Virus record (IMG/VR): IMGVR_UViG_3300045988_147517 | Location: 1-64,000 of that record | Strand: one strand, 5' to 3' | DNA: 64,000 nt | Source: a virus | In this document: positions 1 to 64,000 of the stretch, one piece after another | Layout of the letters: every line of letters starts with the position of its first letter | How positions within the stretch are numbered: position 1 is the first letter of the stretch | Translations under genes and position numbers: made by a program | Notes under the pieces: model-generated | The model's database searches: none | Told to the model about the DNA's origin: nothing | The model's input: only the letters and a program-made list of their open reading frames with translations

Positions 1-1
1 A

Positions 2-931
2 AAAGAAGAAGAACGTCTAAAAGAACTTAAAGAGCAAACAGAAAAACAATATGAAAACACTCGTGATTATATTGTTGATATGATTGATGAACAAATAGAT
101 GCAGAAGATGCAAAGCTTGACGCTCTTGATAAAGAAAAAGAAGAGCAAGAAAAACTGCAAAAGATTGAAGAGGCTCGCAAAAAACTTGCAGAAGCCCAAA
201 ATCAAAAGGTTATGGTTTATCGTGCTGGTCAAGGATTTGTTTATGAATCAGATGCCGCCGCCATTGAAGAAGCTAACAAGGAATTAAATGACCTTCTTGA
301 AGAAGAAAAGTTTGACAAACAAAAAGAAGAAATCCAAGCAGAGATTGACCGACTAGAAGAACTCAAAAAAGCATGGGAAGATTCACTTGATATCAATGAA
401 GACCTTGAAAAATATGGGGTCTTGATGGATTGGATTAAAGCTTACGAAGAGGCAAACTATGAAGACCGACTTAATATGGCGGAAAAATTCGGGGAAGAAT
501 ATAGAAGAATCTTGAAAGAAATTGAAGATGCTCAGGCACATGTTTCGGATACCGCTTCGTCTCAGCTACCTAATTTTAAACCAAATGGTTATGCCAGAGG
601 TACAAATTATGTACAACAAAACGAAAAGGCGCTTGTCGGAGAAAACGGGCCGGAGTTAGTCAATTTACCGAAGGGTTCAGGAGTTTTAACATCAGATGAA
701 ACCAAAAATATGCGATTATGGGGAAGTATATCCCCGGTCGATATGTTTTCAAGCATTTGGAAATTACTTTCAGATGCACCACGATTTACATTTGATACTC
801 CAAACACCGCGCCATCATTTGATTTTAGCGCTTGGAATGTTGGCGTTGATTTTGATAGTGGGCTTGCGGATGCAATCAAGAATAACTTACAGAATACAGT
901 TATTCAATATTTATCAAAGAGGGATAGGTAA
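2..931 (+). CDS. Tail tape-measure-like protein, C-terminal part (5' end outside window)
   Basis: The frame is open from nt 2. A Glu/Lys-rich coiled coil is followed by GENGPELVNLPKGSGV, a motif typical of tape-measure C-termini. Tail fibre genes follow directly. Confidence 0.5.
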   Translation, partial: KEEERLKELKEQTEKQYENTRDYIVDMIDEQIDAEDAKLDALDKEKEEQEKLQKIEEARKKLAEAQNQKVMVYRAGQGFVYESDAAAIEEANKELNDLLEEEKFDKQKEEIQAEIDRLEELKKAWEDSLDINEDLEKYGVLMDWIKAYEEANYEDRLNMAEKFGEEYRRILKEIEDAQAHVSDTASSQLPNFKPNGYARGTNYVQQNEKALVGENGPELVNLPKGSGVLTSDETKNMRLWGSISPVDMFSSIWKLLSDAPRFTFDTPNTAPSFDFSAWNVGVDFDSGLADAIKNNLQNTVIQYLSKRDR

Positions 932-955
932 TATCCCTCTTTTAAAGGAGGAAAC

Positions 956-3900
956 ATGGACGATAAAAATACACAAGTTGTTGATACAATAGCGTCTGCA
1001 CTTGTGGATAGTATATACGACCAGTTAGGAACAGCCCCTTATGATAGAATTACAAACGGTAAACTTGTATCTTACGTGACAGAAAACACTTGTAAGGTTC
1101 TTGTGGATGGTCAAGTATATGTGGCAGAAATCTATGGCGCTCCTACCGTTTCAAAAAATGCTATTGTTAAAGTAGTTGTTCCACAGAATCAAGATTCAAA
1201 TATGTTTGTATTAATGCCACACGCTCAGGCAGGAGATTTGGCGCTCCTTATCCCGGGCGATTATATTTTGGGGGATACATACAATGGAACTACCACAAGA
1301 TTATGGGCTGTTGATGCTACAACCGAACCTACTGCTGGTAAGATTCCTGCATATGATGAAAATGGAGATTTACACGCCAATCATTTTATTGGTGGAATTA
1401 CATCAGAGGATATTTCTACTGATAAATTATCATTAGATGGATATATTATTTATCAAGACCAAGAAAACGCTAATACTAGCGCACATATTTTAAACTATGC
1501 TTATTATATCTTTAGGCAAGGAAGACGCTTATACGATGATGAAGAATTTGGAATTGGGTTAAATAGTATTACTCCATTTAATAATGGTTATACTGGAACT
1601 GGATTAAACGCTGTAACTTTAAATCGTGTTCAAGATGCAACCGCGCCAAATAGCACAGGGTATGTATTAAGTGTCACAACCGATAAGGATAGCACAGTTA
1701 CACCGGGTGCTGGGGGTATTACTCAATCTGTTCCATATGGCGCTAATAAACGCTTTGTAACTGTGATGAAAGCAAAGTTACCTGTAAACACAGAGATGCT
1801 TTTGTTTTCTAATGCATCTGGCTCTCAGGGAAATTATTACTTCATGAGTGATAACAAGGGGACAGGAAAGTGGGAAACATATGTTATTATGTGGAACAGT
1901 GGTGACCCCGGGCCGTTCTCTACAGGCGGAAGTATTTATGTTAATACTACTACAAGACCATTCACTTGGTCAATAGCGTCATGCACAGTTTTTGATATTA
2001 CACAATTAAATACGCGCTATGTCGAAATTGCATACAGGGCTTATAGCGCTGATAAGGTTGCTCATAATCTCATTTTTAAGGGATTTCAAGAAGCAATATT
2101 TAATGGCGAAGAAGACATTACAATTAACTTACCAACAACATTGCCGCCAAGCGGCCCTGCTGGTGGTGATTTATCTGGGAATTATCCAAACCCAACTGTT
2201 GCTAAATTCAACGGGCAGTTGCCAGCGTATTATCTGAACTATGTAAATTTAACGAATAAACCTACCATTAATAGTACTAACTCAGCAAGTTTGCCAACTT
2301 CTGCAAGCGAAACTATTACTGGTATGATTAATTTGCATCAAATTGCTAAAACAGGTTCGTATAATAGTTTATTGGCTAAACCTATTTTAAATACGAATAA
2401 TGCAACCGCGCTACCTGTTAATGCGTCAGAGCAAATATCGGGAACAATTTCTTTAAATAAACTTGCTAAAACAGGAACGTGGACAGATGTTTTATCACGC
2501 CCACAACCAGTTGATAACTTAACAAGTACATCTACTTTTGACTATCTAACTGCAAATCAAGGAAATGTCCTAAAAGGAATTACAGATGGGTTACAAAGCA
2601 ATAAATTTGGGGTTCAAGATTTAGTCGCTACAGATTTTAATGCATTTACCGTTCATGGAGAGTACTTTATTAATTACTCAACAATGACTGCAAATAAACC
2701 AGCACAATCCCTAAGTAATGGTGTGTTACTTGTTTTTAAAAATGGTAGTCATTTATCTCAGGTTTATATGCCTGTACAACTTGGTCAATTTTGGTATCGC
2801 GCTGGTAATGGCACTCCTACTACATGGCAAGGTTGGAGCAGTGTTGCCAATACGAATACAGCTAACACTTTTGCGCTACCCCAGACAATGCCAGAACTTA
2901 GTTTAGTAAATGGCAATAACACATGGCATTTCTTTAGTGAGGATAATCCAAATTCATCTGGTGGGACTGATAATGTTTATGTTTTAGAAAATATTAACGC
3001 AGGCACATCAGTACAGGCAATGTCTTTGAACATGACGCAGTACAAAGGATATATTTTTGGACAGGAAGTTCCTGTTTATAATGGTACCTATCCAGAAATG
3101 ACGGTTGGAAAAGTGTCACAACAATTGCGCCTTTACGGCCCAGACATCCCGGGTGGAGAGGTACTTTTTGATGGCGGTACAGCTACAGAAGCTTATATAC
3201 CAGCGGAAGTATTGGTTATTGATAATTTAGATTCTAACGATACCACAAATGCTCTTTCTGCTAGACAGGGTAATATCCTTAGCAAAAATAAGGCAAATCT
3301 TGTTGGCGGGAAAGTGCCTATTGAAGAACTTCCTGTTGATTTAATTGCTAGAACATGGGTTGTTACTAATAAGGCCGACCTTGTTACTTTAACAGAAGCA
3401 AAGCCGGGTGATATCGCTCGTGTTACTTCTGAGGACAAGGCTTATTTATTGACTGACTTACCACCAACCACTTTAGATAATTGGGTAGATATTACTAACC
3501 AAGGTGCAGTTGTTTCTGTTAATGGCTTAACAGGTGTTGTTACACTTAATATCGCAAATATACCGGGGCTAGATACAGCGCTCGCTAGTAAGTGGTCTTC
3601 AACTAATCCGCCAGCAACCCTAACAAGGGGAAGTTATTTAACTGGCGCTAACTATAATGGCGTAACCGCTACGACATGGGCGGTTGATGCAACCTCTGGG
3701 GATGCCTCTCCAAACAAGGTTGTTGCACGAAATTCATCTGGTCAAATTTGGGGGTCAACATTTGTTGGCACTGATGCAGACAGCACTTCTATGTCGGGAG
3801 CTCTAGCATATCGTGTAAATGGTACTAATGATAGACAGTTACGTTATTGCTCAAGCCCAACAGCCGTTAAGAATTGGTTGCAGCTCCCAAGTAAACTTCC

Positions 3901-4096
3901 AAATCCTTATGCTGTTACGTTTAAGGATGCAGATGGAAATCTACTCGGAACTTATGATGGTAGTGCAGCGGTTGAAATTACTGCTGGTGGGGGTGGCACC
4001 ATTCCTGATAGAATTGCTCTAGGCGATAACCTGTTCCAAATTAAAGCAGATGGTTTGTATTATAATGGCGTAAAAGTTATATTACAGACTGATTAA
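956..4096 (+). CDS. Large tail fibre / tail spike-like structural protein (1046 aa)
   Basis: SD aaaggagg lies upstream of the ATG. Tandem ~30-aa fibre repeats are present (LPTSASETITGMINLHQIAKTGSYNSLLAKP / LPVNASEQISGTISLNKLAKTGTWTDVLSRP). The composition is Thr/Asn/Gly-rich. Confidence 0.6.
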   Translation: MDDKNTQVVDTIASALVDSIYDQLGTAPYDRITNGKLVSYVTENTCKVLVDGQVYVAEIYGAPTVSKNAIVKVVVPQNQDSNMFVLMPHAQAGDLALLIPGDYILGDTYNGTTTRLWAVDATTEPTAGKIPAYDENGDLHANHFIGGITSEDISTDKLSLDGYIIYQDQENANTSAHILNYAYYIFRQGRRLYDDEEFGIGLNSITPFNNGYTGTGLNAVTLNRVQDATAPNSTGYVLSVTTDKDSTVTPGAGGITQSVPYGANKRFVTVMKAKLPVNTEMLLFSNASGSQGNYYFMSDNKGTGKWETYVIMWNSGDPGPFSTGGSIYVNTTTRPFTWSIASCTVFDITQLNTRYVEIAYRAYSADKVAHNLIFKGFQEAIFNGEEDITINLPTTLPPSGPAGGDLSGNYPNPTVAKFNGQLPAYYLNYVNLTNKPTINSTNSASLPTSASETITGMINLHQIAKTGSYNSLLAKPILNTNNATALPVNASEQISGTISLNKLAKTGTWTDVLSRPQPVDNLTSTSTFDYLTANQGNVLKGITDGLQSNKFGVQDLVATDFNAFTVHGEYFINYSTMTANKPAQSLSNGVLLVFKNGSHLSQVYMPVQLGQFWYRAGNGTPTTWQGWSSVANTNTANTFALPQTMPELSLVNGNNTWHFFSEDNPNSSGGTDNVYVLENINAGTSVQAMSLNMTQYKGYIFGQEVPVYNGTYPEMTVGKVSQQLRLYGPDIPGGEVLFDGGTATEAYIPAEVLVIDNLDSNDTTNALSARQGNILSKNKANLVGGKVPIEELPVDLIARTWVVTNKADLVTLTEAKPGDIARVTSEDKAYLLTDLPPTTLDNWVDITNQGAVVSVNGLTGVVTLNIANIPGLDTALASKWSSTNPPATLTRGSYLTGANYNGVTATTWAVDATSGDASPNKVVARNSSGQIWGSTFVGTDADSTSMSGALAYRVNGTNDRQLRYCSSPTAVKNWLQLPSKLPNPYAVTFKDADGNLLGTYDGSAAVEITAGGGGTIPDRIALGDNLFQIKADGLYYNGVKVILQTD

Positions 4097-4106
4097 GGAG
4101 GTATTT

Positions 4107-5933
4107 ATGGGTAATCAATTTTTAGGTAGAGCAGACACAGCAACGAAACTTGAAACGCCACGTACTATTTTTAGCCAAAGTTTTGATGGCACTGCCAATA
4201 TTAGTGGACAGGCACTAGTATATGGAAAAGCTGTTGATACACATCAATACAGTTATGGTGCGCTTCAAATTCGTGAAGCAGACCTTATTGGCAATACACA
4301 GACTACTGACAAATATGCTCCAAGGGTGAGTTTCCATTGGGCTAATCGCACGGCGGCCAATCTCTATATGACCTCTAGTGGAAGTTTTAAAGTTACTACT
4401 GGTAACGATGAGAGTCTTACAGACATATACGCAAGAAAATTTATTGGCGCTCTTTCAGGGAATGCGACTTCTGCTACAACCGCTACTACGGCAACATCGG
4501 CTAATAAGTGGACAACCGCCAGAACGTTAACGCTCTCAGGGAACGCTTCTGGTAGCGTATCATTTGACGGGTCTGCTAATATGGCACTTAATATCACCAA
4601 TCATTATGCAACAGGTTCTGATAGTTCAAATTGGCTGAATGTTCCTGATACGAGAGGAACTAACCCTGCGCCATCAGCTTTAACAAGAAGTGTTAGGTTT
4701 GAGTTTAAAGGGCACGCAACTATCAACAATCCATATGGTAATGACACCTATAATGGATTAATGTCCGCTGCATTCTATAGTGATGCAAGCGGTGGAAATA
4801 GATACCAAATAGCGTTTGGCTCCAATATGGCTACAATCCCATATCTTTCTATGAGAACAAATCCAGGTGGCGCTACTTCGTGGGGTGATTGGAAGTTACT
4901 TCCAACGATGAGTGCGGATAGTGGTTTTTGGGGTTTTGATTTTCCATCAAATAATACCTATTTAAGAACACCGCCAGATGGGTTGGTGCCAAACGCAGCA
5001 AGCTCTTCTGGTCTTGGGTATGTGGGGACATCAGCGTGGCCGTTTTTAGCGATGTATGCAAAAAAATTCTACGGTGATTTATCTGGCAATGCTGCAACAG
5101 CCACCAATGCAAGTCAGCTAGCATATTTTAAATGTACATCCAGTACTAATGTTGGTGTGGATGATGTAACAGCGAATGCGATTGGATATGTAAGTGGTAT
5201 TGGTTTATTAGGCAAATCCGATGGCGGATTGTTTAAACAAGTTTATAGTTCTGTGTGGGCTGGTGAAATATTTATTGACTATCGAACAGGCAACCTAGCT
5301 ACTCGCGGTAAAAATAATGGAACGTGGACGGCATGGAATAATATTGTTCGTAACACAATAAATTCTATACCACAGCCTATTGGTGGAGAGTATATTACAA
5401 ATGCACAATATACCACTGGTGCGCTACAAATAAAACTCCCCGTCGGTTATACATCATCTATGTTGAGATTTACGGTGGATATATTTGACTATGCAACAAA
5501 CCAATCGTGTACCTATAATATTGCAGGATATAATTATGGCTCAAATAGTAATTGGGTGAATTGCTCTGCTTATTCCCATGGGTATTTTAATTCTAACACT
5601 TCTAATCTCACAGTAAGTTTCTGCAAAACGGGCACAACTCCATGTGTGTGTATTGGCGATGTTGGTACCCGTTGGGATTATGTTCAGGTTAAGGTAAGAG
5701 ATGTATTCGTTGGATATTCAGGGTATACCTACGCCTTTCAACAAGGGTGGGGCATTTCATTTGTAACAACAATGCCAACAGTACAAACTACTGTTGCCAA
5801 TCCTGCGAACTGGTACAATGCTTATAATGCTGTAACGGCTGGTTCGGCCACGAATGCTACTCAACTAGGTGGTGTAGCGGCGGCTAATTATATTAACACC
5901 AGTGATACGCTTATTTTACGTGGTACAGTTTGA
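4107..5933 (+). CDS. Tail fibre protein (608 aa)
   Basis: SD aaggagg. Contains a phage-fibre repeat segment (SGNATSATTATTATSANKWTTARTLTLSGNASGSVSFDGSANMALNI) and a second SGNAATATNASQL segment. Confidence 0.6.
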   Translation: MGNQFLGRADTATKLETPRTIFSQSFDGTANISGQALVYGKAVDTHQYSYGALQIREADLIGNTQTTDKYAPRVSFHWANRTAANLYMTSSGSFKVTTGNDESLTDIYARKFIGALSGNATSATTATTATSANKWTTARTLTLSGNASGSVSFDGSANMALNITNHYATGSDSSNWLNVPDTRGTNPAPSALTRSVRFEFKGHATINNPYGNDTYNGLMSAAFYSDASGGNRYQIAFGSNMATIPYLSMRTNPGGATSWGDWKLLPTMSADSGFWGFDFPSNNTYLRTPPDGLVPNAASSSGLGYVGTSAWPFLAMYAKKFYGDLSGNAATATNASQLAYFKCTSSTNVGVDDVTANAIGYVSGIGLLGKSDGGLFKQVYSSVWAGEIFIDYRTGNLATRGKNNGTWTAWNNIVRNTINSIPQPIGGEYITNAQYTTGALQIKLPVGYTSSMLRFTVDIFDYATNQSCTYNIAGYNYGSNSNWVNCSAYSHGYFNSNTSNLTVSFCKTGTTPCVCIGDVGTRWDYVQVKVRDVFVGYSGYTYAFQQGWGISFVTTMPTVQTTVANPANWYNAYNAVTAGSATNATQLGGVAAANYINTSDTLILRGTV

Positions 5934-5962
5934 TTATATCATACTTATAGAAGGAGGTCAAT

Positions 5963-6367
5963 ATGGCTTTAGAATATGAAGATAAAAATGAATATGGGGT
6001 TGTAACAGGTTATCATCGTGTCGATAATGTAGTTTATGATTTTAAACAAGGCGTGATTCATTTTGATATGGTGAATTATGCAGATAGAAGTTTTAGGGAA
6101 AAAGAAATTGAATATGAGGAAGAAGTAAAAGAGAAGTATTTAAGGTACAGAGAGTTAGAAGCGCTAGGGAATACTCGTGATACTGATGATACAACAGAAT
6201 TCAATGGTATAGATTTAAACACTTTATTAGTGTGGAAAGACCTAGAGGAAGAGTTTTCTATATCTAAGACTCATTATACAATCCCTTTAACTGATGAAAT
6301 TAGGATTCCATTTTACACATTATTAACAAATCAAATTTTAGACTTTGAAGGCGGGGAAGCAGTTTAA
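5963..6367 (+). CDS. Small acidic protein, paralogue of 7056..7463 (possible fibre adaptor/chaperone)
   Basis: SD aaggagg. It shares the Y-H-[RK]-[VI]-D pattern and overall layout with 7056..7463. Its stop overlaps the start of the next gene (TAATG). Confidence 0.5.
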   Translation: MALEYEDKNEYGVVTGYHRVDNVVYDFKQGVIHFDMVNYADRSFREKEIEYEEEVKEKYLRYRELEALGNTRDTDDTTEFNGIDLNTLLVWKDLEEEFSISKTHYTIPLTDEIRIPFYTLLTNQILDFEGGEAV

Positions 6368-7035
6368 TGGCAACTAAAACATTAAACGCAAAAATATGTC
6401 AAGCCGCCAATACAAAAGCGGGGTTTGGAAGTGTTGTGCTAGGTCGTTTGCAACTCGCTTATGAGACAGATACAAACATGCTTAAGGTTGGAATTGGAGA
6501 GGGTATTACATATCCCGCACAACCTTATGCCGCTTTAGACACACCAGTAGGAACTACTGTTGAGATGGCAAAGAAAGTCGTACCATATGGATATTTGGCG
6601 CAAAATGGGCAAGCAGTTTCAAGAACCACGTATGCCGCACTGTTCGCTGTGATTGGAACAACATATGGTGCGGGTGATGGTTCTACTACTTTTAACTTAC
6701 CAAATCCAGACCAGAAGTGTACTTGGGGAACAAACGTTAATAGCGAAGTTGGAACAGTAAACGGTACGTTCTCACATTATCATAATACGAGTACCTTTGT
6801 TGCGGCTGGCGGTGCTATTAATAATAATTCAGGAGCGTGGGCATATAGCGCTATTGGACGTGATGACTCATATGGATTTAACTCTGGTGTTTATACCTAT
6901 TGGAAAGAAGGAGACGAAGGTACAATTACTAGTATATGGAATATTAATCATGGTTCTGCTTGTATGGATTCGAGCACAGGAATCACAAACCAAGTGCCAA
7001 GACTTTACCACACCTATAAGGTTATAAAATATTAA
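6367..7035 (+). CDS. Tail-collar domain receptor-binding protein, paralogue 1
   Basis: Collar motif GQAVSRTTYAALFAVIGTTYGAGDGSTTFNLPN. N-terminus is MATKTLNAKI... and the C-terminus ends ...KY, like its paralogues. Confidence 0.7.
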   Translation: MATKTLNAKICQAANTKAGFGSVVLGRLQLAYETDTNMLKVGIGEGITYPAQPYAALDTPVGTTVEMAKKVVPYGYLAQNGQAVSRTTYAALFAVIGTTYGAGDGSTTFNLPNPDQKCTWGTNVNSEVGTVNGTFSHYHNTSTFVAAGGAINNNSGAWAYSAIGRDDSYGFNSGVYTYWKEGDEGTITSIWNINHGSACMDSSTGITNQVPRLYHTYKVIKY

Positions 7036-7055
7036 TTATAGAAAGAAGTGATAAT

Positions 7056-7463
7056 ATGGCGATAGGAAAAATGATATCAGATGACTATGGAAGAAAAGCA
7101 ACTTACCATAAAATAGATAAAATTGAATTTGATTATTTATTAGATATTATATCTGTCACAGTTAATCATTACGTAGATACCGAAATGCGCAATGTTGAAA
7201 AAGAAGCTGAATCTGATATACAAAATGAAATAGATAAATATTATACGTATAAAGAATTATTTGCAGATGATGAATTAACCAATCGACAAACGCAAGAATT
7301 TTGTGGAATGAATATACAAGAGTTAGAAGCATGGAAAGTTCCACAAACTTTTATGGGTTCAACAATTTATAAATTAGAAGATACCGGGATTGATTTCAGA
7401 GAAAATCTTTATAAAGAAATTGTTAAAATTATTCCTCAATTACAAAATAGCAAAGGGGTATAA
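7056..7463 (+). CDS. Small acidic protein, paralogue of 5963..6367
   Basis: It has the same size (135 aa) and the same position upstream of a tail-collar gene as 5963..6367. The two sequences are similar by eye. Confidence 0.5.
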   Translation: MAIGKMISDDYGRKATYHKIDKIEFDYLLDIISVTVNHYVDTEMRNVEKEAESDIQNEIDKYYTYKELFADDELTNRQTQEFCGMNIQELEAWKVPQTFMGSTIYKLEDTGIDFRENLYKEIVKIIPQLQNSKGV

Positions 7464-7465
7464 TT

Positions 7466-8158
7466 ATGGCAGAAAAAACACCAGCCGCTGTACAATTTCA
7501 GGAAATGGTTCAGACGGCGGCTCAATGGGTATCTAGCAACCCTGTTTTATTAAAAGGGCAATTAGGGATTGAAAGTGATACGTTGATGGTAAAAGTCGGA
7601 AATGAAAGTAGTTTATATTCGGCACGACCATATTTACAAGGTGGTTGTCCTGTAGGCGGTATGATATATTACGCTGGCGTTTCAATTCCATCTGGTTACT
7701 TCCCATTAGATGGTAGAGCTATTTCAAGAACTACCTACTCTGCATTATATAATGTAATTGGTACAACTTGGGGTGCTGGTGATGGCTCAACAACATTTAA
7801 CATCCCAAATTCATATGGTAGATTTCCTCAGCATGTATCAGGTGGGCCGGATGCAGAACAATATTATGATGGATGGAATCATAGTCATAGTACATGGTTT
7901 ACGACTTATGCCAGCCATTTTAACACATCATCAGTTGGAAATACAGGTGATGATGGCAATAATAATTTACGTAGTTTGTGTTATACAGTTGTAAGCCCAC
8001 CAGCAGGAATAGGCTATACTTATGGTCTACAATGTCGTTGGAGTTACAATAATATTGCGGGAGGAAACAGATATGGAAACATATTGTCTCGGGGGGATGT
8101 TGCGGCTACTGAAGGGCCGTATCCAAAATTAAACTTATATGTATTAATAAAATATTAA
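7466..8158 (+). CDS. Tail-collar domain receptor-binding protein, paralogue 2
   Basis: Motif GRAISRTTYSALYNVIGTTWGAGDGSTTFNIPN; the protein ends ...LIKY. Confidence 0.7.
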   Translation: MAEKTPAAVQFQEMVQTAAQWVSSNPVLLKGQLGIESDTLMVKVGNESSLYSARPYLQGGCPVGGMIYYAGVSIPSGYFPLDGRAISRTTYSALYNVIGTTWGAGDGSTTFNIPNSYGRFPQHVSGGPDAEQYYDGWNHSHSTWFTTYASHFNTSSVGNTGDDGNNNLRSLCYTVVSPPAGIGYTYGLQCRWSYNNIAGGNRYGNILSRGDVAATEGPYPKLNLYVLIKY

Positions 8159-8170
8159 AGGGGGATAATA

Positions 8171-8827
8171 ATGGCAACCAAATCAGCTAATGCTAAAATA
8201 TATCAATATTACACAGTACCAGCAGTTGGTAATGGCAAGGTTATTCCCAATAAAATGTTAGCAGGAGAAACGTATGAGCATTATTTAAAAATCGGTAATG
8301 GTTCGACTGCTTGGAATGCATTACCAAGATTATGTGGGCAAACGCCTACGGGAACAATCATTGAATGGAATGGAACGACTGTTCCGGCGGGGTATTTAAA
8401 TTGTGATGGTGTAGCAGTTTCTAGAACTACATATTCAGCTTTATATAGTGTAGTAGGAACACGATATGGTGCTGGGAATGGAAGTACAACTTTTAATCTA
8501 CCAAATTTAGTGAATAGAACAGTACATGGTATAGGAAATTCGTCGGGCGTAATTGCGCAAGGAACTTTCGACCAAGCACATACACATGGCGCAGGAGGTG
8601 TCCATGCTGTCGGTGGTGCGTGGGGGCCATATACGGATTCATATGGATATCAAGAAAATTATGGCGGCTCCGCAGGAAATGCAACTTATGCCATGATATT
8701 CAGATACTTTATGGATAATGCTAAATCTGTTGGAGAGTGTACACACGCTACTGCTATTGGAAACAATAGCACCGCTGGTGGTAATCCGCCTCCATTTATG
8801 AAAAGAAAATTAATAATTAAATATTAA
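8171..8827 (+). CDS. Tail-collar domain receptor-binding protein, paralogue 3
   Basis: Motif GVAVSRTTYSALYSVVGTRYGAGNGSTTFNLPN. N-terminus MATKSANAKI; the protein ends ...IIKY. Confidence 0.7.
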   Translation: MATKSANAKIYQYYTVPAVGNGKVIPNKMLAGETYEHYLKIGNGSTAWNALPRLCGQTPTGTIIEWNGTTVPAGYLNCDGVAVSRTTYSALYSVVGTRYGAGNGSTTFNLPNLVNRTVHGIGNSSGVIAQGTFDQAHTHGAGGVHAVGGAWGPYTDSYGYQENYGGSAGNATYAMIFRYFMDNAKSVGECTHATAIGNNSTAGGNPPPFMKRKLIIKY

Positions 8828-8836
8828 GGAGATTAT

Positions 8837-9262
8837 ATGGCAAAGACTATTATTACAAAATCAGACGTAGAAAGACATCGTATTTTATTCAACAGAACAG
8901 GTTTACCAACAGAGGGTAGACAATATTTAATATTAGACGGAACAAGAGAACAACTTGAAAGTTGGCAACCTTGGATTGATTTTAAAGCCGCAAAACCAAA
9001 TTATGTATTTTACTACATTAATTTTGATGAAGAAAATGGTGACCCGCTACGCTATGATATTGTAAATTATGCCCAACAATTACCACCAGAAATGGGCGGA
9101 AGTTTAATGGGAAGTTGGGCTGGCTTATATCCCGGAGATTCTATGTTAGTAGCATATAATGATTATACTGAACAAATGGGGCCGATTCTTGAATTTATTC
9201 ATGGTAATATTGAAAATATGAGTCAGTATATTGTTATAGATGATGAAGCGGTAGGTGCTTAA
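8837..9262 (+). CDS. Hypothetical structural-module protein, paralogue of 9265..9675
   Basis: Shared motifs with 9265..9675: LPTE...Y[LV][IV]LDGTR.Q.E...PW..FK...PNY...YIN.D..NGDP.R[YF]DIV[ND]YA. Confidence 0.5.
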   Translation: MAKTIITKSDVERHRILFNRTGLPTEGRQYLILDGTREQLESWQPWIDFKAAKPNYVFYYINFDEENGDPLRYDIVNYAQQLPPEMGGSLMGSWAGLYPGDSMLVAYNDYTEQMGPILEFIHGNIENMSQYIVIDDEAVGA

Positions 9263-9264
9263 TA

Positions 9265-9675
9265 ATGAAGAAAGCAATTCCAACCACATCTATTGAGATG
9301 CATCGAATTAATAAACAACTCCCGGGATTGCCAACAGAAGTTGCTTGTGAGTATTTAGTTCTTGATGGAACTAGAAGTCAAGTAGAAAATTTGGCACCTT
9401 GGAATAGATTCAAAGAAATTCATCCGAACTATATCTATTTCTATATTAATATGGATGATGTAAATGGCGACCCTACAAGATTTGATATTGTAGATTATGC
9501 AATACCAGAAGGAGAACCGGGCTTTGAAACTATGAGAGGTTCTTGGTCTGGTGCTGAACCGGGAGATACTATGTTGGTGCGTTATAATGCAAAAGAAAAT
9601 ATTATGACAGAAGATATTATTTTCGTGAAAGGTAATATTGAAGAAGATAAATATTACTATATTATAGAAGAGTAA
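9265..9675 (+). CDS. Hypothetical structural-module protein, paralogue of 8837..9262
   Basis: Tandem duplicate of the preceding gene, with the same motifs. Confidence 0.5.
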   Translation: MKKAIPTTSIEMHRINKQLPGLPTEVACEYLVLDGTRSQVENLAPWNRFKEIHPNYIYFYINMDDVNGDPTRFDIVDYAIPEGEPGFETMRGSWSGAEPGDTMLVRYNAKENIMTEDIIFVKGNIEEDKYYYIIEE

Positions 9676-9714
9676 ATTCCTGCAATTAAAATTTAAATAA
9701 GGGAGGATTATACC

Positions 9715-10827
9715 ATGCTAACAACTCCTATTATGTTGTTGACAGTAGCGTGGGATGCTTCTCAGGTTCACACATTCCAGTTCAATGTCATAGGTGGTGA
9801 CCAAGCGGTGAAAAACCGCTTGGTCATCCGTGACCAAGAAACTAACAATATTGTGTATGACCAGACGCAAACCACATTTAAATATGAGCATCAAGTCATT
9901 CCACCTAATGGAATGCAAAATGGTAAATATTATTCAGCGCAAGTACAGACATTCAATGCACAAGGCGCAACCAGTGCACTAAGTCTCCCTATACAATTTT
10001 GGTGTTATAGTGTACCAACATTAGATTTTACTAACATACCTGTTGATAGAGTAATTCGTAATATCCAATATTCTTTTGATTTCACCTACAATCAAGCGCA
10101 GGGAGAAGCATTAGATTTTTGGGAGGTGCGGCTCTATGATTCAGGTGGGCACTTACTCACATCGAGTGGTTCACAATATCCGGGAAGTCCCGTAGTTCCA
10201 TTTCAAGGAAGTTATCTTATTGAAGGTTTAGATGATAATTCCAGCTATAGCATTCAGGTTGTTGGCGCTACTATTAACGGAACTGTAGTACAAAGTGAAA
10301 CAATTACTTTTACTGTAGATTACGAAAGGCCTTCACAGTTTGCCGTATTGCAATTAGAAAATAATGCTTGTGAGGGATATATTCGAATCACATCTAATGC
10401 GGCAATTATTGATGGTAAATCCAACCCATCCCCACCTGTATATATTGATGATTGTACCAAGGTAGACGCAAGGCCTGATGGTTATTGGGTTATGTGGGAC
10501 GAAGGATATCGGATTGATGGGAATTGGACTATTGGAATATGGGGAAGTGAATACAACATTAATAAACCTTTATTTGTTCAATGGACACCAAATAGCACCG
10601 ATAGAAATCCCGAAAGGTTGGAGATTACCTATAATGAATCATGGCAGGGTGGAACTGACCAACAATTGTATAGTTTTGTAAAAATGAAAGTGTGGTATCG
10701 TAACCAGACACCACATGTTGTTTATTCAAATTTAATTCCGGCCGTTACAGATGAACAAGTTTTTATTTGGGCTAGAAGAATTGATAATTTATTTGACTTA
10801 AGAGTTGAAAATTTGGGGGTGGTATAA
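9715..10827 (+). CDS. Tail/baseplate structural protein (370 aa)
   Basis: SD aagggagg. It lies inside the tail module. No family was recognised with certainty. Confidence 0.5.
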   Translation: MLTTPIMLLTVAWDASQVHTFQFNVIGGDQAVKNRLVIRDQETNNIVYDQTQTTFKYEHQVIPPNGMQNGKYYSAQVQTFNAQGATSALSLPIQFWCYSVPTLDFTNIPVDRVIRNIQYSFDFTYNQAQGEALDFWEVRLYDSGGHLLTSSGSQYPGSPVVPFQGSYLIEGLDDNSSYSIQVVGATINGTVVQSETITFTVDYERPSQFAVLQLENNACEGYIRITSNAAIIDGKSNPSPPVYIDDCTKVDARPDGYWVMWDEGYRIDGNWTIGIWGSEYNINKPLFVQWTPNSTDRNPERLEITYNESWQGGTDQQLYSFVKMKVWYRNQTPHVVYSNLIPAVTDEQVFIWARRIDNLFDLRVENLGVV

Positions 10828-11751
10828 ATGATAGGATTTTGTAGTTATAACTTCTGCAAAGATATTAATTGTATTGACCCTGTTCCAACAGACCTAAACG
10901 GCATTACTTATACTATGGTTCAAAATGGTATATTTGACCATTTAAACATTGACCAAAGTACAGATAAGGAATATAGCCCAGAAAAACCACTTATGTGGGA
11001 TTATTCTACTATATTAAATGCAAACTTTGATTGTAATATTAAAGGCGGAAATATTGATGATATCTTTGCCAATGTAACTTCGCTACGTGTCAAACGCCGT
11101 AAAGTTGGAGAGTTTGACTGGATTACTTTATTTGATGTACCAGTTAATACATTTGAAGACCTTAAATTTGATGAGGTTGATATGCTTAACCAACATGGTG
11201 TTGAATATCAATATGCCATTATACCAATGACAAATAGCATTGAAGGAGACTATGCTATTAATACAGTAGAATCTTGGTTTGATGGTGTATTTATTTGTGA
11301 CCATGATACCATCTTTAGATTTTATGCTGGTGTTTCTTATGGGGAAACAGAGGTTGTTCAACGCACTGGTATCTTTGAACCGTTAGCAACGAAATATCCT
11401 ATTGTTGTATCTAATGCTCTTACAGGATATAGCAAAGGTAGTTTTCAAGGAACGGTTACATCCAAACAATATTTACAGGATAGAATCCTTGACAGATTTG
11501 AAGAGCAAGAATTTAGAAAAGATATTCTTGACTTCTTAACAAACAAAAGAGCAAAATTATTGAAAGACTGGAATGGTAATGTATGGCTCTGTATCATTAT
11601 TGATAGCCCATCAGTAAGTTATACTTCCGAAATAGGCATGGGTATTGCAAGTGTTAGCGCCAATTGGGCTGAACTTGGAGATTTCGATAGTGAATCAGAC
11701 CTTGTTTCAACTGGATTATTACCACCAGTCACACCGAAAGTGAGAACATAA
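10828..11751 (+). CDS. Tail/baseplate structural protein (307 aa), possibly distal-tail-like
   Basis: The start abuts the upstream stop (TAAATG). The call rests on its position before the large baseplate protein. Confidence 0.45.
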   Translation: MIGFCSYNFCKDINCIDPVPTDLNGITYTMVQNGIFDHLNIDQSTDKEYSPEKPLMWDYSTILNANFDCNIKGGNIDDIFANVTSLRVKRRKVGEFDWITLFDVPVNTFEDLKFDEVDMLNQHGVEYQYAIIPMTNSIEGDYAINTVESWFDGVFICDHDTIFRFYAGVSYGETEVVQRTGIFEPLATKYPIVVSNALTGYSKGSFQGTVTSKQYLQDRILDRFEEQEFRKDILDFLTNKRAKLLKDWNGNVWLCIIIDSPSVSYTSEIGMGIASVSANWAELGDFDSESDLVSTGLLPPVTPKVRT

Positions 11752-11752
11752 A

Positions 11753-14155
11753 ATGGCATTAAATATCACAGCAACTGATTATAATACCGCTAAACAGCCA
11801 ATAAGAAATTTATGGTGTAAAATAAACTTGCTTAATTTTAATTATCAAACAGTAAATTCTTTAGAAGGCAGAATTATTGATGGTAATATTAGCGTCGACT
11901 CTAATGCAGATATTCGAAGGACGGCTAATGTTACTATGGTTATCGAAGATGCCAGTGATGAAATTACAGTTGGTGGAGAACTTTGGCTTGACAAATTTTT
12001 TCAAATCTATATTGGTATTACGGATATAGCCACAGGTGAAATAAATTGGACAAATCAAGGAATTTATTTAATTAACGCGCCAAATATAACCTATAATGCA
12101 ACCACCAATACAGTCGCAATTACAGGACTAGATTTAATGGCTAAAATAACTGGATTGAGGAATGGTAATCTTCCCGGACTTCCAATGGTTATTCCACAAG
12201 GTTCAGTAGTGCGTGATGTTGTAAAAGACCTGTTAACACAGTTTACACCATTCAGAAGATTTATTATTGCAGAAAGTTCTCAAATTACACCATATGAAAT
12301 CAAGGTAGAAAAATCTTCCACACTTTATGACTTATTGGTTCAAATCAGAGATATCACTCCAAATTGGGAATTCTTTTTTGATGTTGAAGGTATATTTCAT
12401 TGGCAACCTATTCCAACGGGTCACAATGAACCTGTTATGATAGATAACACTACATGGGATAATGTGGTAATTTCTCATACTATTAATGTAGATTTTGAAA
12501 ATGTTAAAAATCGCATTATGGTATTTGGAAAATCTCACGACCCTTACAAGTGGGCTGATAAAGCTACTCTTAATGGTAATACATACAAGTGTACCATAGA
12601 ATCCTTAACGAAACCTTTAGAACCAAACACATCAATTGGCTTTATTGTTGGTGAACCAGTAGCAGAGCCATACCTACAAATTAATGAGTATCCCGCTATG
12701 CGATTAGAAAATGAGGATGGTAGCGCGGCTGTACTTGACCCTACAACAGAGGATGTTTATTATGTGGCGCGTACTATTGACGAAACACATGCTTTGTTTT
12801 TAGGGCATCAACAAACATATGGAGAAGCACAGGACAATAACCCTGATAGCCCTTACTACATTAAAAATCCAGCGGGAGAAATTTTATTGGTTTGTTCTGG
12901 TGGAGAATATGATAACATATGGACTGACGATTTAGCTAGACAACGTGCGGAATATGAGCTATACTTACATTGTAGAATGAATGACACTTTAACACTTGAA
13001 TGTGTCCCATTATATTGGCTCGATGTTAATATTGTAATGGAGTATCATGAAACAAATATAGGAGAAGATGGTTATTATCTCATTAAAAGTTTTTCATATG
13101 GACTAAAACCTGATTCGACAATGAGTGTAACAGCAGTTAAATATTATCCTGCATATCCTTATCCACTCGAATCAAATGAAGTTAATGTACGTGATGTTGT
13201 TATTGGAGATGGGAGCAAAAACTTAACCATTGATTCTAATCAAACAGTTAATCCGGGAATTCAGTTAACTCCTTCTACTATTATTAATGAAACTGTAAAA
13301 TGGGAAAGCAAAGACCCTAACATTGCAAGTGTTGATGATAATGGAAACATATCAGGAGTATCTGATGGGTCGACAACGGTTACAGTCACTGTAAATGACC
13401 TCGTGACAGATACAGTTGACGTAACTGTTAAAAGAGCACTTTTATCGACAGATATGATTACAAAATATGCAGTAAACACTGGGTGTTCTGATTGCCAGTG
13501 TACGATGCCCGGCCCGGTCACTATCCTAGATGTCGGCAGTTGGCGGACACTTCGGCAAGGAATCGCTTGGGATGGCTTACCCTCGAATAATGATTGGTAT
13601 GCGAACTCATTACCCTTCACACTAGAAGATAACACTAAATATAGGATTGATGTCACTGTTCAGAACGATGCATGTTCATGGGCTGGTGCTTATTACAAAC
13701 AAGACATAAATGATTCTACAAATAACGGAGGTCATTTAGTCATTCCAGAAAATGGAGAAGATTGGAGTAGAGCGGCCATCGGTTCGGTATTTCAAAGAAC
13801 AATGCATATGGAAATTCCATATTTTGTACGCTTTCCATATGTAATGTGGGTAGAACCTGTAGAATTTAGGTCACAAGAGTCGGTGGATTGCTATTGGTAT
13901 AGTCATATTCTGCCGGGAGATAATAGTATTGTTTTTTATGCAGAAGTGCCAAATCAACTTACGTTGTCTTTGACATTTACTACTGGAATTAATATTGAAT
14001 CTGTTTTGAATCCGGGAACTTTTGTTCATGACTATATGGTATCTTTTAGATGGTCAAATGGTTTATTAGACATTGATGACCCAACTAACGGCCCAACAAA
14101 ATGGAGTGGTGAACCTGTTGTCGGTATTAAAAATTTACAAATAACAAAATTATAA
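11753..14155 (+). CDS. Large baseplate / tail-associated protein with Big_2-like Ig domain (800 aa)
   Basis: The N-terminus resembles phage minor structural/tail endopeptidase-type proteins. An internal Ig-like segment is present (VKWESKDPNIASVDDNGNISGVSDGSTTVTVTV). Confidence 0.55.
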   Translation: MALNITATDYNTAKQPIRNLWCKINLLNFNYQTVNSLEGRIIDGNISVDSNADIRRTANVTMVIEDASDEITVGGELWLDKFFQIYIGITDIATGEINWTNQGIYLINAPNITYNATTNTVAITGLDLMAKITGLRNGNLPGLPMVIPQGSVVRDVVKDLLTQFTPFRRFIIAESSQITPYEIKVEKSSTLYDLLVQIRDITPNWEFFFDVEGIFHWQPIPTGHNEPVMIDNTTWDNVVISHTINVDFENVKNRIMVFGKSHDPYKWADKATLNGNTYKCTIESLTKPLEPNTSIGFIVGEPVAEPYLQINEYPAMRLENEDGSAAVLDPTTEDVYYVARTIDETHALFLGHQQTYGEAQDNNPDSPYYIKNPAGEILLVCSGGEYDNIWTDDLARQRAEYELYLHCRMNDTLTLECVPLYWLDVNIVMEYHETNIGEDGYYLIKSFSYGLKPDSTMSVTAVKYYPAYPYPLESNEVNVRDVVIGDGSKNLTIDSNQTVNPGIQLTPSTIINETVKWESKDPNIASVDDNGNISGVSDGSTTVTVTVNDLVTDTVDVTVKRALLSTDMITKYAVNTGCSDCQCTMPGPVTILDVGSWRTLRQGIAWDGLPSNNDWYANSLPFTLEDNTKYRIDVTVQNDACSWAGAYYKQDINDSTNNGGHLVIPENGEDWSRAAIGSVFQRTMHMEIPYFVRFPYVMWVEPVEFRSQESVDCYWYSHILPGDNSIVFYAEVPNQLTLSLTFTTGINIESVLNPGTFVHDYMVSFRWSNGLLDIDDPTNGPTKWSGEPVVGIKNLQITKL

Positions 14156-14202
14156 GGAGAGAGTTATATGAAATTATATGGAAATCCCTGCACTATTTTT
14201 GC

Positions 14203-14212
14203 GGGGGGGGGG
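14203..14212 (+). repeat. Homopolymeric G10 tract in the intergenic region upstream of a tail-collar gene
   Basis: Ten consecutive G in an otherwise AT-rich genome. The tract lies inside a well-SD'd 18-codon mini-ORF (14168..14224), 45 nt before the ATG at 14257. Confidence 0.9.
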
Positions 14213-14256
14213 CAACTTTCCTAATATAAGAAAAAATAGTTTTTTGGTGGTGCGTT

Positions 14257-14868
14257 ATGGCTACTAAAAATGTTAATGTAAGAATGCAACAAGTATACAA
14301 CACTAGTTCTACTTTAAGCAATAAGACTTTGCTAGAAGGAGAAATAGGCTATGCGACTGATACTGGAAAACTTAAGATAGGCGATGGATTTAACATGTTT
14401 AATCGGCTTGTTGAGTTACCACTTATACCGACAGGTGGCCTACTTTTTTATGGTGCCGCTGTTCAACCAGATGGATTCTTGGTTTGTAATGGCTCGGCTG
14501 TAAGCAGGAGTACATACTCTAGGTTATTTGCCGTTTTGGGCACAAAATATGGCGCAGGAAATGGTTCTACTACTTTTAACCTACCTAACTTCTTAGGAAG
14601 ATTTTTAAAAGGTGGAGAGGATAATTTTATTTATGAAGGCGGCCAACAAACTGTAACACTGACAACAGACACAACACCAAGTCATAATCATGGAATTCCC
14701 TCTCAAGTGTGGATGGACGTATCGGGCGGAGAATGGACTACTACTGCTGGTTCTGGAAATAGATGGTTCAGAACCTCTGCGGGGTATACAACAGGAAATA
14801 CTGGTGGTAGCCAGCCACATAATAACGAACCACAATATACGGAGATTTATACGTTTATAAAATATTAA
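14257..14868 (+). CDS. Tail-collar domain receptor-binding protein, paralogue 4
   Basis: Motif GSAVSRSTYSRLFAVLGTKYGAGNGSTTFNLPN. N-terminus MATKNVNVRM; the protein ends ...FIKY. Confidence 0.7.
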   Translation: MATKNVNVRMQQVYNTSSTLSNKTLLEGEIGYATDTGKLKIGDGFNMFNRLVELPLIPTGGLLFYGAAVQPDGFLVCNGSAVSRSTYSRLFAVLGTKYGAGNGSTTFNLPNFLGRFLKGGEDNFIYEGGQQTVTLTTDTTPSHNHGIPSQVWMDVSGGEWTTTAGSGNRWFRTSAGYTTGNTGGSQPHNNEPQYTEIYTFIKY

Positions 14869-14886
14869 AATTATAAGGAGATTAAT

Positions 14887-15639
14887 ATGAGTGAATACTA
14901 TCCAGATTTAGGTAACACCACCTTCCCTAATATCATTGATGTTATCGCAAACAAACTTGATATTTTACCAGAAGATGGTGGATTAATCTCTCAATATCAA
15001 ACATATATGCAACTTGGCGATTTTGCCAATGCCAATAAAACGCTCGGCTCTATTGCAAATGCAGACCAGAAATTAATTTCATCAGAAGATATGAATACGT
15101 TCAGGGATTGTATATTGGCGCTTGAACGTTTTTATAAGAATGATATTAAGGATTATACAGAACAGAAACAGCAAGAATGGCTTACGATTGTAAATAGATT
15201 TAGTTATATGGGGAGTTATGACCCAATCACACTTTATTATAAAAATAACATAGTGGGGTATCCGGTTGGCTCTAACTTACTTTTATTCCTAGCTATATCA
15301 GACCCACCACGAGGAACATCCCCATTAGATTCAAACTTTTGGAAACCATTAACGATTGTTGGAAAAAAAGGTGATAGTGGTCATGGCCTAACCTTTAGAT
15401 GGGAATGGAGTGACCAAATGGATTATACAGAAGAAGATGTTGTTACATATCATAATATGGTATGGGGATGTATAAAAAATCACACAACACCACAAGCGCC
15501 ATTCGATGGTTCCCCATTCTGGGAATTATTAATGATGCTTTCTCCTGTTCCGTATCCATCGCAGGCCAACCAACCTATTAATCAACAACCCGGCGAAATT
15601 TGGTTTCAAGTAGCGCCAACATTAACAGGAGGTCAATAA
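14887..15639 (+). CDS. Structural-module protein (250 aa)
   Basis: SD aaggag. The stop overlaps the next start (TAATG). Confidence 0.5.
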   Translation: MSEYYPDLGNTTFPNIIDVIANKLDILPEDGGLISQYQTYMQLGDFANANKTLGSIANADQKLISSEDMNTFRDCILALERFYKNDIKDYTEQKQQEWLTIVNRFSYMGSYDPITLYYKNNIVGYPVGSNLLLFLAISDPPRGTSPLDSNFWKPLTIVGKKGDSGHGLTFRWEWSDQMDYTEEDVVTYHNMVWGCIKNHTTPQAPFDGSPFWELLMMLSPVPYPSQANQPINQQPGEIWFQVAPTLTGGQ

Positions 15640-16385
15640 TGCCCAATCCTAATACCATAAATATATCGAGGAGTCAGGACATTCACTATCCTGATGAGCC
15701 TACCAGAAAGCAATTTATCAACCTCTGGAAGGAAGAAAAAAATTATGATGAAGCGCTTGGTATTATTGATACAACTGATGCGCTTCTCACTAAAAAATTA
15801 ACACAAACAATTTTTAACCAAATTAAAGAAGGTATTCTTTTTATGGAAAATAAATATGACCAAGATTATATTCAGAAGATGGAAGAATACCTTCAACTTT
15901 TACAAACTAATATTGACCAATATCAAATATTTAACGAATTCAATCCGTTGCGTCAATATGAAAAATTTCAATCAGTATTTGATGGTGAATACTGGTACTT
16001 TTGTTATAACAGGCCACCTATTGGAACGCCACCAACAAATGAAACCTACTGGTTGCAACTTAAATTAAAAGGCGAAATAGGTGACAATTCCTTAGGGATT
16101 TCGTTAGCACTAGAACCAAATTATTGGGACTCTAACGCACAATATCCTGAAAAGGATACTGTCAGTTATGACTACAAAACATTAAGAAATACAGACTTCT
16201 TTACACACTCTTTCTTTGTTTCTCGTAGAGCGAATACTGGAAAAGAGCCAACCAAAAGCCCAGACGATTGGATGGAGTTAGTAAGAGTGAGAAGAGAGCA
16301 TGTAGAAGTTGGCGCTACTGAGCCAACACCGATTGACTACCCACCATTTCCAGTCGTCGGAACTACATGGTTTCAAGAAGTATAA
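15639..16385 (+). CDS. Structural-module protein (248 aa)
   Basis: The start was moved to the ATG at 15639, preceded by aggagg. The longer track ORF (15600) overlaps the upstream gene. Confidence 0.5.
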   Translation: MPNPNTINISRSQDIHYPDEPTRKQFINLWKEEKNYDEALGIIDTTDALLTKKLTQTIFNQIKEGILFMENKYDQDYIQKMEEYLQLLQTNIDQYQIFNEFNPLRQYEKFQSVFDGEYWYFCYNRPPIGTPPTNETYWLQLKLKGEIGDNSLGISLALEPNYWDSNAQYPEKDTVSYDYKTLRNTDFFTHSFFVSRRANTGKEPTKSPDDWMELVRVRREHVEVGATEPTPIDYPPFPVVGTTWFQEV

Positions 16386-16396
16386 AGGAGGAAAAT

Positions 16397-17359
16397 ATGG
16401 CAGTAAGAGAAATATTACCAAGATATAATACCGAAAGTGGCTATGATTACCTCTACTTTCACTCACCCTTTGAAGTTGTAACGCCATCTGATACGGTTAC
16501 AAATACTAGCGGAGTTTATAATATCCCGACTAAAGTTCCCTATGCGCATTATACTAGACCTATATTGGTGGCATTTCAAGCTCCAAGTGCGTGTGTCGCG
16601 GCTCAAAAGGTGGCGATTAATGGTGGAACGGGTATATTAATCAAACCATCCTATCGTGCAGATTTGGTGGCTGGCGATATTCCAGCCAATGCCGCAGTTA
16701 TTTTATATGTAGACCTAGTTAAATCTATAGCAAGATTAATTAGTGTTGATGGCGCTAGTGCACACGCTTCATATTTTACAAATAATTATGGGGTAGCATC
16801 ATTCCCAGCTAATAGTCAAAGCGGAGATATGCTGTGGAATTCACTATATACATGGGCTTCTACAACTCAAAGTTATACCGAAGTGAGCATATATAATGGC
16901 ACCACTGGGGTAGTTCAGTATCCGGTAACACCACGTCAAGTTTATTATGCTACTGCAACATCTAAATCAGGTGCCGCCTACTCTGTTACATTAGGAGAGT
17001 TCCCATTAACTAGACGTTCGGGCGCTAATAAATATGGGATAATGTTTATTGCACGTTTTGCAAACGCTTCAACAGGCAACGACACTATTACTATAGATGG
17101 GTCTAATTATGGACAAATTCGTATAGGTACTGGCGCTACAGGCGGTTTTTATAGAGGATTATTTGCTGGTGAAATTAAGGCAAATCAAACATGTACGTTC
17201 CAAATTAATCAAGACGGTGCAGTTTATTTATTATTTATAGATGGTAAAGCCGCAACTGGTGCTGGTAGCACCATTACATTATCACCGGAATCAGCCCCAC
17301 CTACAAACCCTTTGGCAAAAGATGTATGGTTTAAGGTTGTTAAGGTGGTGTCCTCTTAA
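16397..17359 (+). CDS. Structural-module protein (320 aa)
   Basis: The start was moved to the ATG at 16397, preceded by aaaggagg. Confidence 0.5.
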   Translation: MAVREILPRYNTESGYDYLYFHSPFEVVTPSDTVTNTSGVYNIPTKVPYAHYTRPILVAFQAPSACVAAQKVAINGGTGILIKPSYRADLVAGDIPANAAVILYVDLVKSIARLISVDGASAHASYFTNNYGVASFPANSQSGDMLWNSLYTWASTTQSYTEVSIYNGTTGVVQYPVTPRQVYYATATSKSGAAYSVTLGEFPLTRRSGANKYGIMFIARFANASTGNDTITIDGSNYGQIRIGTGATGGFYRGLFAGEIKANQTCTFQINQDGAVYLLFIDGKAATGAGSTITLSPESAPPTNPLAKDVWFKVVKVVSS

Positions 17360-17889
17360 TGGCAAAATATAATGTAATAGGAAGTTATTATGTTAGCCCA
17401 ACAGAAAATGTTAATTTTTATCCTGTTACTAGATATGATAATTTAGATACAATGGGAGTGTATGCGCGTAGGATTCCCGGAGGTGTTGATATTTCCGGGA
17501 CAATTCCATTTATCAACAAACTAAATTGGGACACTAATCCTACATGGGCTACACAACAATCAGATGGAAGTATTTTAATTAACAGAGCGGGGTTTTATAA
17601 TTGTCATATATTCTTTTATGCTCCCGGAGAAGCAAAAGGATATGAATTTGCAGTTTCTTTAAGAGCCAGAAGAGGCTCTAACAACGAATTATTGCTGGCA
17701 GAAAATTACGCAAATGCTCTAGATTCTGGTCAGGTTGTAATGGTAACTGTTGGTGGAATGTACTATCTAAACGTAGGAGATATTGTACGTGGCGCTACTT
17801 CTATTAATCCCGGTGGAGGGATTCATCCTAGTAGTCAAACTTACATTTGTTTAAAGCCGTACCAATTTGATACCAAGTTTTGGGGGTAA
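17359..17889 (+). CDS. C1q/TNF-like jelly-roll tip protein (176 aa)
   Basis: C1q-like pattern GFYNCHIFFYA...YEFAVSLRARRG....VGGMYYLNVGDIV. The assignment is an inference from the motif pattern only. Confidence 0.45.
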   Translation: MAKYNVIGSYYVSPTENVNFYPVTRYDNLDTMGVYARRIPGGVDISGTIPFINKLNWDTNPTWATQQSDGSILINRAGFYNCHIFFYAPGEAKGYEFAVSLRARRGSNNELLLAENYANALDSGQVVMVTVGGMYYLNVGDIVRGATSINPGGGIHPSSQTYICLKPYQFDTKFWG

Positions 17890-17896
17890 TTATAGA

Positions 17897-18445
17897 ATGA
17901 GTCAATACAATACAATAGAATCGTATTACCAGAATGATATATGGAATGAATTTTATCCCGAAACATATGATGCATGTGTTAAAGGTAGAACCTATTTTTC
18001 TGGAAATCAAAGTGAAATGGTAGGAACAATTGCTGGTGTATATAAAATACCTATTAATAGAAATATTATTGCTAAAGGTGGTTTAACGTGGAACAGTAAC
18101 GGCACCGTAACCATACAACAAGCTGGTATTTATGCAGTAAGCGCCAGAATGTATGTTTCTGACCAAGCATATAATAATTATAATTTAGCAGTAAGAAAAA
18201 ATAATAATGTGGCTCTGGCTGAATCAATGGCTGGAAGTTTACAAATGAGCAGAAATATGGATGGTTATAATCCCGGTGATGGATTTACCTATGGGCATCC
18301 TTCTAGTTTTCTTAATGTATACAGCATAACACCACTAGAGGCTGGTGACAATGTTTATATGACGCTTCAAAGTGAGTCGCAAACATTCTCACGTATGAAT
18401 CAGAATGGTGGTATGGAATTATTCTTATTACAGGCAAACTTATAG
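17897..18445 (+). CDS. C1q/TNF-like jelly-roll tip protein (182 aa)
   Basis: The start was moved to the ATG at 17897. Pattern GIYAVSARMYV....YNLAVRKNNNVALAES....PLEAGDNVYMTLQ. Confidence 0.45.
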   Translation: MSQYNTIESYYQNDIWNEFYPETYDACVKGRTYFSGNQSEMVGTIAGVYKIPINRNIIAKGGLTWNSNGTVTIQQAGIYAVSARMYVSDQAYNNYNLAVRKNNNVALAESMAGSLQMSRNMDGYNPGDGFTYGHPSSFLNVYSITPLEAGDNVYMTLQSESQTFSRMNQNGGMELFLLQANL

Positions 18446-18458
18446 AAGGAGGTAAATT

Positions 18459-19595
18459 ATGGCTTATACGAGTGGTGAATTAGTTCTATACCATGGAAGT
18501 GGTCATTATTGGGGATATAAATTTGAACTATGGGCAGACCGTTCAACAACCCCCGGTGATACGAATGTTCACATCACAGGATATGTCAACACTGGTGCAT
18601 GGAATTTAATTGATGGAATTTCATGGGAAGGCGATGCAATGTCTGGGAACCTCAATATTGGAGGGTATGACATTGGCGTTTCTCATCCACCTTTTGATTG
18701 TAGAGGTGGCGGTTGTCCTCAAGGTGGAGATAATTTTATCCGAACTAATATTGATTTTTGGTTAAATTGGCCCGGTCAAGGAAATATAGGAGTAAGCGGA
18801 TGTTTATCATCTAGGGATGATGGTACTGCATGTGGTAATTGGGCTATTACAGGTATCCCGCCATATGTTCCACCATGTGACCCAAATCCAGTCGGCCCAT
18901 GGGGAAATGCCTTTCCTACGGTTCCATCACATCCAACTAATCCTAATACGCAATTACCATTACCAACAAATACTATCTTACAAGAAGTATATAATGGTTC
19001 AGAATGGGAAATAACCTATCCTAGAACGACATTGGAAAACGTGTATAGATACGCGCCAATGATAAGAGCGATGTCTAATAATAAAAGCGAATCGGATGCT
19101 TTTAATATTCCTTTCGATAAAGATGAATCTCCTATCCCTCAAAGATGGGGATATTATGATAATACCTATTTTTATATCTATAGAGATGGTTTATATGATA
19201 TCTCATGTTATACGGCTATTGTTGATAGGAAGGCCGGAGTTGGCCCGAAGAATTGTAATCGAAACGTAGACGGAAATAGTTATGCATGGTTAAGGGTAAA
19301 TAAAAATCCTGACAATGGTAATTGTACTTTTTTGAGTGGACGTGTGTCGCATAATTATGGAAATAATATCGACATGGGCGTTCATAATATTGTCCCACTG
19401 AAAGCGGGAGATAAAGTCTTTGCAAGAGTAGGTTGGCAATATGGGAATGGCTCGACATGTGATGGTGTAAGTGGATGTCAAGGTGGTATCAGTTATAATA
19501 TGGCCTGTACAATTGCAGGCGTTAACTCTGGATATGACACCAGAATGATAATTGTACCGCTAGTATTCTTTGACGAAGACATAACATATAATTAA
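18459..19595 (+). CDS. Tail tip protein with C-terminal C1q/TNF-like pattern (378 aa)
   Basis: SD aaggagg. The C-terminal segment reads GLYDISCYTAIV...AWLRVNKN....VPLKAGDKVFARVG. It is the last gene of the plus-strand module. Confidence 0.45.
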   Translation: MAYTSGELVLYHGSGHYWGYKFELWADRSTTPGDTNVHITGYVNTGAWNLIDGISWEGDAMSGNLNIGGYDIGVSHPPFDCRGGGCPQGGDNFIRTNIDFWLNWPGQGNIGVSGCLSSRDDGTACGNWAITGIPPYVPPCDPNPVGPWGNAFPTVPSHPTNPNTQLPLPTNTILQEVYNGSEWEITYPRTTLENVYRYAPMIRAMSNNKSESDAFNIPFDKDESPIPQRWGYYDNTYFYIYRDGLYDISCYTAIVDRKAGVGPKNCNRNVDGNSYAWLRVNKNPDNGNCTFLSGRVSHNYGNNIDMGVHNIVPLKAGDKVFARVGWQYGNGSTCDGVSGCQGGISYNMACTIAGVNSGYDTRMIIVPLVFFDEDITYN

Positions 19596-19620
19596 TGGGG
19601 CTTTATGCCCCATTTTTTTA
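19595..19620 (+). terminator. Rho-independent terminator of the tail module
   Basis: Hairpin ATGGGGC-tttat-GCCCCAT followed by T7, directly after the stop codon. Confidence 0.8.
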
Positions 19621-19628
19621 TGCATATT

Positions 19629-19686
19629 AAAACAGCTTTTTCATAGAGCGGTTTTATTTTTGTTTGCCTATAACTTATACCTGTAC
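19629..19686. repeat. Intergenic repeat, copy 1 (pairs with 25344..25400)
   Basis: aaaacagctttttcatagagcggttttatttttgtttgcctataacttatacctgta is roughly 80% identical by eye to the copy between the Prs-like and Nampt-like genes. Confidence 0.7.
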
Positions 19687-19736
19687 GAATAAAAAGTCCT
19701 CTTATTTTTAAATTAAGTGCTATGTAAATGCAAGAT

Positions 19737-20153
19737 TTAATTGATTTTTGGAAGATTTCTTTTGTCTTTCGGCCCCAATTTCTTTCCTCTAGTCATAGGT
19801 TGTAAAATTTTTACTACCTCTGGATTATCTAACGCATCAATTGGAATGTGAATAATATATTCTTCACTGCTACTTTCATAACTCAATACACCACATGTTT
19901 TCTTTAAATCGTTTAGAACTTTATATCCTTTTTTTAAACTTGGGATATAAATATATAAAGAGTCTCCATCCACCGATAAGTTTGACATCGCAAACCAATC
20001 GTTGAGTTTTGGTGTTAATTTTAGAGGAATACAATAATCTTCTTCCCCAATTCCATCTTTAGAAGAAAGAAAATAATATTTTTTATTCTTGGTGTCATAT
20101 GCGTAGTATGCAATTGTCCTATAAGTGCCCATATATTTTCTTAATGTCTTCAT
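19737..20153 (-). CDS. Hypothetical protein
   Basis: Last ORF of the minus-strand module. The ATG at 20153 is preferred over the TTG at 20168. Confidence 0.5.
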   Translation of the reverse strand: MKTLRKYMGTYRTIAYYAYDTKNKKYYFLSSKDGIGEEDYCIPLKLTPKLNDWFAMSNLSVDGDSLYIYIPSLKKGYKVLNDLKKTCGVLSYESSSEEYIIHIPIDALDNPEVVKILQPMTRGKKLGPKDKRNLPKIN

Positions 20154-20157
20154 GTTA

Positions 20158-20520
20158 TTACCACTCAATTTTCATAATAAAACGTTTAAAGCCAACTGGT
20201 TCTTGATATCTTTCAAGTATAGAACATTTATATCCAAACGAATTCACATAATTTTGAATTGTACTTGAATCTTCCAACAAAGATGATGCGTCTATATTTG
20301 GTCGAGAATCAGCCCACCAATGTTTTATACCATAAGGGAATAATACATCTAATGGAATTTCGACAAAGTTATTTTCTTCCTCTCTACACGCTTGCGTTAT
20401 TTCTGATTCTATATAAAGAATTTCTTTGGTAAATTTAGATTTTGTTTCCCTTCTAAACTTCTCAATTCTTTGTTGATGATTTTCTTTAGACATTTCTCTT
20501 GCCGCTTCTGCTGTAATCAT
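20158..20520 (-). CDS. Hypothetical protein
   Basis: Its start is coupled to the upstream stop by an ATGA overlap. Confidence 0.5.
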   Translation of the reverse strand: MITAEAAREMSKENHQQRIEKFRRETKSKFTKEILYIESEITQACREEENNFVEIPLDVLFPYGIKHWWADSRPNIDASSLLEDSSTIQNYVNSFGYKCSILERYQEPVGFKRFIMKIEW

Positions 20521-20957
20521 AGTACGTCCTCCATATTATGAGAATATGTATATGTTATCAACCCATCATTATGATAAACATAAATTATATCCATTCCAAA
20601 TACTTTGGCCATTCTATATTCTGCAAGACAACCTTCTGAATTTTCCCATTCACCACTTAAAATAATACCATCACAAGCTTGCAACAGTAGATGCCATGTC
20701 CTAGCACACTCTCTTTTTTCTCTATCTTCTGGCAACAAATCTAAAGGTCGAACTAAATGTTCAAACCCTTCATCATATAAGAATGCGGCTACCACCCTTT
20801 CATCTTCGTAATTATCTTTCATATCGCCACATGTTGTAAGCGGGTGGGATAGATACCAGATTTTATCCTTTTTGTAATCTTTAAGTTTTACGCCAATACC
20901 ATATCTTTCTGCGATTGTTCTTATAACATCATCGCCAAGTTCATCTCTTATTCTCAT
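20517..20957 (-). CDS. Nucleoside 2-deoxyribosyltransferase-like (DUF4406-like) protein
   Basis: ATG at 20957 after ggaggt. Pattern ...ACDGIILSGEWENSEGCLAEYRMAKVFGMDIIYV resembles the DUF4406 family (recalled from memory). Confidence 0.4.
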   Translation of the reverse strand: MRIRDELGDDVIRTIAERYGIGVKLKDYKKDKIWYLSHPLTTCGDMKDNYEDERVVAAFLYDEGFEHLVRPLDLLPEDREKRECARTWHLLLQACDGIILSGEWENSEGCLAEYRMAKVFGMDIIYVYHNDGLITYTYSHNMEDVL

Positions 20958-20959
20958 AA

Positions 20960-21274
20960 TTATACCTCCATAAATGCACATCTATCACATTGATTTTCAC
21001 TATCATAAATAGTGTCAATATAGCCGTCTTCATAACCGCCATCTTTGCATGGGTCTAACATCCCAAAGTAAGGCTTGAAACGATTGATTTCAGCCCCGCT
21101 ATATTCACATGTTACATTATGACGATGGCGCACCTTCATTTTTCTTCTCTCTGTATCAAAAAATTCAACCAATCCAATACGGCCCGTCTCACTGTCATAA
21201 ATTTCCTGTCCTGTTTCAAATTCTTTGTTTCCTCTTGTCAAAAAGTCCTTTAATACTTCATATACCTTACTCAT
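20960..21274 (-). CDS. Hypothetical protein
   Basis: SD aggaggg. It is the first gene after the promoter at 21307..21335. Confidence 0.55.
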   Translation of the reverse strand: MSKVYEVLKDFLTRGNKEFETGQEIYDSETGRIGLVEFFDTERRKMKVRHRHNVTCEYSGAEINRFKPYFGMLDPCKDGGYEDGYIDTIYDSENQCDRCAFMEV

Positions 21275-21306
21275 AGTAAAGCCCTCCTAAGTAATTTGTT
21301 AATTGT

Positions 21307-21335
21307 ATTATATCACTTCTGGAGGGCTTTGTCAA
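21307..21335 (-). promoter_or_regulatory. Consensus sigma70-type promoter
   Basis: Read on the minus strand: TTGACA-aagccctccagaagtga-TATAAT (17-nt spacer, TGn extended -10). Confidence 0.7.
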
Positions 21336-21348
21336 ATTATTTTTTTAC

Positions 21349-21648
21349 TTATTCAAATACAAACTCAATTTGAACCTCATCTTCGCTGTCATCTTCCACT
21401 TCATCATCTTCATATTCTTTGCCATTAATAACATCCTCATATGCGTTAAAAATAAGTGATGAAAGGTCATTAGAAATATTATCGGAAAATTTCTTCAATG
21501 ACTCTTCGCTCATAATATCGTAACAATCCTTCAAGAATAGATGGAAAAGTCGAGCAGTTAAATCAAAATATTCATTCAAAATATTTTCTGGACTTCCTCC
21601 ATACTCTACATTACCATTTTCTTCTTCATCAATGTTTAAAAATATCAT
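21349..21648 (-). CDS. Hypothetical acidic protein
   Basis: SD aaggag. The C-terminus is Asp/Glu-rich. Confidence 0.5.
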   Translation of the reverse strand: MIFLNIDEEENGNVEYGGSPENILNEYFDLTARLFHLFLKDCYDIMSEESLKKFSDNISNDLSSLIFNAYEDVINGKEYEDDEVEDDSEDEVQIEFVFE

Positions 21649-21661
21649 AATTATTCTCCTT

Positions 21662-21907
21662 TTATTTCATGTTAAACAAGTTCGCCCCAACACTTTCTGC
21701 CGAAACAATCTTCTGAAATTCTTTTAACGCATCATCTTCGCTTTCGTATCTTCCTAAAGAAAAGCTATCGTAGGTATTGGTATTTAGTTCACTAGCGTTT
21801 GGCTTTGCAAAAACCCCATGAAATGTATCGCCATCTAATGATTTGACAAAGATATAAAAAGCGTTAGTGTCAATCATTAATTTTTTACTTTGGTCTATTA
21901 TTTTCAT
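21662..21907 (-). CDS. Hypothetical protein
   Basis: ATGA overlap with the nadE stop. Confidence 0.5.
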   Translation of the reverse strand: MKIIDQSKKLMIDTNAFYIFVKSLDGDTFHGVFAKPNASELNTNTYDSFSLGRYESEDDALKEFQKIVSAESVGANLFNMK

Positions 21908-22695
21908 CTCTTAATACCCGCGCCAATGACAACAGGAAGTTTACGCTTGTGTCCAGTTTTATCATGAGCATCCTTAATTAAAGCGTCTTTCTTCTTATCG
22001 CCACAGGTTCCTTTTAAAGAATAATCCTTAACTTCTGCATAGGTAAAACCTAAAACATCTTCATCCGCTTTTCCTCGGATACCATCACTTGGCGCTTTAT
22101 TTAAAATATCTGTAAGTTGAATGTATTCATATTCACCTTCAAAATATTTTTTAATTAAGTATTCTCCAATTTCTAATACTTCATCTAAATAAAGTTCTCG
22201 CAGTGGACAAATATCGCCAGTGTCACCAAACTTTGTAGTATACCCTACATAGTTCTCAGCCGCATTGCTAGTGCAAACAACAACTGCGTCCTCTAAGGAT
22301 TGTGCAAAATAGTAAAGCACAGCCATTCTGATACGTGGTTTTGCGTTAATAACTGACTGTTCCTCTAACATAACCGTTTCAACATTACCCTCTGGCATCA
22401 TAACATTAAGATTGATGCTTGGTAGCGCGGCTGTTAACGGAAGAATATTGAATGAACTTTGTTTAATTCCCAATAAATTAGTCACAAGATTTGCATCATT
22501 GATATCCTTTTGATTACCCTCAGGTAATAAAACCCCTAAAATATTTTCAGCGCCAATAGCTTCTTTTAATAACATGGCCGCTACCAAGCTATTTTTTCCA
22601 CCAGAAATACCAATAACGGCTGTTTTTCTTCCATTATCTTTGAAGTATTTCTGGATATTTTTCACTAATTTATCAACTGTTTTTTTTGTATCCAT
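21904..22695 (-). CDS. nadE: NH3-dependent NAD+ synthetase-like protein
   Basis: PP-loop region VIGISGGKNSLVAAMLL (SGGxDS-type loop, with N in place of D). The length and the remaining pattern fit NadE. Confidence 0.65.
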   Translation of the reverse strand: MDTKKTVDKLVKNIQKYFKDNGRKTAVIGISGGKNSLVAAMLLKEAIGAENILGVLLPEGNQKDINDANLVTNLLGIKQSSFNILPLTAALPSINLNVMMPEGNVETVMLEEQSVINAKPRIRMAVLYYFAQSLEDAVVVCTSNAAENYVGYTTKFGDTGDICPLRELYLDEVLEIGEYLIKKYFEGEYEYIQLTDILNKAPSDGIRGKADEDVLGFTYAEVKDYSLKGTCGDKKKDALIKDAHDKTGHKRKLPVVIGAGIKR

Positions 22696-22714
22696 TTTAA
22701 TCTCCTATCTAATC

Positions 22715-23695
22715 TTATTTGACAATACTAGAAATATCCATCAGTGTGCCACCCCCACTAACTTTTGGAAGTTCACCATTCCATTTATCCAACATTTTAT
22801 TTTGGTTGTCTAAATTTTGTTTTTGTAAAACTTCTGATGAGATAGATTCATTTAATCTGCGATTGGCTTCTGCTTCACCCTCTACCTCTTTTATTTTCGC
22901 CTGAGCGTCCGCTTCTGACTGTTCAATTTTCTTCTGATTTTCAATTTGTTGTTGTTCATACGCTAATTGGGTTTTCTGCTTGTTTGCAATCGCTTCTTTG
23001 TAACTTTCTTCAAAATCCGCGCCATTAATAACCACTTTATTGATTTCAATTACATCTTTTCCATACTTATCATTTACGCTTTTTTGTAGCATATCTTTTA
23101 CTAATGGTTCAATGCTCCCACGATTCGTAGCCTGAGCATCTTCCAGTGTAGCACTGGCGCTTTTAATAGAAGATGCAACCATAGAATCTGTGATTAAATT
23201 ATCTTTATAATTTGTTACGTTAGCATAAATCCACGCTGATTTTTCTGGTAAGATTCTGTAGGTAACAGTAATGTCCTTATACCAAATTGCAGTACGATTA
23301 ACTGTCTCTCCCCAAATCTGGTCTTCTGTTGCCACAGGTCTATCTTGCAATTTGTTATTTACTGGCTCTACGCTTTGAACAAATGGAATTTTTAAACTAA
23401 ATCCGTTTGGAACAGGTTCTTCACTGATTTGTCCAAACGTTCTTCTTACCCCTGTATATCCTGTGTTAATAACTACAATAGTTTGGGACAATACAATTAG
23501 GATAAGCCCAATAATCCCAAAAATTTTAACTTTTTTATAACCCAATTTTTTAAGGTTATTTATTTCTTTTTCTCTATCTTCATATGTTCCATTATAATTG
23601 TAATTTAATCGTTTTAATTTATTATTAATTTTAAACAGATTAAAAACACCAAGCCCAACTGATATGATTGCCAAAATAAGTAAAATAATTTGCAT
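22715..23695 (-). CDS. SPFH/Band-7 (prohibitin/HflC-like) membrane protein
   Basis: Two N-terminal hydrophobic helices, then a Band-7-like core (GYTGVRRTFGQI...GFSLKIPFVQSV), then a coiled-coil tail. Confidence 0.6.
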   Translation of the reverse strand: MQIILLILAIISVGLGVFNLFKINNKLKRLNYNYNGTYEDREKEINNLKKLGYKKVKIFGIIGLILIVLSQTIVVINTGYTGVRRTFGQISEEPVPNGFSLKIPFVQSVEPVNNKLQDRPVATEDQIWGETVNRTAIWYKDITVTYRILPEKSAWIYANVTNYKDNLITDSMVASSIKSASATLEDAQATNRGSIEPLVKDMLQKSVNDKYGKDVIEINKVVINGADFEESYKEAIANKQKTQLAYEQQQIENQKKIEQSEADAQAKIKEVEGEAEANRRLNESISSEVLQKQNLDNQNKMLDKWNGELPKVSGGGTLMDISSIVK

Positions 23696-23780
23696 TCTTT
23701 TCTCCTTTTATATTTAATTTCCCTTTAAAGATTTTAGAGGTGGTGATTTGTTAGTCATAATTACATTCCTCCTTTTCTAC

Positions 23781-23809
23781 ATTATAGCACATTATACAAA
23801 GATTGTCAA
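23781..23809 (-). promoter_or_regulatory. Consensus sigma70-type promoter
   Basis: TTGACA-atctttgtataatgtgc-TATAAT on the minus strand. It abuts the Nampt-like stop. Confidence 0.65.
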
Positions 23810-25321
23810 TTAGAATTTTCCTTCGTGCAATCTATTTCGGATATAACTTAAAGAATCACGACGTACCATAGAACTATTTTGATATACTGTTTCTAATAAA
23901 TTCCCTTTCCATGAACATGCGTCTTCATAAGTTAATCCATCAATACACATCAAACCTCCATCGGCTTTTTCGGTTACAACACAACACCCTTTATGTGATT
24001 TTTTAAAATGGCCATCATCTGTTTTGGGGTCTTTATAAATAGGAATAGGTTCGCCATTTACCTCACAATAAGTTGCTTTCACCGCGCTACAATATGTATC
24101 TCTAGTAAATGGTTGGAGTGCTTGCGTCTCAAACTTAGTAGGCTCTTCTATAACAACTTCTTCGAGGCACTGCATACTAAAGGAGCCAGCGCCAAGAGAT
24201 ACATTATTGGCGGCAAATCCCAGATATTCAAGAGAGTCATAAATTGATTTTGCCCTTGAAATGGTAATAGAGTCACCATATACTACACCAATATGAGGGT
24301 CTAAAACTTTATATCCTTTTGAATTAACAGTACCCCCGAAGTTTTCCCATAGGCTTAAAACAGTATTTACTACAATATTTACAGGGGCACCACTATCGCC
24401 TCTGATATTTAGCTTTCCATTATGGCGCATAATATCTTCTTTGCATTGAGGCAAAATATTATCAACCATATTCCAATAATCATAACTGTCCGCTACCATA
24501 CTAAATGAGGTATTAGGATAAATATCGTTTAACAAGCGTTTTACCATTGTAATCTCATCGCCATCTACTGCATAGTTACTACACATTACAGAGTGCTCAG
24601 TGCTAACAGCGCCAAAATTAACTTCTTCATTTTTTACATTTGCATTATAATAATTTTCCATAAATTGAGCAGACGGGACTGTAGCAGATAATACAAAGGA
24701 TGTTAGCCAGCCAGCGCTACTTAAAATACCAGATTCGTTACTTTCTTCTCCTCTATATGAGAACAAACTCATTGCTTTGGCGCGTGGAACATCATCATCA
24801 ACAGTAAGGTCATAATATTCGTTAACAATTTGGCGATACCAGTAACCAACTGATGCGGCAATTTGTGAATGCCATAAGGTATTGCTTAACAATGATTCAA
24901 CGGTATTTACAACCCAAGCAAAATCTTTATGGGTATTTGCGATTTGAACACAAGGAACTCCCATTGGAACAATTGTTCCTTCTGGTAGTGATTTAATCTC
25001 CAATGGAAGGTACCCTAGTTTGTGTAGCGCTTCAATTTTTGGAAATAATTCGTTTTCATCTGGAATAGATGATTCCACATAGCGTTCATAATTTTCTCTG
25101 ATTTTATCAATTGGCTTTCTAAAAAATTCATTGTCGAACCAATCAATTAAATATTCAATTAAAAAATACTGTAGCCCAAAATGAACTAAACAATATTTAT
25201 CATCTAGCCGACTTTTGCGTGGTGTATAATATGAGACAATCCGTTCAGTCCCCTCTGGGTACTGTTCTTCGTGAACGGCCTTATAAAAATCAATTAACAT
25301 TAATGGGTTTGTTCTAAACAT
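23810..25321 (-). CDS. Nicotinamide phosphoribosyltransferase-like protein (Nampt/NadV or Namat-type)
   Basis: 503 aa. The N-terminus NPLMLIDFYKAVHEEQYPEG is typical of the Nampt family. SD aaaggag. Confidence 0.7.
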   Translation of the reverse strand: MFRTNPLMLIDFYKAVHEEQYPEGTERIVSYYTPRKSRLDDKYCLVHFGLQYFLIEYLIDWFDNEFFRKPIDKIRENYERYVESSIPDENELFPKIEALHKLGYLPLEIKSLPEGTIVPMGVPCVQIANTHKDFAWVVNTVESLLSNTLWHSQIAASVGYWYRQIVNEYYDLTVDDDVPRAKAMSLFSYRGEESNESGILSSAGWLTSFVLSATVPSAQFMENYYNANVKNEEVNFGAVSTEHSVMCSNYAVDGDEITMVKRLLNDIYPNTSFSMVADSYDYWNMVDNILPQCKEDIMRHNGKLNIRGDSGAPVNIVVNTVLSLWENFGGTVNSKGYKVLDPHIGVVYGDSITISRAKSIYDSLEYLGFAANNVSLGAGSFSMQCLEEVVIEEPTKFETQALQPFTRDTYCSAVKATYCEVNGEPIPIYKDPKTDDGHFKKSHKGCCVVTEKADGGLMCIDGLTYEDACSWKGNLLETVYQNSSMVRRDSLSYIRNRLHEGKF

Positions 25322-25343
25322 GCTTTTTCTCCTTTATTTTACA

Positions 25344-25400
25344 AAAACAGCTTTTTCTCAGAGCGATTTTATTTTTGTTAGCCATATACTTTATCCTGTA
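25344..25400. repeat. Intergenic repeat, copy 2 (pairs with 19629..19686)
   Basis: aaaacagctttttctcagagcgattttatttttgttagccatatactttatcctgta. Here the arm AAAACAGCTTTTT is also the reverse complement of AAAAAGCTGTTTT at 25422..25434. Confidence 0.7.
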
Positions 25401-25452
25401 AAAAATTTTCTCTCCTCTATAAAAAAGCTGTTTTCATGATTTTATTTAAATT

Positions 25453-26307
25453 TTAGGCTTCAAAATATGAAATAGCGCATTTTTGAATAGGTGTAACACT
25501 TTTTTGGCCACCTTTGCATACAATAGGTTGCATAGGCATAATACTATTCGTTGTATAGATTTGATTGATTAAACCAGAGTACAATAAGTCCCCCTTGTAA
25601 ATATTTGTTTCACAGTGAGTGACATACATATCAATATTTGATACACCTTTTTTCTTTAATTCTTTTGCGGCCCTTAAAAACGTTCCACCATAAGAACAGA
25701 GGTCGTCTATAATTAAAATATTTTTATAATCTTTTTTGTAATCTAAAATTTTATATCCTGTAATTTCTCCGGTAGCATAATCTCTTACCTTGTATCCTGA
25801 AAAATTTGGATAGGCAAGTAAACTTGAATAGCGTTTTTGAGCACCCAAGTCTGGCATAAAGAGCGCATCATATTCATTATCCTCAATTAAGCCATTTATA
25901 ATATTGACAATTAGCGCTTTGTCGTCTGTAGAATTATCAATCAGCGCCATCGTAACATCAGAATGTGGGTCAAGAACTTGTACCATATCGAATTCCAATG
26001 AATTAATAAAGTCCGCGAAATGTTTTAATGTAAAAATTTCATTTACAGAATCCTCTACCCTATCTTGTCTTCCATATGGCACGTATGGCATATAGAGTGC
26101 AAACCATGTTCCAGCACCTTTAATCTTTTTTAAATGCTTGACAACGAAATATAATTCCATCATCTCACTGTTATCGCCGCTCCAAAACCATTCAATGGAG
26201 ATTTTATCTTGCTTATTATGCGCAAAGACATCTTTGAACTTGTTCATTCTAAACTCTCCCTCGGGAAAGGTTTCGAATTTTATAGGATAGCCGTTTACTT
26301 TAATCAT
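25453..26307 (-). CDS. Ribose-phosphate pyrophosphokinase-like protein (Prs or Adps-type)
   Basis: Type I PRT loop ILIIDDLCSYGGTF, VLDPHSD segment, 284 aa. It lies directly upstream of the Nampt-like gene. Confidence 0.6.
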   Translation of the reverse strand: MIKVNGYPIKFETFPEGEFRMNKFKDVFAHNKQDKISIEWFWSGDNSEMMELYFVVKHLKKIKGAGTWFALYMPYVPYGRQDRVEDSVNEIFTLKHFADFINSLEFDMVQVLDPHSDVTMALIDNSTDDKALIVNIINGLIEDNEYDALFMPDLGAQKRYSSLLAYPNFSGYKVRDYATGEITGYKILDYKKDYKNILIIDDLCSYGGTFLRAAKELKKKGVSNIDMYVTHCETNIYKGDLLYSGLINQIYTTNSIMPMQPIVCKGGQKSVTPIQKCAISYFEA

Positions 26308-26577
26308 ATTATCTTTCCTCCATTAATTTAATTTTAATTGTGTCATTGGCGCTCATATTTTTAATAAGCTTCTTCAACTTTTTATACGGCACTATACAAG
26401 ACATTTCAGTATTAACAAATGTACGTTTTTTGGTAATATTAACTTCAAAATATTTTTCATTTTTTTGGTGCACTCATTTAATCCTACTCCTTTTTAATAT
26501 ATTTACATTTGTGCTTATTTTGTTAATTATTTAGAATTTTATACAAATTTCACCTTTTTCTAGTAAAAATTAGTATT

Positions 26578-27189
26578 TTATATAACCTCAATAAAAAGGT
26601 GTTTCAAAATGTCTAGTGTTTGCTGGTGTTTTTGAGGGGTCGAGCCTGCACAAAGTGTCGATAAAACACGAATTTTATTGGGAGAACAAATGTAAAAATA
26701 AAGAAGCATAACATTTGCCAAAACACAATAATCTGTACACACTCCAACAACGTTTACCTCATAGTCTAATATAGGACACCCATCAAACTCAGGACAATCA
26801 TCAAAGTAATTAAGGCAACATTCTTTACTACAATAGTCATTCATATCTTTTAATTTTTCTTGAATGAGATACGGAAGTTCATAGTTACCAAACATACTTT
26901 TTTCTACTATAATAAAATCTTGCCCTGCATTTAATGAATCAAAAACATCATCCACAATATTACTTCCGTAGGTATTTCGAATACAGTGTCGAATGGGTAA
27001 ATTTTTCCCTTCATGAGTATCTAAATAATTTTCCCCATGAATATCTTTTGTGAATACCACTAAATCATAACCACCATTCTTGATTTCATCCGAAATTTTT
27101 GGAACAATTTCTTTTGCTTCTTCTGTTCCCAGCGGGCCATATACAAAATCATCTTGCATATCCACAACTAATAAAACTTTTCGCTTCAT
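26578..27189 (-). CDS. Isochorismatase-family hydrolase (nicotinamidase PncA-like)
   Basis: N-terminus VLLVVDMQDDFVYGPLG and the later VGVCTDYCV catalytic Cys motif. Confidence 0.6.
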   Translation of the reverse strand: MKRKVLLVVDMQDDFVYGPLGTEEAKEIVPKISDEIKNGGYDLVVFTKDIHGENYLDTHEGKNLPIRHCIRNTYGSNIVDDVFDSLNAGQDFIIVEKSMFGNYELPYLIQEKLKDMNDYCSKECCLNYFDDCPEFDGCPILDYEVNVVGVCTDYCVLANVMLLYFYICSPNKIRVLSTLCAGSTPQKHQQTLDILKHLFIEVI

Positions 27190-27217
27190 TTCTGTCTCCT
27201 ATTTATTTGTTGAACAT

Positions 27218-27246
27218 ATTATACCATACATTTTTCGCAATGTCAA
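27218..27246 (-). promoter_or_regulatory. Consensus sigma70-type promoter
   Basis: TTGACA-ttgcgaaaaatgtatgg-TATAAT on the minus strand, ~30 nt before the ATG at 27189. Confidence 0.7.
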
Positions 27247-27294
27247 TTCCAATGTGTCACGAATATTATATAATATTCGTGACATTATTCTTCG

Positions 27295-27489
27295 TCATGA
27301 GTTTTCCAATCTCCACGTTTTATACCATACAATATTGTCTCTACGAACGCCATCATGAGCGCCATAGAACGAAACAAACGGAGTAGTTCCCTCATGAATT
27401 TTTTCAATTAAATTTTCAATACTATCTGAATAGTCATAGAAGGATACAACCTCTCCGTCTTTTAATCCGATATCAACTTTAAATTTCAT
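27295..27489 (-). CDS. Hypothetical protein (64 aa)
   Basis: Its ATG directly abuts the iscB stop codon and the right end of the IscB element. Confidence 0.5.
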   Translation of the reverse strand: MKFKVDIGLKDGEVVSFYDYSDSIENLIEKIHEGTTPFVSFYGAHDGVRRDNIVWYKTWRLENS

Positions 27490-28779
27490 CTAATCTTTGG
27501 CAATTCCACCTCCTTTTATAATGAGGTGGAATTGCCTTTTCCTTTCTTCTTGTAAATAGCTCATTCTAGCTTTTAATAATTTTAATTTTTTACAACTTAT
27601 ACCTGCATGAATTCTAGTTCCATCAAGTAATCTAATATCAAAATAACCTGTACTTCTTCTACCAAATATAAAGCACTCTTGGTCTTGAAATTTAACCTTG
27701 TCAAATAATCTAAAACCTTTAACAATATATGGCGCTTGGTTTAATTTCCTCCTTCCACCTTTTAGAAAATTAGCTTTATGGATTTTTCTATTATGGCATC
27801 TTACTTTTTTCTGATAGATGAAAGTTTCAAGAGGCTTTGCATTGAAATTTCCACTAATGCAATAAGCATCGTTATAGTGTTCTTTAGCCAAACCATGTTT
27901 GATGCGATTACTTTTTGTTATGTAGCCATAAGTTAATTCTACATCTTGATATACCTCTTTTAGTTTGTTATATAGCGGCCATCTCATAATTCCCATAAAG
28001 GTGGCATCATTATACTTTTTACCTCGTTTGATTTTAAAATCAATTTCTCCATTATGGTATTTCTTATGACAAGTACGGCATAAAGTAATTAGATTATTTG
28101 GAGCGTTTCCGCCTGTCTTTCGTGATTCTAGATGATGCACTTCCAACACTTTATCTTTAGACTTACCTAGACAATACCTACAAGTATGATTATCTCTAAA
28201 TAAGATATATTCTCTTGTATTCCAACCTTTCATTTCACCATTTTGGTAATCAACACCACTCATTGTTTTACCCTCAGCTTTAGCTTTAAGAAGTTGAGTA
28301 TCAAAAGACGCTACTTCTACTATTACTTTGCTAATAGGTAAAATTTTGTGAACATTTTCTATTACCTTTAAATGGCTATCAATCTTATGTCTTATTGATG
28401 GTGCTAACCACCCTTCTTTTTTAGTAGCTACACGATTATTAAATCTTGCTTTGCGATATCTTAAACGGTTTCGTCTAGCTCTTCTACTTTCTCTTCTTGT
28501 TGACAACAACTCAACAATGTCATTGCGAAGTTCAACTTCAGAACAATATAGTTCCTCTGTTTCTGTAGTTGCTGATAAACCTACGTGTTTAGAACCAGCA
28601 TCTACGCCTAAAGTAATTGGTTGGGTATAATTATTACCCTCGTAATTTAATTGAATTGTAAATGGACTACGCTTAACAATTTCAGCTTTACCATTTTTTA
28701 ATAAATGTCTCACTTTACCAAATCTATGCGTTGGCATAAGCGGTAATCCATTTTTATTTAAAACATATACTAACTGCAT
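27490..28779 (-). CDS. iscB: IscB RNA-guided nuclease (OMEGA system)
   Basis: 429 aa. PLMP motif (NGLPLMPT). RuvC-I LGVDAGSKHVG. Arg-rich bridge helix RRESRRARRNRLRYRKARF. RuvC-II VIVEVASFD. HNH EVHHLESRKTGGNAPNNLITLCRTCHKKYH. RuvC-III HYNDAY. Confidence 0.85.
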   Translation of the reverse strand: MQLVYVLNKNGLPLMPTHRFGKVRHLLKNGKAEIVKRSPFTIQLNYEGNNYTQPITLGVDAGSKHVGLSATTETEELYCSEVELRNDIVELLSTRRESRRARRNRLRYRKARFNNRVATKKEGWLAPSIRHKIDSHLKVIENVHKILPISKVIVEVASFDTQLLKAKAEGKTMSGVDYQNGEMKGWNTREYILFRDNHTCRYCLGKSKDKVLEVHHLESRKTGGNAPNNLITLCRTCHKKYHNGEIDFKIKRGKKYNDATFMGIMRWPLYNKLKEVYQDVELTYGYITKSNRIKHGLAKEHYNDAYCISGNFNAKPLETFIYQKKVRCHNRKIHKANFLKGGRRKLNQAPYIVKGFRLFDKVKFQDQECFIFGRRSTGYFDIRLLDGTRIHAGISCKKLKLLKARMSYLQEERKRQFHLIIKGGGIAKD

Positions 28780-29055
28780 TTTTTACCTAATTTAACCTAA
28801 TAAATAATTCAGCTTTAAAACTGTAATGTAGCCATCGACAATGTTATTTAAGGTTTAACGTATATATCACTATTTCTACCCCTTAAAATTGTTTAAACAT
28901 ATACCGTAGAGTAAGAGACTTGGCTAAACATCTCTTAGTACCTATTTCTTAAATAACGTAGGATATGTGTCTTATGACATTCTCCTTAGTCTAGTCAACA
29001 AGGGCTTTTTCAAGCCCCCACTTCAAGAAGGTCTATCTTGTAAGTGGTGGGTTGT
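28780..29055 (-). ncRNA. Putative IscB omegaRNA (scaffold; guide expected at its 5' end near 29055)
   Basis: A 276-nt non-coding gap lies immediately 5' of iscB on the coding strand, where IscB omegaRNAs are encoded. It contains the stem GGGCTT-gaaa-AAGCCC and other helices. Its 5' ~70 nt are conserved in the mini copy at 59677..59749. Confidence 0.6.
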
Positions 29056-32000
29056 TTACCGTCGCTCCAAAATAGAATACTCTAATAAATTATAATACGT
29101 AGTTCCATCTTTTTTATTTTTATCATATTTTTTACAGTAAATAACATCCCCTTCTTTAACTTCTCCGAAACTTTCAAGTGGAGATGGCGCTCTACGTCTC
29201 TGGACAAGGTCATACCTTCCATTGATTGGAATGGTAAACATAGATTCTTTTCCGCTACCAATAGAACGACACCATATTCTTAGCCCAAACATTTTTCCTG
29301 TGGATTTCGCTATTGCTTTCATCGTTTTAATTACATAAAGTTTTGGTCGGTCTTCCTCCTTGTCGGTTATTAGAGAAATGTATCCCAGAAATTCTTGTTG
29401 GTGCGCCATTTTTTCTGTGTAAGAAAAATCATTAACTCCCATTTCTTTTATTGCTTTTTCAGCGCCATGCAAAACATTAATGCAATCAATATTATCGTAG
29501 GATTTAGCAACACCACCTGATTTCGTAAAGCCGTTTGCATATTTTTCCATCAACGGGAATAAGTATGAATCTTCAGGGATTTTTTCCTTTTTTATTTGTT
29601 TGGCTTCTCCATATTTAAACATTTCAACAACGTATTTAATGTTCATTAATTCCTTTGCATTGCCAAAATCAGAAAAGAAATCAAGTTTAATTAATCCGTC
29701 TATCTGCCTTACATCTGCAATTCGTTCCTTTTTCATGTCAATTAATAGGTCAGCAAATGAAATATACCCTTTATGGCTCATTTTATATAGTTTATCTGCC
29801 AATTCGGCGTTCATATATTTTATAGAGCCAATACCCTTATAAATTGCCTTACTATCTTTGTCGAAAAAATATTCAGCCCTAGAATATCCAAACTTGATGC
29901 CCTTAATTTTAATACCAAATTTATTAGCGTATTGGATAATAGCGCTCGTTTTTTCTTCGTCACTACTAAAGGAATTTAGGGCGGCTGTTATAAATTCTAA
30001 AGGATAGTGATACCTTAAATATCCGATTTCATATGACGTGTAAGTATATGCGATGGCATGACTCTTATTAAAAGCATAACGAGAAGCATCCAAAATAATT
30101 TGTAAGAATGGTTCAATAATTTCCATGGCGCGATGTTCATCTAAGTCATATTTTGAAACAGCCGTTTCAATAAATCGTTTCTTTATTTCTGGGATAATAT
30201 CCTGTGTACCACCCTTATGTGCAATTTTACGCCGAACCACATCACTTTCAGATTCTGAATATCCGCAGAATTTTACTAAAAATTGCATAATCTGTTCTTG
30301 GTATACCAAATAGCCATTAGTGTCCGATAGGAGTTTGTCAATTTCGTCCCACCCATTGTTGGCTTTTTCACCAGCAGCCAATTTATTTCTATAGCTGGCC
30401 GCCGCTGGTCGAATGGCGGCGTTCGCAATAGCTACCCAATCCAACATTCGGAAATTATCATTCCATTCTTGAGCAGAAGCAACTGTTGTTGGAGAGGCAA
30501 AATTCTTTAAAAACGCGCCAGCACTGTTACTTTCAAATTGAAAAATTGCTGTGGTATCGTTTCGTATAGATGACCACACTTTTCCGTCTTCGGTATCTAT
30601 TGAATCAGCTTTTATAATTTCAATCCCTGCATTTTCACAACATGAATTAATGAGCTGTAAATTTTTAAGTCCAAGCAAATCTTCTTTTACATAATATTGA
30701 CTTTCTAATTCCTCCATATTTAACGATGTTAATCTATAAGGCGTATCAGTTGTTGTAAAACTTCCGATAACTTCATCAATACGTCTATCCGTTACGAGTT
30801 TCCCTGACGCATGTACGCCTACACTTGTGCATGTACCCCGTACAATGTCAACTAAATGGAAAACTTCTGGCTCAGAATCAATGATGTCTTGTGGGACATA
30901 AGGCTTTTTATCTTCGTCATATTCGACAGAGTTCGAAAGTTCTTGTGCATATTGAACAGTAAATCTTTTATACTGAACGTAAGGGTTGTCTTTGTCGAGA
31001 GTACCTTTCTTTCGTTCATTTTCATACATGTTGAAAAATCCACCACAGACATCTTTAATACTTCCTTTTAACTCAATAGTGTTTTCAGTCATAATAACTG
31101 CCGACTCAATCCCATCAATCTCTAAGTGTTTCCCTACAACAAATTCCTCTACCTTGTCCCTATCTTTCGACCCTATATCAATATCAATATCTGCCAAAGT
31201 GATTCTTGATGGAGACATGAAACGTGAAAAAATTAAGTTATGTTTAATAGGGTCAACTTCTGTTACGCCTAGTATGTAAAGAACTAAACTAGCAACACAA
31301 CTCCCTCTACCTAAACCAATATGGATATTATTTTTTTTACACCAATCAGCAATATACTCTTGAAGTAAAATATAGTTAGAAGCTTTACATATTTCAAATG
31401 TATCGAGTTCTTTATCAATTCTGCTTTTTAATTCATCAAAAGTATAGCGGCAATTTAAAACAGGGTGAGATTTAGCTCTATCATAAGTATGTTTTCTTAA
31501 TGTTTCAACAGGTTTATCGTATATTTTTGGATACTTAAACTCAGCATCTAAATCGAAAGGTTCAATCATTTCACTTAGAACCATTGTATTTTCTACAGCT
31601 TCTTCGACAATATTATTTGGCACGACCTCTTGTTCTTCGTAACAAATTATTAATTCGTCATAAGTTTTCCACGTCAAATCCCAACCATTTTCTTCGTCAA
31701 AATGAATCTTCTTCCGTTCTTGAAAAACCTTTCTGGCGCGCTCATGTTCTTTGTTCAAACAATGCGTATCAGTTCCCGTAATTAGCGGGATGTTATAAGA
31801 ATCGTGTAAATTTAAAAGTAATTTATTATACTCTCTTTGTTCTGGCGTATTATGATGTTGTAACTCTAAAAAACACCTATCTTTATTGGCGCTCAGGAAA
31901 TCTATGTAACTATCTACTAGTTTATTATATGCATCTAAATCGTCCCCGAATATACGTTGACGTTTTGTTTCATATCCAATAATCTCTTTCGTTTTCTTAT

Positions 32001-32475
32001 CTTTCACAGCATATCGGTTAATCTCTGCCGCCAGTGGACTGGCAATACACGCCGTTGAAACGATAATGTTCTCACTTGTATTAAACAATTCTTCAAATGT
32101 AATTCTTGGTGAATTGTAAAAATGGTTATCTCTTGTCCATGACAAACTAAATAAACGGTTTAATTCTTTAAAACCCTCATAATTACGCGCCATTAACACA
32201 CAATGGTAGTTATCTCTATGTTTGTCCTCAATCGAATAATCGTTCGTTAGATAGAATTCAGCCGCATGGATATATTTCATCCCGGCATTTTCAATTATTT
32301 TTTTTCTGGTATACCACTGTAAGATAGTGCCATGATTCGATATACCAAGTGTGACCATACCATCATCTTTTGCTTTTTCTACATAATGTTTTGCCTTTGT
32401 TACGCTATCAATTCCAGCTACAGGATTCGACAACGTATCGTGCGAATGAAAGACAGTGTATATTTTTTTACTCAT
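29056..32475 (-). CDS. dnaE: DNA polymerase III alpha subunit (DnaE-type)
   Basis: PHP domain start (IYTVFHSHDTLSN); ~1140 aa. The start was moved to the ATG at 32475, preceded by ggagg. Confidence 0.8.
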   Translation of the reverse strand: MSKKIYTVFHSHDTLSNPVAGIDSVTKAKHYVEKAKDDGMVTLGISNHGTILQWYTRKKIIENAGMKYIHAAEFYLTNDYSIEDKHRDNYHCVLMARNYEGFKELNRLFSLSWTRDNHFYNSPRITFEELFNTSENIIVSTACIASPLAAEINRYAVKDKKTKEIIGYETKRQRIFGDDLDAYNKLVDSYIDFLSANKDRCFLELQHHNTPEQREYNKLLLNLHDSYNIPLITGTDTHCLNKEHERARKVFQERKKIHFDEENGWDLTWKTYDELIICYEEQEVVPNNIVEEAVENTMVLSEMIEPFDLDAEFKYPKIYDKPVETLRKHTYDRAKSHPVLNCRYTFDELKSRIDKELDTFEICKASNYILLQEYIADWCKKNNIHIGLGRGSCVASLVLYILGVTEVDPIKHNLIFSRFMSPSRITLADIDIDIGSKDRDKVEEFVVGKHLEIDGIESAVIMTENTIELKGSIKDVCGGFFNMYENERKKGTLDKDNPYVQYKRFTVQYAQELSNSVEYDEDKKPYVPQDIIDSEPEVFHLVDIVRGTCTSVGVHASGKLVTDRRIDEVIGSFTTTDTPYRLTSLNMEELESQYYVKEDLLGLKNLQLINSCCENAGIEIIKADSIDTEDGKVWSSIRNDTTAIFQFESNSAGAFLKNFASPTTVASAQEWNDNFRMLDWVAIANAAIRPAAASYRNKLAAGEKANNGWDEIDKLLSDTNGYLVYQEQIMQFLVKFCGYSESESDVVRRKIAHKGGTQDIIPEIKKRFIETAVSKYDLDEHRAMEIIEPFLQIILDASRYAFNKSHAIAYTYTSYEIGYLRYHYPLEFITAALNSFSSDEEKTSAIIQYANKFGIKIKGIKFGYSRAEYFFDKDSKAIYKGIGSIKYMNAELADKLYKMSHKGYISFADLLIDMKKERIADVRQIDGLIKLDFFSDFGNAKELMNIKYVVEMFKYGEAKQIKKEKIPEDSYLFPLMEKYANGFTKSGGVAKSYDNIDCINVLHGAEKAIKEMGVNDFSYTEKMAHQQEFLGYISLITDKEEDRPKLYVIKTMKAIAKSTGKMFGLRIWCRSIGSGKESMFTIPINGRYDLVQRRRAPSPLESFGEVKEGDVIYCKKYDKNKKDGTTYYNLLEYSILERR

Positions 32476-32671
32476 TATTTCCTCCAACCAGCTTTTCCTC
32501 AACCTTTAAACAACGATTTAATGATTTACATTGTTCATAAATTTTGTCTGGACATGACCAGCAACAAATATCTTCCAAACATTTACAATCATTGTTTTGG
32601 CGCTCTATATTTTTACATTTTCCTTGTGGTGTTAAATATATACAATATTCAAGATTTCTTGATTTCTTCAT
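32468..32671 (-). CDS. Small Cys-rich protein (67 aa)
   Basis: Its stop overlaps the dnaE start (ATGAGTAA coupling). It contains 10 Cys residues. Confidence 0.45.
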   Translation of the reverse strand: MKKSRNLEYCIYLTPQGKCKNIERQNNDCKCLEDICCWSCPDKIYEQCKSLNRCLKVEEKLVGGNNE

Positions 32672-32858
32672 CTTTATAATCTTCCCTTATTTTATAAACA
32701 AAATGACATGATGCAATAGATAGACATGCGATAACAGCGCCAATGTAATATGCAGAAATCACATATCCAAAATCAATGCCATATACCATCTTAATAATCC
32801 ATACACCGATAAAGAATATAACCGCTGTCGTTAATAAATCATAAAATAAATCTGACAT
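32649..32858 (-). CDS. Small membrane protein
   Basis: ATG at 32858 after aggagggg; two hydrophobic helices. The longer track ORF would start inside the promoter. Confidence 0.5.
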   Translation of the reverse strand: MSDLFYDLLTTAVIFFIGVWIIKMVYGIDFGYVISAYYIGAVIACLSIASCHFVYKIREDYKDEEIKKS

Positions 32859-32889
32859 AAAAACCCCTCCTAAGTGATTTACTACATCT

Positions 32890-32918
32890 ATTATATCACT
32901 TAAAAGGGGTTTTGTCAA
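32890..32918 (-). promoter_or_regulatory. Consensus sigma70-type promoter
   Basis: TTGACA-aaaccccttttaagtga-TATAAT on the minus strand. Confidence 0.7.
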
Positions 32919-32963
32919 GTTATTATATCCGCCGCTTCAATTCGTAAAGTAAGTTTAGCAAAT

Positions 32964-33134
32964 TTATCGTAGTTTATATACAACGCTGTTAAAATTTTTT
33001 GATACAAAATTTACAAATTCAGCATAACATTTTGGACAAAGGTCTGCTTTCATTGTTTGTTTTCCTTTGTATTCGACCACCTTTTCCACATCTTTCTCAT
33101 CAATTTCTTTATGGCATATATCACATACTATCAT
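32964..33134 (-). CDS. Small zinc-ribbon protein (56 aa, below the ORF-track cutoff)
   Basis: SD aggag lies 7 nt before the ATG. Translation is MIVCDICHKEIDEKDVEKVVEYKGKQTMKADLCPKCYAEF..., with CxxC...CxxC. Confidence 0.55.
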   Translation of the reverse strand: MIVCDICHKEIDEKDVEKVVEYKGKQTMKADLCPKCYAEFVNFVSKNFNSVVYKLR

Positions 33135-33143
33135 GAAATACTC

Positions 33144-33554
33144 CTAAATAAAAATATAATTTTCTTCTTCATGTGGAGGAATGACGACTTCTGGATGGTA
33201 AGTTTTTACCTTAATCATTGGAATTAAATCGTGAAAATATACTTTCTTATCAGGAGTAAAATCTCTTATTGATAATGCATAAAAATTACATTCTCTACAG
33301 ATGTCATCTTCTGGAATATTGTATACCAATTGAAATACAGTGTTTATAGTACTATATTCTAACTTTTTATTATCGTTATCACAAATTTCGTCATGAGGTC
33401 TTTGGTCATCAATCTGAATTAAATGATAAGTTTTCCCATCATATTCTACTTTATATCCTTCAATGTCTAAGTATTCATCCCGCTGATGTTTATTATTAAC
33501 AACTTGTTGATTTACATTATCAATAAATTCAGAGAATTTCTTTTTGTTCATCAT
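33144..33554 (-). CDS. Hypothetical protein
   Basis: ATG at 33554 after ggagg. It overlaps the upstream gene's end by 26 nt. Confidence 0.5.
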   Translation of the reverse strand: MMNKKKFSEFIDNVNQQVVNNKHQRDEYLDIEGYKVEYDGKTYHLIQIDDQRPHDEICDNDNKKLEYSTINTVFQLVYNIPEDDICRECNFYALSIRDFTPDKKVYFHDLIPMIKVKTYHPEVVIPPHEEENYIFI

Positions 33555-33807
33555 TAGTTTCGTCCTCCAATGTAATATTACAAACATGACCCCACTTTGT
33601 ATAATCTACATATTCAATAGTTCTGCCAGTAATATCTTGATATTCTTTTAATTCAATTTCTTTTTTCTTTTTGTCTAATATAGTAGAGGTGTAAGCGCCA
33701 AACATAATATCCTCTACTTCTTCTCGTATGATAATCCTATCATCATCTTCTAAAAATTGCACAAAATCATATACCTTCATTGTTCCTCCTACACTAAATG
33801 AATACAA
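33529..33807 (-). CDS. Hypothetical protein
   Basis: Operon ORF. SD aggagg is near the internal MKVYDF start, so the true start may be a few codons downstream. Confidence 0.45.
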   Translation of the reverse strand: MYSFSVGGTMKVYDFVQFLEDDDRIIIREEVEDIMFGAYTSTILDKKKKEIELKEYQDITGRTIEYVDYTKWGHVCNITLEDETNDEQKEIL

Positions 33808-34139
33808 AGTATTCCAATCTCATCATCGACACGAACAGAATCCACAATTTTGTTCAATAAGTTAGGGTTAAAAGCATAGTCTATGACATCAAAATTACAC
33901 ACGTCAAAATCATTAATGCCAAGTTCAAACCAATGGTGCCACTTACTACTTTCGCTATTATAGTCCGTCAAATAAATACGAACAAGAAGGCAATCTTGCC
34001 TACCTTCTTCTGTCTCTCTATCAGAAATATAATTCCTAAAATTATACAACATTAAGAATTCTCGGAGTGTGATTGCAAAACCACACTCCTCAAGCACAAA
34101 TTCTTTAGTATATTCCCCTGATTCAAAGTTTAATTCCAT
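33789..34139 (-). CDS. Hypothetical protein
   Basis: TAATG overlap with the nrdJ stop. Confidence 0.5.
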   Translation of the reverse strand: MELNFESGEYTKEFVLEECGFAITLREFLMLYNFRNYISDRETEEGRQDCLLVRIYLTDYNSESSKWHHWFELGINDFDVCNFDVIDYAFNPNLLNKIVDSVRVDDEIGILCIHLV

Positions 34140-35712
34140 TAATCACACCCACTATAGCCGCAATCATCGTTAATGCAATGACCGCAACCACCTTCCGCAA
34201 CATAGGTTCTCTGTCCACATTTTGGACAAATTCCTAAATTGCTATTCTCCACTTCATTCTTTAGGTTTGTAACACCGCTAAGGAAATCTGTCAATTCTTT
34301 CATAGTGTTCTGTTCTTCACAAGTTTTACAGCGCGGCTCTGGGATATCAAAAACTCTAGAAACCGCTTCATTCACAATCTCTTCTTCACTATAATCATCA
34401 TCAATCAACTCTTCTTTGATTTGATTTGCCATCTCTTGCAATGCGATTCCCACTGCGGCAGGACAGCAATTCCCCGGCGAAACATCATGTTTAGTCGCCC
34501 TTCGCACCATATAACTAACGCAACCCGGGCAACTCTTTGCTTGGTCTACAATTCCCTCTACTGTTCCACCAAGGCGCATCGCATAAGAAATCATGCGAGA
34601 GCCAAATACCATCCAAGAATTACAGCCGCCCTCTGAGCCTTTGCTTAAAAATGTTTCGCAAAGTTCGCCATCTACTGGGTCAAAGAAAGCTGTTGTGTGT
34701 AAAGAGCCACACCCAGTAACAAGTTTGTGTTTTCTTCCCACAACATCGTCATAAACTTGAACCACATCACCTCGATTAAGTACCTGTAGAGGACGGGTTT
34801 CTTCTTTTGGCGGCTCTTCTTCTTGGTTGTTCACAAGGACACCAGCCCGGTCACAGCCATCTCTATAAACTGTAATGCCTTTAAGGCCTTGTTTCCACGC
34901 CTCATAGTATAATTCAAATACATCTTTAACTGTGGTATATTCAGGGAGATTTACTGTAGAACTAATTGATGCATCGATATGTTTTTGCCAAGCCGCCTGC
35001 ATAGCAATACGTTCTTTATACGGAATCATTGGCGCTGTTACAAACCAACTAGGTAAATCCGCTTCATTATCAATATTATTTTCCTGCATATATTCTTCTA
35101 CAATTGGAGTATATACTTTATACCAATACTCTTGACCATGAAGTGATTCTGTTTTTCTCATATAAGAATTGGCGAAAATGGGTTCCATCCCACCGGATAC
35201 ACCTAGCATTGTGCTAGTACTGCCCGTTGGGGCCACAGTCAACAGTTGCAAATTTCTCAACCCATATTTACGAATATCTTCATATAATTTGTCTGTTACA
35301 TGTGAATTTAAGAAAGGAGAATCTAGCACCGCGCCAGAAAACCTCGGGGCTGGGCCGAATTCTTTTGCTAACTCCATAGATGATTCGAGAGCGCATGAAA
35401 CGATGAATTCACCAATATTATCAGCTAATTTTAAAGACTCCTCACTTCCGTATCTTATTTTCAATTTAATCAGTAAGTCAGCCCATCCCATAACTCCTAG
35501 GCCGATTTGCCTGTAATTTCTTACACTTTCACGTTGATATTCTAGGGGGTGTAATTCCAACCCTTCATCTAAAACTTCATTCAAATAAATTACTGCATTT
35601 TTGACAGTAAATTTCAAAGAATCCCAATCAACTTTTCCATCTTTTTCAAATTGCGCCAAGTTAATTGAGCCAAGTAAACAACTACCTCCTTCTGGTAATG
35701 GTTCTTCTGCAC
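34139..35712 (-). CDS. nrdJ: Class II (B12-dependent) ribonucleotide reductase, exon 3
   Basis: After splicing it begins ..NP|CAEEPLPEGGSCLLGSINL. Also contains TVAPTGSTS and a C-terminal Cys-rich zinc module. The three exons total 2355 nt, which is 785 codons in frame. Confidence 0.7.
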
Positions 35713-35982
35713 CTTACCACACATAGTTTCCTATGCCATCTAATATAGATGTTGTAGTCTGGACTATATCATCCGTTATTTTATAAAAATAACAGGTGGG
35801 CGCTGGACAATAAATTGCCACTTAGTCTCTGAACCTTCCCCTGTTCGGGGCTTGGATGCTGATTGCCCAATCCATACATTTTTTAACATTCACGCCTAGA
35901 TTTATTTCATTCTTACGTTGTAGTATGTATGGCTCTAAGGGGTTTCCAGCAGTTCACCCACTTTTAAATCCGCATACACTTT
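35713..35982 (-). ncRNA. Group-I-like intron 2 in nrdJ (270 nt, ORF-less)
   Basis: It interrupts the catalytic NPCAE motif. The 5' exon ends in U and the intron ends in G. No ORF is present. Splicing restores the frame exactly. Confidence 0.55.
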
Positions 35983-36322
35983 ACGGATTAACCCCACCAT
36001 ATTGAAAATCAGGGTCTTCACTTAATAAATTATAGTCATTAATTCTATCCCAGAATAATAATCCGGGTTCAGCCTGCCGCCAATTCATCTCTGCTAAACG
36101 CATAAATACATCTTGAGCATTAATTACTTTGGTAATTTCTTCTCCTGTCTCTTGACGATAATATTTTAATGTATATTCTTCATCATTGATAACAGCATTC
36201 ATAAATTCATCTGTTACTTTAATTGAGATATTTGCCTTAGTAACTTTTCCAGCCTCCGATTTTAAATCAATAAAATCTTCAAGGTCTGGATGGCTACAAT
36301 CAAGGCTAATCATCAATGCCCC
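35983..36322 (-). CDS. nrdJ: Class II ribonucleotide reductase, exon 2
   Basis: It begins GALMISLDCSHPDLEDFI, continuing ...NGRR from exon 1, and ends ...FQYGGVNP plus the first base of the Cys codon. Confidence 0.7.
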
Positions 36323-37294
36323 CAATATGGACTATCTCTTACCACTAATCTAGTGGCTCGGGCGCTAATGTAGTCTTATTGTTATCCTCAACTACTAGTC
36401 TCTGCACGTCCTATATACCTTTTACATTATATAGTTTCGCTCAGGGTTCTTGGGTCTTCCCTGAATTCACCCAATTCAAGACGCAGGGCATTAGCTTTGT
36501 TATACTTTCTATATAATACAATAAATGAATCGTTAGGATATATATAATCTAAAAATTTTAAAACATCTTTTTTGCTAGAAAATCCTAATATAAAACAATC
36601 TTCTTTTCCTTTTGGCTTTATCTTAGATGATACTCCAACCTCATCTATTAAAACATTCTGAACACCTTCTAATAAACGGTATTGAGAAGTAAATGAAATT
36701 CTTTGCCATATCCTATTTCTGTCTTTCCTTCTTCCCCAAGTAATACACCCATCTCCATCAAAAAACCCAAGAATTAAATATCTTTTAAGGTCTTTTCTTA
36801 CAATTGGCAAATGACGGCTGTTCTTTTTTCCACCATATTTATTAATATCTGTAAGTATATTTTTATTATATATTGTATATCTTGCTCTTGGGAACCTCCT
36901 AGATTCCCTATCTAAGTATGTGGTTTCATGAACATTTCCACCAATAATTTGAGATATATAATATAGTATTTCTTTATCAGCTAATGAAACAGATAACTCA
37001 ACACACTTATCTCCAATGTATCCATCCGCTAATATAAATCCTAAGATATATGCTTTTTCTGGGGTATCAATCTTATTAAACATGTATTCATTTTTATACT
37101 CAACAGGTTTATTTTTTATTAAATGTTTTAAATTAAGTTTACCTATCCAATATAAAACAGTGGTGTAGCATAATCCAACTTTTTTTCCTATTTCCCTACT
37201 AGACATTCCATCTTCTAAATATCCTTTTAATTCATTATATTCCATATATTATCTCCTACTCTATATATTTTCGGTGATTAAATTAAGCTATTTT
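36323..37294 (-). mobile_element. Group-I-like intron 1 in nrdJ carrying a LAGLIDADG homing endonuclease
   Basis: A 972-nt insertion lies between ...AQNGRR and GALM.... The 5' exon ends in U (cgt) and the intron ends in G (ttg). It contains a free-standing endonuclease ORF. Confidence 0.6.
36427..37245 (-). CDS. LAGLIDADG-family homing endonuclease with N-terminal HTH
   Basis: Two LAGLIDADG-type motifs (ILGFILADGYI and ILGFFDGDGCI). It lies inside the nrdJ intron. Confidence 0.75.
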   Translation of the reverse strand: MEYNELKGYLEDGMSSREIGKKVGLCYTTVLYWIGKLNLKHLIKNKPVEYKNEYMFNKIDTPEKAYILGFILADGYIGDKCVELSVSLADKEILYYISQIIGGNVHETTYLDRESRRFPRARYTIYNKNILTDINKYGGKKNSRHLPIVRKDLKRYLILGFFDGDGCITWGRRKDRNRIWQRISFTSQYRLLEGVQNVLIDEVGVSSKIKPKGKEDCFILGFSSKKDVLKFLDYIYPNDSFIVLYRKYNKANALRLELGEFREDPRTLSETI

Positions 37295-37735
37295 ACGTCT
37301 TCCATTCTGAGCAATTAATTCGCTAACTAATGAATACAAATCGCAAAAACTAACTGAGCCGCTTGTTGTTTTGGCCGCATTATTTACCTTAGCGCCACTA
37401 GGAGCAAGTTTACTAATGTCTACACCACAACCGCCGCCATAACTGAACGTTCTTGCCAAATCTCGCGCACAGTCAAAGATACTTTCAATATTATCTTCTG
37501 GCGCTTTGACTACATAACAATTTCCATATGTCAGTTTTTTAATATGTCCTAGACCTCTATTAGCAAGAATTCTACCTCCTGATAGAAATTTCTGTTCTTC
37601 AATAAGTTTTTCAATAATCTTATTATTTCCTGCTACACGTTTTTTCCATTCTTCAAAAGTTTCATTTTCATCTCGATATTTGTTTTTCCAAATATCTCTT
37701 CCGATTTCTGTGCTAATCCATTGTTCTAATTCCAA
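37295..37735 (-). CDS. nrdJ: Class II ribonucleotide reductase, exon 1
   Basis: Contains FLSGGRILANRG and YGGGCGVDISKLAPSGAKV, then ...AQNGRR. The in-frame extension KIA* lies in intron sequence. Confidence 0.7.
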
Positions 37736-37759
37736 ATTACTTCCTCCTAGGTCATTATA

Positions 37760-38005
37760 CTATTCTTCAAAGTCAAAGTCAAATGATTCTTTTGGTTCTT
37801 CAGCGCCATCCTCATAGAATGATGTATTGGCGCTAACCACCTTACAATAATCTTCTTCATCAAAGCAACTAAATACCGCATCTAATAAAGCTTCTTTGTA
37901 TTCTTCTGGGCGCTTTTTAATAATGTTAATAATTCTTTCGCATTCTTCTGTCGAATCTTCCTCTACAATCTCTAAATGAAGCAAACAACTATTTACTACT
38001 CTCAT
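37760..38005 (-). CDS. Hypothetical acidic protein
   Basis: Operon ORF with an ATG start. Confidence 0.5.
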   Translation of the reverse strand: MRVVNSCLLHLEIVEEDSTEECERIINIIKKRPEEYKEALLDAVFSCFDEEDYCKVVSANTSFYEDGAEEPKESFDFDFEE

Positions 38006-38243
38006 CTTTCACCTCCACAAAATAATCTGAATTTGAGAAAAAGATAGGAATGTTTCCAATTCCTTTAACAAAATTACGAAACTCTCCGTCTTTATCATTT
38101 ACATATACTTCAAAAACAATACCACTTTTATTACATATAGCCTTTCCAAGTGGCAGATTATGTTCATTACAATACCACATATATTCCCTATCTGCCTTAC
38201 ATTGGTTAACTAATTGTGTAAAATTCAATCTCTTCTCTTTCAT
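37989..38243 (-). CDS. Hypothetical protein
   Basis: The start was moved to the ATG at 38243, after ggagg. Confidence 0.5.
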   Translation of the reverse strand: MKEKRLNFTQLVNQCKADREYMWYCNEHNLPLGKAICNKSGIVFEVYVNDKDGEFRNFVKGIGNIPIFFSNSDYFVEVKDESSK

Positions 38244-38254
38244 TGAGCCTCCAA

Positions 38255-38470
38255 TCAAAATGGAAAATTTTTATAAATAAGAATCCACGTACCAATCATT
38301 GCGATATCACCTATTACAGCAATAATAACTCCAGCTAAGACCCCCATTTTTTCTTTTAGCTCTATAGCCTCTACAATAAAAGAAGACCCAATATAAATTA
38401 CAACACTCTCTATGATTGTAATTGCTAATATAAATAGTGAAAAGAAAAATGATTCTATAAATCCATTCAT
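38255..38470 (-). CDS. Small membrane protein
   Basis: Two hydrophobic helices. ATGA overlap with the dut stop. Confidence 0.5.
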
Positions 38471-38898
38471 TTTAAATTCTCAGTTCCTTTTCCAAAACCA
38501 CCCCGGTCTTTGCTATCTAGATGGTCAACTTCTTTAAACTCTACACTATCCATAGATTTAATCAATCTAAACTGGCAGATTCTTTCATTCTTTTTGACGA
38601 ATGTATCTTCGTGGGCGATGGCTGGAAACATCCATTCATCATTATCTCCCGAATAGGAATTATCAATGACGCCAAGAGAATTTGCCTGAGTAATTCGATA
38701 TTTTTTAAATGTACTACTACGTGGCGCAACTAACGCTTCATATCCCTCTGGCAATTTCATAGCAATACCAAGTGGAATTAATTTAAAATCGCCTTTTTTT
38801 AATGAAGTATCTTCTGCGGCTCTTAAGTCAATCCAATCTCCAACATCAAATTTTTCAGGCAATTCCACGCCTCTTAAGTTCTTAATTAAAATTTCCAT
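38467..38898 (-). CDS. dut: dUTP diphosphatase
   Basis: Motifs DLRAAED, APRSS and [14 protein letters not shown]. Confidence 0.8.
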
Positions 38899-38961
38899 TT
38901 TATTGACCCTTTCTTATACTATTAATATTATTTTTTACTTATAAAACTATATTTTTTCATA

Positions 38962-39279
38962 CTATTTGTATTGAATTATACTATCGAAAGTACATTCATC
39001 ATACGCAAGCGGTTTAACAAGCCGTACATTTGCGTCACTATCGACAAGAATTCCAGTAGAGTGTACTGACTCGGCTTGGTCAGCCTGCAAAATTGCGGCA
39101 AATAAATCTAGTAGCCAATCACAGGACGAATTAAAATCTCCGATGTCAGTGCTGGACAAACAATCTATAGTAGTATTGTTATGACGACTTACAGCCTCCA
39201 AACCGCCACCAACTGGAACATAAAATTCGTAATCGTACGTATCAATAAGACTGCCAGAATTCTTAAATATAATCCTCAT
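38962..39279 (-). CDS. Hypothetical protein
   Basis: ATGA overlap with the primase stop. Confidence 0.5.
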   Translation of the reverse strand: MRIIFKNSGSLIDTYDYEFYVPVGGGLEAVSRHNNTTIDCLSSTDIGDFNSSCDWLLDLFAAILQADQAESVHSTGILVDSDANVRLVKPLAYDECTFDSIIQYK

Positions 39280-40241
39280 AAAACTTTCCTCCTCTCATAA
39301 AGATATTTCCATATATCTAAACCATAATCTATAGGCGCGTCTTTATTTTTTAATAGAAACCAATCATCTTGAACGTATTCAATTTTTGTATAATGCGCCA
39401 ATCTCATTATGTTTTTATCTTGCTTTATATCAACGCCTTTATCGTAGGCAAATACTACGGGAACCCCTAACCGAATTAATATCTTTAGTTGGTCATCGTT
39501 TAAGTGATTTGTTTGGGATGATACACAGTTATTATACCCCATACTTTCAGCAACCATGACTGATTTGGCTCCTTCAAAAATAATTATCTCATTTTTATCT
39601 ATAATATTTTTTCTGTTCTGATATTCCCAATAGAAAAAATCAACGCCATCATATTTATTATAAGAAATATACTTTGGTATACGGCCACATAATGTGCGGC
39701 TACAGATAGAAATAATATTTCCATTAGAATCAAATAGAGGAAAAACTAACGAATCGTCTTGTGGGTTATATTTAACTTGATGATTCTTTAATGTTTGTCT
39801 GCTTATACCTTCCCTTATCCAACTCATTAATTTTTCCTCGCCATCCCAATACTCATCCATACAAGAAGAATCTAAAATTTTTCGATGAATATATTCTTTC
39901 TCTTTTTTCTTTTTAGATATATACTTTCGCATTTCTTTTAAAATGCTGGGCCGACTAATATATTCACCAGTATCTTCAATCCCAGCAAATTTCATCAACA
40001 TTCGCATAGCGTTCAAGAAATCCACATGATGATATTCTTTTATGAAGGTGAGCAAATCTCCACTATATCCACTACTAAAATCACAAAATCTCTGCTTTTC
40101 TGTATCTACTGAAAATGATGGCGTCTTTTCTTCTTTAAAAGGGCTTAAGCCCCAATATTCACCACCCCTTTCTTCTAGTTCTACATACTGAGAAACATAA
40201 TCATAAATGTCAACTTCTTCAAGTAATTCTTCGTAATCCAA
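39276..40241 (-). CDS. DnaG-like DNA primase (TOPRIM) with degenerate zinc-binding motif
   Basis: The N-terminus aligns to the CHC2 zinc-finger region (SPFKEEKTPSFSV....FCDFSSGYSGDLLTF) but most Cys/His ligands are replaced. TTG start. Confidence 0.6.
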   Translation of the reverse strand: MDYEELLEEVDIYDYVSQYVELEERGGEYWGLSPFKEEKTPSFSVDTEKQRFCDFSSGYSGDLLTFIKEYHHVDFLNAMRMLMKFAGIEDTGEYISRPSILKEMRKYISKKKKEKEYIHRKILDSSCMDEYWDGEEKLMSWIREGISRQTLKNHQVKYNPQDDSLVFPLFDSNGNIISICSRTLCGRIPKYISYNKYDGVDFFYWEYQNRKNIIDKNEIIIFEGAKSVMVAESMGYNNCVSSQTNHLNDDQLKILIRLGVPVVFAYDKGVDIKQDKNIMRLAHYTKIEYVQDDWFLLKNKDAPIDYGLDIWKYLYERRKVL

Positions 40242-40259
40242 TTGCTCACCCCCGCCATA

Positions 40260-41639
40260 TTAATATGGCAATCCGTTATCGTCTGCCTCGTCTCTTTCGT
40301 CTCTATGTTGATTCTGAGCTTGATGGTAGTTGAGAGTATTACCATCATACTGAATATCAATCCACTCATTAGAGTTATGTTGTTCTCCATTACGGTTAAA
40401 CACAACTCTTAATCTTGTATTTCCACACGAATTTCCATCTCTAAATATATCTTCTGGCGCTTTTCGCTCTAATGTGATAAGTGTAGAAGTGTTTCTTGCG
40501 ATATTTTTACTAAGCGCCACACTTCCATCTGGATTCATTTGAGCGGCACCCAGTCCGGGAATACCCATATCTCCGCAAATATCATTCTTAATCATGTCAA
40601 CAGTTCTTCCCATAGCCTGAGATACTTCAAATGCTCCGCCCTCAGTTGAGTTTTTAAAGTAATCAATGACCACCAAGTCAAGTTTTTCAATGGCGTTACA
40701 ACGTTTAATCAACATCATGATTTCTGTGTTATCAAACACAGGAACATATTCATGATAAAAATTAAAAGTTTCAATTTCATTATTAGCTTCTTCAATGCGT
40801 TTTAATTTTTCTGGGTCATTAGTTCCATTTTTTACTTCTGAGAAATTAACTCCTGAAACATGAGCAACCATTCTCATATAGTATAACTCATCCGATAACT
40901 CGCTGTCAATAACAACAATTCTTTTTCCTTGTCTTAATAAAAATACAGTAGTGCTTAATAAGAATGCAGATTTTCCCACCTTCTGTTCAGCGCCAATGAT
41001 AACAAGTTCCCCCTCTTCAAGTTGAACATATCTGTCAAGTTCTGGGATTTGCATGGAGATAGATTTAATCTCGCCCTTTTGCCTTCTCAGTAGCTTCTCT
41101 TTAAGAGGTTTTACTTTATATTTAAACTCTTTAACATCCTTAATCATAGCATAGTCACGACTAACTTTTTCAAGTTCATCATAAACTGTGCTTAAAATAT
41201 TGGAAATATCATTATTAAAACACCCGCCCTCGCATTTTTTCAGGGCTTGATATGTATTTCTTCTTAACGCATAATCTTGAACAGTACGTTTGGACATTTT
41301 AAAAGCTTCGGTAGTTCGCTCAGGAAGTAAGTCAGCGTTGTCAAAGATATCTTCAATAATTGAAAACTCAATATCATCAATGTTTTCAGTTTTTGCATCA
41401 GTAGAAGATAACGCGCCAGCAATGTCAATTGGTTTGATGTCTACTTTGGCACCTTCTGTAACTAATTTTGTAAACGCCCAATATATTGACCTATTCGTTT
41501 TGTCATAAAATTGTTTATAAGTCAATCCCTCTGCCGCAAAAATAAGAACTGGTTTTTTAATAATGCTACTAATTACAGCCATTTCTGCATTTGGACTTTT
41601 TAATTCATTAATGTTTTTTCTTTTTAACATTTCTTCCAA
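40260..41639 (-). CDS. DnaB-like replicative helicase
   Basis: N-terminal DnaB-like domain. Walker A IIGAEQKVGKSAFLL. RecA-like core. TTG start after agaggtgg. Confidence 0.7.
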   Translation of the reverse strand: MEEMLKRKNINELKSPNAEMAVISSIIKKPVLIFAAEGLTYKQFYDKTNRSIYWAFTKLVTEGAKVDIKPIDIAGALSSTDAKTENIDDIEFSIIEDIFDNADLLPERTTEAFKMSKRTVQDYALRRNTYQALKKCEGGCFNNDISNILSTVYDELEKVSRDYAMIKDVKEFKYKVKPLKEKLLRRQKGEIKSISMQIPELDRYVQLEEGELVIIGAEQKVGKSAFLLSTTVFLLRQGKRIVVIDSELSDELYYMRMVAHVSGVNFSEVKNGTNDPEKLKRIEEANNEIETFNFYHEYVPVFDNTEIMMLIKRCNAIEKLDLVVIDYFKNSTEGGAFEVSQAMGRTVDMIKNDICGDMGIPGLGAAQMNPDGSVALSKNIARNTSTLITLERKAPEDIFRDGNSCGNTRLRVVFNRNGEQHNSNEWIDIQYDGNTLNYHQAQNQHRDERDEADDNGLPY

Positions 41640-41659
41640 ATTAAAACCACCTCTTATCT

Positions 41660-42505
41660 CTAGTCTGTTTCAATCTCTTTTGCGTAATATTCACATTCAT
41701 CTCTAAAGTCACAAAGGTTCGTACAATAAAATATATCAGAAGTATTTGGTAACCATAAAAATTCTGATTCAATATTCTTTACTGTATCAACAGCCCAATC
41801 TAACGCTTCTTCTATAACCTCATCGGTCATTTTAAACTTCTCAATATGATTAATTCTAAATTGGTTAAACCATGCTTCTTTAACAGGTTTCCCCCATTTA
41901 TATTGAGCATATAAAGAATAGAGCGCAAGTTGTCTACAATATTCTGCTTTCTCTCCAACAGATTTAAACTTTCCTTTAGATTTATGGTCGATAACATAAA
42001 GTTCGTCGTCCTTATCTACGATTAAGTCAATGAATCCATTTAAAATAAAAGGTTTGCCTTTGTGATTTATTAACAAATTAAAATTTTCTTCAACGCCTAG
42101 AACTTTGTATTTGTTTTTATTTCCAAAGTTATCTTGAAAACCTTCAAAATTTTCAAAGAATTGATAGCCACCATTATAGTATAATTCAGTCAAGTCCTTT
42201 TCAAAGAAATCATTACTCTTTGAAGGTATCAACATTTGAATGCCTTCGGAACATTCTTCCGAAAACCTTTCAACGTATTCATCTTTTAAATCGTTAACGT
42301 TCAATTCTTCGTTAAAATACGATTCTAATATTGAATGAACCATTGTCCCATATGAAGAAAATCCATTTGCTTTCCCATGTTTTTTTCTATTATATCGCTC
42401 ATTATATTGATATTGACAGGTATGATAAGTAGACAATCGGCTGAATGAATACTTATTAATACCTGTCAAATCTTGTACAATGAGTTTATCAATATCTAAA
42501 CTCAT
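41660..42505 (-). CDS. PD-(D/E)XK (RecB/Cas4-like) exonuclease
   Basis: Motif GFIDLIVDKDDELYVIDHKSKGK. Cys at the N-terminus (TCQYQ) and a C-terminal cluster CTNLCDFRDEC. Confidence 0.6.
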   Translation of the reverse strand: MSLDIDKLIVQDLTGINKYSFSRLSTYHTCQYQYNERYNRKKHGKANGFSSYGTMVHSILESYFNEELNVNDLKDEYVERFSEECSEGIQMLIPSKSNDFFEKDLTELYYNGGYQFFENFEGFQDNFGNKNKYKVLGVEENFNLLINHKGKPFILNGFIDLIVDKDDELYVIDHKSKGKFKSVGEKAEYCRQLALYSLYAQYKWGKPVKEAWFNQFRINHIEKFKMTDEVIEEALDWAVDTVKNIESEFLWLPNTSDIFYCTNLCDFRDECEYYAKEIETD

Positions 42506-42515
42506 TGATTACACC

Positions 42516-42848
42516 TTAGAATGGAGTAACGGTTGCAGAATCTTCGTTATAAGTGATTTCATCAATATCATAGATATTTAAAACAGGATTCTTTGGGTAG
42601 CGCTTTTCTCCATCGGCGTTAACATAAGGGGTATTTTGCATTTTCCCCTGTAAAAGTTTAAATGATTTAATGTCTGGATTCTGGGAAACTTTCTCGTATG
42701 CATTACCAAAGAATGTGCAGAAAAATCTTGAATAAATTCGCTCACCCTTTGGATTTTTATCTGGAACTGAGACAGATGCCCGCGCCAAATTCCCCTTATC
42801 CTCATAGTTATTTCCGTTCAAATACATATACTGTTCTTTTACCCACAT
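42516..42848 (-). CDS. Hypothetical protein, possibly an OB-fold ssDNA-binding protein
   Basis: The call rests on its position between the nuclease and the annealase; sequence support is weak. Confidence 0.3.
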   Translation of the reverse strand: MWVKEQYMYLNGNNYEDKGNLARASVSVPDKNPKGERIYSRFFCTFFGNAYEKVSQNPDIKSFKLLQGKMQNTPYVNADGEKRYPKNPVLNIYDIDEITYNEDSATVTPF

Positions 42849-43011
42849 AAATTATTACCTCTCTTTATTGATATTCTATAAACAAATCTTCGACTTCTAT
42901 TCCCCATGCGCGAAATACATCTTGCACATTGATTAATAGCTCGTCGACATCAATGTTATCAAAACTCTCATCGCATTCTAATAATAAATGCATTTCACCT
43001 TCATACATATT

Positions 43012-43800
43012 TTACTCCAAATTTTTCACAATGTCAAGTGCTTTTTTAATATCTGCTTCAGTAGTGATTTTATTTACATCGCCTTTTGGCTCTACCTGTT
43101 TTAACGCTTCGATTACCCTCTGTCTTCTAGTGCTATCATTCTGAGTATACTTGGCGCATTCTGCAATAAGATTTTCTTTTAGAGGGTCTTTTGCTTTAGT
43201 CACTGTTTTTTTAGCAGTTTTTGCTGGGGATTTCTTATTAACACCAGCGGCGGCATTACCATCATCATCAACCTCTCCGGCAACACCAGCAATAGCATTG
43301 ACCGAAAATCTTCTTAAATATGTGATTACAGCGCCCATACCCTGAATATCTGCTTTGGCTGGTTTCCCTGTTAAAGATGGGAAAGACATATACGCACCAC
43401 TCTCATGCGTTAAAATCGTCTGTACACTCCCCATGCCATCACTTGTAACTTTTGGAGATTGAATAAGTGCCAAACCATACTTGCCCATGACGGGACGAAT
43501 GGCATTTAATACTTCACTGAGTGGCGCGTACTTTGACTTGAAAAACGGATTATCTGCATTATTTTCAGGATTTCCAACTTCTGCAAAGTATTTCCCTAAG
43601 GCGCCAAACATCTCCGCCCGCGCTTCGTCTGAGCCGCTAATTTCTACATTTCCATCATCCGCTACCACACTGATATCTTCTAAAATTAATTCATCAGGAA
43701 TTGCATATTGCATAACGGGAGTATCGATTAATGGCGCTTCAATAGTACCATATTCTATTGTTGAATTATGAGAATTTGATTGAATAATATTTTCGTCCAT
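43012..43800 (-). CDS. ERF-family single-strand annealing recombinase
   Basis: The segment FFKSKYAPLSEVLNAIRPVMGKYGLALIQ is typical of the ERF superfamily. Confidence 0.65.
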   Translation of the reverse strand: MDENIIQSNSHNSTIEYGTIEAPLIDTPVMQYAIPDELILEDISVVADDGNVEISGSDEARAEMFGALGKYFAEVGNPENNADNPFFKSKYAPLSEVLNAIRPVMGKYGLALIQSPKVTSDGMGSVQTILTHESGAYMSFPSLTGKPAKADIQGMGAVITYLRRFSVNAIAGVAGEVDDDGNAAAGVNKKSPAKTAKKTVTKAKDPLKENLIAECAKYTQNDSTRRQRVIEALKQVEPKGDVNKITTEADIKKALDIVKNLE

Positions 43801-44492
43801 TAAATAGCACCAACCTTTTCTGCTAATATAACCATTCTTCCAAATGCAGTTACGCCTTCAATGATACTTTCTAAACTCTGTCTTTCATACAATGATAGGT
43901 CTTTGTAACTGTCGCTATTCATCATTTCTTCCATATCATTTGTTAATGAATTAAAAAACTCTTCTACGGTTTTAGCATTGTATAAGTCATCACACACTTT
44001 TCTCATCATTTTTGCGTCCTCTTCCTCGTCCTCGTCAATAATATTTAAGAGTTCTGGAATTAACGACGCTTTTAGTTGTTTAAGAATTTCGGATGATTCA
44101 TCCTTTTCTGTGTCATTCCCTACTTCATTTGTAACGAATCTCTCGAATGCCTCATTAAAATCTGATAGACTGTTCCCTGAAATCGAATCTCCATTGCAAT
44201 CATCAAATTTAACTTTAGGTTTGTTGCTAAGGCGATATTCCATGTAAGTCATAATAGAATAATTTGCCAAATCTCTTAATGTGTCTTCTAAAGACTCATA
44301 CACAACATCATCCTTATCTGCAATTTGTAGCGCACGATTTAACTTATGTTTAATCTGGTAAAGACATGGCTTTACACCATCCTCATCAAACATTTGCCCA
44401 AAGCTATCACCATATTCTTCATTTTTGCTTACGTAAACTTCACTTAACTCTTCACACACTCTTTTAAATTCAATTAATTTTTCTGATACCAT
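43800..44492 (-). CDS. Hypothetical protein with MazG/DUF1599-like N-terminal domain
   Basis: Pattern KNEEYGDSFGQ....IKHKLNRALQI (recalled family pattern). The C-terminal half is acidic. Confidence 0.35.
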   Translation of the reverse strand: MVSEKLIEFKRVCEELSEVYVSKNEEYGDSFGQMFDEDGVKPCLYQIKHKLNRALQIADKDDVVYESLEDTLRDLANYSIMTYMEYRLSNKPKVKFDDCNGDSISGNSLSDFNEAFERFVTNEVGNDTEKDESSEILKQLKASLIPELLNIIDEDEEEDAKMMRKVCDDLYNAKTVEEFFNSLTNDMEEMMNSDSYKDLSLYERQSLESIIEGVTAFGRMVILAEKVGAI

Positions 44493-44502
44493 AATATTCT
44501 CC

Positions 44503-44868
44503 TTAAAAATTTAACGTTATTTTCAATTCATTAAGCAATTCTTCATCAAAATAATCAGAATAATCTACTTTAATTTCTTTTGTCTCAGCCTCATATAACT
44601 TTTCAAACGTATCAACTGAGATATTATAGAATTCACCATCAATATTTTTTACTAAATAAGTATTGAATGGGGAGTGGAATAATACTTCGCCGCTATCTAA
44701 AGACTTAAAAGCATAATGAATAGGGGATGTTTCATTTACAACCTCCATTCTTAATCTATTCTTCTCAAGAAATCTTAACAAATCTCTAAATTCATTTTCG
44801 GTATATGCACATGATAATTTAATTCTTACTGCTTCAATTAATGTTGGCTTATGTTTATAAACTCCCAT
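44503..44868 (-). CDS. Hypothetical protein
   Basis: Operon ORF that overlaps the thyX stop. Confidence 0.5.
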   Translation of the reverse strand: MGVYKHKPTLIEAVRIKLSCAYTENEFRDLLRFLEKNRLRMEVVNETSPIHYAFKSLDSGEVLFHSPFNTYLVKNIDGEFYNISVDTFEKLYEAETKEIKVDYSDYFDEELLNELKITLNF

Positions 44869-45583
44869 AATATTCCCTCATTTCTTTGGATTTTCCACAA
44901 GACATATTTCCTTCTGGACAATTTCCGCCTACGCAAAACGGCCCAGCGTCTCTAAATAATACTGGCGCTACTTTTTTACACTCTCTTAACATTTGGTCGG
45001 CAACATCTTGTATTTCATCTTGCGCCCTAGTGCAACATCTTTGATTGAAAAAATGTAACAATTCTCTAGCGTTTGCTTTAAGAATCATTTTAGTTTCACA
45101 AGCATTTGGAAGTACATAACGAGCATTTTCGTATGCCTGTTTCTCATTCATACCACTTTTAATCAACTCATCAACGATATCATTATACGCGCCATATGAT
45201 GATTCCATGGCTCTGGTATACATATCTATAATCTTTGCTCCCCCTACAATGATTGCTGGTGTTGGAATAATATAATTAAAGTCAGTTTCTGACACATAGC
45301 GTTGTGAACGCTGATTAAAACTCATTAACCGATGACGCACTAACTGATGGCTAGTTGAACGCGAAATTCCCTCAATAGAGAATGTGAAATCGGCTTGTTC
45401 TAAAGGCGTTCCATGCGTACTTGGTAAACGTTTTAAGAATTTTTCAGCCTCTTCGTTTGTTGAGATATTAAATAAATCATCGGCCGATTTATCACTATAG
45501 CAGAGCTTAGCGGCCGTTGCTACCGCTTTTTCTGGCTCCGGTGTGTAAGATAATAATTTTACTTTTGGCGCTACTTCTTTCAT
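44855..45583 (-). CDS. thyX: Flavin-dependent thymidylate synthase
   Basis: ThyX signature HQLVRHRLMSFNQRSQRY. Confidence 0.85.
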   Translation of the reverse strand: MKEVAPKVKLLSYTPEPEKAVATAAKLCYSDKSADDLFNISTNEEAEKFLKRLPSTHGTPLEQADFTFSIEGISRSTSHQLVRHRLMSFNQRSQRYVSETDFNYIIPTPAIIVGGAKIIDMYTRAMESSYGAYNDIVDELIKSGMNEKQAYENARYVLPNACETKMILKANARELLHFFNQRCCTRAQDEIQDVADQMLRECKKVAPVLFRDAGPFCVGGNCPEGNMSCGKSKEMREYYGSL

Positions 45584-45586
45584 TAT

Positions 45587-45856
45587 TTAATTGTCCTCCA
45601 ATTCTATATTAGCATCACTGTAATCATGTGAAACAACTATATAGTATTCACCATCTTCGCTTTTAAGGATAATGACAATACTATTCCCAGACGAACAATA
45701 ATAATAACTACTATCATCATCATTTTCAAGCGTTTGAATTCCAGTTTTAATCCACTTATTAATATCCTTATCTTTTATCTTTACACCATTTTTAAAAGAA
45801 TAAAAATCTTCTGGATACTGTGGAACATCCACTTCTTTATACACTTTAATCTTCAT
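45587..45856 (-). CDS. Hypothetical protein
   Basis: The start was moved to the ATG at 45856, after aaggagg. The longer track ORF would begin inside the promoter. Confidence 0.5.
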   Translation of the reverse strand: MKIKVYKEVDVPQYPEDFYSFKNGVKIKDKDINKWIKTGIQTLENDDDSSYYYCSSGNSIVIILKSEDGEYYIVVSHDYSDANIELEDN

Positions 45857-45880
45857 ATGTACCTCCTTTTTTCTATAATA

Positions 45881-45909
45881 ATTATACCACACCCCATGCA
45901 TTTTGTCAA
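45881..45909 (-). promoter_or_regulatory. Consensus sigma70-type promoter
   Basis: TTGACA-aaatgcatggggtgtgg-TATAAT on the minus strand. Confidence 0.7.
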
Positions 45910-46041
45910 CAGGGTATGGTATTTTTCTTTAAATATTTCTAAATTCAAAAGCAATCCTAATTTAATTAATTACAAATATTTTTATAAAGCTCTATTTCTT
46001 AAAAATGCTTTAAAAAGCAAACAATTATAAAAATTTATTTT

Positions 46042-46275
46042 TTAGTCATCTTCTACGAATAATTTTATTTCTACATGGGGATTTACTCCTTTTTCAAAAT
46101 GGTAATGAAACTCTCTCTTTGCAATTATTCCATGATAAACTGTTCCATTGCTAAGATTAATTACAATCTTTTCATTTTCATTCGGTATGACAGGATAATC
46201 TCTGAAATCCATATTCCCGATTGATTCCCAATTATTTAAAAAATCATCCCAAGCATATAGTACTGTATGTATCAT
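46042..46275 (-). CDS. Hypothetical protein
   Basis: Operon ORF. Confidence 0.5.
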   Translation of the reverse strand: MIHTVLYAWDDFLNNWESIGNMDFRDYPVIPNENEKIVINLSNGTVYHGIIAKREFHYHFEKGVNPHVEIKLFVEDD

Positions 46276-46745
46276 TTTTCTTTCTTCTTAGTGAGGTCAA
46301 GTTCTACCTCAAATTCCTCAAACTCTGCATCTTCTGGCGCGCTCATTTCGACTTGTTCTTTTGCGGCCTCCATTTCTTCTTGTTCCCTTTCCTGCTCTTC
46401 TTCAAATTCTTTCTGGCGCTCTTCCATTTCTTTTTGGAATTTTTCTGCTTCTTCAGGTGTCATTGGATTCATACCTACAAAAACATAGACACTACATAAC
46501 ATTTCACCAACATCTTCAAAATCAATTTTAACAATTTGATTTGCTTCGAGCGCTACAACGTGAATAACTTTTAATTCATCATTAATATTGCATTCAAAAT
46601 ACGACCCATTTGATAGTCCATACCCTTCAAATAAATCTTCTGTTGGAACGGCAAATTGATATCTCGAAAAACCATTTTCCATTTCTTCATATTTTACACT
46701 ACATCTTACACTTCTTGTTTCATCTTTTTTAATTTCTTCCATCAT
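46272..46745 (-). CDS. Hypothetical protein with acidic coiled-coil C-terminus
   Basis: ATG ATG at 46745 after aaggag is preferred over the track start at 46772. Confidence 0.45.
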   Translation of the reverse strand: MMEEIKKDETRSVRCSVKYEEMENGFSRYQFAVPTEDLFEGYGLSNGSYFECNINDELKVIHVVALEANQIVKIDFEDVGEMLCSVYVFVGMNPMTPEEAEKFQKEMEERQKEFEEEQEREQEEMEAAKEQVEMSAPEDAEFEEFEVELDLTKKKEK

Positions 46746-46944
46746 CAATCTCCTTTGCTTCTTTATATTCAATCAAGGGGCAATTTGTTCGCCGCTTGTA
46801 TTTTAAACTAGTATCTTTTTTAGCATATGGCAAAATCTTACATTCGTAATATTCTGAATTTCCACCATAAACATGATTGCTCTTAATACTCTTGAATAAA
46901 CATTCTGCACAACTTTCTGGATATTTATCAACAACTATTTTCAT
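46729..46944 (-). CDS. Hypothetical Cys-containing protein
   Basis: Operon ORF, preceded by a possible 35-codon mini-ORF. Confidence 0.45.
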   Translation of the reverse strand: MKIVVDKYPESCAECLFKSIKSNHVYGGNSEYYECKILPYAKKDTSLKYKRRTNCPLIEYKEAKEIDDGRN

Positions 46945-47059
46945 CTTACCATTAAACTTTCTAATACTTCATTCTTTATAATGTCGTAAAGCATATCTTG
47001 TGCTACTTTTTCCATAATTGAATTATTCCCATTAATATCTAAATCCATCGCTTGTTTTA

Positions 47060-47170
47060 GATAATAAGACAAAGGCTCCCCTTATTTAGGCACATTTTCA
47101 CGCTTCTCGCTCAAGCACTACAATAAGTACAGTATCAACGAGCTATCCCCGTCCTAACAGCGGTTCTTGC
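47060..47170 (-). ncRNA. Orphan TnpB-type omegaRNA-like scaffold, copy A (with candidate 3' guide)
   Basis: Minus-strand sequence is aaccgctgttaggacggggatagctcgttgatac...ttgagcgagaagcg-tgaaaatgtgCCTAAat.... It is homologous to the scaffold 3' of tnpB. No ORF is present. Confidence 0.5.
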
Positions 47171-47300
47171 TAACGATTTGTCAATCTTTGATTAACTCCT
47201 TTTCTCTCTGGGAATCAAATTCAAAATCCTCATTCGATTCTGGTATTTCATAAGGGTCATGGTCATAGCACCACATACAACCATCACATTCCTTTGTTCC

Positions 47301-47329
47301 ATTATAACATAATAGCGCCAATATGTCAA
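47301..47329 (-). promoter_or_regulatory. Consensus sigma70-type promoter with TTGGCGCT motif in the spacer
   Basis: TTGACA-tattggcgctattatgt-TATAAT on the minus strand, ~130 nt upstream of scaffold A. Confidence 0.65.
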
Positions 47330-47616
47330 CCTTCTTTCGGTTTATCTTCAATTATATTCTTTACTTCCTCCACAAATTCTTTATTGCGTTCCGTGCTTTT
47401 AATCCTACAATGCCGAATTTGTAGCAGTGTTATAAATGCTACAATCCCCAAGATTACTGCCATAAGTCTGGCTTGTACAATTGTAACTCCTAGTCGTCCA
47501 AGCAAATGATAAAAATTAAAAAGATTGTCTGTCGCAAATCCGAAAACAACCATTATACTAAAAACAACAAAAATCGCTTCAAAAAAGCACCATAAAATAT
47601 TTTTAATTTTGTCCAT
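47326..47616 (-). CDS. Small membrane protein
   Basis: Three hydrophobic segments. Confidence 0.5.
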   Translation of the reverse strand: MDKIKNILWCFFEAIFVVFSIMVVFGFATDNLFNFYHLLGRLGVTIVQARLMAVILGIVAFITLLQIRHCRIKSTERNKEFVEEVKNIIEDKPKEG

Positions 47617-47632
47617 ACTGCCTCCATGCTCG

Positions 47633-48382
47633 TCAATTTACTTCTAAAATTCTATCATATAGCACATGAAATTCGCTGATATAATCTCCTTGCTCAATCA
47701 TAAGCCCCATAGGTATAACTTTATTATTTCCTTCTAATTTATGAAGGCATAAATCATCTTCTATATGGTAATGACCAGCGAACCATTTATCAAATTTAAC
47801 CGCGTTTAAAATTTCATCACTCAAAAAATTTGTAAACACATTGGGTTCAAACCACCTATCTCTCAAAAGTCCAACATAGGTAGGTATATCATGTGTAATA
47901 ATATAATCTACCTCATTATTATTTCTTTGCAAATTATTTATCGCATTTAAACATTCTTTATTATTCGGAACTTCCTCTGGCCACCAATCTAATCCGGGCG
48001 TCCTTAATTCTTTATCATGAGATGGCGCACCCCCTAGTGCCAAAAACTTTTTATCTTCAATAATAAAAATTTCTCCACGCATCAGGTGGTATACGCTGTC
48101 ATTAATTTTATGTGCTTTTCCGCCAAATAAATTAACTGTTTCGAATTCGTTTAATAAGTGGTGATTCTCATGATTTCCATCAATAAATAAAGTTGTGAAT
48201 GGTTTATTGTCGAACCATTTCTGCCAATACTTATCTGTATTGCTATTGTCCCACACCACTCCAAAATCGCCACAGACAATTAAGTAATCCCGCTTAGTGA
48301 GTTGGCGCTGTTCAGGCCATGCTTTCGTAGTGAGTTTATGAATATCTATAGGGCAATGTACATCACCTGTCACAAAAATCAT
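47633..48382 (-). CDS. Calcineurin-like metallophosphoesterase
   Basis: Motifs GDVHC, GDFG and GNHENH, followed by later His residues. Confidence 0.7.
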   Translation of the reverse strand: MIFVTGDVHCPIDIHKLTTKAWPEQRQLTKRDYLIVCGDFGVVWDNSNTDKYWQKWFDNKPFTTLFIDGNHENHHLLNEFETVNLFGGKAHKINDSVYHLMRGEIFIIEDKKFLALGGAPSHDKELRTPGLDWWPEEVPNNKECLNAINNLQRNNNEVDYIITHDIPTYVGLLRDRWFEPNVFTNFLSDEILNAVKFDKWFAGHYHIEDDLCLHKLEGNNKVIPMGLMIEQGDYISEFHVLYDRILEVN

Positions 48383-48678
48383 TATTTCTCAACCTTTCTG
48401 CAATGCACATTTAAATTATTTGAATCCATATTGTAAATAATTCGTTCAATCACATAATAATTTCCATTCTTATAAACTTCTTCCCCAATTTGCGGGGTGT
48501 GAAAAGTTTTCACATGTTCTGGCTTACTATCGTTGGGAATAAGATAATAATATTGTTCTTCCATCATTTCTCCTATATCCTTATTATGCGTAGTTGTAAC
48601 CTTCCAATAAACAAAACACATTCCAACAACCATTACAACAACTATAATGGCGGTAATTATATTATATCTTATCTTCAT
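48382..48678 (-). CDS. Small membrane-anchored protein
   Basis: N-terminal TM helix. Confidence 0.45.
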   Translation of the reverse strand: MKIRYNIITAIIVVVMVVGMCFVYWKVTTTHNKDIGEMMEEQYYYLIPNDSKPEHVKTFHTPQIGEEVYKNGNYYVIERIIYNMDSNNLNVHCRKVEK

Positions 48679-49091
48679 ATTTCCTTTTTCCTAAATAAAT
48701 TATTAAAGTGCTCCAGCGTATATATCGTGGCGCTATCCTTTTTAGGATAATCCATTACAATTATATGCGGGATTCCGTCTTTATCTTTTACGCCCTTAAT
48801 AATTTCATACTCATTCCCATATATATCAACATACACCGAATCGGTAGATTTAAACTCCTTATTTAATTCCACACGCCTAACAACTAGCCCTATAAGAAAC
48901 CCAATGATGGTGACACCCATCCAAATACTAGGCATAGCATTATTACCTAAGCCTAGCACTTTCATATACAAATCAAGTGTAAACATTCCATCATAGATAA
49001 ACACGCATATGACTAATGTTAAGACCGCTACCCCAACCCCACAAAACCCATAACGCAACCATGTTAAAATTGATTTTATTTTATCATTCAT
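48675..49091 (-). CDS. Membrane protein
   Basis: Two TM helices. ATGA overlap with the downstream gene. Confidence 0.5.
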   Translation of the reverse strand: MNDKIKSILTWLRYGFCGVGVAVLTLVICVFIYDGMFTLDLYMKVLGLGNNAMPSIWMGVTIIGFLIGLVVRRVELNKEFKSTDSVYVDIYGNEYEIIKGVKDKDGIPHIIVMDYPKKDSATIYTLEHFNNLFRKKEI

Positions 49092-49121
49092 AAAAGTATC
49101 CTCTCATCCAAAAGTAGTTGG

Positions 49122-49676
49122 TTACATGATGTGGCCGTATCTTTGCAAAAGTCTTAAACCGTCAACCATTTCGCTTAAAGACTCGTCAAAATTATCAGAA
49201 GTTTCATCCTTACTTTCTTCTTCTTGTTCTTCCTCTTCGTCATATCCTATCATATCAACTATAAGCGCAAATGAAGTGAATATTTCTTCCTCAGAAACTT
49301 CTTCATTGTTTTCAATCTTTTCTTCAATTTTATTAAGATATTCTAAAGCATGTAAAAGTTTAAATGCTTCTGATATTTCGGAATTTTCATCCTCCAATTC
49401 AATGGCTGTCCTTTTTGTAGAGCCACAAGCTTTAGGTTCTGCATCGATGCACCATTCAGAGCTTACTTTTAATAATTCGCCGTCTTCCGCCTCTACAATA
49501 TAAGACTTTTCATTTTCACCCAATAATTCATCATGCCAAAATTCTCCTACTATCGGCATCATATCCATTTTATCATATGGCATTTCGATGCCCATTTCAT
49601 TGGTTAAAGCTTTCCCGGCTTCATAGACATTCTTACCTACAACCTCAATCATTTTTTCTTTACTAAATACTAGCAT
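49122..49676 (-). CDS. Hypothetical acidic protein
   Basis: SD aaggag. Confidence 0.5.
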   Translation of the reverse strand: MLVFSKEKMIEVVGKNVYEAGKALTNEMGIEMPYDKMDMMPIVGEFWHDELLGENEKSYIVEAEDGELLKVSSEWCIDAEPKACGSTKRTAIELEDENSEISEAFKLLHALEYLNKIEEKIENNEEVSEEEIFTSFALIVDMIGYDEEEEQEEESKDETSDNFDESLSEMVDGLRLLQRYGHIM

Positions 49677-49719
49677 TTTGTTCTCCTTTTTTATATAAAT
49701 TTTAAAAATTAAATATAAT

Positions 49720-49851
49720 TCATGTTAACTTTAAACAATGGTAAAAGTCAATCAAATTTAAATACATTCTAATTTAAACACAGATTCAACGCTTCTCGCT
49801 CAATAACCTTACGGTTAAGTATCAACGAGCTAACCCCGGTTTAACCTCGGT
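49720..49851 (-). ncRNA. Stand-alone omegaRNA-like gene, copy B (scaffold + CRISPR-repeat-like segment + candidate guide)
   Basis: Minus-strand sequence is aaccgaggttaaaccggggttagctcgttgatacTTAACCgtaaGGTTAttgagcgagaagcg-ttgaat-ctgtGTTTAAattagaatgtatttaaat-ttgattgac.... A consensus promoter ends 6 nt upstream. Confidence 0.6.
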
Positions 49852-49857
49852 TCTTTG

Positions 49858-49886
49858 ATTATAACATATAATTTTTGTTATGTCAA
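49858..49886 (-). promoter_or_regulatory. Consensus sigma70-type promoter driving omegaRNA copy B
   Basis: TTGACA-taacaaaaattatatgt-TATAAT on the minus strand. The predicted start is ~49851, at the first conserved scaffold nucleotides. Confidence 0.7.
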
Positions 49887-49895
49887 ATTTATTTT

Positions 49896-50237
49896 TTAAT
49901 CATCCCATTCAATATCTGGGTATGGATTTCTATTAATTTCGTCTATATAGAATTCCCCGTAAAACCAATCTTTTAAATTGATATATATTTCATTTATTTC
50001 TTGCAATGTTTTTTCGATAAATTCATTTATTTCTTCGTCATCATATTTATTATCAGCAAAATACTTTTCACTATTAAATATTTTACAAAATGGATAAGAA
50101 TGCACTTCAACTTTTACATGAATGCACCAACCACAATAGCGATAATTTATAATTATATCAAATGGCAAGTCGTATAAATCGTATAATTCTTTACATTCTT
50201 TTGTTTTATTTTCATAATAATATTTTTTAGTAATCAT
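49896..50237 (-). CDS. Hypothetical protein
   Basis: It starts 27 nt after the last array repeat. Confidence 0.5.
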   Translation of the reverse strand: MITKKYYYENKTKECKELYDLYDLPFDIIINYRYCGWCIHVKVEVHSYPFCKIFNSEKYFADNKYDDEEINEFIEKTLQEINEIYINLKDWFYGEFYIDEINRNPYPDIEWDD

Positions 50238-50264
50238 TTTACCCCTACTTTATTTAAACATTCC

Positions 50265-50492
50265 ATTCAAATACATCTCGTGTTAAACACAAACTTTGGC
50301 ACTTGATGTCTATTTTTTCTGGAAATTAAAATTTAAATGCATCTCATGTTAAACACAAACCCCGGCATCTATTACCGGAGACAAACAAATAGTAAGATTT
50401 AAATACATCTCATGTTAAACACAAACCCTAATCGTCTATATCTGCGCCTTTTAGAATATCTAATTTAAATACATCTCATGTTAAACACAAAC
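50265..50492 (-). CRISPR. CRISPR-like mini-array: 4 x 30-bp repeats, 3 x 36-bp spacers, adjacent to tnpB
   Basis: Repeats lie at 50463-50492, 50397-50426, 50331-50360 (1 mismatch) and 50265-50294 (2 mismatches). Coding-strand consensus is GTTTGTGTTTAACATGAGATGTATTTAAAT. The period is exactly 66 bp and the spacers are unrelated to each other. Confidence 0.75.
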
Positions 50493-50602
50493 TATAGTAT
50501 TTATCTCATTCTCATTACGCTAACATTTGATGCTTCTCACTCGATAGTCTAATGACTAAGCATAAATGAGCTATCCCCGGTTTAACCTCGGTTGGTGGTA
50601 AG
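50493..50602 (-). ncRNA. TnpB omegaRNA scaffold, copy C (cis copy) plus degenerate repeat-like linker
   Basis: It starts right after the tnpB stop: cttaccaccaaccgaggttaaaccggggatagctcatttatgcTTAGTCattaGACTAtcgagtgagaagca, then tcaaa-tgttagcgtaatgagaatgagataaatac-tatag leading into repeat 1. Confidence 0.65.
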
Positions 50603-51751
50603 TTAATTTACCAGCCGCTTTCCTTCTTTTAGAATATTTTTAGCGGCATTTATATCCCTATCCTCTTTGTAGCCACAAACCGGGCATACAAAGGTTTTTT
50701 CGGATAAAATATTCTCTTCTATTACATGTTCACACTTATGGCACGTCTTTGAGCTTGGGAAAAATGTATTTACTTGTACATATTTATGGCCATATTCTTC
50801 TGCTTTATACGCTAACATTTGGCAGAAATTAAAGTACCCTATATCGGTAATAGCAGAATTAAAATTTTTCTTTGTTCTATTTAAAAACCCTTCTTTCTCT
50901 TTATTCTGTTTCATCATTTCTTGCAATTTAAGTTTCTCAACCGCAATAATTTTATTATCTCTCGCAATCTTCCTACTCAAATTATGTGCGAAATATGCTC
51001 TTTGTCTAGCAATTTTCTGATGAACTTTCGCTACTTTAATACGTTGTTTTTCGTAATTTTTACTACCACGTTGACAATGACTTAATTTGCGTTGCTCTCT
51101 GGCTAAACGTTCTTTGCTTTTCTTATAGTAGTTAGGATAATCTGGAATACTTCCTTTATTATCCACAAAGTAATCTCGTGATGAAAAATCAAGCCCGATG
51201 GATTGGGATTTCCCTTTCTTCTGTTTCATTTTAAATTCAATGCAGAAGGCAATATAGTATTCCCCTGATGGTGTCCTAGAAAGTGTTGCATCACATATTT
51301 TTGCATCATCTGGAATTGGCCTATCAACAATCATTTTGACGGTTGTTGACAATTTTGGAATTTTAACTCTATTACCTTCAATACGCAACCCATTACCGCC
51401 AACTGTATTTCTCGTTTTAAAGCTATCCCTACATCTACCACGCTTCTTAAATTTAGGAAATCCGGGCTTTTCCCCATTTTTTAATCTTCTAAAAAAGTTT
51501 TTATACGCCTGTTCTAAATCCCGCTGAACAAAATTTAAGGCATGTGCATCCACTTCTTTTAACCAAGTATTATCTGCTTTATATGAAGCGTAGCTCGTCT
51601 TTAATGACTTCCCCGTCTCTTCATAATGCTTTATTTTGTCAGCAAGCATAGCATTCCAAATCCATCTGCAAGCGCCAAATGTTTTATTTAAATATTCTCT
51701 CTGTTCTTTATTTGGGTAGATACGATATTTATAACCTCTAACTACTAACAT
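50603..51751 (-). CDS. tnpB: TnpB-family RNA-guided nuclease (382 aa), no tnpA
   Basis: N-terminus YKYRIYPNKEQREYLNKTFGACRWIWN. RuvC-I SIGLDFS, RuvC-II IIAVEKL. Zinc finger CHKCEH...CPVCGY. RuvC-III EDRDINAAKNI. Confidence 0.85.
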   Translation of the reverse strand: MLVVRGYKYRIYPNKEQREYLNKTFGACRWIWNAMLADKIKHYEETGKSLKTSYASYKADNTWLKEVDAHALNFVQRDLEQAYKNFFRRLKNGEKPGFPKFKKRGRCRDSFKTRNTVGGNGLRIEGNRVKIPKLSTTVKMIVDRPIPDDAKICDATLSRTPSGEYYIAFCIEFKMKQKKGKSQSIGLDFSSRDYFVDNKGSIPDYPNYYKKSKERLAREQRKLSHCQRGSKNYEKQRIKVAKVHQKIARQRAYFAHNLSRKIARDNKIIAVEKLKLQEMMKQNKEKEGFLNRTKKNFNSAITDIGYFNFCQMLAYKAEEYGHKYVQVNTFFPSSKTCHKCEHVIEENILSEKTFVCPVCGYKEDRDINAAKNILKEGKRLVN

Positions 51752-51779
51752 TTTCTTACCTCATCAACTTTATGTCTAT

Positions 51780-51808
51780 ATTATATCATGTTGGCGCTTA
51801 CTTGTCAA
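51780..51808 (-). promoter_or_regulatory. Consensus sigma70-type promoter driving tnpB (AAGCGCCAA motif in the spacer)
   Basis: TTGACA-agtaagcgccaacatga-TATAAT on the minus strand, ~28 nt before the tnpB ATG (SD gaggt). Confidence 0.7.
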
Positions 51809-52236
51809 CCATTTTTAAAAAAATTTTTTATTTTTTCTTTCTTCTCATTGCACTGTTTACTTTCATAGCCGTTACAACTATACCTATTATCACAATCTTT
51901 GCACATATTTATAATAGTATACACCGCTTCTTCTTTTGTAGTCGGGAAATCTATTTCAAAATCTTCTGGTGGCGTGTAGATACTATCGTCCTCACTCTCA
52001 TATTTTTCTTTTATTCTTTGCTTCTCTTCCTTCGGCAAACTCAATACTTCATCCCGCACTCTCTTAAAAATTCTTTCATTATCCACTGATAGATTCTGGC
52101 GCGATTTTTCTTCATTTTTCTGAGCAATCATCTCTTCTAACAACTTATCTCGCTCTTCCTCTGGAAGGGATTCTATAATCGGAACCAACCAATTTTCGAC
52201 AAACTCTTTCATAGTCATTACACAATCTTTACTCAT
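51805..52236 (-). CDS. Hypothetical protein
   Basis: SD aaggag, directly after the promoter at 52263..52291. Confidence 0.55.
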   Translation of the reverse strand: MSKDCVMTMKEFVENWLVPIIESLPEEERDKLLEEMIAQKNEEKSRQNLSVDNERIFKRVRDEVLSLPKEEKQRIKEKYESEDDSIYTPPEDFEIDFPTTKEEAVYTIINMCKDCDNRYSCNGYESKQCNEKKEKIKNFFKNG

Positions 52237-52262
52237 TAACTCTCACTCCTTACTTTACATAC

Positions 52263-52291
52263 ATTATAATACATTGTTTGCATGTTGTCAA
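52263..52291 (-). promoter_or_regulatory. Consensus sigma70-type promoter
   Basis: TTGACA-acatgcaaacaatgtat-TATAAT on the minus strand. Confidence 0.7.
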
Positions 52292-52362
52292 CAGTTTTTA
52301 TAAAAAATGTCTAAATATTTATAAAATCATTAAAAGGGCATTTTTATTGACAAAATGGCAGT

Positions 52363-52391
52363 AAAAAACCCTAGTAATTACTAGGGTTTTT
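52363..52391. terminator. Bidirectional rho-independent terminator
   Basis: Perfect palindrome CCCTAGTAATTACTAGGG flanked by A6 and T5. Confidence 0.7.
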
Positions 52392-52502
52392 ATTTTGACA
52401 TTTTAGTCATATAAGAAAAAGCCTATCGTCATGCTCATATGAACGTGATATTCTTTCAATTTTATTTTTATACATTATTAACTTATAATTATACATTATA
52501 TT

Positions 52503-52694
52503 TCAATCAATATCATTGCACCAATTTAAATCCATTTTATATTTAATGCCATCGTTCCCGACACACATCCAAACACCATCCGCTCTACAATAAACTCTGT
52601 TTCCATCGCAGGCTTCTACCCACTCTTCTTCAGCGGTGCCATCATAAGCGCCACCAATATCTTCTAAAAATTTTTCCTTACTGAAAACCATCAT
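52503..52694 (-). CDS. Hypothetical protein
   Basis: Operon ORF, followed by the terminator. Confidence 0.5.
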   Translation of the reverse strand: MMVFSKEKFLEDIGGAYDGTAEEEWVEACDGNRVYCRADGVWMCVGNDGIKYKMDLNWCNDID

Positions 52695-52786
52695 AATTAA
52701 TTAACCTCGCCTCTCGTCTAACTCTTTTATTGCCCAACTTCTTTATTTTCTTCTTCATTTTATGGTTGACATCAAACACCATCTGC

Positions 52787-53041
52787 TTATGCTGAATATA
52801 CTTTTTCCGCTGGTTGTCCATACGTGTCCAAACCTCCACTCTCAGGCTCAATTACAAGCGCCATCTTCTCACAATCTACTAAGCCGCCTTTAAGAATTAC
52901 CACATCACCTACGGCTGTCTTATGGATACTCTCACAATAGCCACTTGGCATTTCAACCACCACTTCTAAATTTCCGTCATATCTCTTTTTTGCCACATTT
53001 AATCTATTTAGCAACTCATTAATTGTCATATTTTTCTCCAA
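52787..53041 (-). CDS. Hypothetical protein
   Basis: Operon ORF. Confidence 0.5.
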   Translation of the reverse strand: MEKNMTINELLNRLNVAKKRYDGNLEVVVEMPSGYCESIHKTAVGDVVILKGGLVDCEKMALVIEPESGGLDTYGQPAEKVYSA

Positions 53042-53065
53042 AGTTATATTTTTAAAAGCATAATT

Positions 53066-53725
53066 TTATTTTTCCTTTTTATACCATGGTTTAAACCGTT
53101 TAATTCTGTCCAGAAGAGTGGCAGAATGTCCATTAAAAACAATCGCTCTGTCATCCACTACTGCAATGGCGGCTGGTTTACTATCCGTAATATCATCGAC
53201 CTTAATATCATTCTTATCTAGCCATTCTTTGATAGCCTCTCTTCCAATTTTCCATCGACATCTACTACTCTGAATAACTACACTATATCCCTTTTCACGC
53301 ATATCGTCAATAGCTTTTTTAATTCCTTTTGTTGGTGGGTCAAGGATGGTATCAATTCCATTGTAACCTGATTTGTAACTATTAACAACGCCATCAAAAT
53401 CAAGAACAATTGTTTGTTTGAATGGGGTTTCTGATTCTTTAACAAGTTCTAACATTGGCGCTGTAAAACTAAAAGGATAAAGTTCATTTTCACCTTCAAA
53501 TAAAATATAAATATTTTGAATATGTTTATCTAATAATGAATTATATATTATACCTATATCCATTACTACACCAACACATTCACATTTATCTCTCATTTCT
53601 AAAACGAAATAATCCCCTTCAATTTCTAAGTCATTTTCAGAATCAACTTCGTCACAAATATCTAATAATTCTTTAAGTGGACGAACCTTTACTGTATCGC
53701 CCACCCTGTATTTAATCCTACTCAT
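53066..53725 (-). CDS. Protein with C-terminal HAD-like phosphatase domain
   Basis: Motifs VLDFDGVVNSY and VVDDRA. The ATG at 53725 (ATGAGTAG overlap with the upstream stop) is preferred; the alternative start is 53755. Confidence 0.5.
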   Translation of the reverse strand: MSRIKYRVGDTVKVRPLKELLDICDEVDSENDLEIEGDYFVLEMRDKCECVGVVMDIGIIYNSLLDKHIQNIYILFEGENELYPFSFTAPMLELVKESETPFKQTIVLDFDGVVNSYKSGYNGIDTILDPPTKGIKKAIDDMREKGYSVVIQSSRCRWKIGREAIKEWLDKNDIKVDDITDSKPAAIAVVDDRAIVFNGHSATLLDRIKRFKPWYKKEK

Positions 53726-54035
53726 TTTCAACAAACATTTCTGGTGAAAAATCAAACATCCAATTTAAACCGCCATCTTCTGGTTTAAAATCAGGGTCTA
53801 AAAATCGCGCATCATGTAATAAGATTTTATTCGGCCCATTAACAGATGCAACATATCCTCTCATACCACATAATTTCTGCATATCTGGTGTAAAATAATT
53901 TGCAACCTTTCGATTTGATTTTGCGTTTGGATAAGTATATCCACACAAAAATGTACCATTTTCATCTGGCGCACCATACTCATTCAACAATTCTTCATAC
54001 GTTTTAATTCTTACAATATCGCCTTTTTTTACCAT
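53718..54035 (-). CDS. Hypothetical protein
   Basis: The start was moved to the ATG at 54035, after ggaggg. Confidence 0.5.
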   Translation of the reverse strand: MVKKGDIVRIKTYEELLNEYGAPDENGTFLCGYTYPNAKSNRKVANYFTPDMQKLCGMRGYVASVNGPNKILLHDARFLDPDFKPEDGGLNWMFDFSPEMFVENE

Positions 54036-54262
54036 TTTAAACCCTCCATCATATTTCTTTTTACCCAATATTCATTACTTGCCCTAATAAAATCTACATC
54101 CTCTTTACTAAGTTCTACTGCATCTTCCGGTACCGGATTTTTATCGGAAATAGTGCGAAAGTATACTCCGGCCTTATCAGCAGATGGAAACCACAAATCG
54201 CCCTCTTTAGGTTCGATTGGAGTTAGATTTTTATTCCAACACATTACTATTCTAGGTTCCAT
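54029..54262 (-). CDS. Hypothetical protein
   Basis: Operon ORF. Confidence 0.5.
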   Translation of the reverse strand: MEPRIVMCWNKNLTPIEPKEGDLWFPSADKAGVYFRTISDKNPVPEDAVELSKEDVDFIRASNEYWVKRNMMEGLKW

Positions 54263-54757
54263 TTATTCCTCCAAAATTAAACATTTAAAAATATAATTAT
54301 TTTCCCTTAAAAATTCTAATGGGATTAAATAACCAGCGCCATAGCAGTTATCCGTTTTATTCCAAAATCTACGATAATACTTACTTTCAACGCTCTGTTC
54401 GGTGCAAAATTTCTTAAGTCTAGGCCAATTAACAATATATGCAATACGATTAATGTCATCCACATAGCATAACAAATCGCTCCTACAATAATGTAACCAG
54501 CCCTTTTTATTTCCTTCTTGGCGCTCCATCATATCTTCAACAAAAATATTCTTGGTAGAATTAATGCGTTTATCAGCTTTAATTTCCATGAAATATTTCT
54601 TATTATTGATAATTATTTCTGCGTCAATATCATATTTTTGGTACTCTTTATTTTTGCTGGTATCTATTACTTGAAGCCCAACACTCCTCAATTTATCAAA
54701 TACAATATTTTCAAATTTCTTTCCATACCTTAAATCAGTTGTAAAATTTCTTTCCAT
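54263..54757 (-). CDS. Possible PD-(D/E)XK-fold nuclease
   Basis: D...E.K pattern YDIDAEIIINNKKYFMEIKADK; this is motif-level evidence only. Confidence 0.35.
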   Translation of the reverse strand: MERNFTTDLRYGKKFENIVFDKLRSVGLQVIDTSKNKEYQKYDIDAEIIINNKKYFMEIKADKRINSTKNIFVEDMMERQEGNKKGWLHYCRSDLLCYVDDINRIAYIVNWPRLKKFCTEQSVESKYYRRFWNKTDNCYGAGYLIPLEFLRENNYIFKCLILEE

Positions 54758-55692
54758 TTTAAAGCCGAACCTATGTTTGGGTAACTTTGAGAACTCATTA
54801 AAATATTAATTAATTCCGAAATATCCATTCCATATTCACACATTACTTCAATAGTATCTTTAATAAACTCAAGATTTCTCAAATCATCATGCGTATAATA
54901 AGTAATTAAATTTAAGAGTCTTCCTTTCTCATCATAAACACTTTCTTCTAACAATGATTTGATTTTATTAAAATAAAATACTAAAAGAAAATCTCTTCCC
55001 ATATCACACAATTCTTCTTTATATTCATCTTTGCATTTCATAAATGATGGAAAGTTTTCTATATCTTGAATAATATGTTCAGCCCAATTTATATCCATAG
55101 TATACAAAGGAATATATTCTTGCAATACTATTTTTGATGCCACAATTTTCCAATTTTCATCTTTAATACATTTTTCATAATATTTTTTAGAAACATAAGC
55201 TTTTACTTTGAATAATTTTGATTCTCTTATGCTATATGCATCGACAGTTTCCATTGGCGAATTGGAAAAGTGAAACCCTTGCAGACATAAAATTGGAAAA
55301 TCCACGCTGTATTCTTTTCCAATTTCATATTTTAATCCTTTTGAAACCATATTAAATGGAACGCGTTTATATCCTTCTACCCAAATTTTCTCCTCTTCGT
55401 CATAGAGTTCCTTCATTGTATTATAAGCAACCCCATCTTTGTTTTGAATATCAAATTCACCTACTTTCAAAAGCGAAAGTCCACCACGAATTTCATAATA
55501 AAACAACCCATCATTGAAATCATAAATACTATTACGCAGTGGGCTACTATCTAATTCCTTTTTCAAATTTTCAATTTTCCTTTCTCTTTCTGACATCGGC
55601 TCTTCCTTATTCATTTCATCATTAATATCTTCAATTTCTTCATTTGATGATGCCACTTTACCATTCGTATTACCTTTATTAAACCAAAACAT
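54730..55692 (-). CDS. Hypothetical protein (320 aa)
   Basis: SD aaggagg. Confidence 0.55.
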   Translation of the reverse strand: MFWFNKGNTNGKVASSNEEIEDINDEMNKEEPMSERERKIENLKKELDSSPLRNSIYDFNDGLFYYEIRGGLSLLKVGEFDIQNKDGVAYNTMKELYDEEEKIWVEGYKRVPFNMVSKGLKYEIGKEYSVDFPILCLQGFHFSNSPMETVDAYSIRESKLFKVKAYVSKKYYEKCIKDENWKIVASKIVLQEYIPLYTMDINWAEHIIQDIENFPSFMKCKDEYKEELCDMGRDFLLVFYFNKIKSLLEESVYDEKGRLLNLITYYTHDDLRNLEFIKDTIEVMCEYGMDISELINILMSSQSYPNIGSALKWKEILQLI

Positions 55693-55704
55693 TATATTTC
55701 CTCC

Positions 55705-55884
55705 TTATACCCAAATGCAAACTACAACAGAAATAAAAAAACAAATCATACATACTATTAAAGCACCCATAAAAAGTCCGGCTATTTTTCTGCTATTCCT
55801 ACTAGGAAAATCACTAAAAATACATACTAAAATTGCAAATAGTAGCCCCAATATTATAAATGTTACTACAAATTTTTGCGCCAT
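55705..55884 (-). CDS. Small hydrophobic membrane protein (59 aa, below the ORF-track cutoff)
   Basis: SD agaggt before the ATG. Translation is MAQKFVVTFIILGLLFAILVCIF.... It is preferred over the antisense 78-aa plus-strand track ORF at 55715..55951. Confidence 0.5.
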   Translation of the reverse strand: MAQKFVVTFIILGLLFAILVCIFSDFPSRNSRKIAGLFMGALIVCMICFFISVVVCIWV

Positions 55885-56029
55885 ATTATACCTCTTTCTT
55901 TTTAAAACCCCTAGTAGTCAATCGGCCAAAATTAGTTTTATTATTATTTAAATTTAAACTGTAAAATAAACACCTACTAGGGGCATAGCGGCCTTCGAGA
56001 GATTGTAATCGCTCCCTCACCATATCTAT

Positions 56030-56058
56030 ATTATACAACAAAAGCGCCAATATGTCAA
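56030..56058 (-). promoter_or_regulatory. Consensus sigma70-type promoter with TTGGCGCT motif in the spacer
   Basis: TTGACA-tattggcgcttttgttg-TATAAT on the minus strand. It is followed by a ~135-nt structured leader. Confidence 0.65.
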
Positions 56059-56083
56059 TAGATTTCTGGCGCTTTTTAAAATT

Positions 56084-56347
56084 TTATTCGTGAAACAGAA
56101 AATAATAGGATTTTTCAATGGGGTATGCGTTAATAATTTTAATCTTTGGATTTGTCAATAATTCTAAATCTTCATTATAAGCATTTGCATAATATACAAT
56201 TTTATAAGCTAAAGCCTTCTCTGTACTAATAATATACTCAGGTACCTCCATATCATCATTTTTAATTACCACACAAAACCCGCAATATAATCCTTCCGTA
56301 TCATCTTTTGTTTCAAACATCATTTTTAATAATTCAGTCTTTTTCAT
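56084..56347 (-). CDS. Hypothetical protein
   Basis: Operon ORF. Confidence 0.5.
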   Translation of the reverse strand: MKKTELLKMMFETKDDTEGLYCGFCVVIKNDDMEVPEYIISTEKALAYKIVYYANAYNEDLELLTNPKIKIINAYPIEKSYYFLFHE

Positions 56348-56928
56348 CGTTTTAAAATTTTTACTCCTACTAATTCTTCAATTAAATCTCGATAGCGCGA
56401 TTCGGCTTCGAGCAATCGTGCATCACCATAATTAATCACGTCTTGCAACCCTTCGTTTCTTTTTCGGAGCGCCACAATCAAATCCTCGTATTCGCGAATT
56501 TTTGATTTATTTTCATCCATTTCATCACGAAACTTCTTTACTTCACTTTCATTTTCGTTTTTTAATTCAGTGATTTCATTATCTAAAGCATTAAGCTTAT
56601 CTATTCTAGTTCTAATAAACAAACTATTTAACTCTGCATCTTGCTCCGTTTCTTCTTTTACTGCTTCAATTTTATAAAGTGTAATGGCAATTTCTTCTTT
56701 GCGGTCTGTTAATAGAACCCATGGATTTGAAAAGAAAATATGGACAAAATTTCCATCTTCTTTAGTTTTTCCCTCATAAATTTTAGTGCCATATTCATAC
56801 ATTTTGTTAACACGTTCACTAATTTTATCTTCATTTTGGGCAATGTAGGTATTAATAGATAGTTTCTCATCCCTTCCCATGATACGTTCTGCGTATCTTT
56901 CTTGGCAATGTTTGCTAACTTTTAACAT
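56344..56928 (-). CDS. Hypothetical coiled-coil protein
   Basis: Operon ORF with an ATGA overlap. Confidence 0.5.
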   Translation of the reverse strand: MLKVSKHCQERYAERIMGRDEKLSINTYIAQNEDKISERVNKMYEYGTKIYEGKTKEDGNFVHIFFSNPWVLLTDRKEEIAITLYKIEAVKEETEQDAELNSLFIRTRIDKLNALDNEITELKNENESEVKKFRDEMDENKSKIREYEDLIVALRKRNEGLQDVINYGDARLLEAESRYRDLIEELVGVKILKR

Positions 56929-57185
56929 GAACTACTCCTATCTTCGTCTTTATTCATAGCAGTGACTTTTGGCTGAGTGTTCGGGTCGATTCTAAAAGGA
57001 TTCAGATGTCTAGGCGCTGTTACAAATGGATAGTTTTCTCTAAAATTTTTACAACTTATATTTATTTCAAATGAATCGCTATGTTGAATGCCGTCTACTT
57101 TATCTTGTAGCGCGTATGCTTCTTCAATATTCTTACATACGTCATGATGATTACATAAGTCGCATTTTTCTCTCATATTACTCAT
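56922..57185 (-). CDS. Hypothetical Cys-containing protein
   Basis: SD aggagg. Confidence 0.5.
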   Translation of the reverse strand: MSNMREKCDLCNHHDVCKNIEEAYALQDKVDGIQHSDSFEINISCKNFRENYPFVTAPRHLNPFRIDPNTQPKVTAMNKDEDRSSSC

Positions 57186-57210
57186 TTAGTTTTCCTCCTT
57201 TTTTATTTTG

Positions 57211-57597
57211 TTAATTTTTTAATAATTGGTCAACAATTTTTCTACATTCATTTTGAACGTACTCAAGAGAGCATACTTGACCTTCATATCCAATATCTAA
57301 AATAAGCCTTTTAGGATAATACATTTTTGCCAATTCAATATCATTCCCATCCTCAAAATGTACGCAATCAAACCCGAACCACCATAAATCGGATTTGATA
57401 GGATGCGCACTATCTTTACCACCATCCGAATAGGTGAGTCCACCGTGACATTCTATCTTTAAATCATCATAGAACTTTCCATAATACTGACTTTCTGATG
57501 TTACCCCAACATAACCACACCGATATCCTCCCGGTGTAAAGGTAACAACACAGCGTAGACCTTTATAGATAAAATCACTTTCTATCTTTAACTGCAT
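57211..57597 (-). CDS. Hypothetical protein
   Basis: Operon ORF. Confidence 0.5.
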   Translation of the reverse strand: MQLKIESDFIYKGLRCVVTFTPGGYRCGYVGVTSESQYYGKFYDDLKIECHGGLTYSDGGKDSAHPIKSDLWWFGFDCVHFEDGNDIELAKMYYPKRLILDIGYEGQVCSLEYVQNECRKIVDQLLKN

Positions 57598-57776
57598 TCT
57601 TCAACCTCCAACTCTTCTTCAAAAACGTCTTCTCTATATTCTATAATTTCCATCATTCGTTCTTCAAGCCACTCTAATTCTTCTACGTTTTTACATTTAT
57701 CAAATAAGTCATCAACAAATAATTCAAAACCAAAACTATCTAAACCTAATCTTCCACTCTCATCTCTTCCCAGCAT
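57588..57776 (-). CDS. Hypothetical acidic protein
   Basis: Operon ORF. Confidence 0.4.
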   Translation of the reverse strand: MLGRDESGRLGLDSFGFELFVDDLFDKCKNVEELEWLEERMMEIIEYREDVFEEELEVEECS

Positions 57777-57952
57777 CTTTCAACCTCCTGATAAAGTTCT
57801 CCTAAATTTTCTGGTACCTCTTCTGCATTATTTAAAGACTCCTCATACCATTCCCAATTATCCACGCCGCCATATTTTAAAGATAATAACTCAGCTTCTC
57901 TCTCAAGCAATAACCGCAATTCTTTTTCTACAATAATATATTCTTTACTCAT
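57746..57952 (-). CDS. Hypothetical protein
   Basis: Operon ORF. Confidence 0.45.
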   Translation of the reverse strand: MSKEYIIVEKELRLLLEREAELLSLKYGGVDNWEWYEESLNNAEEVPENLGELYQEVERCWEEMRVED

Positions 57953-58195
57953 TTAAACCTCCCTAAAATATTTTTGCATTGCTTCTTCTGGTATTTCTAA
58001 CCAGTCCCCCGGGTCACCGTTTTGCTCAAGGTGTACGTAATTATCAGGTCGTTTCTCATGCGTTTCCACCCAGATTGTGCCCAACTTGACGGGAGGAATT
58101 TCGCTATCACTAAACACAAGTCCTTTTATGCATTCATATTTTTCATTCTTCTTCATTTCACTACCGCACAAACCTATGTATGTATAGCTCTTCAT
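57953..58195 (-). CDS. Hypothetical protein
   Basis: Operon ORF. Confidence 0.45.
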   Translation of the reverse strand: MKSYTYIGLCGSEMKKNEKYECIKGLVFSDSEIPPVKLGTIWVETHEKRPDNYVHLEQNGDPGDWLEIPEEAMQKYFREV

Positions 58196-58388
58196 CTAAT
58201 ATCTCCTGTACTTCATCTTTCACCTGTTGAGCTTCAAGCGTTGAATTTCCATTAAACACTTCTTCAAACACCATTGAGAGTAGGCAATCTAGTTCGTTAA
58301 GCTCTTTGCAAGAATTAACCAAGTCAGACACCACAACTTTTAATTTTTTTCCATTATAAAACATCTCATCATTTACATACTTTAACAT
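58161..58388 (-). CDS. Hypothetical protein
   Basis: The start was moved to the ATG at 58388, after aggagg (ATGTTAA overlap with the upstream stop). Confidence 0.5.
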   Translation of the reverse strand: MLKYVNDEMFYNGKKLKVVVSDLVNSCKELNELDCLLSMVFEEVFNGNSTLEAQQVKDEVQEILDEELYIHRFVR

Positions 58389-58753
58389 TCTTTTACCTCC
58401 TGGTTCCAACAATCATAACAAGTATAGCCCAGTCTCATACATTCCACAGATTTATCATCTTCGCCATATACATCTACAATACATGCAGTAGGATAAAGCC
58501 CACTCCCATCATCTTCTAATCTAGCATTCGGGAACTTCTCTAAAAATACATTCATGTAGGTCTTTGGTGGATGTTCTCTGTCCCACTTTTCAACAACAGA
58601 AACAGCCTCTCGAGGATAATCCTGTTCAAAACTTGCACAATAGATATGTCTTTTATTATTATGTGATTCAAACGGGCACTCAGAACAAGATGACGCTTTG
58701 CAACATTGTGTCATTCTTCTCTTTATTTTTAAATATTCAACTGCGTTCATCAT
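58382..58753 (-). CDS. Hypothetical Cys-rich protein
   Basis: Operon ORF. Confidence 0.5.
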   Translation of the reverse strand: MMNAVEYLKIKRRMTQCCKASSCSECPFESHNNKRHIYCASFEQDYPREAVSVVEKWDREHPPKTYMNVFLEKFPNARLEDDGSGLYPTACIVDVYGEDDKSVECMRLGYTCYDCWNQEVKEC

Positions 58754-59148
58754 TCAGTTACCCCAATCAAATTAAGAAGGTCGTCAATGTCAATTTCGAC
58801 GTTATTATAGTCAGTTGGATGACGATGTGATGATTTCATAGTAATATTTTCCGCGTCTAACGTTTCATCTAAAATATCAATCAAAGAATTTTCTTCATTC
58901 TCAAACAATTTATCCTTTAAAAGACCAAATAATTCTTGGTATGGCATTTCTTTTACATCATTTTCTGCTTCAATATATCCAGAGTAGCTTCCAATTTTCA
59001 CCACTACCAATACAGCATCTGATAATGGGTGTAAATACCACTGCTCCCAGTAATAACCATCATCGTATCCAAAAAACAAGGCTTTTTTATTTTGTTTATG
59101 TACCTTTAAAAGCGCATCTCTTAATTCATCTGGTGTGTCAATGTTCAC
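58750..59148 (-). CDS. Hypothetical protein
   Basis: Operon ORF. Confidence 0.5.
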   Translation of the reverse strand: MNIDTPDELRDALLKVHKQNKKALFFGYDDGYYWEQWYLHPLSDAVLVVVKIGSYSGYIEAENDVKEMPYQELFGLLKDKLFENEENSLIDILDETLDAENITMKSSHRHPTDYNNVEIDIDDLLNLIGVTE

Positions 59149-59555
59149 TCCCTTACCCCCTTCTTAATTTCCTCGAATTTCGCCAACATTTCGGGCACTG
59201 CCGCCACCGCCTCCTCTTCGGTCGGGAAACAGTTACCCATGTTGAGCATGGCAAGAGAGGCTTCTTCGTCTTTATAGAAGTGGCACCATGTCACGCGTCC
59301 ATTAAGAGAGACGGTATAATATTTACCATCATCTTTCGGCTTCCAAGGGCGTTTCTGAATTGTGTATTCTCCGGTTAATAAATACCATAGTTGACTATAC
59401 GCCATGTCATCATCGTCATAATCAATAATTGAGTCATTCGTAAATCTATAAGGACTATAAGCGACAATACTTCCATTTTTATCCATAACATCAAATTTCT
59501 CCCCAATCTCTACGCCTAACATTTTTGCCACTTCTTGCATGTAGTTTTTATTCAT
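59145..59555 (-). CDS. Hypothetical protein (136 aa)
   Basis: Its ATG directly abuts the right end of the mini IscB element. Confidence 0.5.
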   Translation of the reverse strand: MNKNYMQEVAKMLGVEIGEKFDVMDKNGSIVAYSPYRFTNDSIIDYDDDDMAYSQLWYLLTGEYTIQKRPWKPKDDGKYYTVSLNGRVTWCHFYKDEEASLAMLNMGNCFPTEEEAVAAVPEMLAKFEEIKKGVRE

Positions 59556-59749
59556 CTAATCTTTGGCAATGAAACTCCCTACTTCTATAAGTAGGAGAGG
59601 AATTGCCTTCTCCTTTCTTCCTGTAAATAACTCATTCTAGCTTTTAATAATTTTAATTTTTTACAACTTATACCCGTTAGTCTAGTCAACAAGGGCTTTT
59701 CAAGCCCCCACTTCAACAAGACCTATCTTGTAAGTAGTGGGTTATTGAC
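59556..59749 (-). mobile_element. Internally deleted (MITE-like) derivative of the IscB element
   Basis: 59556..59674 matches 27490..27603 (right end including the hairpin and the iscB 3' codons). 59677..59749 matches 28986..29059 (left end and the omegaRNA 5' part). The iscB body is absent. Confidence 0.75.
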
Positions 59750-59871
59750 TTTAAATCTCCTTTACCTTTCTTATTTTAACTGGTTTTCTTTTCTTGGGTC
59801 TACGCCTTTCTTTCAAATCTTTTTCAGCTAGGCGCTCTTCTTCTTGTTCCATAATATAATTAAAGTATTCT

Positions 59872-60405
59872 TCACTCGTTATCGGTAGATTCTTTTTCTT
59901 GTAACTCATCGTTCTTCCTAAAAATAATTAGCTTTACATGTTCGCTATCATCAAAAACTTCATGTAATATCTTACTTACAATTTTCCAATCTCCTCCACC
60001 ACATCCGCAACCTAGCTTATATGGTACTCCAATTGTCCAAATATCATCTTTTTTTGAAAAAGTAAGGGCCTCACAATGTTCTCTTAACAATATTAGTGCC
60101 TCTTTAAGCGCCCTATAATCTGTCAACCTTTCACCATTTGGGGCATGATGAAACTGGGCGAATAAATTAGCAACCAAGTCTTTTCTGCCCCCATACCGTT
60201 CCACTTCGACTATCTGAACAACGCCCATCATTGATTCAGATAGACCATATTCTTTGCAGAATTTATTATATTGCTTCAATAAATCTTTGTAAATATACCT
60301 TAAATCTCTCGAAAGTCCGGCGTGCATTTTCCCTTGACAATTTACCTGATGGGCGATAATATCAACTTTAGATTTAATTAAATCTCCATCTTTCATTTCT
60401 ACCAT
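59872..60405 (-). CDS. Macro domain (ADP-ribose binding/hydrolase) protein
   Basis: The N-terminal pattern GDLIKSKVDIIAHQVNCQGKMHAGLS and the size fit stand-alone macro domains. Confidence 0.5.
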   Translation of the reverse strand: MVEMKDGDLIKSKVDIIAHQVNCQGKMHAGLSRDLRYIYKDLLKQYNKFCKEYGLSESMMGVVQIVEVERYGGRKDLVANLFAQFHHAPNGERLTDYRALKEALILLREHCEALTFSKKDDIWTIGVPYKLGCGCGGGDWKIVSKILHEVFDDSEHVKLIIFRKNDELQEKESTDNE

Positions 60406-60406
60406 T

Positions 60407-60625
60407 TTAATCCCTCATAAGCCTTTTAATATCTCTTACATTCAAACTCAATACTATATTCACATTATCAGGCGGATTCATATTATTTACAAACCGCTTC
60501 AAACACCCAGTCGAACAAAAATAATGGCCGTGCGACCGCACCCCGTTATTGGAGATTTCTTGAATCGTCAACTGAATCATATTACAGGTACAACCCGCTT
60601 CTCCACTACAAAACTCACACTTCAT
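60407..60625 (-). CDS. Small Cys-rich protein
   Basis: The ATG at 60625, 8 nt after aaggag, is preferred over the GTG at 60634. Translation begins MKCEFCSGEAGCTC.... Confidence 0.5.
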   Translation of the reverse strand: MKCEFCSGEAGCTCNMIQLTIQEISNNGVRSHGHYFCSTGCLKRFVNNMNPPDNVNIVLSLNVRDIKRLMRD

Positions 60626-60637
60626 AATATTCACTCC

Positions 60638-60730
60638 TTAGTTAATTAAAATACCGCCAACATATTCAATATATTCGTATGCCGCCTTTGGCGATTCCAC
60701 AACATCATTTTTGCCAATCGTTTCCCAATT
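60638..60730 (-). pseudogene. Displaced, diverged duplicate of the last 30 codons of gene 60826..61248
   Basis: It translates in frame to NWETIGKNDVVESPKAAYEYIEYVGGILIN*. The functional end reads SWDAIAKDDVIESPEKAYEYIETVGGILIN*. It has no start codon and lies immediately 3' of omegaRNA copy D. Confidence 0.65.
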
Positions 60731-60815
60731 TAGGTGTACTAATGTACTTCTCACTCGATAGCATAGCTAAGCATAAATGAGCTAACCCCGTCCTAACAGC
60801 GGTTATTGTTGGTGC
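60705..60815 (-). ncRNA. Orphan TnpB-type omegaRNA-like scaffold, copy D (candidate guide = displaced gene fragment)
   Basis: Minus-strand sequence is caccaacaataaccgctgttaggacggggttagctcatttatgcTTAGCtatGCTAtcgagtgagaagta-cattagtacaCCTAAat-tgggaaacgattgg.... Confidence 0.5.
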
Positions 60816-60825
60816 TATATAATTA

Positions 60826-61248
60826 TTAATTGATTAATATGCCGCCAACAGTTTCAATATACTCATAGGCTTTTTCAGGCGATTCTATAACATCATCTTT
60901 AGCAATCGCATCCCAAGAATATTTACCCGCATATCGGGTAAAAGCCTTTTGAAAATCAACACCTTTTTTATTTTTATACAATACAATTTCATCCCACATT
61001 CTTTGACTACTCACCACAATATTATCATGCGCCATGTTTACTATTGTATTCGGCCCCATAACTCTATACCCTTTAACGTCATGCGGGATTGTCCCAATGC
61101 CATGGCAATAATGACAAACACTTTGTAAAAGGGGGTATCCCGCTTTTAAACCACGAGCATACCCCTTACCACCACATTTCGGGCAACATACTTCATCTAC
61201 GCGAAACGTTCCTTCTTTAATATAATATACTTCGTCTCCTAGTTCCAA
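60826..61248 (-). CDS. Protein with DnaJ-type CxxCxGxG zinc-finger repeats (140 aa)
   Basis: Motifs CPKCGGKG and CHYCHGIG. TTG start after aaggaggg. Confidence 0.5.
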   Translation of the reverse strand: MELGDEVYYIKEGTFRVDEVCCPKCGGKGYARGLKAGYPLLQSVCHYCHGIGTIPHDVKGYRVMGPNTIVNMAHDNIVVSSQRMWDEIVLYKNKKGVDFQKAFTRYAGKYSWDAIAKDDVIESPEKAYEYIETVGGILIN

Positions 61249-61275
61249 AACTACAAAACCCTCCTTTAAAATTTA

Positions 61276-61350
61276 TGGTGCGGGGACTGGGAATCGAACC
61301 CAGTTTTCAGGCGTATAAGACCCGCGCACTAACCGATGTACTATCCCCGT
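61276..61350 (-). tRNA. tRNA-Ile (anticodon UAU), CCA encoded
   Basis: Hand-folded cloverleaf: acceptor ACGGGGA/TCCCCGC (A1-C72 mismatch), D arm GTAC-ATCGGTTA-GTGC, anticodon arm CGGGT-CTTATAC-GCCTG, T arm CTGGG-TTCGATT-CCCAG, then ACCA. Confidence 0.75.
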
Positions 61351-61383
61351 ATAAAAGGGAAATACATCCCTTTTTATAAACAT

Positions 61384-61412
61384 ATTATAACATACTGTTG
61401 GCGCTTTGTCAA
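61384..61412 (-). promoter_or_regulatory. Consensus sigma70-type promoter upstream of the tRNA (AAGCGCCAA motif in the spacer)
   Basis: TTGACA-aagcgccaacagtatgt-TATAAT on the minus strand. It overlaps the SprT-like stop and lies ~30 nt before the tRNA 5' end. Confidence 0.7.
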
Positions 61413-62047
61413 TCAGTTTCGCCCGGAATAATATACTCAAACAGTTCTTCACAGTCAGCGCACATAACAGAAATATTTGCTTTTCCTCTTACAACCGCGC
61501 CACATGTTGGACATTGGTAATATGGTCTAGGTTTTCTAGGTTTCTTTGGCTCTTCACCTTCACTTGCGGCTAAATCTGACAATTGCCTGTTAATATTAAA
61601 AACGTCGCTGATATTAAGCGTATCAATAAATTCTATAAATTCGTCTGATGGCGCTGTCTCTGAATAACCAATTCCATCAACCTTATTAATAATCAAATCT
61701 CTCTTTTCAGCTTTTGCTTTAAACCGCTTATTATGATAGCGGTTACCTCGGGAAGTATCTTTAATATCATTCTCCCAGCAATAAATATGCACCATCTCAT
61801 GCGCCAGTGTAGAAATGATATCATATTTATCAAGGTTTAAATACTCGGCTGTAATGTTTAACTCATAGTATCTTTTCCCACTAATATCAATCCACCGATT
61901 TTTTGAAGCCCACCCATAAGCATCTCCACTTACTACTTTCTTACTTTGAATTGTAATAATTACTAGCGGCAATTCACCATCATAATATTTTTCGTTTAGA
62001 GCGTTATATACTCTTTCTAACTCATTATAAATTTCTGCCAAATTCAT
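61409..62047 (-). CDS. SprT-like zinc metalloprotease domain protein
   Basis: HExxH motif (LAHEMVHIY) plus a C-terminal zinc ribbon CPTCG...CADCEE. Confidence 0.6.
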   Translation of the reverse strand: MNLAEIYNELERVYNALNEKYYDGELPLVIITIQSKKVVSGDAYGWASKNRWIDISGKRYYELNITAEYLNLDKYDIISTLAHEMVHIYCWENDIKDTSRGNRYHNKRFKAKAEKRDLIINKVDGIGYSETAPSDEFIEFIDTLNISDVFNINRQLSDLAASEGEEPKKPRKPRPYYQCPTCGAVVRGKANISVMCADCEELFEYIIPGETD

Positions 62048-62048
62048 T

Positions 62049-63314
62049 TCATTCGCCTTTCATATCATCAAAATTCCAAGCACCATAGGCCGGAGTGGAT
62101 TCAAAAATACCTTCTGGATACTTTTCACCATCTGCAAGTGGAACAATTTTATCAATATATATTTCATTAAATAAAATTCCTGTTTTATTTAACGCACTAA
62201 ATGGAGATATATTCATATCGGCTCGTTTATTAACATGCATAAATACAAAAGCCCTGTCTTTGTTACAAGAATATGTTGAATGTGGCGCGCCAATGATAGA
62301 ACTCCCATATATGTTATTATAATATTCTCCCTCTTTATATTCAAATGAATTATCATAAAATGATACGTATTTATCCCCATCAATCTTCACATATTTCACA
62401 AATCTTAATGGGAAATTACAAGGTACTTGTTTTTCAATAGCATTGAGTCTTTTTATCATTATATCCCTTTTCGCGCTATCATTAAAAAAATAAGAACTGT
62501 AAAAATTATCGTCGAATAGGACAAACCTTTCCATTATATTGTCATTTTCTACTGTCCAATATATCTGTTTTCCCAAACAATATGAGACCAATAAATTATA
62601 GTTAATACAATATTTTGTGAAAAAATTTATACAATTAGATTGTCCTTGTTTTTCTTCAAATAATTCCATTGCCCTATTAATATCGAATGGCTCATCCCGA
62701 ATTTCTTCAAAAATATCTTCCGATTCTTCACCATACATTCCGCCTATTTGCTCAGATAAGGCATCATAACTTTCGATATTTACATTTTTCATAGACAATC
62801 CTATTTTATATAACGTTGATGTGGGAATACTATATCCTCTCTGCCTGTATTTTTCCATACGTTTTAAAGATGTAAGCGGATAAGGTGTCTTTACATTATA
62901 ATTTAGGCATCGTTTAAGATTATCTGCAATAAAATTATCATCTACGATAAATTTATCTTCATCAAAATCATATAGCCCCATATTAATAGTAAAATCAAAA
63001 CTTTCAAAAATACTTTGTGGAGTAGGATACGCCTTTAAAGTAACCACTTGCACCATCTTATTGCCTCCACAATAATCTTTAAAACTGATAGCCCTTTTAG
63101 AACACACTCTAAAATTCCCACTAGCCCATGATGACCTTAAAAAAGACTCCATATCTTTTTCTGTTTTAAAATATACATCATAGTCATTAATCTCGTTTCC
63201 AGTATAAACAGAAGTAATAGCGCCACCAGCAATCATTGCATGGTTCAGTTTTAATAAATCATATAAATCGTCACTCATTTCATCAAATAGAACTTCTTTT
63301 TTATCTTTACTCAT
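62049..63314 (-). CDS. Hypothetical protein, possible Pol-beta-type nucleotidyltransferase fold
   Basis: The start was moved to the ATG at 63314 (GATGAGTAA overlap with the recombinase stop, SD gaggagg). The motif AGGAITSVYTGNEINDYDVYF resembles GG...DxD nucleotidyltransferases; support is weak. Confidence 0.45.
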   Translation of the reverse strand: MSKDKKEVLFDEMSDDLYDLLKLNHAMIAGGAITSVYTGNEINDYDVYFKTEKDMESFLRSSWASGNFRVCSKRAISFKDYCGGNKMVQVVTLKAYPTPQSIFESFDFTINMGLYDFDEDKFIVDDNFIADNLKRCLNYNVKTPYPLTSLKRMEKYRQRGYSIPTSTLYKIGLSMKNVNIESYDALSEQIGGMYGEESEDIFEEIRDEPFDINRAMELFEEKQGQSNCINFFTKYCINYNLLVSYCLGKQIYWTVENDNIMERFVLFDDNFYSSYFFNDSAKRDIMIKRLNAIEKQVPCNFPLRFVKYVKIDGDKYVSFYDNSFEYKEGEYYNNIYGSSIIGAPHSTYSCNKDRAFVFMHVNKRADMNISPFSALNKTGILFNEIYIDKIVPLADGEKYPEGIFESTPAYGAWNFDDMKGE

Positions 63315-63966
63315 CTGCGAGTTCCTCCTCGTCCCCTTCGCACCAAAGGATACTACTTGTAATTTCATCTTGGTAATTTTTATCAACCATCTGTACGTAG
63401 CGCATCGTCATTTCAACGCTTTGATGCCCTAACATCGTTTGAATATTTTTCACATTCGTACCATGAACAGATTGTAAAGTGGCGGCAGTACTTCTTAATT
63501 TGTGGGGTGTGATATCTTTGGTGATTCCAGCGCGTTCACATACCCGCTTTAATTCTTTTGAAACATTTCTACCATCTACTTTGCCACCAGATGTCGATGT
63601 AAAAAGATAATTATTATTCCCAGACATGCGTTCTGTTGGAACAATTCTTTCGCCATCTCGATATACGGGGTAACCAAACCTATCAAGCACTACTTCACCA
63701 TTTTGTTTAACAATTTCTTTTCTACCGATATAATCATTAATATATCTCTTACATACCCAGTTAATTGGGATATAGCGAAGTTCATTACGTTTTGCTTTGC
63801 GAATATTAATGCGGCTCTTTTCAAAGTCCACATCTTCTAATTTTAAATCAGTCACTTCGCTAATACGCATTCCTGTATTAATCATCAGGTAAAATATTGC
63901 CTTTTGGCGCTTTGTTCTACAATTCTTAATAAGTAGTTTTGCTTCACTTTCAGTTAAATAAGTCAT
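63307..63966 (-). CDS. Tyrosine recombinase / integrase (XerC/D-like, short)
   Basis: Catalytic region: R in GMRISE, HKLRSTAAT, LGHQSVEMTMRY. Confidence 0.75.
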   Translation of the reverse strand: MTYLTESEAKLLIKNCRTKRQKAIFYLMINTGMRISEVTDLKLEDVDFEKSRINIRKAKRNELRYIPINWVCKRYINDYIGRKEIVKQNGEVVLDRFGYPVYRDGERIVPTERMSGNNNYLFTSTSGGKVDGRNVSKELKRVCERAGITKDITPHKLRSTAATLQSVHGTNVKNIQTMLGHQSVEMTMRYVQMVDKNYQDEITSSILWCEGDEEELADE

Positions 63967-64000
63967 TGGTTTAGGTTGAGTTTTACGAGAACTAACATGA

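Follow-up and report, generated by a model that had tools for sequence, protein, structure and literature searches.

Introduction

IS200/IS605 elements reportedly home by means of TnpB and its omegaRNA, as Meers is said to have described in 2023. This TnpB-omegaRNA (OMEGA) homing is documented in Karvelis 2021 (PMC8612924) and has been reviewed (PMC13565253). The locus described here, omegaRNA copy D in a 64,000-nucleotide stretch of viral DNA (hereafter the window), resembles the IS200/IS605 systems in having a scaffold of the class found 3′ of tnpB, in having as its guide the DNA that abuts the 3′ end of the scaffold, and in that the copy bearing the element would serve as template for the repair of a break. 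Because the guide is whatever DNA abuts the scaffold, it records the uninterrupted site. Copy D differs from these systems in that its unit lacks tnpA, tnpB and LE/RE hairpin ends, is set within coding sequence, brings along a replacement for the end of the gene, and has ATTCT at its left junction rather than the TTGAT of the tnpB unit; its presumed target is a rival phage allele, not a sister chromosome after excision.

Experiments have shown that IS elements spread between plasmid copies, driven by TnpB and independently of TnpA (bioRxiv 10.1101/2025.02.20.638934); "transposon non-restorative homing" is a related concept (PMC13565253), and homing into co-infecting phages exists as a theoretical proposal only (PMC13565253). 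What is proposed here for copy D shares with the plasmid drive the RNA-guided cutting, within one cell, of homologous molecules that lack the element and the TnpA-independent spread by recombination; the plasmid work used whole IS elements on plasmids, whereas copy D is a guide-only cassette in a phage. The literature searched describes no phage setting, no guide-only cassette and no rescue copy of an interrupted gene. In T-even phages, SegF, SegG and MobE carry out intronless homing and localized marker exclusion from free-standing homing endonuclease genes (Belle 2002, as summarized in PMC13565253). As far as that summary goes, copy D would resemble these genes in that the nuclease of one phage acts on a relative in the same cell by cutting a conserved gene, that the carrier allele is resistant by substitutions, and that the element causes flanking co-conversion and mosaic divergence. 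Unlike T-even homing, recognition would be by RNA, from a nuclease gene that lies 9 kb off and serves several guide loci; recognition by RNA requires that a copy of the target DNA stay beside the scaffold, which would explain the displaced duplicate described below.

Virus-borne mini-CRISPR arrays are said, in work of 2019 by Medvedeva, to act in interviral conflicts. Copy D is like these arrays (reviewed in PMC11656645) in that a few guides match genes of close relatives while the carrier's own alleles are mismatched; the arrays use host Cas proteins and standard repeats and acquire their spacers, whereas copy D has a displaced gene end as its guide, joined to a complete omegaRNA scaffold, and its effector would be a phage-encoded TnpB. 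TranC proteins are intermediates between TnpB and Cas12 (Jin 2025, Cell; LaTranC, PDB 9jfo), and the window likewise has a tnpB followed by a tracr-like scaffold and a four-repeat array. Unlike TranC, its protein is closer to ISDra2 TnpB than to LaTranC, and copy D has no repeat. The synthetic gene drives HomeR (home-and-rescue) and ClvR (cleave-and-rescue) are engineered Cas9 systems in insects. Like them, copy D combines a gene-directed guide with a recoded, putatively cleavage-resistant replacement of the targeted part, at the target site; unlike them it is natural, phage-borne and TnpB-based, and a candidate drive.

Results

All elements of the locus are on the minus strand. A 140-aa gene (60826..61248) is a conserved phage gene with a zinc-ribbon-like CxxC motif region, the only part matched, weakly, by Pfam DnaJ_CXXCXGXG and a Q-like PHROG. 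Its C-terminus reads ...YSWDAIAKDDVIESPEKAYEYIETVGGILIN*, and sequence, relatives and alignment delimit W112..N140 plus the stop codon (60826..60915) as a functional replacement 3′ end. The stop (60828..60826) is followed by a 21-nt linker, TAATTATATAGCACCAACAAT (60805..60825), which is absent from the empty site of one relative (L020) and differs at one position between the window and another (L001), and then by the 77-nt omegaRNA scaffold D (60728..60804), ending in CCTAAAT and identified by covariance model match, covariation and pseudoknot register. Directly after the scaffold, the DNA TGGGAAACG... translates to WETIGKNDVVESPKAAYEYIEYVGGILIN*; relatives and alignment identify this segment (60638..60727) as the displaced native 3′ end, 29 codons and a stop without a start. 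AAGGAG and the next gene (60407..60634; 72 aa from the ATG at 60625, 75 aa as an ORF), which contains the guide target of the commonest relative, lie directly 3′ of the displaced end, with the native stop/SD overlap kept. The two ends are identical at 68 of 90 nt (76%) and at 21 of 29 residues (22 of 30 with the stop), and at the given base composition the probability of at least 68 matches in 90 by chance is about 8e-21. Coordinates and alignment thus confirm the duplication described in an earlier note on this DNA, namely a functional end, some 20 nt, scaffold D and a start-less in-frame copy with 21 of 29 residues identical.

Scaffold D is a predicted omegaRNA of the TnpB (OMEGA, IS200/IS605) class. 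The covariance model finds exactly four copies of the scaffold in the window, every one of them on the minus strand, with copy D at 71 bits (E 5e-16). Copy D comprises a core defined by the model and covariation (60747..60804), a mini hairpin (GTAC-ATTA-GTAC, within 60728..60804) and a pseudoknot between a 5′ strand TTAGG (60792..60796) and a 3′ strand CCTAA (60730..60734) followed by AT. In seven unrelated viral contigs (L003-5, 9, 10, 14, 15) a TnpB ORF is followed immediately 3′ by the core, and these TnpB proteins are 38-41% identical. Its helices covary, with 95% of cells paired and double changes in 10 of 14 pairs, a result reached by 0 of 500 shuffles (slid controls, 32-48%). The minimum free energy fold of scaffold D alone is no better than that of shuffled sequences (z = -0.9), so the structural case rests on covariation. 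The pseudoknot covaries as well (GAACTAC/GTAGTTC, GACATAC/GTATGTC and GGCGCAC/GTGCGTC, with TTAGG/CCTAA in scaffold D), and in the canonical TnpB-linked scaffolds each of its 3′ strands is followed by exactly 2 nt and then by divergent flank. The equivalent in scaffold D is CCTAA plus AT, and the guide therefore starts at TGGGAAAC; by this pseudoknot homology the guide position takes up the 20 nt with which the displaced end begins, TGGGAAACGATTGGCAAAAA (60708..60727). The covarying pseudoknot bears out the suggestion that the guide is the old allele just 3′ of the scaffold, and the register does cover the displaced fragment.

Linker and scaffold together differ at 4 of 98 nt between the window and L001, whereas in the gene body beside them 19 of 69 synonymous sites do (p = 2e-5), a noncoding conservation about 7 times that of neighbouring synonymous sites; one of the four changes, TTAGG to TTGGG, retains the pseudoknot pairing. 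No transposon LE lies upstream of scaffold D, where there are only coding sequence and the 21-nt linker, and copy D is an unsplit single-guide RNA with no repeat, unlike CRISPR-Cas type V or TranC. Rfam, searched both at gathering thresholds and with a permissive E-value, places scaffold D in no family and elsewhere returns only HEARO, a group I intron and tRNA. A pattern scan for scaffold D in metagenome and genome contigs gave no match, and blastn in distant mode against GenBank phages found nothing matching the D locus.

The sole candidate effector for scaffolds A-D is the one tnpB of the window (50603..51751, minus strand; 382 aa; Pfam HTH_OrfB_IS605, OrfB_IS605 and Cas12f1-like TNB), about 9 kb from the D cassette. 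Its product aligns with ISDra2 TnpB (8h1j; E 6.5e-58) through the GLDFS, IAVEKL and DRDINAA motifs and far more weakly with LaTranC (PDB 9jfo; E 7e-18); judged by its sequence, the gene is ISDra2-like and intact, with the RuvC D/E/D motif regions present. TTGAT, the ISDra2 TAM, marks the limits of the tnpB unit and stands only 13 nt from the tnpB start, and no tnpA is adjacent. Among relatives tnpB is polymorphic, being intact in L036 and absent from its locus in L007, so that in the latter lineage the cassette persists without a resident nuclease. Locus C is a CRISPR-like array of four repeats (50251-50492), with a tracr-like scaffold between tnpB and the array, whose spacers are completely different between close relatives. 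Copies D and A are the unsplit single-guide form of the same RNA as this tracr-like scaffold. Through its array, the predicted system taken as a whole shows some features of TranC. Cassette A was considered as a second instance of the footprint seen at D and rejected, since it is intergenic and has no coding duplication; the idea that the linker came from the place where the tnpB 3′ end meets the scaffold, with which it shares GCGGC..AATTAA..CACCAAC, was also set aside, the similarity being too short. The phage is rich in other homing elements, including IscB/HEARO, a group I intron and a LAGLIDADG gene.

At the guide position the window has tgggaaacgattggcaaaaatg, against tgggatgcgattgctaaagatg in the resident copy; the resident counterpart of the full 20-nt guide is TGGGATGCGATTGCTAAAGA, which is mismatched at positions 6, 7, 14, 15 and 19. 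Divergence of the resident copy at the guide site, as claimed earlier, therefore amounts to 5 of 20 positions, two of them (6 and 7) in the seed. The carrier allele thus differs from the recognised sequence in a manner consistent, at the sequence level, with self-immunity. Every natural allele examined mismatches guide D at positions 9 and 12, and pattern scans of viral and metagenome contigs found no exact target. The presumed target of guide D has the 5′ flank ATTCT and the relative's target in the next gene (see below) has GTACC, as against the TTGAT that bounds the tnpB unit, so the required TAM may be lacking at both. In the sequences compared here and in viral and genome collections, no protospacers were found for the array spacers or for guides A and B, and a TAM is for that reason not inferable from them. 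Deriving one from the two flanks (TTCT, TACC) was dropped as too thin, and the LE/TAM of distantly related canonical IS copies, which looks like TTTAA/TTAA(A/C), differs from TTGAT and is not transferable to the window TnpB.

Relatives give the polarity of the arrangement. L020 is an empty site, in which the gene stop overlaps the SD of the next gene (ATTAATTAAGGAGG...ATG) in the same form as in the context of the displaced end; since this is the context that the displaced end has kept, the replacement end, linker and scaffold are the added segment. The earlier view that the displaced copy is ancestral and that the functional end and scaffold D are incoming is supported by this empty site. In every other relative sequenced across the site the cassette is at the identical position, and the replacement end goes with it in each relative that bears it; duplication without a scaffold was found in no relative examined. 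The search for uninterrupted alleles matching the displaced fragment thus yielded the empty site and no exact match to guide D. In most relatives, the commonest included, the bulk of the displaced end has been deleted or replaced. Two contigs have a nonsense codon at W112+1, so the tail may be dispensable, which weakens the argument for rescue.

Guides have turned over at this locus. In the commonest relative the D locus has a tandem second scaffold 3′ module and the guide TGTAATATGATTCAGTTGAC, which matches the window's allele of the next gene at 20 of 20 positions (60586..60567; 5′ flank GTACC). That relative's own next-gene allele has two mismatches to its guide and, immediately 5′ of the guide-target site, a triple substitution (ACC to GTA). 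Residue T13 of the next gene is common to the window and the empty-site phage, and V13 is present only in guide carriers. The relative's 54-nt insert had been considered as spacer, repeat and spacer, a reading rejected because in the alignment the insert consists of the last (3′) third of a second scaffold and a single guide. A search for a phage with this second guide module inside the 72-aa gene found none. Targeting between phages, as the earlier note had suggested, thus receives an exact cross-lineage guide match with a recoded allele in the guide carrier; for guide D itself no exact allele was found.

The two gene ends have a mosaic history. Codons 1-111 are under strong purifying selection (body dN about 0.01, dS 0.24-0.39 between lineages), and a sharp rise in divergence sets in at codon 112 (Fisher p 1e-3 to 1e-7), from which point both synonymous and non-synonymous divergence are higher. 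Tail pS between the window's replacement end and L001, L020, L023 or its own displaced end is 0.41-0.63, against 0.21-0.31 in the body, and is elevated in three of the four comparisons (p 0.004-0.01; for L001, p = 0.27). Between the window's two ends pS is 0.63, above that between gene bodies of separate lineages (p = 0.005), from which the copies would predate the lineages; this fits two old alleles having been brought together rather than a duplication in place. Changes between the displaced end and the replacement end of L001 are mostly synonymous (Sd 9, Nd 3), and the displaced end has no interrupting stop or frameshift; such coding-like substitutions indicate that it was a working coding allele until recently. 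The replacement ends of the window and L001 have 16 differences, 14 of them in the first 46 nt. The 3′ half and the linker are near-identical between window-type and L001-type phages, so that this cassette-linked part is common to lineages with 6% gene-body divergence. The L001 replacement end looks recombinant in this alignment, its 5′ half resembling the displaced end and its 3′ half the window's replacement end. In a sliding identity profile of the window against L001, no clear peak had the cassette at its centre.

A sigma-70-type consensus promoter, TTGACA-17-TATAAT with TG (61384..61412, minus strand), lies upstream of both tRNA-Ile and the 140-aa gene. No dedicated promoter was found directly upstream of scaffold D on the same strand; omegaRNA D would probably be processed out of a read-through transcript that starts from the promoter at 61384..61412.

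Discussion

The omegaRNA cassette at copy D is real; it is non-autonomous and brings a rescue gene end with it, and a role in inter-phage homing or competition is plausible. In the account that we favour, whose chances of being right we put at about even, a single-guide TnpB cassette inside the 3′ end of a gene acts during co-infection, and we infer its expression, loading into TnpB, TAM compatibility, cleavage and conversion as follows. A segment consisting of the replacement 3′ end, the 21-nt linker and the 77-nt scaffold would have been added, pushing the original 3′ end downstream. Since the displaced end directly abuts scaffold D, its first ~20 nt would be transcribed as the guide; the operon transcript from the promoter at 61412 would be processed into omegaRNA D and loaded into the phage's own TnpB (50603..51751). 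On co-infection the complex would cut the genomes of related phages that carry an allele matching the displaced end. The rival would then either be eliminated or be repaired from the cassette-bearing genome, with the gene body on one side and the displaced end and next gene on the other as arms, and such repair would copy the cassette in, that is, homing with co-conversion. The carrier would be spared for two reasons: its working gene end does not match the guide at seed positions, and the DNA that encodes the guide has the scaffold end in front of it, not the gene flank. So understood, the D cassette would be a natural counterpart of a home-and-rescue drive, with a guide against a gene 3′ end and a cleavage-resistant replacement of that end.

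The locus might instead be the inert scar of a decayed TnpB/omegaRNA insertion, patched by recombination with another allele, in which the guide has no current target and nothing is cleaved. This is unlikely, though far from negligible: guide D lacks an exact natural target, the target flank is ATTCT and not TTGAT, the displaced end is deleted or replaced in most relatives, L007 has no tnpB, and D has no promoter of its own. Against it stand the roughly sevenfold excess conservation of linker and scaffold with the pseudoknot kept, the coding-like substitutions of an unbroken displaced end, and the intact tnpB of the window and L036. The same pattern, in which the guide is another phage's allele and the resident one is recoded, moreover recurs at the next gene with a 20/20 match and the triple substitution in the flank.

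Alternatively, TnpB and RNA D could serve exclusion only, as a one-spacer, virus-borne weapon resembling a mini-CRISPR that destroys rivals and does not copy itself, the duplication simply reflecting how a spacer was acquired from a rival or ancestral allele. The exact cross-lineage guide match, the mini-array beside tnpB with wholly different spacers in close relatives, and the fact that neither a peak of identity nor a co-conversion tract has the cassette at its centre all suit this reading, which we nonetheless judge improbable. The cassette lies exactly at the would-be target site with homology on both sides, so that repair of a break from the carrier would copy the cassette in as well; in addition, the 3′ half of the replacement end and the linker are common to lineages with gene bodies 6% apart, and the L001 end looks recombinant.

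A tandem duplication of the last 90 nt in place, with a scaffold inserted between the copies and later divergence, would need neither a foreign allele nor homing, and the copies are indeed colinear, adjacent and in the same frame. The pS of 0.63 between them, higher than that between lineage bodies, and the lack of any scaffold-less duplication in the relatives examined make it very improbable. The chance that two alleles of a mixed population were joined in one contig is negligible, for although alleles co-occur in samples of the same study, the arrangement is identical in independent ENA, Logan and JGI assemblies with contigs of ~119 kb, and base for base in L027 (ENA) and L028 (Logan) from other samples, so there is no assembly chimera.

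The home-and-rescue account may extend beyond copy D. Tentatively, and as a possibility that we would not call probable, the omegaRNA cassettes could form a modular natural RNA-guided drive with resistant gene ends and with displaced ends as guides, in which one TnpB serves all of them and the CRISPR-like array, cassettes recombine between loci, lineages that circulate together target each other's alleles, and lineages without tnpB may borrow a rival's nuclease. The second scaffold 3′ module with its neighbour-gene guide, stacked behind scaffold D in relatives, would be part of such a drive.

In the prevailing view, TnpB and its omegaRNA keep a transposon at its site in the bacterial chromosome and, as lately reported, also drive spread among plasmids. 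If the account given here is true, RNA-guided homing would extend to phage-against-phage competition, and a guide-only cassette with its own replacement gene end would mean that evolution had reached the design of synthetic rescue drives. A local hot spot of divergence that includes synonymous sites would then be explained as escape from a nucleic-acid-guided weapon. One genome also holds the single-guide and the tracr-plus-array forms of one RNA together with one ISDra2-like TnpB, so that the passage from TnpB to Cas12 would be directly testable in a single natural system.

Organization of the D Locus

The window is part of a ~119-kb uncultivated phage genome and codes for tail-fibre proteins, DNA polymerase III alpha, DnaB, primase, ribonucleotide reductase and an integrase-family protein. 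Every gene around cassette D lies on the minus strand, and along it the gene for a 140-aa protein (61248..60826; C-terminal end YSWDAIAKDDVIESPEKAYEYIETVGGILIN, then stop) is followed by a 21-nt linker (60825..60805), the 77-nt omegaRNA scaffold D (60804..60728; terminal CCTAAAT) and, abutting the scaffold, a start-less, in-frame second copy of the gene's last 29 codons and stop (WETIGKNDVVESPKAAYEYIEYVGGILIN; 60727..60638). The stop of this displaced end (D-end) runs into the AAGGAG that precedes the ATG (60625) of the next gene (72 aa, minus strand). The D-end and the functional end (F-end, 60826..60915) agree at 68 of 90 nt and 21 of 29 aa, a match expected by chance with p of about 1e-20. 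The duplicate end, its coordinates and its counts, as reported in an earlier note, were correct on recomputation, and the arrangement is base-for-base the same in the independent assemblies L027 (ENA) and L028 (Logan).

A perfect 8-bp hairpin (TTTACCCG-ATATG-CGGGTAAA; 60922-60942, minus strand) is part of the coding sequence, and 6 nt separate its end from the duplication junction that follows (TATTCT/TGGG); its version in L001, the type of the commonest related lineage, has one mismatch, and the hairpin may be due to chance. Immediately upstream of the 140-aa gene is a tRNA-Ile (anticodon TAT; 61276-61350, minus strand), preceded by a perfect consensus promoter (61384-61412, minus strand) whose motif, together with its GCGCC-containing flank, is repeated at several sites of the window as families D6 and D7.

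Scaffold Family and Guide Register

Element D is a TnpB omegaRNA scaffold. A covariance model matched exactly four related copies in the window, all on the minus strand, at 71-77 bits: scaffolds A (47165..47103), B (49852..49792), C (50593..50533) and the core of D (60804..60747); the next match scored 12 bits, and no Rfam family matched the scaffold RNA. Scaffold C lies 9 nt downstream of the stop of tnpB (50603..51751, minus strand), whose 382-aa product has all three Pfam domains of TnpB. Its alignment to ISDra2 TnpB (8h1j; E 6.5e-58) runs the full length and includes the regions of the catalytic motifs. Seven unrelated viral contigs also carry the scaffold core immediately 3' of TnpB ORFs (proteins 38-41% identical). 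In an alignment of 19 sequences the core's three helices are 95% paired (slid controls, 32-48%), and 10 of 14 scaffold pairs have changes on both sides, a level reached by none of 500 shuffles.

In the canonical scaffolds, a loop at scaffold nt 9-15 can pair with a 3' strand; exactly 2 nt come after this strand, and beyond them the sequence is specific to each copy (GAACTAC/GTAGTTC+AC, GACATAC/GTATGTC+AC and GGCGCAC/GTGCGTC+AC). Scaffold D has TTAGG/CCTAA+AT at the equivalent positions; because CCTAA+AT fills the place of the strand plus 2 nt, guide D, the first 20 nt of the D-end, starts at the T of TGGGAAAC (60727), and the pseudoknot homology bears out the earlier placement of the guide directly 3' of the scaffold.

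Between the window and L001, the noncoding linker and scaffold D differ at 4 of 98 nt, compared with 19 of 69 synonymous sites in the adjacent gene body (p = 2e-5). This low divergence speaks for selection acting on the RNA or for recent spread. With no clear peak at cassette D in a sliding identity profile of the same pair, recent spread is no more than a possibility. TTAGG to TTGGG, one of the four changes, leaves the pseudoknot intact via G·U pairs, and the variant could also pair with the TTTAA of the second scaffold module that L001 carries at this locus.

Polarity and Age of the Two Gene Ends

The 140-aa protein is one of 13 sequence variants that make up one 90% cluster, near-invariant over residues 1-112 and variable over the last 28. 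In the related contig L020 the site is uninterrupted (...ATTCTAATTAATTAAGGAGGAAGTATTATGAAG): no scaffold is present, and the gene's stop and the next gene's SD overlap. Since the D-end keeps this stop/SD context, the F-end, linker and scaffold D are the added segment, in agreement with the earlier proposal that the D-end is ancestral. Duplication without a scaffold, which that proposal had counted against itself, was looked for and seen in none of the relatives compared at the D locus.

The gene body is ~94% identical in nucleotides between lineages (dS 0.24-0.39, dN ~0.01). From codon 112 onward the window F-end is 73-82% identical to L001, L020 and L023, with values up to 91% for L001 versus L023 (drop from body to tail, Fisher p 1e-3 to 1e-7). 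Tail dN is 0.04-0.21; pS is 0.41-0.63 for the window F-end against these three and its own D-end, and 0.29-0.79 across all tail comparisons. For the window F-end versus D-end alone pS is 0.63, compared with 0.21-0.31 for the bodies (p = 0.005). Synonymous and non-synonymous changes are thus both raised in the tail, and the split between F-end and D-end therefore predates the lineage split; judged by this divergence, the two ends are old alleles and not a recent duplication. The D-end is interrupted by neither a stop nor a frameshift and differs from the L001 F-end mostly synonymously (Sd 9, Nd 3); by these signs it is an allele that worked until recently. Of 16 differences between the window and L001 F-ends, 14 fall in the first 46 nt (p = 0.002), a stretch that includes the guide-matching site.

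At the junction, L018:1107 and L019:1126, two contigs of separate sample origin, have TGGTAA (a stop directly behind W112) in place of TGGGAA, and one other contig (L041:349-365) has TAT in place of TCT (S111Y, junction position -2); these rare variants may be escape changes or simply decay.

Alleles and Locus States in Related Phages

The window's resident end mismatches guide D at positions 6, 7, 14, 15 and 19, five of 20, as expected from the earlier claim that it has diverged from the guide. The functional end of L001 mismatches at 9, 12 and 15, and the empty-site allele of L020 at 9, 12, 13, 14 and 20. The uninterrupted site that the earlier note proposed to look for exists in L020, with an allele that departs from the guide at five positions; an exact natural target was not found in the compared loci or by pattern scans.

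Four states occur after the scaffold's CCTAAAT or in its absence: (i) the empty site (L020); (ii) the 90-nt displaced end (window); (iii) only ~30 nt of that end (L040, GTTGACATGGTATTTTAATTAACTAAGGAG); and (iv) state (iii) plus a 54-nt insert, found in the commonest lineage (L001, L018, L019, L021, L022, L026, L037-39, L042, and L043). Colinear in alignment with a scaffold's 3' third, the insert comprises the 3' strand of a helix (GAGTAGGAAG), a mini hairpin and a pseudoknot strand (TATTTAAAT), and TGTAATATGATTCAGTTGAC follows it. This 20-mer matches the window's next-gene allele exactly (60586..60567), and the guide-carrying relative's own allele is TGCAATATGATTCAGCTGAC. Just 5' of TGCAATATGATTCAGCTGAC all three bases of a codon are changed (ACC to GTA, T13V); T13 is common to the window and the empty-site phage, and V13 occurs solely in the guide-carrying lineage. 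The exact match and the recoded own allele mean that the pattern of a guide equal to another allele beside a recoded resident recurs at the next gene in these relatives. The old allele for this second guide is, by sequence identity, present uninterrupted in a co-circulating phage, that of the window.

Other Guide RNA and Homing Elements in the Window

At locus C (50251-50597, minus strand; tnpB at 50603-51751), the scaffold lacks the terminal hairpin and pseudoknot strand and continues into a tracr-like tail, beyond which lie four 30-nt repeats (GTTTGTGTTTAACATGAGATGTATTTAAAT) and their 36-nt spacers. TTTAA+AT at the 3' end of the repeat provides the pseudoknot strand that matches the loop TTAAA in scaffolds B and C. 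Locus C is thus predicted to pair TnpB with a guide RNA in two parts and a CRISPR-like mini-array, a TranC-like arrangement, although its protein is closest to ISDra2 TnpB; neither cas1 nor cas2 was found near the array. The spacers are wholly different among the window (50251-50600), L036:1440-1790 and L007:440-620, with repeats and flanks conserved, which indicates spacer turnover. The tnpB gene and most of scaffold C are a presence/absence polymorphism with a left boundary exactly at TTGAT (window 51760-51775 / 50515-50525; L007:430-445; L036:280-296), followed by GAGGTAAGAAAATG... in the window and L036 and by TTAGTATAATGAG in L007. The tnpB start is only 13 nt from TTGAT, which leaves no left transposon end (LE).

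Locus B (49700-49870, minus strand) has its own consensus promoter (TTGACA-17-TATAAT), with the start predicted at the scaffold's first base; the window's scaffold is fused to a single repeat-like unit and a 19-nt spacer, and the locus in a relative (L007:960-1290) has a tracr-like tail, three repeats and two spacers. Cassette A (47083-47165, minus strand), identical in L007 and L008, is intergenic; its guide position (AAGGGGAGCCTTTGTCTTAT) spans the SD and TTG start of the next small gene, and the scaffold is preceded, at a distance of 48 nt, by a TTGAT.

Homing-type elements of at least four kinds occur in this phage. At 27490-29059 (minus strand), an IscB (RRXRR + HNH, 429 aa) has a full HEARO RNA upstream (Rfam 137 bits). 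The first base of this HEARO coincides with the end of the DNA polymerase III alpha gene (29056-32502) at its stop codon, which places the IscB guide position at the last codons of that gene. A ~195-nt miniature IscB element (59556-59750, minus strand), made of the first ~80 nt of HEARO and ~110 nt around the iscB 3' end, directly follows the TAA stop of a 52-aa gene; L001:6488-6490 lacks the insertion. Beside it, 180 nt (59741-59920) are 100% identical between the window and L001, in surroundings of 60-90%. The ribonucleotide reductase gene contains or adjoins a group I intron (Rfam 68 bits) and an ORF for a LAGLIDADG endonuclease (35739-36020 and 36427-37245, minus strand).

Proposed Function of Cassette D

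The anatomy, polarity, RNA family membership and guide register of the D locus are, as read from sequence, very probably correct. In the proposed mechanism, cassette D and the phage TnpB would cut rival alleles in co-infection, after which the cassette would be copied into the rival genome, or the rival allele or genome would be removed. RNA D would need processing out of the operon transcript starting at 61412; no dedicated promoter for it was found, and processing of its own transcript is a known activity of TnpB (PMC10278001). Allele age, mismatches, locus dynamics, scaffold conservation and precedent suggest such cutting, with copying or removal, at moderate confidence. TnpA-independent, TnpB-driven drive of IS copies on plasmids is a precedent (bioRxiv 10.1101/2025.02.20.638934); 'non-restorative homing' into co-infecting phages is mentioned in PMC13565253 as a theoretical possibility only.

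Several observations weigh against the functional reading. The stop after W112 in two contigs means that the tail may be dispensable. The tnpB unit has TTGAT, the ISDra2 TAM (target-adjacent motif; Karvelis 2021, PMC8612924), as its left boundary in the window and L036, and tnpB-less L007 reads TTGAT/TTAG... at the equivalent point; the D junction is ATTCT and the target flank of the relatives' second guide is GTACC, so that these flanks point to no single TAM for the window's TnpB, or else the guides are not used for TAM-dependent cutting. Searches for protospacers of the array spacers found none and so gave no flanks from which to infer a TAM. The main rival, that cassette D is an inert scar, has the ATTCT flank, the lack of an exact natural target and the lack of a dedicated promoter on its side and the low divergence of linker and scaffold to account for, and is considered rather unlikely. 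That the cassette excludes rivals and is not itself copied is improbable.

In its proposed working, cassette D resembles three known systems. It differs from a canonical IS in having no tnpA, LE or tnpB in its unit and a left junction other than TTGAT, and it is not a CRISPR array; in full-text literature searches, no phage omegaRNA cassette that carries a duplicated or rescue gene end was found described. As in IS200/IS605 omegaRNAs, the guide is the flank; as in intronless homing of T-even phages, the carrier allele would be resistant and a co-infecting relative would be the target; and, as in a synthetic home-and-rescue drive, the guide is joined to a recoded replacement of the gene end that it would target.
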